Shown piece after piece: positions 1-64,000 of a stretch of DNA of 64,000 bases. Source of the DNA: Utricularia gibba. Its lineage: Eukaryota; Plantae; Magnoliophyta. The notes under the pieces are model-generated. The model was not told the origin of the DNA, did no database searches, and saw only the letters and a program-made list of their open reading frames with translations. The stretch spans positions 1,302,001 through 1,366,000 of the forward strand of contig CM007989.1 of assembly GCA_002189035.1 (NCBI GenBank). Direction: 5' to 3'. How positions within the stretch are numbered: position 1 is the stretch's first letter; each line of letters opens with the position of its first letter. The position numbers and the translations under genes are program-made.

Positions 1-1181
1 TCTGTTAAGGATGCATATTTTTGCCTGGATATTTGGCTTCATTTATACATTCTAGATTGTTGGAACCAGGAGGCTACAACCCCCCCGGTGCAAAGTTGCT
101 GGAATGTTCTAGAGGCTTTTACCAGAAAGCGGTCACGTTTGTGGAAGAAAGCATCATGCTGGCCTTCTTGACAAGTGCCAAGCATCTTATCATTCTGACA
201 AGATAGTGAGAAAGTCAAACCCCTCCTTAAGTCTCTGTAGATGCTTGAGAAGATCACATGAAAAGGGCCGGAATGGAGCTAACTGTTAGATCGGTTCATT
301 GCAAAGGTCAAGTACACGTTCTTGTGTTCTTTGTTGGTAGGTGTGGAGGAATTCATTCTGGATCCCTACCATTTGAAGGTATATGCATCCTTATCAAACG
401 GGCTAAAGCTGCTGGCTTCGAAGGCCCTTGTTGGTTGGTTTCTCCAAGAAATGAAGGTAAATTGGGGGGGACACTGCACCGAAAACGAAACTGACTGGAG
501 GATGGGCAACCCACTTCTGTAAGGAAGTTACTCTGTAAAAGCAGCTCATGTCTCCCTTGCTTTCAAGTGGTGGGCACGGACACAGACTTGAGAGAAGAAA
601 AGTAGCAGTGAGAAGTGGGGCACGCCCAACTCCTCCCTCCCTCCTTCGTCTGTGTATCAGATTGGCAACACACGACGGGAGTCTCGTGTTCTTGGGAATG
701 GGTCGGCGCTCTTCCTGATCACGTGTTTCTTTCTATTCTCGCCGTTGCCGGCTCTAAATGTTTTTCCGATTTAATACCGGAGCAGCGTTGTGCTTTCAAA
801 ATCTCCATCGCTTTCTTTCTTCAATCAATACAAACCCCAACACAACACATGAAAAAAATGACCGTACAATCCAATCCATGTCACTCTCAACCCCACAAGA
901 AATAAAGAAATATATATATAAAAAAACACCCACAACAAACATTGAAAGAAAAAGGAAAGGAGAGGGGGCATTGCTTCTTCTTCCATTGGATTTGTACAAG
1001 ACGTTCAAGGCGCGCCCGGCGAAAAAATCTGGGAAGAGAAGTGGAACGAACGTCGTCCATAAAACTCAGTGTTGGTGTAAATGGGGGGGGGGGGGGAGGA
1101 GGGAAGGAAAAAATATATATATTTATATATTTTTTTAGCTGGAAAGCTTCATGGAAGAGTTCAGCATTCGCTTGGTCTTCT

Positions 1182-2030
1182 TCATGGATGTAGTGGGAGT
1201 TTGAACCACTGAAAACGACCCTCTGACGGCAATGGTTGATCCTTCAATATGTCGTAGTTATACCTAAGGAATTCATTCATTTTGGAATTGTAAGGTGGTG
1301 GGATATCCATGTTGAGAGAATGGGAGGAAGTTAGGATGTGTGAGTTACTTGGTGATGAATTCTTGCCGGAGATTGGCTTCCAGGGCGCCGAAGAATTCCT
1401 CGAGTTCATCTTCGGTAGGCGGGGCTTTTGCACTGCCGTGGGTGCCGGAATCAGTCACAATCACCGCCGACACAGACTCCGATGTCCTGCAAAAGTAGAA
1501 AGGTTTCTATTTAAAAACTCTTTGTTGTAAAGGACGAGGTACTTCGGCATTCATGGCATGAAAGTGAGGGAGAGAGAAAATGCCGCACAGAACCAGGAAG
1601 TTGGAGAAGAAGAGAGTAAAACCACAGAATCCAGAACTGGAGTTTCTCAAGTCGTATGTCTCTCTACCTTTCGCTAACATCCTCGACGTCCGCTGCCACC
1701 TCGCCGTCTTCATGCTGCGACTTCATTAACGAAAAAACGGTCGATCAATTCAGCGCCCTAGAATTTCAATTTGCATCACTACCGAAATCAATGAGAATCA
1801 CGAAATACCTCCAGATCTACGAATTCGAAACCGTTCCCCTCCGATCTCCTCTCCGCAAACGAATCTAAATCGCGAGTCCGACCATAAGTCTCACATGTCG
1901 AGTCCCCCGTGGTCTCCGGCAACGCCGTGTTCGATTTCGACAAACGCCTCACCTTCACGCCACCGCGATCTCCGATTTCGCTTTTCCTCTTCCTTCCCCC
2001 AGCCTCCTCCGCCTCCCACCTACTCCTCAT
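1182..2030 (-). CDS. KRP: Kip-related CDK inhibitor (KRP/ICK), 4 exons: 2030-1809, 1720-1668, 1486-1349, 1263-1182; about 164 aa
   Basis: The spliced product ends PTEDELEEFFGALEANLRQEFITKYNYDILKDQPLPSEGRFQWFKL, the plant KRP CDK/cyclin-binding motif. Splice sites are GT-AG and the phases are consistent. Confidence 0.9.
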
Positions 2031-3986
2031 TTCGCAATCCACAGACGTCGCAGAAACCACTGCTCCAAACGCGAAACGCACCAGAATTTACCTGCCACCT
2101 CCTCCTTTTTCCCAATACGAAAGCCTTTGTGACAGTGAGATGGCGTACCGCTAACGGCACTCGGCTATAAATAAGCATATCCGTTAACGGTGACGGCCGG
2201 CGCCGTTAAGTTAGATCTGACACAACAAGTTCCACTCCTAGTCACTCCTAGTCATTGAGTAATTATTACCTATTTTTTTGAAAGTATTTTCCCAAAATAA
2301 AAGGCAATGAAACAGTGATTATAAATAATAAAATAATTATTTTAAACGACTAGGGAGATTTGAATAATGATCAGCCCCTATTTTAATAATCTCATTTTTT
2401 TTATTCACCAATTATTAAACAAAAATATAAAATACCAACATTAAATAATTACAGGATCGTGTTGTTAGTTGTTACCTCTCTAGAGGATAAATGTTTCAAA
2501 ATCCACATATTTACTTATTATTTTATCTAAAAAATGTGACAGAACTCAGAAGACAAATTTACAGTTGCAGGAGGCAGGAGGGGGGGCTCCCATTTTGCGA
2601 AGAAAATGGTCCAAAATCTGCTTTTGTTTTTTTCTGGATAAAAGCAAAGAGGGAAACACTAGAACTTCGAGGGCTGCGCTGCGCGGTCTCCCTCATCTAT
2701 CTGCATCATTTCAAGGTTCAAACCAGAGCATCATCTATCTGCATCATTCGGAAAACCGGAAACCGGCGGCATGGTGCTGCTGCTCAGGCAGTGGCTTAGG
2801 AAACTAGAAGAAGCTCCGGGGGATGAACACGGCGAGTGGAAAGTGGGCTTCGGTGAACATGGGAAATCTACTGATGGGTGAAAGCGAGATCACCTTCATG
2901 AAAGGTACTGCTGTCGGGCATGGAAAGCAAAATAGTACTTGCATTTATTGATCAATGGGGGAGTTTTTTTATATATGTATACAAAAAAGTAAGGTACAAT
3001 TGGGTTAAAAACAACACAGAAAACTGTAATGGGGAGGGTGGAGTAAAAAACCCTGGTGGCTGGCTGGGTTTTTCTCTGTATTGAGGACATACATGTAATG
3101 CAATGTGATCTATGCTGCTGCTGTTTAGCCTTCCTACCTTTGTGGTAAAAGTGTACCTTTTTCACCGGCTTATGTGTAGGCAAATTCATTATTCAAGTCC
3201 TCTTGAGATCAGTTAAACATCTAGTCATTCATATATTCTTTCTTATACAATAAATTAAAAAATTCTAACACATGATTAAATTTCTAATTCATCCCTCAGA
3301 AGACTAGGATTCTGATATGAATGGAGGAGTGAGAGGGAGATTACAAGGAGTTCACCTCATTATTTGCTTCAAATTGCAGATTCTCTGGGTGCTGAGTGTG
3401 CACTGATTGAGGGGGAGGGGGTGCAGGGAATCTTTGTACTAGGGGGGAAAGGCAATTATTACCAAATTATACTGAAGATAGATGTGTTTTAAAAAGGGTG
3501 TCACATGTTGGGGGAATATGATGAATAATGCATGCACCTAGGGGGAGGGGAGGTGCATGATTCAAGTGGTCCAACAAAGTGCGCCACAATAAGCCATCAA
3601 TTTTCTTTTCAAGCACATACACATAGGCACACCCATGCCATGCCATGCCCTGGTGTCGTCCACACTATTTCAGGTTAGTGGGGATCTCTATAGTCTATTT
3701 CAAAGCTTCAAAGCTTCAAAGCAGGGATGAGTCAGTCGGGGAGTGTTCAGTGAGTAGCAGAAGGCATTCATGCACTATCTTGATTTGAATTTGAGGTGGA
3801 AAAATGGGGTTGATAGATAGATGATGGGAAATGATCAACTTGAAAATGATACATACCAGAACAAGTAGTCCTGCTAAAAGATGATGGAGACGAACTCACC
3901 ACCATTCACAGCTTTGACTGAGCTCTGAAGCCAAGGGAAGTGCAGAGGGATCGACCTGATCCGCCTTTTGCGATCATAACAGCCTT

Positions 3987-6900
3987 TCATCCTAGCAGAA
4001 AATAAGGATTGAATTCTTCCAAAGCAGAGGCTTTGAGTTCGAAATGCTGAGCCAAAGACTCTGCACCTGTCTCCAAATGCTTCTCATGGGACTTGAGAAG
4101 CAGTAAATACAGGTTCGAGATCAATGAATTGCTGAAGAAGCACCTAATGGTCTCCCCGAGTGCAGAAACTTCGGAAAGCATACGGTGCACATTGCCTGTT
4201 TCCACTTTCAAGATGGAGTTAGACAAGGCATAAATGGCTACAAGGTTGGCAAAAACTGGTAAGAATGCGTCTTTGTGATTGCCAATTCCACCGAACCAAC
4301 TGATGCTTATCCTTTTTTCTGTAAAGTCATTGGTGAATACCGTCAACTGTTCAAAGAACTTCTCTCTCCAAGTGTGAAGAAGCTCGATGAACTTGCTCTG
4401 AGATTCCCCTGAACTGGGATTGTGGAAGATGATATCTTCCAAGTGGGAGCAACAAATCTGGCAAATGAGTAGCTTTTCTTCATGATAATTATCAATTTCT
4501 TTGTCAAAGACACGTCTCACAAGATCTCCTTCTGATATAGTGTATATGGCATTGTTTGCAGCATTCATGATCCAACAACAAAGATAGTTCACATAACATG
4601 GCCAGCTGCGAAATGCGACTGAAAGATGCTGGAAACATGATTCTATTACCTTCTCAACTTGTGTAGAAACCATTTCCCCTGGAATCAAATCTTTGGGTTT
4701 TCTGGCTGTAAAACACTTTTGGACATCCAAAGCAAGTGTTTTCCTGAGCCCAGCATCTTCATCCTCTAAAAGTTTTATGGATGTTGACCACAAGTCTAGT
4801 ACTCTTTGAGCATAGAGTACGATGGCCTCATCAGGTTTGAAATCAGCAGGTAGATTTGTATAAGAGATTGGCTTGATGGTCACGAGAGAACCAATAACTT
4901 CTGTTTGTGTTAGCAAACCAGAAGCTACTATTGATTCTGCAGCAGCCTTCCGAATATTTACAGATTCTGATGCATCACTTGTTTGTTCAATCACATCAAC
5001 AAAATAACATAATGGCTCATATAAATCAGAAAACATATTACTTGGATGCGCTTCAATCACCTCAGGTATCCCTATGCATTCCGCTGAAAGGAAGCTCAAA
5101 CATAGGCTTGAGATTCGTCTAGTGCATACACCCATGCAGCATATCAGTGCCTGCCTGGTCTTTGCATGTCTGGTAATTTTGAAGATGGAAACTAACATGT
5201 TCCACAACTTGAGAACTGAGCGATAGTCCAAATCAACAACACATCTAGACTTTTCAAGTGATTCATTGGCTTCTACAAAGTCTAATGAATTCCATGTGTA
5301 AAAGATCTTCAGAATGTACTGTAGGCATTTGGGATGCTTCTCTGAAAGAAGGAGCTCCATGATTATATCTTGCAAATTGATATCAGTTAAACAAGCTTTT
5401 CTCGCTGCAGAATAACACTCATTAAGACTAGGAACTGGATTAGAGCCCCACATCCTCAGCGACAAAAGAAGCCACTTAAATGTTGCAATCCGTGCTTCGT
5501 AATATTTATGTGACATACACCGTAACAAGACATCCTTGAATTGTGTAAAATTAACATTCTCACATACTGCCCCCGCTGGACATCTTCTCACATGATCTTT
5601 TTCTACAATATCCGTAGAGGTCTGCATGACACAGTTAAAGTATGAAGTCGCAGCTTGTTTTTGAAGCTCTTGAGCAGTTGGATCGAAACATGAATGACCA
5701 TCAGAATTTCGTAGATCTAAGCAGTCTGAAGACAAATCCCAGAGAAGGTTCCAAATAAGAGATGCACTCTGGCTTGACTCACAGGTTCTTGCGATAGTGA
5801 GCATGGTATCCAGAAGCTTTACCATGCAACTATTTAGCATGGGACATGGACATAGTTGTGGTCTCCCAATCCATGATCTTTTTGAAATGATATTAATCAT
5901 CTCAAGTAGAATATTATCCTTCTTGCAGGAATCCGTTAGGTTCCTACAGTTGATATCGACGAGTGAATTCAACTGCAACAGAACTCCATGAATAAAGTTG
6001 AAGGAACAAAATGCCCCACTAACTGACAAAGAGTTACTGGAAGAAGGCTTTACAGTCAGGTCCTTGTTCAAAGGTAACTTTGAAGCCATATTGAACATGA
6101 CAGCTTCTAGTTCTCTGTAAGCAACAAGACTTACTAAGGCTCTTGAAGCAAGGACGCGGATCCTAAAGTTGCTTTGGACAGAGCAGCTCCTGATGAAAGG
6201 CATCAATAGAGAAGGATCAAGAGGATCTCCAGCTTCACTTGAGATAGGTGAAGGTTTGAGACGTGACAGAAGTATCAGCAAAGGGCACAAGCTTGGATGC
6301 ACAACAGTTTTCAGTACAGATTTTAAATCATCTGATGGTCCACCAATGAGCAACTTAGTCGCCATTTTGAGTTCATCAAGAAAAAATGAATGCAATGACG
6401 GGTACCTTCAGCCAGAGAAATACATATTAGAGTTTCAAGAAAGAAAGGAATTAATCCTTAACCATGCATATACGGTTTTTAAACATATATTTTCAAGAAA
6501 AAAAAAGAATCTCTCCATGTATCTGATTAACTACTCTAAACACTAAAATTATTAAAAAGCTCAAATTCCACAGTTACTAAACTTACCTGTGGAAGAATTC
6601 AAGCACAGTCAAAGCTCGCCTTGCATTGTCTTTTCTATGTACATTAAGAAATCCAATCATCCGACGAACCAAAGCTGTATATGCAAGACAAGCACTGTTT
6701 CGAATCTCCCAATATGAAGAAGAGAAAGAGCGTATAGAGAGCATCAGTGCCTCAGCACAGAAACCCGAAGTATCGGTAGCGAGATTCGTATCATTGAAAG
6801 ATGCCCGTAGGACATTGAAAGCATGCACAGTTGGGACAACACCTTCATCCCGAAACTTACTCGTTTCTTTGTTATCATTCATGTTAGGAATGGAAGAACA

Positions 6901-9900
6901 GCTAGTTTCTTCCTTGTTTGAGCTAAGTACCATGTCTCTTGTGTTAATTCTAGAACCGTTTGCTTTAGGGGAACCAGTCAAAAACTTCTTAATCACATCT
7001 AGGAGCCAGCACAATGCCCTTGGGAGAAGCACCTTAGGTGTTCCCTGAGGCTCAGCAAGAAAAAATGCCACATATGCAGCAGGTATACCAGCACTTCTTC
7101 GAAGAAGATCATCCACAGTCTGTCCCTCTGCCACAGTTCTTTCCATTAGTAGATCCATCCAGGACTCCGTTAACTGGCAAAGCCTGTAGATAAATCAATC
7201 ACATTAGAATTCTTAAAATTTCACTATCACGTGGTGCCACAAAAAAATATGTTCAGTTTTCATAGAGATACGTAATCACATAATATGCTCACAGTATCAA
7301 AGCATTTACCACTTGTTTGACTAGAAATCCCAGTGTCATTGGGTAAAGGAGTTTCAATTAAAAAAAAAACCTTGGGTTATTGGAGCATAGCAACCGGTTG
7401 CACAGTGCTGTGAACCCAGCTCTTGTCTTGTCGACTGCACCATTATGCTTCATTTTCAAAAGGACTTCAAGAAAATGATTCCCAATAGTCTCAAGTTGCT
7501 TTAGACTTAGCATATCCTCAGAATCTAAGGCAAACATTGCAATGCTACTGAGATCTGTTCCCACCATTTCAACAGAATTTGGTAAGGGGGCTTTTCTGAT
7601 TATAGTTCCCAAAAGAAGGCTCACCTATAGAGGAAGTAGTTTATTTTATAAAAATAGCAAGATGAATTAGTAAATGGGTTTCACGATAAAACCATGAATG
7701 AAATAACCAGAAAAAACATATGCTAACCTCTTTCATCGCAAGCCAACAACCAACCATCACGATCTGTTCAGAATGCCTCATTTCTTCATCAAGTCCTGTA
7801 ACTCCACAATCAATCTCTGATGCCCCGCCATACAACTCAGCATCATCTTGAACATCAATAACAAATCCATCACCATCAACCTCATCGACCATTTCATCAG
7901 ACAAGGAAAATGCTCCAGAGGAGACCACACCAAGGGCCAAGGAGGTTATTCGCAAAACCAAGTCCAAGAGCCTTTCTAGTTCACGTTTCATCTCAGAGGG
8001 AGAATTCAAAATGGCATTAGAGTCCCAATTCAGCTCCTCAAATGCATAGCGAATTGTCAGTAATATACCATGAACAAAGCTGTTCTTGCATGCCTCGGCA
8101 AGATTCTTCTCAGCATCCCCTACAGCAGCTGACAACCAGTCAACAAGTGATGCTAAATATACCATGACAGCAGAACTAGATGCATTAGGTTCATTGGCAT
8201 TCTTTTGCCGCTCAAATGCTGAACAAACATTGACAGTGTCTGAAAGAGGTTTTATTACCCAGCTCAGATCCAGCACGTACTTCCTAAAGATAAGCCGCAT
8301 GGTGAGAGCTCCAGCATCACTTTCACGTACACGTGGGCTACATATCAACTTTTTCGCCCATAAAACTGCCTCATGCACATCGTCTGGGAAGAAAATTCCA
8401 GGAAGTGGGGTGGGGAAATGCAGTAAAATACGGAAGGAACTCTCTCTAAGTCGATCCCAACTATCAACAATTGATCCAACCAGAAGCAAAGTTGAGTCAT
8501 ATGGATTAAAATTTCTGCTGTAAGGATGTTGTAAATTTTTCGAACCAAGAGAATCAAAATGCTCTTGTAACACAGAAGAAACAGGCCATATATCTATCAT
8601 GGTCAGTATAAGCTCCATTGCCATTATCTTTCTCTCATATGGCGCTGAAGGGTAGCATGAAAAAAACAAAAAGCAACTCAACCATTTCAAAAACTCCACA
8701 AGATTCCCTGCCTTGCACCTCGGCATTTTGTCAGCTCCAGAGTTTTGAGAAACTGAACTTGTATCTCCAGAATCCATAGCTTTGTTTGTTTCCAGCTTGA
8801 ATTGTCTTTCGAGTGCAGTATGTGCCCGAGAAAAGAACCTTCTAAACAAGCTCTTCCACTTCATCTGAAACGAAGTAGAACAGCATCTCATGTTCAAAGG
8901 TACAGCTTTTCTCATGAGACTAAGCTCAAAAGAAGATGGTAAACTGGCTGTTTTGGGATTTAAAAATATAGATTCTGCTGCATCCATGCGAAGTGATTCA
9001 TCTATACTACTTAAAGCTAATGTGAGCCATTTCACTGGGATTTCAACCTTAATGCCTCGAATCACAATAGAAACATACAAGTTACTTTCTTCCAACTCAA
9101 AAGCTTCTCCCTCATGAGCTGATGGTCTAGAGCACCAATCCATGTCTCCCTCTAAAAATGCAAGTACACGTGAAACTTTTAGCAGTGATATCAAGGCAGC
9201 AACTTGCTGTTTAAGTCCCAGGGCAATTCCTGGAGAACCGATTACCTTAGAAGAAAATGAAGCACCCTCCTCACACCCAATCCCAATTAATGAGAGCATA
9301 TAAAATATGCTATCCATGTCCAGATCAAGTAGAACAGGCAGCACGTAAGTTGTAAGGTTTGAGCGCAACTTTGCAGGTCCAAATGCAAGTTCTTGTAAAA
9401 ATGGTAGCAAGCACTTACCTCTATATTTGTTAAATCCTTCAACAACACCATCACTATTCCAGTATTCATCTCTTAAACACTCAAGGAGGCACTTGAGAAA
9501 TGTTGTAGCAGCGCAACACAAATCATCATCAATGTATGCCTGGATAGTTTCAGAAAGCAAGTTCTCACTCATGCCCAAAATAGTTTTGGCACCCAACCTC
9601 CTCGTTAGGGAAGCCAAAGGGACATATCTTCCCTTGCAACGCGGCCCTAGACTGAGAAAATTAGAGGCAATATTCCTCAGAAACAACTTTAAGCTATCAC
9701 CACCACCAACCCGTTTAAGGCTATGCTGGATGTCTAAATAGAGATCAAATATCAAATGAGCTTGCTTTACTGTTTGATTCAAAGGATCATCCAAATTAAT
9801 CCACACAATTTTTAGTATCCTTGACTCCATCTCCACGGAAATTGGATTATAGTCATCGGCAAGACCATCAGTTCTACTGTGTATTAATGTCTTTATCTGC

Positions 9901-11084
9901 TGCAGACATATTTGCATCACAGTTAAAGCATGAAAATTTGAATGGCTATCAGTGGGGTTTTCAGCATAGATACATATTTCAGGTAAAATGGCATCATACA
10001 GTATTGTCTTTCCAGAAGATCTAAAACCATTAAGACAAGTACACTCATTCAAACATTGACAGAGGGGTTCGCAATGAATGTCTAGTACCGCCCGTGGAAC
10101 AGCTGTGAGAATTCCCCTTATCAAGCAAAGTCTACTTAGAGGTGAAAATTTGCGAATTTCCCCAAGAAAATTACCTCTATAACGAATTTTGCTTAATACA
10201 GCGCTTAAATTATCGCTGGTTTCAGACTGATGAAAAACTCCTTGCATGATGAATATAGCAACCTCGTCATTGCTCAAGCACACAAGCAAGGCAGCTATGA
10301 GACTCACACCAGCAGCCACTAAACAGTCTCTCGTAAAAAAATTAGACCTCAAAATTCCCAGGATGCTCAGAAAAGTCATCTCCAAGATTCTCAGACTGCT
10401 GATCCCTGTATCATGGATTTTCTCAGATTCTAAATTAGAGAACTTACCGGGGTAGCGCTGAAGTAAGTAGTACATGCAAGAAAGCGCCTCTTGACATTGT
10501 TCCATGACAATTGGGGAAGGTCTGAACGAGTTATTTGTCTCATCAAGAACACTCTGCAGCCCCAAAACCACATCCAACGCCACCAAAGGCGCATTCTGAT
10601 CTACAACGTCAACCATGTAACCTAGCTTTGGGGTGCTCATAATCGACAAGGCAGCTCGCGAAACGCAGAACCTTTTCCCATTTATTGCACTCACCCTACC
10701 GCCGTACTCCTCACATAGCTGACGGAAACAGTCTTCAATCAGGCTCCGAAAGTTTTTGCATTTGGCCAACGGAGAAGCCAACGTCCGGTGCAACGGCAAC
10801 GAATTCTCCAAAAAAAAGATTTCTAGATACGACTTCGCCGCCACAGACACCATATTCGTATCCGACAATGGATCCGAAAGAAGACTGGAGAAAGCGGAAG
10901 CAACCTTCTTAACATGCTCAAGCTGGGAATAAGTGGAGTTCAGCGACGCAAGGTGCATCACTTCGGCGAAGAAAACAGAGTCGTAAGACGTTCTATCCAA
11001 TCCATCAGTGAAATATGGCGGGAAGACAATAGCACCGTAAGTATACCGGTGACGATGCTGCAAAGCACGCCATTTCGCCGACAT
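3987..11084 (-). CDS. THADA: THADA / Trm732-like ARM-repeat protein (DUF2428), 4 exons: 11084-7728, 7624-7371, 7183-6587, 6405-3987; about 2208 aa
   Basis: N-terminus MSAKWRALQHRHRYTY. DUF2428-type motifs IVMVGCWLAMKEVSLLLG, KMKHNGAVDKTRAGF, LRRSAGIPAA, SSYWEIRNSACLAYTALVRRMIGF. The exons join in frame (6627 nt). Confidence 0.93.
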
Positions 11085-11489
11085 AGTTCCCCTGCCGCCG
11101 TTACTTTAGAATACCAACCTCCGCCGCCGGCGGTGGAACTTCGGGAGGCGATTCAACGTCGATCACTACTCCAAAATCTTATTGGGCCCATTATTCGTTT
11201 CACTGAAACGAGTGTCCAATCAAAGCCCATTACCCGTCCGAAATCCCCTCCAAAAATTCAGTGACGTCACCAAACTTTTGAATTCATTTATACTTCTCTT
11301 CAAAACGTTTTTAAATTTAATATATTTCCAATATTTTAATTTTCATGTATATGTCATTTATTAATATTTTTTAAATCATTTTCCGGTTTTCAAACAACAC
11401 ATCTAATATTTTCGAAAAAAAGAAAAAAAATAAATTCAAAATTGGTCAAAAAGCTAACCAATAGAAATATCAGGAAAATAGGATGTGAT

Positions 11490-14400
11490 TTATTCACCTT
11501 TTTTTTCCGGGGTTTCGCCTGCAAGTTTAATCCTCTGGTGATGCTCTGCAACTTTGTAGTCGACAACCTCGTTGAATAAACCAGAGTCCAGGACACAGTC
11601 TGGGCGACCGTACACGGTTGCTTGGACACTTGCCATCAGTTTTGCAATCTCACGCCCAGAGAAGCCTTCGGTTCTTCGTGCTGCTGCTCGTATCACCTCG
11701 TCAGAGAGGTCTTTAATGGTGGTTACCTGCTGCGGTTTTCTTCGGAACAAGCGGCCCCATATCGACCTTCGGTCATCAGCTTCACCGGAGAGGTACTTCT
11801 TCAAGTAGAGCTTCATGAGCTTGAACCGCTCCTCTTCTTGAGGAAGTGGGAACTCGATAACTTCATCGATGCGATCGGTGACAGCAGAGTCGAGATCGCC
11901 CGGCCGGTTTGTAGCTAGAACAATGGCAACATCTCTCGACTGGTCTCCGGTGCGGAAGAGTAAGGCGTTCAAGGAACTTCGCTGGGCTTCACTCATGTGA
12001 ATGCTGTTACGCCTGCAGGCAAGAATTCAGGAAAATTGCAGATCAGAAGGAAAACTCCAATCTTCATTTAGGTAGTTATTTTCACTTGCTTTCAAGTGCA
12101 TGAATGCGAGTGTGTCTGTGGAGCTTCATGTGAAATGATACTTACTCACAGAGAAAAGCATCAGCCTCATCGATGAACAAAAGTAAACCCTTCTTCGACT
12201 TTTTGGCCCAATCAAATATCTCATGTATTTTGGTAACAGCTTGGGCACCCAGAGGTGCCACATCTCCTCCAGTCATCATTGCATAATCCAACCCCTGCTC
12301 CAACAAATTTGGAAGTACCCTGTGTTAGAAAAAACTTCCTATTGCCAGAAGCCACCAATGATAAAAAGTTGGCAAAAAATGATGGATGACCAGTGTTAGG
12401 TGAATGGAGCAAGAAACAATACCGATTTTCTAGCTATCTCCCGTGCAACCATGGTTTTTCCAGTACCAGGTGGCCCATAAAAAAGCATGTTTCTAAATGG
12501 TGCCTCATTAGTTTTGGTGTTAGCAGTAGCACGAGCAAGATGTTCTACTCTTTTTTGCAGTGACGGATGCAGGATGGCATCTCCAAGAGCAGATTTACTT
12601 TGCATGCTTGCCAGCGGCCCGGCTGCTGTGGTCGAACTTAGTAGCTTACTAGCTGCTTGAGTAACTACTCCGATCCCTGGGAATTTTGTCATTGATGATT
12701 CTCGAATCAGAGATGGTTGGCCTAAAATCCGGTTGACATATCCCCACATAACTCGCGCACCTTCCCTACAGACACAAAGCCATTACTATTTTCATTCTCT
12801 GAGACTACAGTGTAAAAAGCGGCCAGAAAAAAATATTCACAGGTGCAGAATTGCATGGAACTGAAATCTAAAACTCTTGGTCAAAATCACACAAAAATAG
12901 TCATCGTTTCTTTAGAATGAAAACCAGAGAACACAACCTAGTAGCAAAAATCCCAGCAGCCAATGCAGTCGATGCTCCTACGACCATAACCATCTTACTC
13001 TTGTCGGTCATCAGAATCTGAAAGCCCCCTGAATATCATGTGCATTTGATTAGAGGACGCAGGGGGTGGGTGAGGGGATTTTACTCCAAAGACTATTCTG
13101 AAAGTTTACTGTGAAATAAGAAATCAAATCATATGGACAACAAGATACCAACCACTAATATGATTAAATGTCGTATTAATTGCAGCAAGCCACTTCTCCT
13201 GTTCACTGCGTATCTGCTCAAGAAGTATCCTCCTATTCTGTTCTTCAGTGAGTCTTGCTTCATGAGCTCGTGCCTCAGCCTTTGCCATTTCCTCCACCCT
13301 TGTTGTTTCCCGCTGAATCTCAGCTCTCTCTTTTTCAGTCAGCCTTTGCTGCGCCTGTATTTGCTCTTCAGTAGCTCTTCTTGCGTGCTCTGTTCTATTT
13401 GATGATTCCTCTTGCATTTGAACCAACTCTATATTATGACGCCTCTGAGCTTCATGGTCTGTCTGAGTTCAGCAAGGTTTGAATAAATGCTAATGAGATA
13501 AAAATTCCAGAGAGCACTCAATTCAAAGATGGAAATGCTTCGAAAACGCAAATTTCATGTTGCCGTTGGCTGCAAAAAATAAATGGTAAACAAAAGAGAT
13601 GAACTCTCATGACCTGCATTCTTTTACGAGCAAGCTCATCTTCATATCTAAGGAGTTGCGCTTTGGCTTGAGATTGCTGCTGATATAGGTTCCTCTGATC
13701 TTCTGCAAACTTTCGTTGTTTCTCCTGCATTCAAGCCTCAATCTTTAAAACAGGAACACAAAGAAAGTGATTGATTGACAGGAATCCCTGACCAAACAGA
13801 CAGAAGAGTTAATAAAATAAACAAGGGTTTCGATGAATGAACTGAATAAAAACGTGAAATATCAACATCAGAATGCAATTCCGATTCATAGGACATACAG
13901 TATCTAATCGCACATAACACCACTAACACCACTCACAATATCAGCATGGGCTTGAATTGCTGCAAAATGAGCCTTTTCCGCATCCAGTTCAGCCAGCCGT
14001 GTATGCTCCTGCTTCCTCATCACTTCAAAAACCTTCATAAAAGAAATGCATTCATGTCAAAAGGAAACCCACCAATCAATCACAAACAAGAAAAAGAAAT
14101 ACATCAAAATAGACGCACCTGCTTCGCCATAGGCGAGTTATTGATTTCTCTAAGAGCCTTGGCCCCCCTCTCCAACGCTTCTGGATCAAAGCCACGCTTG
14201 GAAACCTCGACAGTTGGTTGAGAATAGGAACCCGATCCCTCTGCCTCAACCGCCTCGGGCGTCGCGGGGGTGGCGTTTGAGGAACCCGAGAACGGAGAAA
14301 ACCTTGACGGACCATCAGCATACGCTACCGTTGATCCAGAAATCGCCATGGCCACCGCCACAGCAGCCTTCGCTGGGAATCTCAACCTCGAAGCCGACAT
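11490..14400 (-). CDS. ATAD3: ATPase family AAA domain-containing protein 3 (mitochondrial), 8 exons; about 634 aa
   Basis: [18 protein letters not shown], coiled-coil [13 protein letters not shown], Walker A GPPGTGKT, Walker [22 protein letters not shown]. All exon phases checked. An in-frame upstream ATG at 14409 is an alternative start. Confidence 0.95.
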
Positions 14401-14458
14401 ATGACGCATTCAATGGAAAATCAGCAGTGGCTTGGGGGTGAGGAAAGGGTTTAAGCAC

Positions 14459-14718
14459 TAGGGTTTATGTATGCCACAGAAGAGATAGACAGAGACTGGG
14501 GAAAGACGATTCCCAAGTTTAAAATAATAAAACCTAATTTTATTATTATTATTATTCTCCAGTTTTGCCAATCACTTCTTCTACGGTTCTACCTCCCGCT
14601 TTCTTGTTACATTTGGGCCACCCGTAGCACGGCCCATTAAAATCACGGGCCATAGATGGGCTACAGATCAAGGCCCTTTTATTTTTCTATTCCAACTATG
14701 AGTCACTATTAATGGGCC
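14459..14718 (-). promoter_or_regulatory. ATAD3 promoter: telo-box (TAGGGTTT 14459-14466) and four site II (TGGGCY) motifs at 14614-14718
   Basis: Motifs read directly upstream of the ATAD3 start. Site II/telo-box pairs are typical of nuclear genes for mitochondrial and translation functions. Confidence 0.6.
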
Positions 14719-16258
14719 ATATCAAATGGGTCCCAGTCGAATCCTAAACGACCTCGAACTCAACTAAAAAAACAAAAACTCCAACTTTGAATATTTTATA
14801 AGATCCTATGCATATGATCGCACCAAATGGTATCGTACAAACACATGTCACATAAACCATGGTGTTAAATTCTAATGCAACATCTTCTAATCCATGTTGA
14901 ACCAGATCAATCTCTTCCAATCTTGCGATAACTCATTGATTATTGACAACTCTCTCGTTTCATATTTTGATGGAATCCAATACATTAGTGCGCATGCTCG
15001 TTTGCTTATTATTATGAGTTCATATGGTTTGGAACTTAGGTGGTTTGGTTATAATAATATTATAGGAGGAGAGTTGTGTGGAGGGAGTGAGGAATAAATT
15101 ATTTATTATGTGGGAATAAATAAATGTGGATAGATGTACATTAAATAAGTGTGTTTCCAGGGGGCCTGGGCATAGCCCTACAGGAGGAGTGAATAACTGA
15201 TTTAACTGTCCATGTGAAAAGCTGCCTCCTCCTCTGCCACGTGCACCAACTGTCTCCTCCCATTCCCAATAACCAACATGGCCAGCCCTCCCATTACTCT
15301 CCCCCTTTAATTTTATTTTATTTCTTTTCTTACAGATGCAGATGGAGACCGTCTGTCACGTGTTTCTTTGTGCTCCACTTTTTGGAATATGTGTTCATCG
15401 AATACTTGTTAATTCATCGCCTCCCAACTCTCTCTGTGCGTGCAAACTGCAAACTTACTCACAGTAGCTTCTCAGTCCTCGTTGCCTCACACAAAAACTA
15501 ATGAAAATGGCTGGAATGATGATGATGATGATAGCAGAAGCCATTCATACATAGGGTTTCGTTGTGGTTGAGAGGGGAATCCACCAGTTTCAACTTCCGA
15601 TCTCGCGGTGATGATGATGCGGAGGAGGTTTGAGGGAAGGATAATGGGGGAGATTTGTGGGTTCTGGCGAAGGCATTGAATGATGGGTGATATCCAATCC
15701 CATCCCCTTCCCCTTCCCCTTCCCCTTTATGTGGTACAGTCCAGAAGAGGGGATTCAGAGCAGACAGAGAGCCCTTTAAATGTGTAGGAAGGCAAAACTA
15801 GACAGGGAAATGTGTAATTGGTCCATGCGCACCAACATCATTTATTTGCCGACACCAAAAGCTTCTTGTTTCAGCTCCTGCTGCTGTTTTGTTTGTAAAA
15901 TTCAATTCCATCCGGTTGGGCACAGCAGACGACTCAGTGCTCTCCTGCACCGCCATTCAACGCGCACTTCCCCGGCCCTCCTTCCTCCGCTTGCCCGCCG
16001 ACAATCACCATCTGTGCATAAATGCCCCCTCTCTGATACACTACGCATACTTCAAACATCTTATTGAAGGGAGATTAGCAGCTGATGGATTAGGGTTAAA
16101 TTGTGATGAAGTGTGAAGCTGAATTTGATTCTTTCTTAGAAGTAAATCTATCAACTGCCCCACACACACATGAAGCTCACAAGAAGGTGATGGATGCCAC
16201 CCCTTCTATAAATAGCGGGTGTCATCTACCAGTTGTAGCACGCAGGCTTCTCCTTTGA

Positions 16259-16635
16259 ATGGAAATGCAGTGTTGGAGTTCATGCTACCAGGCAGAAGGG
16301 AGCCAGGGCTTCCTCTTCGATCCACTTGAAAGCATCGAGCGGATGGCGTCGGCCAGCGCGGTGGTGATCTTCAGCGTGAGCACTTGCTGCATGTGCCACG
16401 CCGTGAAGCGCCTCTTCTCCAACATGGGAGTCAGCCCCGTAGTGTACGAGATCGATGAGAATGCTCTAGGGAAGGAGTTGGCGAGAGGGCTGGCGACCAT
16501 GCTCGGGGGACGTCCGTCGTCCCTGCGGTGTTCATCGGAGGGAAGCTCATCGGCACCATGGACCGCGTCATGGCGGCGCATATCAACGGGAAGCTGGTGC
16601 CGCTTCTGAAGGAGGCCGGCGCCCTTTGGCTGTGA
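16259..16635 (+). pseudogene. ROXY1: CC-type glutaredoxin, ROXY1/2-like, with a -1 frameshift in the G5 run at 16505-16509 (null allele or sequence error)
   Basis: AVVIFSVSTCCMCHAVKRLF in the start frame. [38 protein letters not shown] lies in the adjacent frame. TATA box TATAAATA at 16207-16214. Intronless. Confidence 0.85.
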
Positions 16636-17874
16636 CACTGGAGAGTTTGCTTGTGGTTTGCAGTGGTCCTCTCCTCTTTGTTCTTAATGAAGAATGAAAA
16701 CCAAGTCCGTCCTTGTGTGTTCGTTTACGAAATTCCATGAAATGACCTCTTTTTGTCAGTAGAGTTTCCAAGAACGAACAAACATGGGATTTAGTAAATC
16801 CAGATGAGTAAAAAGCTCATGGTAAAAAGTGAAAAGGTTTCACTGAGGGGGAAAAGTTCAAATACCATCGTCATTGAAACTCAAGGATTTTAGAGCTGCA
16901 AAGCAAGAGAATGAAAGGTACTTCACGAAGGACCACTTCCAAAAAACGCAGATGAACAACGAAAAAAACACACAGCTGAACTGGGAATTCCCTTTTTCCC
17001 ACCCACCCCTGAGACCTTGGCTGGAGGTTCTTGAAATGCTGATTCACAGCACATCATCAACAACTTCCTGGAGAAGAAGTGAAGGTAGTGTCTCTGTAAA
17101 CAAAGGGATGGGGAGCACCAGAAGAACAAGGCAGCAGACACATGTTCAAACCTGTGGATGGAGAAGTTTGATATTGAACAGAGGTGGAGGAGAATCCATT
17201 GTTGGTGCACTGAAGAACATCAGTTTGTTTTACATGTAACTTCTATCGTCTGATCATCGTCCCCGAAATTGCAAGACCTCACTTCTGCAGTTTCTTTTGC
17301 ATGGCATTTATCCCATTGTCAGGCTTGGTCATGAATTTGAATTAAATTATTTTTTTTAATGACGAATGAATTTAATAACATTTAATTATACATTAAAATA
17401 TTTAAATCCAGTCTCTAATTTATTCATTTATTTAGACTACTCGGATTCGAACCTATTATTTTAAAACACTGTTTTTATCTACTTCTCATATGGTTTCATC
17501 ATTACTTTTTTATTTTTTATCTTCTACGATAATTTGACTTTTTTAATAGAGATTTCTAGACATAAATGAAAACTTACGATTTTGGGCCAAGAAAAAGAGG
17601 CTTGAAAATATGAAAAATATCTTATTGAACTTCTCCATACAGAAATCCATCATCTTGTTCAAAAGATATTATTGCTCACATGCAAATTCATTGCATATGT
17701 TATTGTTTTATATGTTTTTTCAAAGCATTTAATTCAATTTCTCAGATTGAATCAAAATACTTGATAGAAAAATCATCAATTGAAAATACTTTAGATGGTT
17801 GTGTGCACATAATTTCAGGTGGTCCAGAACTATAGAATCAAAATCTACACCTGAGTCATACATGGAGGAAGCCT

Positions 17875-18786
17875 TCAGTATTTCCCTCTCCAGGAGTACA
17901 ACTTGAGTTTCAACTGGAACCACAAAGGAGATATCCCCAATATACCACGGGCTAGCTTTGGGTCAAAGATGTCAAAGTGCACCTTGTGCAATGTATCCAA
18001 CACAACCTGTGCAGGGATTGCCGGCAGGAGTATTGGACGAGCTTCACTGGGAATGGCTCCGGCCAAATCACGAGCCTTCTGAAGATGCAAATGGGCAACA
18101 GACGCCATTTCAAAGACAGCATTGCATAGCGCTTCATGAGAAGCTAGACTAATCTCAGATTGTCCACTCTTTGTGACAAGCAGACCATGTTTTGCTGCCA
18201 CTGAATAAGGTATATACCGAAAATGTTGATTCCGGTTCGCATGGTGTGGGAGGGACTTGAGAAGCAATGCAAGTCCGCTTGCTTTGCCAACATGGGAAGC
18301 TGCATGATCTGCAGGGGTGGACTTGATACCACCGGCTTGAAGAGTTGAGTACAGAATGGTTGACACAGTGTCCTCAGCATACTTCTCCAGCTCTTCCATT
18401 GTTTCGGGGATGTCCACAGGCTCCCTGTTGGCATCCTTAATCCGGGCCTCAATGGACCGCTTTAACCAGCTCTTGCTGATATTAGTATCCGATATTACAG
18501 AAGAAAGGGCCTGAGCGACTGGATGCTCGATCAACTTCTTTGAAAAAATCTTGTCAATGGTCTCTTGCCACCATAGCAGGCGCATGAGACCAATTCTGGG
18601 ATCAGAAGCTACATCCATGGCTCTTGCCGTTTCCACATTGAAGGCCCGCAATGCGAATGCAGGCTTTCGCATATTTGGAGGAAGCTCGAGAAGGCAAAGG
18701 TAATGATGATAATCGTATGTACATACTTGCTGGACACAGTAGGAGAAAGCAGCTCTCAGACTGCTGGATGAAAAAGCAGGACTCAT
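17875..18786 (-). CDS. NDUFAF6: NDUFAF6-like complex I assembly factor (squalene/phytoene synthase fold), intronless CDS; about 303 aa
   Basis: AFSYCVQQV..YDYHHYLCLLELP, AFALRAFNVETARAMDVASDPRIGLMRLLWWQE, ADHAASHVGKASGL. First ATG at 18786 (the track ORF starts at a TTG). Confidence 0.88.
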   Translation of the reverse strand: MSPAFSSSSLRAAFSYCVQQVCTYDYHHYLCLLELPPNMRKPAFALRAFNVETARAMDVASDPRIGLMRLLWWQETIDKIFSKKLIEHPVAQALSSVISDTNISKSWLKRSIEARIKDANREPVDIPETMEELEKYAEDTVSTILYSTLQAGGIKSTPADHAASHVGKASGLALLLKSLPHHANRNQHFRYIPYSVAAKHGLLVTKSGQSEISLASHEALCNAVFEMASVAHLHLQKARDLAGAIPSEARPILLPAIPAQVVLDTLHKVHFDIFDPKLARGILGISPLWFQLKLKLYSWRGKY

Positions 18787-19114
18787 GTGTCTCAAGTACC
18801 AACCTGCTCATTCACAACAGATGAAACCCATATATCTCATCCCGAACACCCACTCACGCAAAGCTACAAAGAATCCCAACAGCCTCTTTTGATCTCCCAT
18901 ATCAAAGCTCAAAACTGCATAGAATACGACTGCCGATTCCTCTCATTGTCGTCAGTTTACAGAAACTGAAATCAGAACGATGGAGGGACAAATGAACGCA
19001 ATTAAATCAATTCAGTCACAACAACAACAACAACATAATCAGCAAACCTAAGAACCCAAAACGGCGACTGAGGCAATCGGAATTGCCTTCTTGAGGGTTA
19101 AGATTCGCCCTTCA

Positions 19115-19218
19115 AAACCCTAAACAAACTAGAGATGCGGATGGAGGAGGGAGATAACCATGTATTGAACTGGCCCAATGTACAATTCTGAGCAAGATAA
19201 CAGGCTTCCCTAGGCCCA
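19115..19218 (-). promoter_or_regulatory. NDUFAF6 upstream telo-box (AAACCCTA 19115-19122) and site II motifs (GGCCCA 19172, 19213)
   Basis: Motifs read directly in the sequence. Confidence 0.5.
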
Positions 19219-19289
19219 ATTGTAGACGCCCCTTTTTTTAAACGAGAAAGAAATTAAAAAACGTAAATTCTTCTAAAAGAATTAAATAA

Positions 19290-20450
19290 AAAATTATAAT
19301 TTAAGCTTGTTTAAATTTGAATTTATTTTTATTAAATCAGGATTTACGACAAACAAAAACAGTATCCAATTCCCTCCTTTTTGCAGGGGATTTCTACAGA
19401 GCACCATGTGCTTAAAGATCTTGAGTCACATCCTTCCTGTTCCGCCATCAACCTGCACCAGTCCGTATCTTAAGTTTTTGAACCCATGGGTTTAACCCGA
19501 ATTAGAACGAGTTCAATTCGAATTTATATTATTATATTCAAATAATTATTTTTATTATACTAATACTTTTTAGTAAATATAACTAAAAATTGTGAATAAT
19601 ATTTTAATTAAAAAGGGCGAGGAAACCACAAGAATCGATTCAACCTTTTCCACAACTCTTTGGTGGGCAAGCGTAGCAAAAGTCTGGAACATTCTCCGAG
19701 GTTGTCCTCCGAGTTTTGTCGTCTGGGCGCCGCGGCCCCTCACACCAAAAAAGAAAAGAAAAGTTGAATTAATAAAAATAATATAAAATTATAATAAAAA
19801 CAACTTAAATTTATATGAGTATAAATATTTTAACCATTAAGTTTTAAATTACAAAAAGGACAGTTCATGTTCTTAAAACCATGCAATGAATTTTCAGTAT
19901 CATGAACCATCTCTAATTTTGTAGTAGGAATTTTCACATTTGTATATATAATTCAATGAATTGAAATATCTTATTAGGAGTAAATTGCATTTGCATCTTG
20001 TGATTTTTTGAGTTCAATGAGGGTAAAAGAATCATATGAAGAGAAATGAAACTTATGGATATTGTTTACAATGAAAATTATGAATACTGTTAAACGAGAG
20101 TTAGAATTAAAATTGATTAGTTTGGATAACATAAAAAGTTAAATATATATTTTTATAAGTTTAAGTACAAATTGTTTACAAAAAAAGTTAAAATAACTAT
20201 GACGTAATTTTAAAATTCAAGGATTAAATTTTTTAAAGTGATTTGGAATGACTGTGTCAAACTCTACCCATAAAAATAATTACTATTATAAGTTATATTT
20301 TTTAATAGGTCAATTTGTATTTTTCTAATGAATAAAGCATTAAATAATAAAATTGTTTGTATGTCTAATCTATGATAATAAATATTAATTTTTAAAAGAA
20401 AGTAAATTTTAATATACTACCAAACCAATCATTAATTGGTAATTGAAAAA
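19290..20450. mobile_element. AT-rich tract with a GC-rich island, possible non-autonomous DNA transposon remnants
   Basis: Compositional pattern only. No terminal inverted repeats or target-site duplication established. Confidence 0.2.
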
Positions 20451-20551
20451 AAAAATCAGAAATGAGAATAAAAATCTTGGAAAATTTGTGAATAGCTGCG
20501 TCCATCCGCCGCGTCTGAGCGAAATACAGCAGCACTGATTATAATATTAAT

Positions 20552-20847
20552 TTAATTTTCCCCCATTGGAACTGAATCAGAAGGCGGTGGAGGAGGAGGA
20601 GGAATAGGAACGGCGAGGCGCGAGGGGTTGATATCTCCGGCCATGATGACGACGATTTTTGGGTGCCAGGAAGCAGAGTAATGGGAACCACGGGGGCGCT
20701 TGTGGATTGAGCACAGGAGGAACATCAAGGCGGAGGAGATCAGCACAACCATGAGCCCTAGACCGGAAAACAGGTACGGCAGCGGCGATTTCCAGTTCCA
20801 AAAAGGCGGCGACGCGAAAGCCGCTACCGGCGCCGGCGACGGCCCAT
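20552..20847 (-). pseudogene. GDU: GLUTAMINE DUMPER-like membrane protein; the ATG at 20847 is one base out of frame with the conserved body (G3 run at 20843-20845)
   Basis: WNWKSPLPYLFSGLGLMVVLISSALMFLLCS (transmembrane) and PKIVVIMAGDINPSRLAVP (VIMAG motif). TATAAAT at 20895-20901. The body frame has no ATG between an upstream TAA and the conserved motif. Confidence 0.8.
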
Positions 20848-23812
20848 TTGCTTCTTCGATCTGTGATTGCTTTGCGCGGCAGGTGGGTGGCGTGATTTAT
20901 AGACCAATGATGCGGAAAACTGTTTTATGTTTTTTTTTTTTTCACATTCGGATTCTGACAGTCGCTCTTGGTTATTTGAAATTATTTTTAAGAAGAATTT
21001 TGCTCAAATTATGGCATTTGTATCTTTTATAAAAATGAAGATTAAAATAGAAATATACAATATGATAATAACAAATATCAATAACTACTAAGTTGCGATG
21101 TACTAATATGTCGTATATGAAGACTAAGAAATACATTTTTTTTTACAAATATTGTTTCTCACAATAAAATCGTGTTTATTAAATATTATTCTTTTAAATG
21201 TCGTGAACGGTGAATCAAACACACCTTTCTTTGTTTGTGTTTAACACGTGACTCAGTTACAGTAGTTAATGTAACAGAAAATGGGCAGGCAGGCAGGCCA
21301 TTTGGACACGTGATCTAAACCGTGGCGTGTGAGTATGGGCCTTGCTTATGTTCAGTACAAAATGCGATTTGGATCATGGTTTCCAACTATTCTAAAGTCT
21401 TCTCGCATAATATTAAATATCATAATTCATATTTCGTTTTCAATATCCAATAATTCCATATGCTGTTTTATATTTTTTGTCAAAAAAAATATTTGTAGGA
21501 TGATCTTTCTATTTAAACATATTCATTTCCAAAAAAGATAGTGTGTTTTATGAGTAGCCATGTGGGGGAGTAGTTCAAGTGCGAGTGGAAAGGGATGGTG
21601 CATATTTTAGCTAATTACAACAAATAATAATAATGAGGATTTTTATTTAAAAAATATACAAATAAATAAGTGGAATTGGAAAAAGGGTTGGTTGCAGTGC
21701 AGCAGTTGAAGAAGTTGAACCCGACAGGCGGCAATGGCCAAGTGTTCCGCATCATCATCATCTTCTTCTTAGATTGGCCGATAAACAACAGTCGATAATG
21801 ACGTTGCTTTTTCGCCCTTCTTTTTCTCCGTGGGTCCCCCATGTTTGTTCTCGAAGCCGATATTCCAAGATGCACAAGCAACACTAATAATACTAACTGC
21901 TTGATTTATTTCCTATAAAACCCTCAATTGTTTGGTAACAAGAATATTTTAATTCCAGATTTGATATTCACCTGAGACTTTCAAGCTACATTGATTCGTT
22001 TGAAAAAAACCTTTTTTTTATCCATTCATATGCTCTGTGTCGGTTGCTGCTTCTTTCTTTGTTTCACACCTGGGCTGGGATTTGTAATAATGAAAAAGCA
22101 TTGTCCCACAACGCATATATTTATTGATATTGGGGAGAACAAATGCTTTTTCATGAAAATGAGTTGCATAAGAAACGCAACCCAACTACCGGAAACGGTT
22201 ATCTCCCAACCCAAGCCTCTGTTTTGTACTTTTCAAAAAGCACTTCTCAATAAGTATTTTTTCATTTTTTTTTTAAAAACAACAACCACACGTATTTAAT
22301 AATAAAATTATTTTCAAAACACTACTCTAAAAACAGAAAATAAAATATATAAAAAATGAAAAAAAGTTTAAATTCGATGTACTACACTACATCATGTGCG
22401 GAAACAAATAAATTTACCCCTTTTTGATAATCCGTAATATTTTTATTTAAACACTTGTAAATTATGAATGTAAAATCGCATTAATAAGATTCAATATTTG
22501 ATGACTTGTTTAATAAAGCATTTTAATTTGTTCGAAAATTAATATACATAATTTAATTTATTTTGTTCAATGTTCAATACTTTGTATTAAATAAATAATC
22601 ACTTATCATATTACATGCTACAAAACTTAGTTGATCATTTTCTTTTCATTTCTTTTATTAATATATGCATTAAGGAGAAGCACATATTTTGAAAAGCCTA
22701 TTTTTAGGGGATGTGCAATCCCAAAAGCCTATTCTTTATACTGTAGGAGGAAGGATTAAAAGAAGGGAGGGGGCGATTGACGTGAAATAAATCAAAGGAG
22801 CCCTTCCTCCACCACAAAGTGCTTTAAGAATTTTTTTAAAAAATATATACTGTTTTTAATAAATTTTATAAATAATTTTGTTATCAAATACGAAATAAAT
22901 TATACTTAAAAAATAGTTATGAATTCTAATAACTTAATATACCTTCAATAAAAATATTTTTTTTAAAAAAACATAATTGAAAAGGCTAACCAGTGATCAA
23001 TATTTTTTATTAGCCATTTAGTTAATTATGTCAATTTGATTGAATATTGAGGACCAATTATGTGATTTATTAGCACCAACGTTCCCTTTTTTTTTTAAAT
23101 GCAATTGATTGTATTATTATATTTGGATTTATGGGATCCACTTTTATGTCAAGTAGCCTATGCTTTTACAGTGAGATAGATATCAATCATTTTTTGTATA
23201 AAGTATCTTTTTTATTTCTTTGGATTTCATGAAAGCTATTGGTCCTCATAATGGAAAACATGATCAACTCTTTTTTTAAAAAAAGATTATCTACACTAAT
23301 AATGGTATTAAATAAATAATTTTCTTTTCTAAATACCTGTCGCAGTCAATGTTGGGACTATTTTTAGATACCTCTGTATTTTGTTTTTCTTTTTATTGAG
23401 GGAGAAATGCATCCTTTCTGGAAATGGAAAATCATTCTGGTTTCAAATGCTGCTTATTTTGGAAATGGATTCGATTTTTTTCCTCTTTTATTATTAACCC
23501 TTCTTTTAAAATGTTTAAATTCTATTCCGATGTCTTAAAAAAGTAATTCTGTTTATTTTCATTTACAGCATGTCAGCACCCTGAGGTCAGAACTCAGAAA
23601 ATTCAACCCCCAAAATCGTCTTCCCTAGAGAAAGAGGGTGATTTAAAAAAGTGGACACTGTCATCTCACTGTGTGAGAAAATAAGAATAATTTCTAGATT
23701 TTGAGTTTTTGAAAAAAAAAAAACGTTTATTTTTTTTTTCAATTCCGTTTTATGGAAAATAATTTTCAATTTGATAAATAATAATTGGATGAAATATTTG
23801 TATGTAAACAAA

Positions 23813-23851
23813 ACGTGGCGCCTGAAACCTGCGTGTGGACGTCCCCACGTG
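23813..23851 (+). promoter_or_regulatory. ABRE/G-box pair (ACGTGGC 23813-23819, CACGTG 23846-23851) upstream of the ABCB gene
   Basis: Exact motif matches about 0.5 kb upstream of the ATG at 24330. Function is untested. Confidence 0.4.
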
Positions 23852-24329
23852 TGTAGAATGCCGGTATTACCGAGGAGAGGAAATATATTATTTTTTATTT
23901 TTTTTATCAGTTGATGGTGTCTAAATAGTGAGTTGAAATTCGCGTAAATGCGGGGCAAATGCAGTGCATTTGAGTTTGCATCCATTAAAGAATGCATTTA
24001 GCCTGGAACTAGACAAGGTTCCAAAGTATATTTTAGTGAGGCCGTATTCAAAGGGTAGAGCGGAGATGGCATCATCCGAATGCGTATAAACAAACATCAA
24101 GGTCAAGGGAATGGTGGTGGGGGACATGCAAATAGATAAAGGAAAAGAGAAAGGTGAGGAATGCTAAAGGCCCAGAACAAAATCTCGAATATATATATAC
24201 CAAATTGTTCCTGTTCATCCAGCATTCGTTTCTATATATGCACACACGCACATACATGCTGGTGTTCCTCTTAGTTGGAGTTTAGATTGGACACTTCCCC
24301 ATCTTCCCTTTTCCTAAGTTTTTGGTTGT

Positions 24330-27300
24330 ATGGGAGGAGGAAGCGGCGCGAAGATGAAGAGAAACCGGTGTTTTTCGGGGTTGATCTTCATGGAAGCAGA
24401 TGTTTGGGATGTTGTGCTTATGGTTCTGGGGTTTCTTGGCGCTTTCGGGGATGGGGTATCTATGCCTGTTATGTTGTTGATCACGAGTAGGATTTTCAAC
24501 ACTTTTGGAAACTCGCAGGTAGCTGCTGATGTGGATTTCACTCGCAAGATCAATAAGGTCTGTCCACATACTCGCATCTCTCTTGTTGTCTGATAGTGAG
24601 CTTGTTGAAATGAATATTGTTTGTGGTTTCAGAATGCTCTACATCTTTGCTACATGGCGTGTGTTCAGTGGGTGGCGTGCTTTCTTGGTGAGGGAACGTG
24701 GATCTTCTTCCTCTTAGTTCTTGTGGCTTTGGGGGGCACTCATCAACTTGATTGTGGAAAAATGTTTCTCTTGTTTCAGAGGGTTACTGTTGGGCAAGAA
24801 CAGCAGAAAGAAGAGCTTCCAGGCTTAGGACAAGGTACCTCAAAGCTGTAATGAGACAGGATGTGGGGTACTTCGATATGCATGTCACTTCCACAGCAGA
24901 GGTTATTGAAAGTGTCTCAAGCGACAGCCTTGTGTTTCAGGGAGCCATCAGTGAAAAGGTTTGTGGTCTTCCCCAGTCTCTTACATTCTGTCCCTTCTGA
25001 TACCAACTTCTGGTCTGGTCTGAATCATCATCAGGTTCCATACTTTCTGATGAACATATCCACATTTGTGGGAGCCTATGTCATTGGCTTCGTGCTCCTC
25101 TGGAGGCTGGCCATTGTCGGGTTTCCTTTTGTTGTCCTCCTTGTGATCCCAGGCTTGATCTACGGCAGAGTTCTGATGAGCATTGCTAGAAGAATAAGAG
25201 ACGAGTACAGCAAAGCAGGTGTCATAGTTGAACAAGCACTGTCTTCTATTCGAACCGTCTACTCCTTTGTGGGTGAAAACAGAACTGCACAAGCTTACAG
25301 CAATGCTCTCCAAGGAACTGTGAAGCTTGGACTGAAGCAGGGTTTAGCTAAAGGACTAGCGGTGGGAAGCAACGGCATCACCTTCGCGATCTGGTCGTTT
25401 ATGGCGTACTATGGGAGCAGAATGGTGATGTATGACCATGATGAAGGAGGCACTGTCTTTGCAGTTGGAGCTGCAATCGCCATAGGTGGACTGTAAGTAC
25501 TTGCAGTAATAAGAATTACCTTCTCTGGTTTCATTGACTGCCTTCTTGATGCATGGTTTTGCAAAGTTCAGATCTCTGGGTTCCGGTCTTTCGAATCTCA
25601 AGTACTTCTCCGAGGCGAATGCCAGCATAGAACGCATCAGGGAAGTGATCTACAGAGTGCCGAAGATTGATTCAGACAGCAAGGAAGGCCAAGTGCTAGA
25701 GAATGTCATAGGAGAAGTTGAGTTCAGTCATGTTGGGTTTGCTTACCCATCCCGGCCGCAGACGGTGATCCTGGAGGGATTCAGCCTCCGAGTTCCGGCG
25801 GGGAAGACGGTTGCTTTGGTCGGAGGAAGTGGATCCGGCAAGTCGACGGTTATTGCACTCCTGCAACGGTTCTATGATCCGCATGCTGGAGAGATTCTTC
25901 TTGATGGGGTGTCCATTGACAAGCTGCAGCTCAAATGGCTGAGGTCACAGATGGGATTAGTCAGTCAAGAGCCAGCACTGTTTGCCACCTCTATAAAGGA
26001 GAACATACTCTTTGGGAAGGAAGATGCCTCCATTGAAGAGGTGATCGAAGCTGCAAGAGCTTCAAATGCCCATAGCTTCATCAGTCATCTTCCTCATGGA
26101 TATGATACTCAGGTAACTCCATATCAATACATCATGGAGAGGAAGTTCATTAGATCCCAGAGCTTAGATTTCATGTCCCATAGGTTGGTGAGAGAGGTGT
26201 GCAGATATCTGGTGGACAAAAGCAAAGGATAGCCATAGCAAGAGCCATTATCAGAGCTCCAAAAATCCTCATGCTTGATGAGGCTACCAGTGCTCTGGAC
26301 TCGGAGTCGGAGCGAGCAGTTCAAGAAGCACTAGACAAGGTTGCTATCGGTCGAACCACCATTATCATTGCGCATCGGCTATCCACAATCCGGCATGCTG
26401 ATGTTATTGCCGTCATCGAAAATGGACGAGTGAGGGAGATGGGATCCCATGATGATCTCATTGCAAGGGAGGAAGGCCTGTATACTTCCCTCATTCGACT
26501 TCATCAAATGGAGAAGACACAAGAAAGCTCAGCTCTTGATGCTTCCAAGGGTAGATGCTGCTCATCATCTGTCTCGAACAAAGAGATTCTTAATTCAAGC
26601 ATGGAACATCTGGCTGTCAGTAGGAGATCAAGTTCAGCCAGCTCTGATCCTGCCCAAAGTCAAGCTATGCAAAAAGTTACAGCATCTGAGAAACAAGTAA
26701 TAGAGAAGCCATCATTCAAACGGTTGCTTGCCATGAACATTCCTGAATGGAAAGAAGCGGTAACAGGATGCATCGCTGCGATTCTATTCGGAGCCATTCA
26801 ACCCGTATATGCATTCGCTATGGGATCAATGGTTTCTGTCTACTTTGAACCCGACCATCATCTGATTGAGGAGAGGATCCGAGTATACTCCTTGTGTTTC
26901 GTTGGCTTGGCTATATTTTCACTGGGTGTCAATATCTGTCAACACTACAACTTCGCAGCAATGGGGGAAAGTCTAACTAAGAGAATCAGAGAAAGCATGC
27001 TGTCAAAAATTCTCACTTTTGAAGTTGGGTGGTTTGACAAAGATGAGAACAGTACAGGTGCCATTTGCTCAAGATTAGCCAAAGATGCCAATGTGGTAAG
27101 TACCATTTCCATTGACGCATAGATAGACAAATAAAGCTTTAAAAAATGTAAACTTTTTGGCTACCTCAATGCAGGTGAAATCTCTGGTTGGTGACCGGAT
27201 GTGTCTTCTCGTTCAAACCTTCTCATCTGTGGTATTTGCTTGCACAATGGGCCTGGTGATAGCATGGAAGCTTGCACTCGTCATGATAGCCGTACAGCCC

Positions 27301-28545
27301 TTGATCATAATCTGTTTCTATTGCAAGCGTGTGTTACTGAAAAACATGTCAGCAAAAGGCCTCAAAGCACAAGGAGAAAGCAGCAAGCTTGCAGCAGAGG
27401 CTGTATCGAACCTTAGGACGGTGACTGCCTTCTGTTCACAAGATCGGATCCTTAAGTTGTTTGAAAGAGCTCAACAGGGACCGAAGATGGAAAGCATTCG
27501 ACAATGCTGGTTCGCAGGTGTTGGCCTTGGGACAAGTCAGAGCCTCATGACTTGTACATGGGCCTTGGACTTCTGGTATGGAGGGAAGCTCATGACAGAT
27601 GGTTTTATAGGTGCAAAAGCTCTGTTTCAGACATTTATGATTCTTGTGAGCACTGGACGGGTGATTGCTGATGCTGGAACAATGACCAATGACCTGGTTA
27701 GAGGATCTGATGCCGTTGGATCAGTTTTTGCAATCTTGGACAGATTTTCTTTGATTGAACCAGAAGATCAGGATGGCCAAGAGCCAAAGAGATTAACAGG
27801 AGATATTGAGTTTTGTGACATTCACTTCTCATACCCTTCAAGGCCTGATGTTCTGATCTTCAAAGGGTTCTTTCTTCACCTTGTGGCTGGAGAATCAACT
27901 GCCATTGTAGGGCAAAGTGGATCAGGGAAGTCCACAATCATCAGCTTGATCCAAAGGTTCTATGATCCGATATCCGGGGTTGTGAGGATTGATGGTTATG
28001 ACATTAAGTCATACAATCTTCGATCTCTAAGAAAGCATATTGCCCTTGTAAGCCAAGAACCAACACTGTTCTCTGGAACCATAAGACAAAACATCACCTA
28101 TGGGGCAGAGTCTGATGTAGATGAGGCTGAGATCATCCAGGCTGCCAAGGCATCCAATGCACATGACTTCATCACTGGACTAAAAGATGGTTATGGCACA
28201 TTCTGCGGTGACCGAGGCGTGCAGCTCTCCGGAGGACAAAAGCAGAGAATTGCCATTGCTCGTGCCATCCTTAAGAATCCAGCAATCTTGTTGCTCGATG
28301 AGGCGACTAGTGCATTAGACAGTCAATCAGAGAAACTTGTGCAAGATGCGCTGGAGAGAGTGATGGTTGGAAGAACAAGTGTGGTTGTGGCTCATCGGCT
28401 GAGTACAATACAGAGCTGTGACATCATTGCTGTGTTAGAAAAAGGGAAAGTTGTCGAAAAGGGAACACATACCTCTTTGTTGGCCAATGGAGCTGGTGGC
28501 GCATATTACTCTCTGGTTAATCATCAAAGATCATCCAGTGCTTGA
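24330..28545 (+). CDS. ABCB15: Full-length ABCB (MDR/PGP) transporter, ABCB15-18 clade-like; 7 exons: 24330-24557, 24633-24687, 24780-24958, 25035-25492, 25572-26112, 26184-27095, 27175-28545; about 1247 aa
   Basis: Two TMD-NBD halves. Walker [10 protein letters not shown] and GQSGSGKST, signature [14 protein letters not shown] and [14 protein letters not shown], Walker [12 protein letters not shown] and [11 protein letters not shown]. Exons total 3744 nt in frame. The subfamily number is tentative. Confidence 0.93.
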
Positions 28546-28860
28546 ATTTCAATTTTCTCTATGTGCTGTAATGCATTTGTTCTTGAGAATCATAAATGTC
28601 AATGATATGATCTGCTTGGAAGCTTAAGAAGTAATATGAGAAGGCAGCCCTAGATCTGCTTGAAGAAGCACTGCTCATCATCTTCAAATATAAACCAGAA
28701 CTACAAACAATTCTATCATCAAATTTTCATCCCAAGTCATAATGGCCTTCAGGTTTTGAGACATCAGACGGCACAAAATTTCGCTGCATTTGTTGTGAAT
28801 GCGATCTTCTTTCTATAACGTTTTCAGTTAATAAAAGAAAAAAAAAATTCTTCGACATGT

Positions 28861-31128
28861 CTAAAGGCTGAGGTACAGAAGGTTTTCCATACCCTCCAGG
28901 TCACTCGTCCAGCCATAATGTAGTGTTAGGAGGGGGTCAATTCCTAAAGCCTGATAATAGGCTTTCTCTGCTGTCGCCATGCGATCCTGGAACACACTCC
29001 ATTCAAGGTGGCATCTCTCTCTCACCTGCAAAAACTCAGGTTTGTATCCAAATCTATTTTCTCAAAAGCATGTAATATGCAGCTTGCTTGCTTACCCCTT
29101 CCCATGGCTCTCTGCCATTTTCTGCTTTACCCTGTTGAAGAAATGCTAGAATTCAGTAGGAGAAATGATTAAAGAGATGAGGGCAATGTCTCGTAACCAT
29201 GTTGTCTCGGCACTTTTCAGTGAGGTAATGAGATAGATGTATGATTGTGATAACCTGACTCCCTAGTGAAGGAACACTTTGGTGTACAATCCACTGCGAA
29301 TCAACAACTCCAATCTTTTGATGAGCAGGCTTCATTTGAAGAAGAATTAGAACTGATAAAGAGAGATAGTTGTTTAAAAATGAGGTGACGAACTGACTTC
29401 TACACATTTTTGAAGAGCAAAATCCAAACCCCATCCATGTACTAAATCATTCTGCATCACAACTTCGTTACGTGAGCAAAGTCATAGTGCATCAACTCAA
29501 AACAGAAAAATATAAGGATATGTATATGGTATACTTGAATCATATGCCATACACAGCGCCATGCTTTCTGAGAAAAAACAGGAGCCATGATCTCGACAAA
29601 GCTGTATGGAGAAGCGTTGAATGTGAAAAACTGGAGAAGCGATCCCTTTTTATGAACATGAAAGGCTTACGCTGCACAGGGGGGTAAGTGAGGGACTTCA
29701 CACCAACCGGGTCTTTCCTCTGTCTCCCTGGGTAAACAAGAATACGAAATCATGTTTGTCATTACAGATGGATTGATACAGGAAAGTTAGTTGGTGATCT
29801 CACATGTGAACTTCAGAGTCGTTTCTCCTTCGAGTCATTTGCCAAGTCATTCCACTGTCTTCAGATAATCCTGGCTGTGAAATATCTAAGGAATGCTCCT
29901 TTACCAACTGAATGTACCTGTCATGGACGAAAGCCAGTTTCAGATAAGAAACATCCTTCTCTTAAACAAGCATCCTTGTTAATGTGCTCACTTTTCTGGG
30001 CTGAAATTCTCTACTCCCAAATCTTCATCCCATATGAATATGTAGTCATATGGCGCAACAACGTCTGGGTGCAAGAAGCGCTTCACATACCACCTGGTTT
30101 AAGCTTACATCAACGTTTATCTGTGAAGTGCATCAGCTTCTATAGGCGCATCATGGACTCAAGAATCATACCATTTTGCCTGCTTCCTCACACTCACATG
30201 GATAGCTTCTTTTGACCACTCAAACTCGTCCCAATCGCTAGTCCGACCATCGTAGTGGAACAGCATAACTTGGAAATTTTCCGTCAGCTGTAAAAACCTT
30301 GTCAATCAACAAAGTAGGAAGCCTAAAAAATACGGATAAGAAAAATGCTAGCTACCTTTTCAACCATAGCATTAATGTTGCTTCTTTGCTCATAACCTAC
30401 AGTGAAGGTAATGAGATACCTTGGTTTAACAATCAAATCCTGCAAATCCCCACAAATCCATGACATAATCATTCAACATTTGATATTCACCACATTATGA
30501 GGATACATACCTCCTTAGGGATACCCCAAATTCGACGGGAGTAGAAGTCAGATTCAGAAACAATTATACCAGGAGGTAGTCTCTCAGCACCTCGGGGATT
30601 GGTAGCAACCCAAATCTAAAATTAGAAGCATGTGAACTCAAGAAAAAGTGAAAACAATTAAAAACAGGGAGAATTATTTTGAGCTTCTGATTTTCACATT
30701 GCTATCATTGAACTTCTTGGAAACAGCTCTACGGCCTCTAAGTGAAGACCAAACATTTAACAGTGCTTGTGTCGAGAGATCTGAATACTTGTCCTCAATG
30801 TAGGCTAGATCAAAGATGTTCGACGATAAACTGGCCTGAAACAATGAATAGATCACAACGATCATGGGTTTATAACGCTTACCCATAAATTTTTTTAAAA
30901 AAACTTTCTTCTTGCCTTCGAAGATGGTGAACGTGATTGAAAAGATGCACCCAGAAAAAAGCCTACTATGATCCCCACCAAAGTTATTATGAGCAGCCTT
31001 ATTTTGTCATTAGCTCCCTTGATACGCCAGCGACTGCATAGATCAAGAAAATTCTTATACATTGACGCAAATCAACAAAAACAATGAAGTGCATTAAAAA
31101 CGACAGACCTCCGCATCAGCCTGACCAT
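28861..31128 (-). CDS. DUF707 family protein (type II membrane anchor), 14 coding exons plus a probable 5'UTR intron
   Basis: IEDKYSDLSTQALLN, IWVATNPRGAERLPPGIIVSESDF, LFHYDGRTSDW, KRFLHPDVVAPYDYIFIWDEDLGV, FVEIMAPVFS, NDLVHGWGLDF. All exon phases are consistent. Confidence 0.88.
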
Positions 31129-31874
31129 GTAATCCAACGCCACAAGTTTCCGCTTCAAACCCAGCGGATTACATCAACACTTGACCCGAAAACTGGTATT
31201 ACGAAACAAGAAATACAAGAACACCATCATTTTCGGTCCTCGAACCCAACGCAACGATTCAAAAGAAACAGGGTCTGTTAGAAAAAAAAAAAAAAAAGAA
31301 ACAAGAAGCCGCACACTCTTCTTCAAGCATTCTTTTCAATTCAAACACGGATTAAATCCACTCCCGTTGCAACAAATTCTAATCCATCTAACGATAAACA
31401 TTGACCGCACCGTACGTGATTGAGAAATATGAGTTTCACAGCCGAAACAAATGCGTCGTTTCAAGAACAAAACGCGCTGGGGAGTGCAGAGACACGCAGA
31501 AAACTGCACGAATGAATACAAATGGAAGCCGCCATTAATGGCAACAGATGGATTCTGATGGATTCGTGTGCAGAGAAGAGAGCAGGGAGCTTGGGGTTTG
31601 AATTCTTCAGGCATGGCATTATTTTTAGTCTGTATTAATTATTCGTTAAAAATAAATGCTCTCGCCTTTGGGCCCATGATGTGACGTCAAATGGGCCGAG
31701 AAAAGACTTTTTTATCCTCCATTCATACTATTTTTAATCCACAGAACTGTTGTATGTGCCGCCAACAGAACCGTTACAGAGAGGCAGCAATAAAACGACA
31801 ATACCTGAAAACCGAATCTAACGGCAATGTGATAACCATAGGGTTTGCCTGCTTATTGCTTTCTTACAGATCAG

Positions 31875-33061
31875 CTAATGCTTCTTACAAAGGCCAAGAA
31901 ACACAACTGCAGATGAGACTTGCACTCGAAGATCAGCAATATCAACGTCATGCCCACCTTCCACCAATCCCCATTTATCAATCTGCAAATCTTCCTCCAG
32001 CCTAATCAGTTCAATACCCTGTTCTATGCTTAGCCTGCCCCGAAAGATTGCTACTGCTATCATCAACGAGTGCGCCACTGAGGCGATGGCGTCGATTGCA
32101 GCTAGTTCACAATCATCGGTCTTCTTGAGGACATTCTCAATGGCCTTCGTCAGACCTTCCTCCTGTTTGCCCCCAAAGAAGCTGGTGTATACAGCAGGCC
32201 TGTACCTGAATTCTGATTCCACCCATTTGAGAAGGGGACTGAACTTCTCCACTTGAAGTTCTACATATGATCGGAAGGAAAAAAGCTCATGTGAATGGAT
32301 AGGGGGTGAAAATTCAAGACACTAGTTCATGTGCAAGCAGATAAAAAATGTCAAATATGTAACTCTTGCATTTGATACCTCGGAGATCACTTGTGAGGTC
32401 GCTGTCTCTCGGGGCACGAACAAAGACCAGATCTTGATTGAATTTTTTCATCAAATTCTCAATGATTTTGTTTCTAGTGAGTGGCACTCGTTCAAATGCA
32501 GTACAGGCGAGCTTCATCAGAGGCATTGTGAAAGGCCGGATTCCATCTGTTCGCTACTAGAACATTAAGATGCATCACAATTTTGCTCCAAAACGCGGAA
32601 ATCTAAAGGGCGTGGAATCAAAGAAAATAGGTTCAACGCACCTGATACTCCCATTCAGCTGCAATTGCTTTAGCAAGGGCTAAAGTTGGGCACCTGAGAT
32701 TCTTCTTCGATGGAGTTTTCAGTGTTCTGTAATCCAACATTACATACCATCCAACTCCATCTTCAGCTTCTCTAGTCGTCGCCTTCTTGTAAAATCGCTT
32801 CCCAACAATTGAACCCGTCATGAACGACATTGGCATCGTCACCGCAGAGGCTGATTTATCCGGCCCTTTTATGTGGATGGCTTCATCATGACCCGAAGCC
32901 GAGCCCCCCGAATCGACTGAAGAAAAGGTGAAAGATGAAGTTTCATGATGGGAGCCACCAGTTGCGGCGGCGGAGCTGAGGTTTAGACGGCCGAAACCGA
33001 ATGCCCTACCGACGTGTATCCTTTGATTTTTTAGGGTTTTTCTGCACAGGAGAGACGCCAT
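31875..33061 (-). CDS. ATP12: Mitochondrial F1-ATPase assembly factor ATP12/ATPAF2, 3 exons: 33061-32642, 32553-32379, 32260-31875; about 326 aa
   Basis: MPMSFMTGSIVGKRFYKK, VMLDYRTLKTPSK, LAKAIAAEWEYQ, IRPFTMPLMKLACTA, LIRLEEDLQIDKWGLVEGGHDVDIADLRVQ. Confidence 0.93.
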
Positions 33062-33097
33062 TTCCAACGGATCGGAAGATGAAGACGACAGATTTAT

Positions 33098-33197
33098 TGG
33101 GCTTTTATATATATTGGGCCTTTGATTTGATGGGCTCCACCGTATGCCGTTGATTGGATAGACGCCATTCCAACTCTGTCAACTATACGACGCCGAC
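33098..33197. promoter_or_regulatory. Divergent ATP12/dehydrin promoter: three site II motifs (33098, 33115, 33131) and a DRE/CRT core GCCGAC (33192-33197)
   Basis: Motifs read directly in the 280-bp gap between the two start codons. Confidence 0.5.
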
Positions 33198-33341
33198 GGC
33201 ATCCAGCGACGCGTAGATATTTGTATGTCGTCCCCCCGGTCGCCTTCCTCCACGCGATTCTAAATAGGTCGCCGCGGGATTCCGACCAATCCTCGATTAT
33301 TTTCCCCAAATCGTTTCCAATTTCCTCCAACAGTCTGAGAA

Positions 33342-33552
33342 ATGGCGGGCATCGTTCACGAGATCGAAGAAAAACTAGGATTCCACGATCACAAGCACCA
33401 CGAAGAGGAGAAGAATTATTGGAAGAATGATTCGTGGATAAGGTCAAGGACAAGAGACATTGCCGAGGGCGAGCATTCCAAGGACGGCGAGAAGAAGCAC
33501 GCCGACGGCGACGAGCATCCACCATGACCATAACAGCAGCGATCGCGATTAG
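33342..33552 (+). pseudogene. Degenerate KS-type dehydrin (HIRD11-like)
   Basis: MAGIVHEIEEKL start as in KS dehydrins. The K-segment remnant FVDKVKDK is in another frame and preceded by TGA. The S-segment-like tail HHDHNSSDRD* is in the third frame. Confidence 0.7.
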
Positions 33553-34027
33553 GCGGCGGTCGTCACTCTTGATTCGACCGTCTACTGTTTTTATCTAATC
33601 AAGGCATGTCGTCTCTCCCGAAATTGTCATCTCATCGCCAGTATCAGTATTCTGTGATCTGCGAATGGATTACTTCCTGGTTGGTTTTCAAGTAGAAGAT
33701 CGGTCGGTATCTATACTATCGGGAGTAAAAATGGGAAGGCTATTGTGCCCTTTCTTTTCAGTGCTGCGCTTGCTGGCAGATTCACAAGAACTCTTTCCTT
33801 ACCTTGCACGATAACGGAATCCGATTCCGATCGACAGTTTTTTTGGATCGCGTTCAGTCTATTGCATAATTGGACAGGATATTATTTATTATATCGAGAT
33901 GGGATAAACATAAATAGCTTAATAATATATTTTCCACTTCTTTTTATTTTCCAAAAAACTATAAATATGGATCGTGTCTGCCGAAGCCCAAGGCCGTAGT
34001 AGGGTAAAGCTTAGGGCTGGAAGCGAA

Positions 34028-34222
34028 ATGCTGCGCAGGAAGCCGACAAAAATTGAGATCAGAATCGAAGACAAAGAAGAACTCGAAGAAGCCCGTAAAC
34101 GCGCCGCCGCTGCTGCCACCACCGTGTCTTCGTCCTCCACATCCACCGCTTCTTCGCTCCTCCACTACTTCGATCGCTCATCCGCAGATCCCTCTTCCAA
34201 ATCCCACCGGATCGGCCTCTGA
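34028..34222 (+). CDS. CDC26: APC/C subunit CDC26 (64 aa), uORF of TTM3
   Basis: MLRRKPTKIEIRIEDKEELEEARK...SSKSHRIGL*, matching the plant CDC26 N-terminal motif and C-terminus. Confidence 0.93.
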   Translation: MLRRKPTKIEIRIEDKEELEEARKRAAAAATTVSSSSTSTASSLLHYFDRSSADPSSKSHRIGL

Positions 34223-34265
34223 TCAGTCTCAGTCTCCAATCACCACCGGCCCTCGAGAACTGCCG

Positions 34266-34877
34266 ATGGAGATCGAGGTGAAGCTCCGTCTCGTCAGCAA
34301 ATCCGGACATCAGAAGCTCCTCTCCGCCCTATCTCCGTTCCTCGTTACTACTCACCATCAACGTAACGTCTTCTTTGACGGATCCAATTCCGAGCTCTCA
34401 TCGCGGCGAGCCGTTCTTCGTATTCGTTTTCACGAGGAACCCGAAAGCCCTAAATCCTTCCTCTGCCTCAAATCCAAGGCCGTGATCGCAAATGGTGTGA
34501 GCCGCGCTGAGGAAGATGAAGAAGAAGTAGATCCTGAAACCGCGATGGCGTGCGTGGAGGATCCGCAGAGGCTGCTCAGCGTGGATTGGAGGGTCTTGAG
34601 GAGAGTGAAGGAAGAATTCGGCGTGAAATCAGGGTTCGTTGGCTTGGGGGGATTCAGGAACCTGAGAAACGTGCACCAGTGGAAGGGACTGAAGCTGGAG
34701 GTGGATGAAGTGAAGTATGAATTCGGCGAAATGCACGAAGTCGAGTGCGAGAGCTTGGAACCGGAGAAGGCTAAGGGGATGATCGAAGAGCTTTTCAAGG
34801 AGAATGGGATCGACTATTTCGACTCTGTTATGTCTAAATTTGCAGTCTTTCGAGAAGGGAAGATCCCATTCCCATAG
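34266..34877 (+). CDS. TTM3: Triphosphate tunnel metalloenzyme 3 (CYTH domain), intronless; 203 aa
   Basis: MEIEVKLRL (ExExK motif), HQRNVFFD, RRAVLRIRF, LGGFRNLRNV, LKLEVDE, SKFAVFR. Starts 43 nt after the CDC26 stop. Confidence 0.93.
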   Translation: MEIEVKLRLVSKSGHQKLLSALSPFLVTTHHQRNVFFDGSNSELSSRRAVLRIRFHEEPESPKSFLCLKSKAVIANGVSRAEEDEEEVDPETAMACVEDPQRLLSVDWRVLRRVKEEFGVKSGFVGLGGFRNLRNVHQWKGLKLEVDEVKYEFGEMHEVECESLEPEKAKGMIEELFKENGIDYFDSVMSKFAVFREGKIPFP

Positions 34878-34998
34878 TTACATCTGGTGTAACTTACACC
34901 AGACGAGGAAGTCTCCCTGTTTTGCATTTCAAGCACAGACTTTGAATTCCAATGTGCTCCTTTCAATTCATTTTCTAGACCAGGAGAGCATTCAGATG

Positions 34999-35110
34999 TA
35001 AGCAACAGAGAAGTACCAATGGAAACTAAAGAAACCAGTCACAAACGTAAGCAACAGAGAAGTACCCATTGAAACTAAAGAAGCCAGTCACAAATAAATG
35101 CAAGCAACAG
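34999..35110. repeat. About 49-bp tandem repeat, 2 full copies plus a partial (AAGCAACAGAGAAGTACC...)
   Basis: Read directly between the convergent TTM3 and ferredoxin-like genes. Confidence 0.75.
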
Positions 35111-35261
35111 AGAAAAGCACTCATACTCAATAAGTGTTGTGTGAATAAGCTAAGGTGTAGTTTGCTTCATGGTGACACAAGGATTATTTGTAGCGGACCA
35201 GGAGTACAAGGTCCATATGTCTAGTATAGAGACAAAACATGGGATCGTAAGCGGCAATGCC

Positions 35262-37058
35262 TTACCTCGTTCTGTGGAAGGAAGTGTGAGCCACCACTAG
35301 AACAGCCGCCACTACGCCAACTACGGCCAAAGATGTAAGAACATGGTGCTGCTCCCATTTTGTGAATAGTTTTGTCTTGATTGATTTCAGGTTTTCGGAT
35401 TTGCACCATGAGGAGCCGCCGCTAGCTGCTTGGCAACAACCCCGAGTCTTCTTTTCAGTGTCATTGGGTTTGTCGACCATGCAGCATGAGGAACCATTCG
35501 CCCCTTGGCAGCACCCGCCCTTCTGCTCGGTGTCAATGAGGGGAAGCTGCTTTTCTGTCCCGTTCGCGATGCTAGAAAGAGTCACCTCATCGACCTTCTC
35601 AGGTTCAGCCGTGGGTGCACCCATTTGGCCCCTACGATTACCACAATGCAACTCGTTTGAAAACAGTTAAAATATTTTGAAGGTTAGTAGAAAATGAAAA
35701 ATAAATGATCTTCAACCTCCAGAGGCGTCTAACCACTTCCCCCTGTATGATTTGCTTCTCAATTATCTCAAGCACATCATCGGGTGTCACGTATCCATAC
35801 CTGCACAAGTATATTATGTAAACATTTATGAAGTTCTGGACTGATAAAAAAAAATTGTGAAGTTCTAGATGCAACAAAGAACAGAAATTTGTAATGAAAC
35901 TTGGGCACCCACCAGTTTCCAACAGTATTTTTCTCGGCATTTGCAGAAAAAATAATGATGTTGCCTGCGTACTTATGTCCTCCTATATGTGAACAAGCAG
36001 TCACTTGTAACGACTGCTTCACGTCCTTGGCATAAGCCACCTCCTTAAATTTTTCAATGAGTAGAGGGCCGCAAACACCACATCTTCGATCTCTGTTATT
36101 GTGGCAACAAACAAACACATAGGCTCCAGTCAATACTTCTCCCTTTCCACCAGTCCATTCGTTGCCGCGTACAAGCACATCGTCAACAAAAGTTTCCACA
36201 TCTGAGTCCTTCAACCCCCTTTAATACGATTAATGAAGAAAGGTGATCACAGATGAAGTCAGCAAATAAACGGAACACAGCATAGAACAGAAAGAGACAG
36301 CGACTACCTGTAAAGAATGTTGTCTGGAAAAACTAGCACATCCCCATCAGCCAATCCCACATCATCTCCGCCCTCACATATGGTCAAGCGAGCCTATTCA
36401 GAATATAAGCACAATTTTTTGAAGAGGAAAAATCACTCTACACACAAGCATAATAAGAACCTAGAAGAGGGAAAGCAAGGAGTATACTACATCAAGCGAC
36501 CATAATGGGGCTTGACTCATTTCACATTACTCAGCAAGCAAGTAAAAAGTATTTCCAACTTTCAAATGCTAATAACCAGATAAAAAATTGAATATTTGGC
36601 ATCGAAATTCATTAGCAGGCTATACAACATTATTTAAGCAAAAAATCCTATTTTTTAAGCTAGAAACACTGCACACATAAGAATGAGAAATATGCCCAAC
36701 CAATACTAGCTTGTTCTTCCTACGGAGTCTAAAACCCATGATTGCGTTCAAACTCTAGGGTTCGTATTGAGTAATTTTCCGCAATTTCAGAACCACAAGC
36801 TCTATGAGACGGTACCTTGGGAGAGATTTCGTTCTTGCGAGATTTGAGAGCAGATGCAAACAGCTTCGGAAGTAGATCGGAATCCGAATCCTCGACGCGC
36901 GCAGGCCACGCCTCGTGAGACTTGTAGCAGAGGAACACGTGTCGGTCGTACGGGTCAACGGTTCCAGCCAAGGGGCTTTGATACATCTCCGGTCGTTTGA
37001 AGCCGTATTTGACCTTCTCGTCCTCGGTCCCGGGTAGGTTCTCGCCGTCTCCAGCCAT
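35262..37058 (-). CDS. Sucrase/ferredoxin-like (AIM32/APD1-type thioredoxin-like [2Fe-2S]) protein, 5 exons: 37058-36816, 36393-36308, 36218-35913, 35800-35717, 35631-35262; about 362 aa
   Basis: LAGTVDPYDRHVFLCY, FVCCHNNRDRRCGVCGP, CSHIGGHKYAGNIIIF, WYGYVTPDDV...LWRGQMG, C-terminal transmembrane segment. A strong AG|GTAAG donor at the stop may indicate one more tiny exon. Confidence 0.88.
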
Positions 37059-37479
37059 GGCGTGACGATAGCGACGCTTTGGAAAATCAGAGAAGATATC
37101 CCCGTTGAAAGGCAGCGGGGCGAAACTCGTGTGAATATGTTCTCTCACCCTACCCGAAAACTGTCTCCATTGGAAACGCAAACCAAAAAACGATTTTTAG
37201 ATTCCATTCGTTTTTCTCTTAAAAATTTAAAATTGAGATAGCGACTTTACACAAATTCAAACTCCAAATGAATATCAATTATCACCCGTTTACTGATTTT
37301 AAACTGTTTTTGGAACACCTGAAAAATCATTATAAAATGTAAACTATTTATATTGTAAAAAAAATAAAAATCTAAAAATATTTATTGTTCTTAAAAAATT
37401 GTAAACATGAAATTTCAATAATATTGTAAATATTCTCACAAAAATAATTTTTAAGAAGTAGAATCAAATACAATCATTT

Positions 37480-38190
37480 TTGGAAAATGCTTTAAATAAA
37501 ATAGAAATTAAAAAGTATTTAAGTTTCGTTTGAGACCAGGTTTTAATTTGTTCATATTAAATAAAATTAAATTTAATTTATATAAAAATGAATGATATAA
37601 AAAACATAAGTATATTTTGTATAAAGTGTTTTAAGTAATAATTATCTATGATGTGTTTAATATAAATTTTTATAATTACTTATATATATATATAATATTA
37701 TTAAAATATTCATAATAGATAATCGAAAATATTTTTTTAAAAAATAAAGATAATATTGTATTTTAGGTAAAGTTGCAGAGAGGGTGGGCCTGGGGCAAGC
37801 CCAGACTGAGCACAGCGGGCTTCTAAAGCAAAGGTCCACACGATAGACCCAGCACCAGACTAGGGCTCCTTAGGTAACAGAGCCACGGGCCAGGCACAGC
37901 CCAATTTCACGGACTGCATGGGGTCGAAATATTTTTTTTTTTTTACTTTTTCCAGATTATTTAATGTTTTTTTTATCACTTTACACGTTAAAAAACTAAA
38001 GCTATATGTAGTACATATTTTGAGAAATTAATAGTTTTTATGAACATAATTATTTCTTATTTTTGAGAATGTAAATTCTTATTTTAAAAATAATACATGA
38101 ATATAACACAAATTATTTCATGCATTTTAATTTTTCTAGAATTCAATTAGATTATTATTGTAAAATAAATTTTTTAATATAATATATTTC

Positions 38191-38222
<32 letters not shown>

Positions 38223-38520
38223 AAAGTTACATAATATTAGTTCATTTTACGTATTATTTTCATTTTTAAAAAATTCATTGTAAAAATGTGTGCATAATGA
38301 ATTTTGTCCAAAAGTTCTATTTAAAAATTGACCGGTAACAGAACCCCACATCCATTGTGACAGGCCGGGCTGGCAATTTCCATGTTGCCGCAAACAGTCC
38401 ACCGAAGGCCACGCAAAAGGGGGCGGGCGCGGGCCCTGGAGGTTTGCTGGCTCCCAAGTGGCGGGGCCTGGGCGGCGCACGACGGACGTGGATGAAGCGA
38501 TGGACCATGGATTATCCTTG
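37480..38520. mobile_element. AT-rich tract with (TA)n microsatellites and GC-rich GGGCC/GGCAC islands (37780-37925, 38330-38520), probable MITE-like remnants
   Basis: Composition and GGGCC-rich motifs. No clear TIR or TSD found. Confidence 0.25.
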
Positions 38521-39785
38521 GCATTTGGATCGACAATCATAAAAGGAAAGGAACATGGCGACTGCCTCGGGGTCCACATGCAGCCGCCCAATGCCCTCTC
38601 AATCTCCGATCCTTCCGAGACAAAACAAGCAACCACATCCTATTCGAATTGATTGCACCGGCGCAAGGATGATTCAACGCTCCAGTTTTTTTCAATGGAG
38701 GAGTGCGGCACGCATCTAACGTTTCGATGGCGACGCCTAGTTTTACGCAGGGCACTGGGTTACTGAAATATCTCATTTCATCGGTTTCTTGTACTAATAT
38801 GGCGGGTTGGCCGGCCGGAAATCGAAACTTGACGTTCACTCTTGTTTGCTATGTTTCTTTTTAGGCGCATAGAAGCCTAGAAACAATTGAAGTAAATGGC
38901 ATACTGAAGAGAACAGAACCTACAAAGTGCTGCAAGAAAAAGGGCTACAAGACAGTGATGAATAGTGGAGAAAGGGGATGGATCTAAAAGGGTATGGCTA
39001 GGAATCATCGATGATGCCGGATCCATCCCTCCACTTTAACCCCCGATGATTCAACCAGCCATTTGAGTATTCTTTAGTTCTACTCAAGTTACTCATAGTT
39101 TTCTGATGGCCAAGGCCTAAGGATCATTGCTCGGGGTGAGAATATTCCATCTATCCTTGTGTCATGGTTAGGTGAGATGTTGGAATCAGTTACAGAGAAT
39201 AAACATAGAGTGCCATCTACATCAACACAAGCAAGAGAGTCCATGACGATGATACTCTTTCTAAATGAATGCATGAATTACCTTAATCTTTCCCCAAGTA
39301 TTTCGAGCAGGAGCAGAACTAAACTAAAGATGCCTTTTTACCAATTGTTGGGATCTGAAAGAGCTTCGAGATTACATGTTGTGGGCCTATGGCTTCGAAT
39401 GTTTTTTCTTAATAAACATGCATATCCCATGCTTTGTTTGGACTATTGAGTTGATGTTTCTTTGTAGTTAGGGATGGGAAATAGAGGGGTGAGGAATTAT
39501 TCATTTCACAACTTCATACATGTGAAGGATGACTCAGTAGGGGGCCATGGTCCATCTCAAGCCAGCTCAGAAACAATCAAAGCATATCTCAAGTGTTCTT
39601 TTGTCAGCTTTTGGGCGTCTTTACCAAAGTGCCAATCACAAGCACTTACTTGCCGCTTCTGCTACACTAAGCCTCTCTATTTATACAGAGATTATAACTA
39701 CTCAGAATCTGTACGCTAGGCCTTCAAGGTTTCATGTGTTCACTAAGATCATAAGCCTGCTCCAACTGGTGATCAGCATCTAGAG

Positions 39786-42700
39786 ATGTCTAATCAAGAA
39801 GCACAGATTCCACAGCCAGCACCTGAACCTGTGAGTATATGCACTCTGGTCCTCTTCTCCATGGATCTTTAGTCTGTTATAGCTCCCTGCTTTCATGGAG
39901 AATCAGGATCAGCTATTCAGTAATCTGGTTTTGATTCATCTGATGCTGAGATTTGATTTGGTATGAACTAGCACTAGTATCAGGCTTTTAAAGTCGGAAG
40001 GGTTCTCATTTACAGGTTATCAAAGCTTATGACGATGAAAAGCTGAAGCCGGAAACAGAAAGCAAGGCTCACTTACTTGAGGGGGAGATTTTTTCAACGC
40101 CACCCTCAGCTGCTGGTCTGATTTCTGAAGTCTTGAAGATTCCAGCAGCAATCAGTCAGGTTTCTGTGAATCCAAAGCAAGATCAGATAGTGATAGATTA
40201 TCAGAATGAAACAAAAACTAAGTTGGAGGAGGAGGTCGAGGTTGAAAGAAGTCTTGGGGCATCAGCAGAGAAAGCAAGCCACGAAGATATTGTGGACATT
40301 GGAAGTGTAACCAGCGAAGTTGGCATCCATGACCTTACGGCAAAGAATGATTCTGAAACGGAAGCAGATAGTCTTGGGGCATCAGCAGAGAAAGCAAGCC
40401 ACGAAGATATTGTGGACATTGGAAGTGTAACCAGCGAAGTTGGCATCCACGACCTTACGGCAAAGAGTGATTCTGAAACGGAAGCAGATAGTCTTGGGGC
40501 ATCAGCAGAGAAAGCAAGCCACGAAGATATTGTGGACATTGGAAGTGTAACCAGCGAAGTTGGCATCCATGACCTTACGGCAAAGAATGATTCTGAAACG
40601 GAAGCAGATAGTCTTGGGGCATCAGCAGAGAAAGCAAGCCACGAAGATATTGTGGACATTGGAAGTGTAACCAGCGAAGTTGGCATCCATGACCTCACGG
40701 CAAAGAATGATTCTGAAACGGGAACAGAAAATAGCGAAGATCAGAGTCGAGTCATTGTAGAGAAGGAAACAATCCAGTTATCTGAGCTGGAAAACGCGAA
40801 AGAAAAAGCTGTACACTTACCAAACCAGAAGGTGAGTATTTTCTATGTTACTGTCGATGAGAATTTGCAGAGTACATATTGAGATCACAGGCTCAGAAAA
40901 TCATGTGTTCTTTCATGAACTACTATTTTTTACACAATGAAAGGCTTCATCTTCAAGCTGACAATGCTTTCAGGGCAAAGATAAAGAAGACGAGAATGCT
41001 GTGAATAGGACAATAGATGACCATCTAGTTAGTAATGAAGAAAGCATAATAACGAAGAGTGAACCTGAGAATGAGGTGAAGGAACAAGAAGAGACAAGCA
41101 TCCAAGATGCAGGTGATGAAGGCACGCATGAGTCTACGCATCAGGAGACCAAAGCAGGAACCGAAGTTCAAAGTCTTCCTGAAGCAGAAGAAATAAAGTT
41201 AAGGGATAAAGTGGCAGAAGAAACTGAAAATGCTTCCGCAGAGTCCACTGAAGCTATACATGACAAAGAAGTAGTGGAAGTTGTGCAACCAACCGAGGTC
41301 AAATATCACTTGGGGACTTCAGTCATTTGCATTTCAGTAGGAAAAAATGATGGGTTATACTTGTTAATTCACAGGAAAAACTACCGATAAAACAAGAAGA
41401 TCAAGACATTGAAGATAAAGATCGACATTCTCCAGTAGAAGAGGTGATCTCGGAGGACTACATTGAAGGCCACATACACAAAGAACAACACACAAGCAGA
41501 TATGAAGCTGCAAGAGAAGAAGAAACAGTTATTGATCAAATTGATGACGACTTAACAAGAGAAGAAGCAAAAATAGGAAACCCAGTTGAAGAAAAAAAGG
41601 TTGCAAAGTTACTTCTACACAATAACAATAATATAAAATTGCGATTTTATTATGAATTTCATTCATCACAAGTTGCTCAAAATCCAGCTTGTGGAGCAAA
41701 ACGAAGATGCGGAAGCTCAAACTGGTTCTCCAGCACATCAGCCCATTGAAGAGACTCCTGACAAGAAGGTCTTGAGTGAAGTGGTAGAAGAAAATGTGGA
41801 AACAAAGCAAGTAAGTGAAACAGGGTGACGAGCAATGGTTTAATTGTCATTTAAGAAATTTAATCATTCCAACATTATGTTTTGATATGATGTGAAAGGG
41901 AAATGATATGTAATTTAATACAGATTGAGGAGGATGACGAAGAATCAAAAGGTTACTCCGAAGTTATTGCTGCCGTAGCTAGCCATACAAATAGTGAACT
42001 GCAGAAAGAAGACACAGAGCAAGGGCATGGGGAGGATGAAAGTACATTTGAGTCCAAAAAAGAAGATTATGAGGTCGTTGACCAAGCTCAAATTTCCTCT
42101 GAGGTAGAAGAGACCAAACCAGAGCAGAAGGTTCAGGAAGCGGCAGAAGTGGAAACTGAAAAAAACATCGTGGACATTGTGACTCACCCTGAAAATGCAA
42201 ATGTCACAGAACCAGAGGAGTTTAAAGTGCTAAATGAGAAGGTATGTGATGCACTTAACTGAATGTAATTGATGCCGTAATATAACTGAAAGGAGGTGTT
42301 GTGGGACTGCAGCTCAAGGAGAAAGAAGATGTGCAAATTCAAGATGCAGATTCTTGTGTGGATGACGAAACTACAGAAAGCAGTGTAAAAGATGACCCAA
42401 AGCAGGAGCAGGGTGTAAGCACTGAAGAAAAATTTGAAGTAAAAAAGGATGACGTGACTGAAAAGGTGAGCAGCAAAATCATTTTATCTTCATGAGCATT
42501 TAACCTTCACAGTAAGAAGCAATTATCATGCATTTGCAGTTCAAGAAAGAAGATGATGGCAAATTTGACGATTACAGGAAGCAAGAACAAGAAAAGTGTG
42601 AAGAATTTGTTGATGATTCACAAGTAGCAGAACAGGTTGAAAAGGTCGGGTTAAAATGCAAAGACACTCTAATACCATTTCATTTTGATACTGTCATTCA

Positions 42701-45700
42701 CTTTAATCCTCATAAAAAGTAGGTTGCTGATCATGAGGATGAAGAAGTAAAGCAACTGGATTCTTCTAAGGAACCATCGATAAATGACAGGAACACAGTG
42801 TCAGATGCAGAAAACACTGAGATCATTGACAAACATGTAGAGCAGATACCTGAAGATATTCACGAACTTCATAAATTAGCCATTTCACACGCGGATGAAG
42901 AACCAGTGGTGAGTGGGAAATTTATTGAGAGTGTTGAAATTTCTATGTGGATGTTTTACATCTTCTGATTAATTTGCTCTTGATATATGGAAAAATAGCA
43001 TGTCTACGTACCAACGAAAATCATCACCATTACTGCTTCGGTCCATTTTTAATCATAACGTGGAGATATCATTCATCAACTACCAGATTGAGAAGGCAGC
43101 TGTAAGCAAAATCATCGAGAGTCAACCAGAGGAAGAGAAGAGCTTAGGAGAACAGACAAGCCATCAAGCGGAAGGAGAAATTGAAAGTACTAATTTTTCC
43201 AGTGTCCAAGCCCATGAAGAAGCAGAGGAGACTCAAGAAGAAGTCGGAGGAATAGAAGCTGAAACAGAAACTGACTCACTCAATGAGAAGGTATGTGATG
43301 CACTTGGAAATTGACTCTGCTTCTTTTTTTAAGGGAGATGCGACTAAACGAAGGGGTGGTGAGACTGCAGATCAAGGAGAAAGAAGAGGCACAAAATAAA
43401 GATGTAAGTTCTGTTGTAGAGCAGGCGACTGCGGAAAGGCCAAATCCAGACCAAGACACAACCATTGAAGAAAGATCTGTAGTGAAAAAGGAGGACGAGA
43501 ATCAAGAAGTCGGAGGAATAGAAACTGAAGAAGAAACTGAGGCACTGAATGAGAAGGTATGTGATGCACTAGGACATTGTCTCTGCTTCTTTTCTTGAAG
43601 GCAATGGAACCAAACGTTGGTGTGGTGAGACTGCAGCTCAATAAATTTGTGGAACAGGCAACTGCAGAAACTTGTGCAAACCCAAACCCGGACCAAGGGA
43701 CAACCATTGAAGAAAAATCTGAAATACATAAGGAGGACGAGACAGAAAAGGTGAGTGGTAAAACTTCTTTACCTTCGTGATCATCTAAAGTTCATTATAA
43801 TCAATTGTTATCATGCAATTGCAGCTTGAGAAAGAAAATGATGACATAAAGCAAGACGAAAAAAAACCTGAAGAAATAGTTGATCCTGAAGTAGCAGAAG
43901 AAGTTGAAAAGGTCAGGTCACCATGCAAAGACTGTCTAAAACCATTTAACTTTGATAGTATCACATTCGTTTTAAACTTCCTAAAAATTAGGTTCCTGAT
44001 CATGAGGATGATGGGGAAACACCATTTGATTCATCTAAGGAACAATCAAGCAATGAAAGGAACGTAGCACCAGAAGGAGAAGACACTGAGATCATTGACA
44101 AACATGAAATAGAGCAGATACCTGAAGATCTTCATGAGCTTCATGAATCAGTCATTTCACATGCGAATGCAGGACTTGAGGTGAGTGAAAAGTTACTGGG
44201 GAACTTAACAGCCATGTTTTTTTTCTTTGAGCGCTTCTTCCTTTTAGTTATGACATATAATATTCATCAACTACCAGATTGAGAGTGAAGCTGTAAATGA
44301 CATAATTGAGAGTCGACAAGAGGAAGAGGAGACAACTGGAGAAGAGACAATCCCGAAAAGAGAAGTAGAAGTTGAAAGTACTGAAGCGTCCATTGCACAT
44401 GTCTATGAACTTTCAAAATCCGAAGAAGTCGGAGGAGTAGAGACTGAAAAGGTTCAAGCCAAGGCTATTCCTCAAACAGATGAAGCTGTACTTGAAAAGG
44501 AGGCAGCGGATATTGGCATATCATATGAAAAGGTGAAATATCTCCTTCAGAAACGTTGCTGTCTATGCATACATTGAAAGATAGCAAGCCAATGCATGTT
44601 TCAGGTCAAGAAAGGAGAAGAAGTTTTAGAATATGAAGATCTGCATTCTTCAAAGGAAGAGGGCAGTGCAGGGAGCTTTCAAAAGGATGGCATAAAGCAA
44701 GAACAAGATACAAGTACAGAAGATAAGTACGAAACAACCAAGATAGTCGAACATCCAAGTTCCCTGGAAAGTGAACTAGTCGAAGGAAACACTCCTGCAG
44801 AAGAGAAAGAAAAGATCACAGAGGAAGCTGCTACCACACCATACAGTGAACAGCTTCATGGTTTTGATCATGCCTCTGTGCAAACAGAGAGTGAGGATAC
44901 ATTGGAAAAGGTATAATGCTAAAAGCTATCATTTTAGTGCTCTATATCATCTAATGCATTCATCTTAAGCTTAGCTCTTACTTTTTAATGTTCTATTTAA
45001 ATGGTGCTGAAAGTCATGCATTAACTTAATAGATTGAGACTGAAGAGGAAACAGGCAATAAAGCAGTTGAAGAATTTGAAAAAACACATGAGCCTGTGAT
45101 ACAGCAGTATGAATCTACTACCCACACTCAAAACCTTGAAAACGTGGAAGAAACAAAAGCAGAGGAGAACCCTGAAGCTGAGGCAGAAGCAAAAGCGGAG
45201 CAACTTGTGGAAGAATATAAATCTCCATCAGATGAAACTGCCCATGGAAAAGAAGCACTGGAGGTTGAGATACCGAGAAAAAAGGTGCAATACATTAACT
45301 AGAAGTCTGATTTTTCTGTACGTGAAGAAAATAAAGAGAATACCTTGAACGATAACATTTCAGATTTTGGAACAGGATGACGAGGTCACACATGAAGATG
45401 TACATTCACATGTGGACGAGGTAGTGAAAAAAAGGTCCATAGAGGATGCTGTAAAGCAAGAGGAAGAAACAGTCATTGGAAGAAAATTTGAAACAACAAA
45501 GACTGATGAGACAGAAAATGTAAGGGGAGAGAGAAGCACAAATATTTTCCTTTACAAGCATTTACAATTCAAAAACAGATTATGGTCATCATTTTCCTTA
45601 CATCAATGCAGATCAACAAAGAAGATGAATCTGTGTCTGAGGATGGGACTGAAAAGGTTCGGCAAAAATAGAGTGAAAAAGTTGAAATATAGGCCCTTCT

Positions 45701-48700
45701 GGATGTCCCTCCCTTTTTTTCAGGAAACGAAAACCATGACAGTTTCTTCACATAACAAGTCATCTAAGTTTTCAATTGTTTTTAGGCCCCTGCAAGTATA
45801 GTAGAAGTTGATGAAAGCACCATCAAAGAGAATTATGCAGAGGAGAGTGAAGACTCGGGACTCATCGAGAGTGAGAAAGTTGCTTCTGCATTGGGCTCTA
45901 AAGAGATCCTTGCTTTATCTCAAGAACCTACCCAGTTGGAGCATGAGGACTCATCTGAAAAGGTAATTCTTTAGCACACAAAAAATTGCTTGAATGAGTG
46001 AATTTGCCTTCCTCATATTGCTGAAATGGTAGCATGAGCAGACAGGGGAAAAAGTTGAAGATGAAAAATCTTATCACATCAGTGGTTTGGAGGAAGCTGT
46101 AACACCAGAGACTAGTCAACACGAGAATTTGATAGAGGAGGAAAACAAATCTGAAGAGAATTACAAAGTCACAGAAGAAGCAATTGAAATAGAAAAGGTT
46201 GCAAAGCAATGTGTTACTTTTTTTTTTTTTCCTAGTTTCTTCTCCCATTCAATCTATCACAAAGTTATGATATGCAGAACCCCAGAGACCTCACAGTGGC
46301 TGATGACAATCTAGCAGAGCCTATCAATGAGAGCAGCCACCAGAATGAGCATGAAAAAAGTGAAATAGTTGCAGCTGCAGAGTCTCAGGTGTTAGAGCAT
46401 GAACATTTGAAAACAGAAGGTGTTGATTTAAGAGAAGAGGTAGAAATTATGAAATCTACATTTTAAAATTCAACTTTTTGCTTCTTGCATACATCATGAT
46501 CGCCTCGAGTCATGATCCTGAAGATGTTTTCGCGTGAATCAGGTGGAGAACAAAGATGAAGATGAGAAAAATGCCAATAAAATCAGTGACGATACTGAGC
46601 TCAAATCTACTGAAGATGCAAGTGAAACGGAAAAGGCAGATAGAAAAAAAATTATTTCACATTATTTCTTTTAAATATCTCCCTGTCACAGTACTAAAAG
46701 CCAACCATTGTGCAGGTTGCGGAAAAAATTGAGGAGGCTTTGGAAACACTTACACCTGCAATAGCGAGTGAAGAAGCACGTGCCTCAGATGAAGCTACAT
46801 ACATAGGAAATGAGGATTCACTACAAAAGGTGGATAATTAATACTTAATCGTGAAAGTTTCAATTTACAGAGGTTACCGATTATGCTCATTTTGGCAAAG
46901 TGAAAATCCAAATCATACCAAATGTTTTCATTATTCTGCCGTCTCATTAACTGTGAAATAGATTGAGAAGGAAAATGAAGAAGAAAAAAATGGTGGGGAA
47001 ACAGTCACAGCTAGCAATCCAGTGGATACGATCAACAAAGACCAAGATGCAACTGCCGAAGAAAAACTCGAAGCTATTGTAGAAACGAGTGAGGTGGAAA
47101 AGGTAACGCGAAGATTCATTCACACTTTCTTTAAAATATCACTACTCCCTTTAACAATGCAGACAACGAATGGATATGCAGGTTTTAGAAAGTCCTGATA
47201 GTGCTCATGAACAGCTCACTGAACAGCCAAGAGAAATATTAGGGACGATTGAACAGAATGATGGAACAAAACATGAGGAAGCAACGAGAACTGAAACAGT
47301 TACAACTGAATTCGAAGAAGCTTATCTTCCAGATAATGCAGTTATTGACAGAGAAAAGGATCCAGTACAGAAGGTGAAAATTTAAAATCTTATCAAAATA
47401 CTCACTTCTACCTTGAAAATTACAGAAATGATTGTTCACGTATCCCATTTTTATCTTCATTCACTCTTGTGATGCATCACCGACCATGCAACAGAATGAC
47501 AAAGAAGGTGAAACAGAAAAAGAGAGTGAGGAAGTCTTGGTCAAAGAGGAAAATCCAGCAGAAAAATTAAGTGAGGAGCAAGACGAAGCTGCTGAAGAAA
47601 AGCATGAAGCCATTATTGAGGCAAGTGAAATTGAGAAGGTACCCAGAAAAAAATAATCCATATTATTTCCTACAATTATTACTCACGTCATATACTGAAA
47701 TAAATTCATATTGTAGGTTTTACAGAAGGTAGAAACGGTTGACCAAAAGGTCACTGAACAGTTGAAGGAAGAATTGGAAGAAACGAAGCCAATTGATGAA
47801 AACATATTCCAAAAGAAAGAAGAAGAGAAAGTTGAAACCGTTACACCTGTGTTTGACGGTGAAGAAGCTCAAGGTTCAGATCACACAGTTACGAATACTG
47901 AAATTGAGGACTCAAGAGAAAGGGTACATTCATGAATTACTTTTTTACATCAAATGCTCTTATAGCTTAATTCATGAATCAGGGAAAGAAACAGCATGTC
48001 GGTAAAATATAAACATGCCAAATGCTTAAGCAAATCAAGCAATTTAGTATCAGTTTTTTCAACTTACTAATGAATGAATATGCAGTTGTCCAAGGGTCTC
48101 GAATGGGCAGATCAGGCAACTACCATCCAACAGCCAACAGAACATTCGAGGGAAACAGAACCAATTGATAAAAGCATCGATCAAGTTTTTGAGCACAAAG
48201 ACATCCAACAGCTAAATGAGATACCGAGCTCGACAGAACTCACTGATGAAAGCATTGGACAGAAGGAGAAGGAAGAAAGCATTGAGAAAGCGGAACATGA
48301 ACTAGAAAACGTAGAGGCTCCTGGTTTTGATCAACCATACACAGTGGTGGAAAGTGTGGCCTCTACACAAGAGGTATGTTCATGAAATTTCCTGTTCTGA
48401 ACACACATTCACAAAAGCACAGGTCAACATTTAAAAAAATTACAGATTAAAATATGGCAATATATAGTCACTATTGCTTACTGCATGAAATGCCCTTGAA
48501 AATGAACAGATTGAGAACAAAAATGAAGATACAAAATCTAGTCATCTAGAGAGCAAGGTGAAGACAGGGCATGAGGAGATCGATTCTGAAAAGCTTTTAG
48601 ATGCTAAAGTAGACGCAAAGGAAGCTGAACTGGTTGAGCAAATATGCCCATACACTTTATTTGCTTCATGTCTCTCTTCCCTTTGACAATATTGAAGTCC

Positions 48701-50198
48701 ATCATGCAGAAGTCTGAAGATGCTGGAGGGATTGATCAGCTAGTTGCATCTGTGGTGTCTAGTGAAGGCACACAGGGCTCAGATCATTTATATACAAAGC
48801 CAGAAAGTGTTTCAGATGCAAAGGTGCCATAAATTACTTATATATAAAAAAATAATATATGCTTGGTAGTGGCTTTGACAGAAGGTACATAGAAGCAGAA
48901 AATGGAGGGCGACTGATATTTAGTTATTGCTTCTGTACTCCTCACATGACACTGAATGTCATCACCATGCAGATACAAGAAGTTGCCCAACAGAACGCTC
49001 ATGAGTTTATAGGACATCCAGGGGAAAATCCAGAACCAAATGAAACAACAGATAAAAGCATTATCCAAGAAGAAAATGAAGGCATTGCAGAGAAGATTAT
49101 AACTGTGGTAGACTATAAGGAGGCTCACGCATCAGATCAGGAATACTCAAAGCCGGAAAGTGAGGTACACAGCTTAAAGTTCGCTTTACCCGCATTTTAT
49201 CATTAAAAAGACAAATCCTACTAATGCAGTTATCATAGAATCGAAGTTTATGTTTCTGCATTCAATACAGTAATAGTGCAAGGCAACTAAAAACATACTA
49301 CCCTCAATAAAAATGGCTTCAAAAGCATAACTTTGTAGAGATGCCTGGGGTATAAGAGCACTTGTTATATGTGAATCAGCTTCTCCAAATTAGTATGATA
49401 TGCATCAATTTCTTATAACATATTTGACCTACAAAATTCTCTCGGACTGTGATTTCACCAACATGCTGCATTCTTCTCCTGTTTCCTCAGGTTAATAGCT
49501 CATCCACAGAAACTTCAGAAGATGAAGCCATTGTGGCAGGAGTTAATCCAATACAAAACGCTTCAGTTGAAGAGCTCAGCAGAGAAGCACGGGAACAGCA
49601 AGTGAGCCGTACACCTATTCAAGAGCAAGACGAGGATCACAAAGGCACTGAATTTACAGAAAAACCAGAAATCAACGATGAGCAGAAAGACGATTCGAAA
49701 GACACATCAGCAGTTTCTACTGAAAATCTGGAGTCCGGACCCCGAGAAGTAATTGCTGATCCCATCATCACAACCTTATCAAGAGACACTCAGGATAGTT
49801 TCGTCCCAAGCACATTGCAGGACGAATACGTCATCCTAGAAGCAGCGGACCATGCAAAGACGGAAGGCGCTCCTTCTGAAAAGGAAGAAGCAACACATGA
49901 GGAAACAGAGGAGACGCAAACCAAGCAATCACTGTCCCTGTCGAACCTCTTCCAAGCTTCCGTGAGGAGAACCAACCAAGAAGATCCGGTTACTGAAAAA
50001 ACTGACACAAAAGCTGAAGAAGGAGCAGAAGTAGAACAAGAGGAAGAACATGAGCACGTTGAAGATAGCGGAGATGGAGAGAGTAAAGCTCAACCCAAGA
50101 AACACCCCCACAACTTGCTCTCCGGCGTCGGATCGAAGGTTAAGCATTCGCTAGACAAGGTGAAGAAAGCCATCACCGGAAAATCCAAGCCCAAGTAA
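39786..50198 (+). CDS. RBB1: Large acidic Glu-rich, titin-like protein resembling RBB1; 33 coding exons by my splicing; about 2300 aa
   Basis: Low-complexity E/K/T/D-rich exons with GT-AG sites (one GC-AG). The C-terminus HNLLSGVGSKVKHSLDKVKKAITGKS matches my recollection of the RBB1 (At5g40450) family tail. First exon 39786-39830, last exon 49491-50198. Confidence 0.75.
40251..40721 (+). repeat. Coding tandem repeat, 120-bp unit (40 aa) x about 3.9 copies
   Basis: Unit SLGASAEKASHEDIVDIGSVTSEVGIHDLTAKNDSETEAD. Copies start at 40251, 40371, 40491 and 40611 and differ at only about 3 positions. Confidence 0.97.
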
Positions 50199-50574
50199 GT
50201 AGTCACCCGACCCGATCCGATCCGATCCTTGCTCCGCCGCCTTCAACATCACGTGTTTCTCCCCTGCAACATTTTTTTTTTAATTTTCAAGTATTTGCTT
50301 TCATTTACTCAAAAAAAATGTTTTTCGTTTTTTTTCTTTTTTCCTTGTTGTGGAGGTATATTTCTTTTCATGATTGAAAATTAGATTGAATTATAAGTAA
50401 TGAGATCAGAGTTGGGATTAAAAATACTTAAAAAGCAGTATATCGTAAAATAAATATAAATTTATTATGGTATGATATATCTTTATTATTAAATTGATTC
50501 TGCAAGAAAACCGAAGTATATATAAACCATGTTTGATGTGTCGGTCTTCGCGCTACCGCCGGCGGGAAAGATCA

Positions 50575-53500
50575 ATGGGTTCGGCTTCCTACGCTGTTCT
50601 GTTAGAGAAAACCCGAACTCCCCAGCCTCAGCTCCAAAAATTAGCCGTTGTGGCCGTTTTCGAGAAGTACCGTTCGGAGCCACCGTCCGATGCCGGCAGA
50701 GATGCAATTTGTCGCTGCCTCCGCTCAAACTCCTCCGCCGTTGCCGACCAATCCGCCAGAGAATTCTGCCGCCTCGTCAGGGACTCTAAATTGGACATTC
50801 ATTCCGCGCTACTAGAACTTCAGTCGGCGCTCGATGACGCTCCTAACAATCAACTCGCTACTCTTTTCATCAAGGCGATTGGATTGCTTACCAGACTTGG
50901 TGTCCAGGAAAATCCGGATTCCTTTCGGTTTCATTCGTCAGAGAATCACCCTTTCGTTAAGGTGAGAACAGGGTGCACTTCTTTTCTTTTTTGAAAAAAT
51001 AGTTATTAGTCTTAGTGGTACCTAATATTGGGAGTCGGCGCTTCTTGATGACAGATACTGAGTTTCGGTGCGGGAGCACATGGGGAGCTTGTGAAGCAAG
51101 TAACTTTATGGATTCTCAAATGTAGTTATCTGGGAGTGGAGGCGGTTTCTGAGTTCTTGCGTCCTTTTCTGAATTATTCTGTCATAAAAGCTCCGGATTC
51201 CAGTTCCAATTCAACATTCTTAATGAGTTTAGTGAATGCGATTGCGGCTTACTGCTGTTCATTTCCTTTGAAGGCGATTTACTTGCTGAAGATTCTAACA
51301 TCTTCTCTTAAATGTATGCAGTGCACGAATGCTGAAGTAAGTTTGCATCCGCATCTCATCTATGGCATTTTTTTCTTTATTATTATTTTTCATATGCATC
51401 ATGGCAAAGCATGCATTTCATGTTGGCTTAATAAATTTTATTTTTATGAAATTGAAGACTTTTCTGTTTTTTTTTGTTTTCGTTTCATGTAGGAGGCTGC
51501 AAATGTTTGTTACGTGTTTGAATGTCTGGCAGATTCATACCTTGTTGTATTACGGCATTTGGCTGGGATGGGATTGGTAAAAACTTGCACTTTTATCTCA
51601 TCTTCTTATTTCTTAGGTGCTTCGTTTTTGAGCTATTCAAACAGAGTTTAACTCCTGTTTTCGTTTTCCAGCATCTTGTAGACGAAGCCCAGTTAGGTAG
51701 CTTGGCACTTCTACAGGTTGTTTTATCCCAGTATGGAGATTTTCAATGTGTTTCGGGTGCAGTTGAGAAAATTTTGTATGTGTCAAGGCACTTATTAGCT
51801 ATGCAGAAGTCCCTTGGGCTTAAGTATGTGAGTGAGCTTTCATCACTGATGATGTCCTTGTTCCATATCCTCATTCAAGCCGAACTTGAGCATGAACAGC
51901 ATTCTCTCTTGGATCTGGTGTTACTCATTGTAAGATGGAAAAGTGAATGTGGTATAATATTCTTTTCCAGTATTGTTTTGAAATTTCTCTTTTACTTCAA
52001 TGTTTTCCTTTTCGTATTGAGGTTGCACATGAGGTAAAAAATGATACCCTGTGTTTTGTTGCCTGTAGTCACCAAATTTGTTGTTTTCCTGTTTCTTCTT
52101 CTGGTTTTGTTTTCTAGTCTGACCGTAATGTTGTAGAGATAAGCTATATTTTGATGTGATAATATAATGGTTTATAGTTTCATGATCTGAAGGAAAATTT
52201 TTGTGGGTCAGGTGCATGTCCTTTGCTTTTTTATAAATTCGTGTTATTTTGTTGAAGATTCATATGTTTGGAGTTTTCCTGCTAACCCTAAATCCATATC
52301 CTTTGCAGAATGCCGCATTGAATCATCCATAAGTGACTTGAAAGAAGAACTTTTGTTCATTTTTCCCATGCTTGCCCTTATCTCGTCTCCTTCCAAATCC
52401 TTGAAACAAAGTGCCAGTGATCTACTTTCTGTTTTGGAAAGAAGTGCTACTAATATGCAGTTTGCACAATGGGAGAAGCAAGAACTAAAGTTGAAGCAAT
52501 TTTTAATAACTACTCCAGGGTGCTTAGTTTGCAGATTTTTGAGCAACCTATGGTTTCAGGTTAGTCCTTTTTTTCCTCAAATGCAAACGCTAGGCTGTTA
52601 CACTGTTTCATGTTACTTTAACATGTTGTTTGTGCCCTTTCAGGATCGATTGCCATCAAATAGCACATTTTATGTAGATTATTTTTCAGCTAGTGACGGT
52701 AATGGTGAGTTGAAGCAGTGGGCGTCCTCTGTACGAGACTATGTATCTGGTATTGTCAAGACAAGCCATTTCTCTACGTTCTTTTCTCGATCTGAAGGTA
52801 TCCTTCTAGGAGGTTACTCATTCAATTATCTTAATATTTGGAAAGTCGTTGCTGCTTTACCAATCCTTTTTAAATGATTTGAATTTTGAAGTTTATCTTT
52901 TTCTTTATGCTTGCAGAAATTTCCATGATTATTTGTTCGGTTGCTAGTGTGCTCCTCTTGCATCAGACAAAAAGCTCAGCCATAGATTTGCTGGCTATGT
53001 ATAATAGAATTGCTCCTAGTTTTGGCATTCCCATGCTGCTAATAATTCTGTACTACAATTACATATCCTCCAGTGAAGGAAACTATCAGTGGTCTTCTGA
53101 TTTCGGGGTAAGCTATGAACTTTTTGATGGAGATGAATTTGTGTAAAACTTTTTCTCATAATTTTGTAATGTCATGTAACCTGTATAGCTTACCCACATT
53201 TTGGGAAGATTTTAACTTGTAGTCGTCATGTATTTTTTACAAGAATATTTCTATGTTTTGTGTTTTCTCCAGATTGAACTTTTGAGTGTACTACCATCAA
53301 CTGCTTCGCATCATGCAATGCTGCCACTTTTACTTCAGATTCTCCGCCCAATGCTTCACAATGATGCAGATACGTATGTCATCCCCCTCCCATTTTATGT
53401 GCTGCGTTTAACAGAATAAGAAATATGCCTGCTGTCCTTGTTATGCAACACACTGGTTGTGAACATAAGACATTTGATTTTCTGTATGGTTGACCACCTG

Positions 53501-56500
53501 TGATTACTGCCTGACTAAGTTGGTTTCCGTATTTATCTCCTGATGTTTCAGGGTTATAAAATCAACTGGCATACGCCTGCTTTGTAAGACTTGGGAAATT
53601 AACGACCATGTCTTCGAGACTTTGCAGGCAAGAAAAAACCCAATTTCAAAAAGCTTTTAGTTCATAAAACCTGGCCTCAACTTTCTTCTGTTCTTTTTGT
53701 GTGAGGAGCTACTACATGTAATAAGGTTTTGTATGCGTTGTTTATGCTGATGGATTGCAGAGAATGCTAGAACCTGAGACGATAATGCATGCTGCTGAAA
53801 GAGACATTGCTGTCTGTATAGCATTTTCCATTCGAGATGTGTGCAAGAGAAATCCTGATAAGGGTGTGGATATAATTTTGTCAATATCGGTATGCTCTGT
53901 TTTTTCATTTGAAACAGGGTGTGCCTACCTACCTAACATGCACTCACTTATCAGGCGTGTATAGAGAATGATGATCCTTTGATTCAGTCTCTGGGTCTAC
54001 AAGGCCTTGCCCATCTTTGTGAAGCTGATGTGATTGGTTTGTATTTCATGTTTTTTCGTTTAATATTCATTTTTGTATGCAACTGAAAAGTTAAGCAGTG
54101 TTAGATTATCTTATTCATCAGACTTTTATACTGCATGGGATGTTATTGAAAAGTGCATGCAAAACTACTCGAAGAATGCAACTGTTGCCCATAGGTATGG
54201 CCAGTTGCTGATACCTGCTTTTCTTTTTTTTTTGGCTTGAAATGTTACTTAAGCTGCGAGTAGGCATTGCAATGGTAAGTTAGCGTATGCATATGATCTC
54301 AATGAAGTGATTTATGCAGTTGTTTGATCCTCAAAATGAATCATTTGAGATACATGATTTCGAATGATCATGTTTATCGTTTCTTTGTATTTTGATTTGA
54401 TCTTTTATTATGACTAGGATAACAAAGTGGCAATAGTTATATATTTCTTTTGTCACAATCAAGTGAGAAATGCTGTTGAGAGTCAGTGTATTTTCTATCT
54501 ATTGGTAGCTTCTGTCTTCTTTTGAGATGGGGGGCAATGGATGTTGATGCATATCCAGAAGCAGCTTCTAGGGTGTTGAACATATTGTGGGATGTTGGTA
54601 CCCATAGAGAATATAGTCAGAGCTCTTTATGGAAAAAATCAAGATCAGCTGCATTCACTGCCTTGCTGCAATATGAGGTAGTTTTCATCCACGATTTTGT
54701 ATTGTTAAATGATTTGTGCTCAGTTTTTTGTTTGTATTGCTCTTAGAAACTAGTCGAAATTCCCTCCTGATATTTTCACGTGTAGATTCCTTTAATAGAA
54801 ATAGAGTATGCCCAATCTGTGAAACTAGGAGCTTTGTTACTTGGCTTCGCATCTGTGCAACTCTTCACCCAAGTCTTTTTGAATGTCTTGCTTCCCACTA
54901 TTAATAATTTTGATCTTATTTCAGGTCCTCTCTCTTCAGAGAAGCATATCAAGTTTCAGCTCTCGGAACTTTGAATTTCTTATATCAGGACTTGATGCTG
55001 ATCCAATGGAGGTGATGGAAGAATTTCAAGCCAGAATCATAACTACAGAACATATGTAAAATTTTATGATTTAACATTCTTTGGGAACACTCATTCGTTA
55101 GGACTAATTCCAAGTTCTTATGTTCGGATATCAAATATTTAACTTTTAATCAGTGGGCGTTCATACTTGCAGTACAAGACGAAGATATGTTAAAGAAAAG
55201 GTGGCCTCTGGATTTAGAAGCAAGATTTATAAACTACTAGACGTTGTTCCTGGAGTTGTGTTTCGTTCAGGTATGCTATCATTGGTAATCGGTGAGAAAA
55301 GATGCAACATATCCCTCGCTTGTGAAGAAATTGGTTTGCATTCTTTCAAGCATATTTGTAATGGCTATTTTCCTGTCCAAAGAATCAAATGTGTTATTAT
55401 TATTATTTTTACCTAACTTTGGGATTATGCACGTTTTTTTGAGTTTAAACAGTGCAGGATATTCTAATTGTTGCTCAGCTCAAGTTAGCAAAGTGTATTA
55501 TAGCATTATATTGAGCTATGCTGATGCAAGTGTTTAACAGATAACATTTTTTGACATCTGATTTTTGTCAAGGATTGGCCTTTTTTTTTTTATCAAACCC
55601 ATATTTTATGAATTCTCAGTCGCAGGAAATATACACAAGACAAGAGAAATATCAAGTGCTGATTTTTTCTTTCCTCCTCATAAAGATGTGAATAAAAACC
55701 GCATACCACTCAAGGTGAGATAATTTGTGTAGTTGGTGTGCGAGTGATTATCCTTGCTTTGGGGTTTTAACACGAATGTGCAGGGTATAAATAGGGATTA
55801 TGAAGATACAATTGTAGAATTAGCTTCTTCCCTTCAGCTTTCAAGGAATATTATTCTGGCCCTTTTCTGTGTGCAATCTTGGGAGGTTTTAATGGAAGGA
55901 TGGATGAGGTCTTGCATCATCAAGTTTGAGGAAAGGGCCTCATCATTAGACAGAAGTCTGCAAGCTGCAAAGGATATTCTAAAGGTTTACTGTTCCCATT
56001 TTCTTTTTGGCATTTACTTAGGTCGCTTGAAATATTCTTAATGTCATGTAATGTTGCAGACTATCATGAGGTTAGCAGAAGAAGCAAACCCTCGTTCCGC
56101 AGAGAATATAGCACTTGCAATTGGGGCATTCTGCCTGGTAACAAAAAATATCACTTTGTATCTCCTGCTGGATAATTTTTTGCAGTGACTAATGATTTTG
56201 ATGTATTTGTTTAATTTGTTTTAAACGAATGGTCAAGTATAAATTCCAAATTAAAATTAATAGATTTTTTAATGTTATTGCTGTTGCTTTCGCTTGTAAT
56301 TCAGAACTTCAAACTGGTGAACTTCAACTCTTAATGTGGAACTTGGTTAAACAGTTTTTTTATTCCTAATCTGTTTGCCAGTGCTATATCCTTTAGATTA
56401 TTTTATGCTATAGGTACTGCCTACTTCAGCTCATGCAGTCAAGTCAATTGCTGCAAAGTTTTTATTGGGTTGGTTGTATCAGCATGAGCATGAACAGCGC

Positions 56501-59500
56501 CAGTGGCCAGCAGCAATTTCTCTTGGGCTGATCTCGAGTTGCCTACATGTGACTGATCATGAACTGAAGATGAGGATTATAAATGCCCTCATTGAGGTAT
56601 GTGCAGCGTATGTCAAGGTCCAATTACTGGATACCATACAGTTTATGGTTCTTTAGCACTATATTTCTGGGGATAAAAATGGCTTGTAGTGTTTTTTTAA
56701 CAATATGACTTTTGCAATGCCATAGTTGTTAAGCTTTATTATCTTTTAGGTCTCGATGAAAAGTAAAAGCGGTCTACTGGAGGGAGCTTGTGGAATTGGA
56801 CTGGGGTTCTCATGTCAGGATCTTCTGACTAGCATTGGTTCCACGACTCAATCATTATCTGAAAAGGATGTGTATCGATTGTTGGAAACTCAAGTATTGA
56901 GAAAAATCGTCTGGAACTTAGTTTATATGATATGTCGGTTTGGTAAAACAACATCTAGTATCCTGGAAAAACTAGAAACCCTTTTTCCAAAAGGTGACAT
57001 TGATTCCTCAGATGAAGCTTGTCTTCAAATGAAGAATATGGATCTCGTGGAGGATGGTTTTTGGGGTATTGCAGGACCTATCATAGGTTTAGGAAATTCT
57101 TTTGGGGCTTTGTACAGAGCAGGAGCTCATGATGTAGTTCTTTATCTTAAGAACCTGATAATTTCTTGGATTCCTACTAAAAATATTATTCTGTCAAATC
57201 CAACTGTTGAGGAATCATTTTTAGCAATGTCAGCTTTAGGAGCCTGCCTTGCTGTACCAACTATATTTTCTTTCTGCCGTAATGCAGAATTGCATGATGA
57301 TATCGAGCTTGATCCTGTCATGAAAGGATTGGTCTGGTTTATTTCTGAACTTTTATCTATTAAAGGTCTTGATGCTTTCCATCAGAGCTTGTTGATGGCA
57401 TCTTGTGCTGGTGCTGGGAGCATTTTTTTTGATTCTTTGAACCTAGGATTGCCTTTAGAAGCTGAATATGCTAAACATCTGTTGTCATTATTCAGAAGAA
57501 CTTACTCAAGTCCTCACCCTCTTATCGTCCTTGGCGGTATGTCTGGTGTTGTCAATGCTTTAGGAGCAGGTGCAGGGACTATGATACCTAGCTTCTCTTT
57601 ACACTCATTCCAGAAAACTCCTCAGCAGGTTGCTCAATCTAGAATAAAAATGTTTTTTTTCATCGAAAATAAAATGTTCGTTTAGGTGAAGATGCTTCCT
57701 TTGTATACCCTAGTAAATAGGCGTTCAGTGGATCACCATCTTTGAAATTGGGAAAATATGAATACATGAATATGTGTGATTTATCAAAATGACTTGCTTG
57801 GGAAGGCAAATTTATAGATTTGGTGAACCTTTCATCACTTTATCTGATAGTGCATGCCTCATGATAGGAACTGGCCAATTTCTTCGGACCTTTGCCACCA
57901 AATCATGCACTGGAGACTGATTTAACATCTCTAATCCAAGAGATGTTTCTGCTTGCTCAGAATTGTGTTGATTCTGAAGTACAAGATAAGGCAGCTTGGG
58001 CGATTTGCTTTCTCAGGCATTATCTGTTCTCCAGGATCCATAATGAGGAAACTGCAGAATCTAATCTCTCTGGTGGCAATCAACCTGCACCACAGGGAGT
58101 TGCTGCAGATAGTCTTGTCATGAAAATCTCATCGTGGATTATGAAGGTGATCTACTCTGAGGTATGGCTACTCAGAAACATCCACATTAAGCTGACTACT
58201 AATCTGTTTGCGTCTTTATTAGATTCTTTTCACTAAGAGAGATAAACCTCTGCCACCTTCATGGAAATGATGTCATGGCTTGGACTCCTGTTTATTCTTC
58301 CAAGTAACTTATACCAATGGGTTCCTTTATTGTCTTTGTTTTGCAGTCATGGGCAAACATAGATATCAGAACGCTTGACCTCTGTATACGATGCCTGTCA
58401 CATGCTCCAAGGTTGCCTCATATGGACTGGAGAACACTTATAAGTCAGTGCATGAAATATGGGGACAAGTCACTGAAATGCCTTCGCAGCATGGGCCTCT
58501 TAAAAGAACCCTCCGGGAAGATTGTTTTTTATTCTTACTGTCACATGCTAGCAAATTAGATCCACTGATGAGCTTTCTTGATGAATTATATGAATTTGCC
58601 AGGTTCAAGTCACTTGAATCTAATCTTCAATCGCTTATGCTGCTGCACTTAGCAGACCTTTTCGGCAAATTCTCCAATGCCAGACTTGTCAAGCTATTTG
58701 ATGATATGACTTATTTTTTGCACATACTTTCTTCTGATCAACAGAATTTGGTAGAACACTCTCTCCGAGTTTCCTTTTGGAAAGGCCTTGAACTCTGCAT
58801 AAGCAGAGATGAACTTGAAACAAGGGATTACCTCAATTATTTAGAACGATGCATGGAGATTCTGTTCACTACTTCACAATGGCCTCTCTACGCAGCTGTA
58901 GAATCTTATCAGAAGCACTCCAACTTGGAATGGTGTAAAGCAATAAAATGTCTTGGGAAGGCTCGTCTAGGCTGGCTCTTAGATCTTTTACTGGTAATTT
59001 TCTCATTCTCATGGCTTTAGATCGCATATACGATAATACTACCATTATTTTCAGTAGATTGGAACATCAATTCCAAAGGTTACCTCACAGTTTTGTGAGT
59101 TTTTAATGATGGATTTCCCTCCATTCTGCACAGTTACCCATTGCAGATCTCGTTGAGCAGAATAGCCAATCACATTTATTTTTGAAAAAGCTTTCTGCCA
59201 AGATAGAACTAGTTCGAGTAGGTGCCATCCCTGTACTGGAGCTTTCAAAATTCAAATCATATATTCTGAACATCAATTCTGAAGGTTGGCCTGGCTTTTT
59301 TTTTTTAGATTTTTTTGATTATGGAGACAATATTCTGAAGGCCAGGTATCATGGAATTGTTCACGTGCAGTTATATGGAGCATACTGGTGGAACTGTCTG
59401 TAACATTGCGAAAACTTGATGAGGGCGTCCGGAGACAGTGGATTGTCGACACAGCTGAAATCTTGTGTGTGACAAGTTACCCTTCAACGGTAAGAAGCAA

Positions 59501-59940
59501 CGCTGCAAACTTGATGTATGCTGGTGAGATGCATAACCCATCTTATAAGACATTGAAGTTTAAATTCATCTGTTCTGTAGGCCCTGCGTTTTCTTGGTCT
59601 TCTAAGTGGGCTCTGCTGCAAATATATGCCGATCTTGGTTGCTGATAAGTTATGTGTATTGGCTGATCTTCCTGTTACGCTTTCATCCCTATTGGAAACC
59701 AGTGGCTGGGGAACCATCAGAGAACCCGTAGCGTTACATGTTTGGAAATCAACTGAAAGAATCCACAACTGGGCCAAACATGTACAACATGATGCTAATT
59801 CGCCTGCGCCACAGGGTATCCATGAATCCGAGAGCACCGTTTCAGCTCTGCTGTGTCAAGTGCTGCATCAGACGTGTGTTTCTCTGAAAAGATACCTACC
59901 TGCTAGTGAGCTGCTGAAGCTTTCCAACATGGTGATATGA
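50575..59940 (+). CDS. RST1: RST1 (RESURRECTION1, focadhesin homolog), 25 exons, with one -1 frameshift at the G4 run 58461-58464
   Basis: [103 protein letters not shown]. Exon phases were traced throughout. Confidence 0.9.
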
Positions 59941-60690
59941 GTATCCACAGGATAGTCAGTTGGAGAAATGTGCAATACTGTAAGTTTATGAACAATGTAT
60001 CACATTTTGGTAAATTGCGAGAATGCTGGACAACATAAAGGCTCAAGGAAAAGAGATCCAAACACACTCTGCTGCCTATACTCCTACAAGACAGAAGCAA
60101 AAACAAAAAGCTGCAAACAACAAAACAGAATGCGGGCTTTTAAAATATGCAACAGAACCCATGGAGAATTTCTACCACAAATGAGTAACTTATACTTGTG
60201 GGGTGCTGGGCTCTCCATCTCCAGAAAGTGCATCCCATTTCTCTTCTTCCTCCAGGGAATTAATGAGAGGATGGGCATGTGCATCTGTATCAGCATCCAT
60301 TGCTCCAGCATTGAAAACTATCTTGTAATCCTCAAAGCCATTACCAAAAGCCACTATTGTCTCCCATCCCATATCAGCCACTATTGTCTCACCGTATCAG
60401 CTATGATACGGTGATGCATCTATAGAACCATGGATGGGATCATATCTAGCAGTATCACTCGGTGCACATGGCTGGTTTGGAGCCTCTTCAGGTTCACAAG
60501 CACCAGAGAGAAAGGTCGTTCCAAGTGATTTAATTAATGTTCAAAACGTTATGTGAAGGTACTTCTACTTCCAAGATCAATTTCGTGTCATAACCATCAA
60601 ATCATCCTTCCAAAATACAACATACTGGAGAATTCAAAGGAATGATTCCCATGATCTCAACATGAACAATATAGACAGCAAGTAGAAGTT

Positions 60691-62596
60691 CTACATGTTT
60701 CTCTGCATCTTTTTGTCCAAAAGTGCAAGGAAGTCATCTTTGGAGAGGGAGAGCATTTGGTTGAGCAGTAGCCTGACACCACTATTCTGCATAATCTGGT
60801 ACCTAGGCTTAATCCTATCTTCTAAGCTGTAACCAAAGTACTGTGGAAATTTGACCAACTCAGACCTGGGGTACACCATGGTCAGGAAGAAGTCCCATTT
60901 CACCATCAAGTTATCTGACAAGCTGAATGTGTACAATGCACCATACCTTGAAGTCATCGTTGCAATCTCCTTAGAGCTAAACCCCTTGTCAAGAAAGAAT
61001 TCAGTAACTGGCTTCAGGTTTTCCTCAATGCTTAGACCAAATGTTTGTGGTGATCTGTAGAGGATAATGGAAACATCAACGTCCAATGAACGGAAATATT
61101 CAGCAACAGGACGGAGCTTATTCTCCACGCTGTAACTTATGATATTGGGGCAACGAGTCAACACCTTGCTCACATTCTCGCCTGACAGCCCCATTTCATA
61201 TAGAAAATCTACAGTTGACGTGAGCTTCTGTCTGCTGTATGTGAGAAGTGGTGGAAACCGATATATGACTTTTGCCCATTGCTTCTTATCTACACCCAAC
61301 TCCTCAAGAAATGCCATTGTGGGTATTAGATTTTCAGTCAGACTGATTCCACAGAGCTGAGGCCTTTTACTGATGATGGTGGGAATGTCTGATTTTGAAA
61401 TACCAAGGCTCAGGAGATACTCCACAACAGGTTTGATCTTACCATCCAAACTGTAGTAGGCAAAAGATGGAAATTTTCGTATGACTTCCTTAACTGCTTG
61501 CAGATCCATACCAAGCTCTAGAAGGTAGGTGATATGCGGTGGAAGTTTTCCAGTTGTGGTAAACATGTTTACTCGTGCTAGAGCCTTTGATTTTTTAGAG
61601 TCTGCTGCAGAATCCAAAGAAGCCATGGGAGTCACATTTTCTACCAGAGGCTGTTTCGTAGCATTCTCCTCAGTGGTTTCCTTTAATGATGATACATCTG
61701 GAAAGTTCTCAAAAACATCCACTAGAATTGACCCATATTCGTCATGCAGAGTCTCAAGGTATGGAACCAGAGCATCTCGAATCTCCAGAGTTGTAAGTTC
61801 TCTACCTGAAAGGGGAAAAAAAAGGCCAAACTAAATTATGCTTAAAAGGTCGAGGTAACTGGTGATTCCTCTCTGCCTGAAATACAAACAATAGGAAGCC
61901 AAACCTACTAGGTATCTGGACTTATAAACCGAGTGAAGACGTGACACAAGATGATCAACAAATGCATCTGACTTGTTTATAGTTCTTGCAGCCACTGCAT
62001 TGCTTAAACCTCTCCTCTTCAGAAACAAGGTCAAAACTGCCTTGGCTTCTTCCTTTTCTGATGCCAGCAAGGTTGGCGAAACAAGCGGCAGGCTCAAGGA
62101 TCCATTTGTCTCTGCTTCAGCTTTGAGTCACAAGGAATGTAGCCATGTTACCTCAGGTGAGAACATACACAAAAAACAATCTAATTTCATACCATGTTTG
62201 GCCAGAGAAATGAAACTCTTCTGAGAAACTTTATACTTCGTCCTGCATATGGCATATGAAGATAAGATAAAAATAAATTTAAAAACAGTAAATGTTTAAG
62301 AATGCCTTTGATCCACAATCATTCATGCCACCGAGTACGCAACCTCAAAGTAGTGATTTTCTCTAACTTCTGGACTTTCCAGAAAACTACATGTTTATCC
62401 ACATCGAAGTTAAAGAACATATCGATTCGCGAAAAGTAGCTCAGAAAACCTCCGAAACAAGTTTGGTGCAAACAAAAACAGCAGCTTTAATAATGAACCA
62501 AGACACAAGAACTAACCTTGGCAGGATAAACGTTGCTTCTGTCCTCGGGGAAAAAGAAGGGATTTTGCAGGCGTGAAAACATGCGTAAGCTTTCAT
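60691..62596 (-). CDS. mTERF5: Plastid mTERF5/MDA1-like transcription termination factor, 4 exons: 62596-62517, 62242-62193, 62120-61905, 61805-60691; about 486 aa
   Basis: EKEEAKAVLTLFLK..GLSN, DHLVSRLHSVYKSRYLVGRELTTLEIRDAL, YYSLDGKIKPVVE, ELVKFPQYFGYSLEDRIKPRY, all matching mTERF5 motifs. Confidence 0.9.
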
Positions 62597-62702
62597 CTCT
62601 GAGCCTTATCCTGAGAAACGATTCCGAATTTGATATTGAGTTCAGACACTAGTGAGTAGCAGTATTGATCATATTAATAAATGTTTAACCCACATAACAC
62701 GC

Positions 62703-62774
62703 GGGCATTTGGTCTAGTGGTATGATTCTCGCTTTGGGTGCGAGAGGTCCCGAGTTCGATTCTCGGAATGCCCC
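62703..62774 (+). tRNA. tRNA-Pro(UGG), nuclear type
   Basis: GGGCATT...AATGCCC acceptor stem, anticodon arm CTCGC-TT TGG GT-GCGAG, GTTCGATTC T-loop, T6 Pol III terminator at 62776-62781. Confidence 0.97.
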
Positions 62775-62937
62775 CTTTTTTGCACACTTCTTTTACCAAA
62801 CCGTTTTTTTTTTTAACATAAATAAAGTCGACGACAAAACACGATCCCTCCTCCACACTCGCAACTGACACTGGTAAACACGGAGGCTGGAGCCGTGTGA
62901 GCCCCAACATTATCTGGATTCCCGACGATTCTTCTGT

Positions 62938-63671
62938 TCACTTTGTCACCAAAATATCTCCATAAGCCTCTTCCTGCTGTAGCTCTATGCAGCCCCTCGT
63001 TTTCAGAACCTGTTACGTTGGAACTAACACCTGAGACCTACACATTACACGTATGAGCAGCAACAAAAGATGAACTTTAAGTACCAACCAGAACAGCATA
63101 CAACATGCGTGCGCATTCTGTCTGTGTTTTCCCAGCTACCAGTTCAGAAAATTTCAACACTCGTTCCTTCTTCCTCCTAAACAGCATCCTGTCCTCAGTG
63201 CAGTCATGTCAGTTAACAAGGGACCGAAAATGAACTCCCCCCAAGAAAAGATTCTGACATGAGCCTTCCTGGCATATGCGTACCTGGTGATTGTTGTGAG
63301 TAAATCTGAAACATGCAAAAAAGTTTAGTGTCAAGGAAGGTAGTAACATTATTAGGAGTTTTTTGGCGATGAAAATACTGAATTTTCTAACAAGTCGACT
63401 TACCCTCTTCTTTGTGAGTTCCATTTTTTGAAGTTGAACCCATTTCCTACACAAGCAAGAATGCAGATGACCATATGTGTGCGTTTCTTTTTTTACAAAA
63501 AGGAGAAATGAGTGGGCAGAAAACCAACTTTGTGGGCAGGTGTTCCTGGAGCAGCTGGACTGCTTGAAACCTGTTCGTTAACCACATAATCAGTGGATGG
63601 GAGAGCATCTTCATGACAATATGATGATTCATCTGATGGCATACTTTTCTTGGGCTCAAGTGAATCCAGGT
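62938..63671 (-). CDS. 3' exons of a RAD21/REC8 kleisin (SYN3-like cohesin subunit); the gene continues beyond the window
   Basis: The last two exons splice to LVAGKTQTECARMLYAVL|VLKTRGCIELQQEEAYGDILVTK*, the Rad21/Rec8 C-terminal winged-helix motif. Upstream exons are less certain. Confidence 0.8.
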
Positions 63672-64000
63672 CTGCAACAGCCAGGGGTAGGAGATAGTGA
63701 TTAAGAGCTTCTAAAGAGAGCTAGTACCGGTAAACTTTGTCGTTACCCTGGTACATTGGTTCAAAGATGCTACTAGGTGTATGAAAGAGTCTAGCTTTCT
63801 TCTTTTGACGTTTTAAATTCCCTGTATCATCTAACCACTTCTTGTATACCCTACATACATGCGAGAAGAATAATATAAGGTTTAGCTTTGAAAGCAGAAC
63901 TGGCGAAGTTGTTTTATCATGAACCTGTTAGGCACACCAATAGTAGAATCCCATATCATCTTATGCCTCTGCCGAGTACTAGCATGGTCTTTTGTTGATG

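Follow-up and report, generated by a model that had tools for sequence, protein, structure and literature searches.

The window analysed here, a stretch of 64,000 nucleotides from Utricularia gibba, contains a CDC26 ORF followed on the same strand by a TTM3 ORF, and we read this locus as an orthologue of the conserved plant CDC26-TTM3 bicistronic gene, in which one mRNA would carry both ORFs and TTM3 would be reached by leaky scanning. The probability that we attach to this reading is roughly 0.82. In Arabidopsis thaliana, CDC26 and TTM3 share a bicistronic transcript (Lorenzo-Orts et al. 2019, Nature Plants 5:184, as related in passages of PMC6973038, PMC7943633, and PMC11892635). Excerpts of reviews and later papers, including the same three, describe CDC26 as the essential partner in Arabidopsis. 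Similar excerpts state that the transcript undergoes nonsense-mediated decay, that translation of TTM3 raises CDC26 output, and that plants and green algae have both retained the bicistron; it is the short CDC26 ORF that exposes the transcript to nonsense-mediated decay (PMC11892635). Because the plant bicistron has been published and is conserved across plants and green algae, the window locus is an instance of a known system. The first-pass annotation of this DNA had taken the same position, calling the pair a rare eukaryotic polycistron that is not a new system and stating that the Arabidopsis proteins are translated from one bicistronic mRNA, and the passages of these sources agree with it on both points.

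The locus consists of three adjoining parts:

34028 to 34222, plus strand: CDC26 ORF (first cistron), 64 amino acids plus stop, with ATG at 34028 and TGA at 34220–34222
34223 to 34265, plus strand: inter-ORF spacer, 43 nt, GC 0.60
34266 to 34877, plus strand: TTM3 ORF (second cistron), 203 amino acids plus stop, with ATG at 34266, intronless

The TTM3 ORF lies in frame +1 relative to the CDC26 ORF. The coordinates first given for the pair (34028–34877) and for the spacer (34223–34265) proved exact to the base, as did the 64-amino-acid length of an intact CDC26 ORF, and the accompanying claim of an intact, intronless TTM3 ORF on the same strand also held, with 203 uninterrupted codons and an end-to-end alignment to Arabidopsis TTM3 (AtTTM3). 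That the two ORFs are CDC26 and TTM3 in the arrangement of the Arabidopsis bicistron is supported by matches in Pfam and the PDB and by collinearity in every other plant locus fetched. The CDC26 ORF scored 37.6 bits against the Pfam family ANAPC_CDC26 (PF10471; curated cut-off 24.5 bits), and the TTM3 ORF scored 73.9 bits against CYTH (PF01928; cut-off 23.2 bits), so neither ORF is a product of chance.

The CYTH domain spans residues 2–182 of TTM3, and Pfam matched no other family within the 203 amino acids. The window protein is thus a single-domain protein of about 200 amino acids and lacks the additional kinase domain that TTM1 and TTM2 have. Against the AtTTM3 structures 3v85 and 5a5y it aligned over residues 1–201 to residues 1–210 (E ~6e-64), and this end-to-end alignment indicates a coding sequence without an intron. 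Eight AtTTM3 residues (Glu-2, Glu-4, Arg-52, Arg-54, Lys-76, Glu-90, Glu-169, and Glu-171) take part in metal binding, substrate binding, or activity (PMC4641920). All eight equivalents are kept in the window protein (E2, E4, R52, R54, K69, E83, E160, and E162), which also has K6, so that the N-terminal ExExK motif is present, as are the glutamates of the acidic patch, the invariant glutamates, and the catalytic arginine. The enzyme looks functional as a predicted tripolyphosphatase. With pN of about 0.15–0.24 against a saturated pS of about 0.81, the TTM3 ORF is, on these values, under purifying selection.

We found 316 plant relatives of TTM3, the best of them Lamiales proteins with 72–75% identity. 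A maximum-likelihood tree groups the window protein with its Genlisea aurea counterpart at a support of 81/90, a placement made tentative by the long branches of both. An exact look-up of both window proteins in public assemblies returned no record and no transcript contig of the same species. TTM3 is intronless in the window, Rehmannia, Coffea, Medicago, and Genlisea. The gene model in Erythranthe guttata (L010, 2001–3971) takes 1971 nt to encode 203 amino acids and is therefore intron-bearing.

DNA around TTM3 was fetched for comparison from seven Logan Lamiales contigs (L001–L007), Rehmannia (L008, L009), Erythranthe (L010), Coffea (L012–L014), Medicago (L015, L018), and Genlisea (L019). 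The CDC26-TTM3 pair is collinear in all eight other loci (L001–L007, Rehmannia, Erythranthe, Coffea, Medicago, Genlisea), and every fetched locus has a CDC26 ORF of 57–69 amino acids immediately before TTM3 and in the same orientation. That of Genlisea aurea (L019, 681–866) has only 57 amino acids. A region of about 57 kb in Coffea arabica (L012–L014; CM071901.1, 7209523–7265957) holds TTM3 three times over. The three copies encode the same protein, are each preceded by a CDC26 ORF, and share the same 300 nt before TTM3. Either the entire bicistron has been triplicated in tandem or the assembly has duplicated it.

The frame offset from CDC26 to TTM3 is 0, 1, or 2 depending on the species, and this variation means that there is no conserved overlap, frameshift, or read-through fusion. 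For the same reason we rejected as a real overlap or fusion an ORF of 274 codons that runs in the TTM3 frame across CDC26, from a TTG at 34053 to 34877. The TTM3 frame is open for seventy-one codons 5′ of its ATG, across most of CDC26, and by a rough estimate a stop-free run of that length has a chance of about 0.13 in C-rich sequence. Another plant's Logan protein (P0109, 275 amino acids) has the same kind of upstream extension. Given the varying offset and a sequence rich in C and poor in stops, we attribute the upstream-extended frame to chance plus a gene-caller artefact. The annotated Malus domestica protein P0064 (259 amino acids) runs from the CDC26 N-terminus straight into TTM3 and has both Pfam domains; the probable cause is a spurious intron in the gene model, by which the CDC26 stop codon is lost.

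Annotation of the first cistron is patchy. Among the eleven NCBI loci fetched (L008–L017 and L019), CDC26 was called in two, in Erythranthe GCA_051942635.1 and Medicago GCA_003473485.2, and older assemblies of Erythranthe and Medicago have no CDC26 call. The earlier remark that gene callers often miss CDC26 is well illustrated by these counts.

Initiation at the first AUG (34028) would yield CDC26, and ribosomes that scan past it would encounter no further AUG over 235 nt and would start at 34266 to make TTM3. We lean towards leaky scanning of this kind, rather than reinitiation, as the way in which TTM3 is translated. The CDC26 AUG has G at −3 and C at +4. The C at +4 is found in all loci, since the protein invariantly begins Met-Leu, and it makes for a suboptimal context. 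The 235 nt that separate the two start codons of the window are free of ATG in all frames. Taken by itself this absence does not stand as evidence (P = 0.11 in dinucleotide shuffles and 0.72 in synonymous resamplings of the same peptide). Across the spacers of seven loci there is one ATG against 6.8 expected (P ~0.006, with related spacers treated as independent), and none occurs inside any of the seven CDC26 ORFs. The single spacer ATG is that of Coffea, where a stop codon comes two codons further on. Of these ATG counts only the cross-species one is informative, and such ATG-poor spacers fit translation of TTM3 by leaky scanning. Two features go against this account: the ATG in the Coffea spacer, and the C at −3 of the TTM3 AUG in the window, where relatives have A or G and hence a stronger context.

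The same bicistronic mRNA might instead yield TTM3 mainly by termination and reinitiation after CDC26, which we consider improbable. The two ORFs are close together, and selection under reinitiation can likewise deplete AUGs around the first stop codon, the two mechanisms not being exclusive (PMC11892635). Against it, ATG is missing from the CDC26 ORF of every locus even far from the stop codon. The spacers are also short, 43 nt in the window and 12 nt in Genlisea, and 12–43 nt is a short distance for a 40S subunit to regain initiator tRNA. Reinitiation efficiency moreover drops with the length of the upstream ORF, here sixty-four codons, and experiments in algae favour leaky scanning over reinitiation (PMC11892635). 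Together, a first ORF of sixty-four codons, spacers of 12–43 nt, and avoidance of AUG across the whole region make leaky scanning the better fit, and a mixture of the two mechanisms is possible.

Leaky scanning has been demonstrated by mutagenesis for a set of green-algal bicistrons that includes CDC26_TTM3 of Chlamydomonas (PMC11892635). The window locus resembles these in its short first ORF, its short inter-ORF region, the scarcity or absence of AUGs before the second start, and the suboptimal context of the first AUG. It differs in that the mutagenesis was done in algae only, whereas the mechanism in the window is inferred from sequence features.

The spacer itself offers little beyond the absence of signals. 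A motif scan of 34223–34265 found no ATG, AATAAA, or TATA[AT]A, in agreement with the first-pass annotation, which had described a 43-nt spacer lacking any promoter-like or polyadenylation signal. An IRES-like or other structure in the spacer was considered and rejected, its minimum free energy being no better than that of shuffles (z = +0.99), and an Rfam search of the CDC26-TTM3 region gave no match. We also rejected a conserved spacer: alignment A2 shows conservation in the coding sequence on either side and in one short motif confined to the other Lamiales, and nowhere else. Spacer lengths were as follows:

Genlisea: 12 nt (shortest seen)
Medicago: 40 nt
window: 43 nt
L007: 59 nt
Erythranthe: 102 nt
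L001: 107 nt
Rehmannia: 114 nt
Coffea: 149 nt

Most other Lamiales loci have spacers of about 100–115 nt, against 43 nt in the window and 12 nt in Genlisea aurea. The motif, AACGGG...AGATTG, sits immediately 5′ of the TTM3 AUG in the other Lamiales, where it is conserved, and would have been lost or have decayed in the window and in Genlisea aurea. Lentibulariaceae are a family with compact genomes. A tentative suggestion, to which we give less than even odds, is that contraction of the spacer and loss or decay of the motif in this family either changed the ratio of CDC26 to TTM3 or reflect that no spacer element is required.

The signals and genes that flank the pair are these:

33960 to 33967, plus strand: predicted TATA box, TATAAATA, 68 nt upstream of the CDC26 start codon
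34878 to 35125 (end approximate), plus strand: predicted 3′ UTR with the only AATAAA, at 35093–35098
around 32636 to 33067, minus strand: ATP12-type gene
last coding exon ending at 35262, minus strand: sucrase/ferredoxin-like gene, convergent with TTM3

The element TATAAATA is the sole TATA[AT]A match in 33500–35400, and we infer from it a transcription start near 33990–33995 and a leader of about 35 nt. The only other nearby ATG, at 33967, falls inside the TATA box and so lies upstream of the predicted transcription start. The AATAAA is 216 nt past the TTM3 stop, a distance similar to that in relatives (+222 in L007, +252 in Rehmannia, and +258 in Medicago), and the poly(A) site would follow it. 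The predicted transcription unit thus runs from about 33990 to about 35120, or about 1.1 kb. Just 384 nt (34878–35262) lie between the stop codons of TTM3 and of the sucrase/ferredoxin-like gene that converges on it, so the 3′ UTRs of the two genes must abut or overlap.

Several other features of the window were noted in passing. Between the ATP12-type gene and CDC26 lies an ORF of sixty-one amino acids rich in His, Lys, and Glu (33342–33598, plus strand) that has no Pfam match and that is reminiscent of a KS-type dehydrin. A K-segment-like stretch, MDKVKDK, lies in a different frame, a difference that could reflect a short intron or a frameshift. The region 37200–37800 is very AT-rich (GC 0.15–0.20) and comes after a GC-rich ORF region at 36750–37200. 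A tRNA gene at 62703–62774 (plus strand) is the one feature of the entire window to pass an Rfam gathering score.

A single transcript carrying both ORFs is very likely in this genome, given the signal-free spacer of 43 nt, the conserved collinearity, and the published result in Arabidopsis. One promoter, marked by the predicted TATA box at 33960, would produce one mRNA of about 1.1 kb that ends after the AATAAA at 35093. Contig L007 (1218 nt) is built like a full-length bicistronic mRNA: a leader of 93 nt precedes CDC26, a spacer of 59 nt leads on to TTM3, and a trailer of 253 nt ends about 30 nt past an AATAAA; the Logan library may be RNA or DNA. Medicago L018 (1028 nt) likewise spans both ORFs, again from a library that may be RNA or DNA.

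Alongside the bicistronic mRNA, a second start site within the CDC26 ORF or the spacer might give rise to a monocistronic mRNA from which most TTM3 protein is made. The AT-rich spacer of some relatives (L001) does contain a TATA-like hexamer, but the CDC26 ORF and spacer of the window have a GC content of 0.54–0.60 and no TATA-like motif, and the 12-nt spacer of Genlisea leaves a core promoter no room outside coding sequence. Passages of the reviews also have Arabidopsis TTM3 transcribed into, and translated from, the bicistronic mRNA, and we regard an internal promoter of this importance as quite unlikely.

It is very improbable that CDC26 and TTM3 are separate monocistronic genes packed side by side, the first polyadenylated in the spacer and the second under its own promoter. 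The genome does look compact, as the 384 nt between the two convergent stop codons attest, but a spacer of 43 nt with neither AATAAA nor TATA cannot hold a poly(A) site plus a promoter, and in Genlisea 12 nt leave no room for separate signals of either kind. Collinearity also argues against two separate genes, since it holds across Fabaceae and Lamiales and, in published accounts, extends to green algae, as do the contigs L007 and L018, of RNA or DNA origin, that span both ORFs.

The product of the first cistron is a putative APC/C subunit. Residues 1–25 align to human CDC26 (E 7e-4; PDB 3hym, 4ui9, and others), 3hym being the CDC26-APC6 crystal structure and 4ui9 an APC/C structure. The conserved N-terminal segment (MLRRKPT...), the part crystallised with APC6, is present in the window protein. 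At the other end the protein finishes in ...RIGL and lacks the two-residue tail of most other plants examined; Genlisea aurea CDC26 likewise stops right after RIG(I/L). Comparison of the window with six other plants gave dN/dS of 0.15–0.22, by which measure the CDC26 ORF is under purifying selection. Such selection on both CDC26 and TTM3 lends indirect support to translation of the two ORFs. Synonymous differences are far fewer in CDC26 (pS 0.44–0.65) than in TTM3 (pS ~0.81). The low value could come from nucleotide-level constraint on the first cistron or from a shared GC-rich Ala/Ser codon composition.

It is hardly credible that the CDC26 ORF is a cis-acting regulatory uORF or a decaying relic whose peptide has no function: it is short, lies within what annotators would label the TTM3 5′ leader, and has a low-complexity Ala/Ser/Thr middle, but its dN/dS of 0.15–0.22, its Pfam score above the curated cut-off, the match of its N-terminal twenty-five residues to the human segment crystallised with APC6, and the rescue of Arabidopsis ttm3 mutant phenotypes by CDC26 expression (PMC7943633) all speak against this. 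Like the conserved-peptide uORFs (CPuORFs) of plants, it is conserved and sits in the leader ahead of a main ORF. Unlike them, CDC26 is a stand-alone complex subunit with its own Pfam family and not a cis-acting stalling peptide.

The locus matches the Arabidopsis bicistron in both proteins, their order, strand, and short spacer, in the position of CDC26 as a small upstream ORF, and in the intact key residues of TTM3; it differs in belonging to another species. Its local peculiarities appear limited to the shortened spacer and the tail-less CDC26, both common to Genlisea and consistent with a Lentibulariaceae origin. It is one more case of a conserved eukaryotic bicistron, real but ordinary, and its practical value is for annotation: CDC26 belongs at 34028–34222. 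The GC-rich spacer of 43 nt, together with the 12-nt spacer of Genlisea, gives modest comparative support to the idea that the spacer needs only to be free of AUG. If the suggested contraction of the spacer in Lentibulariaceae is true, the family would provide natural minimal-spacer variants with which leaky scanning could be separated from reinitiation for this land-plant bicistron.
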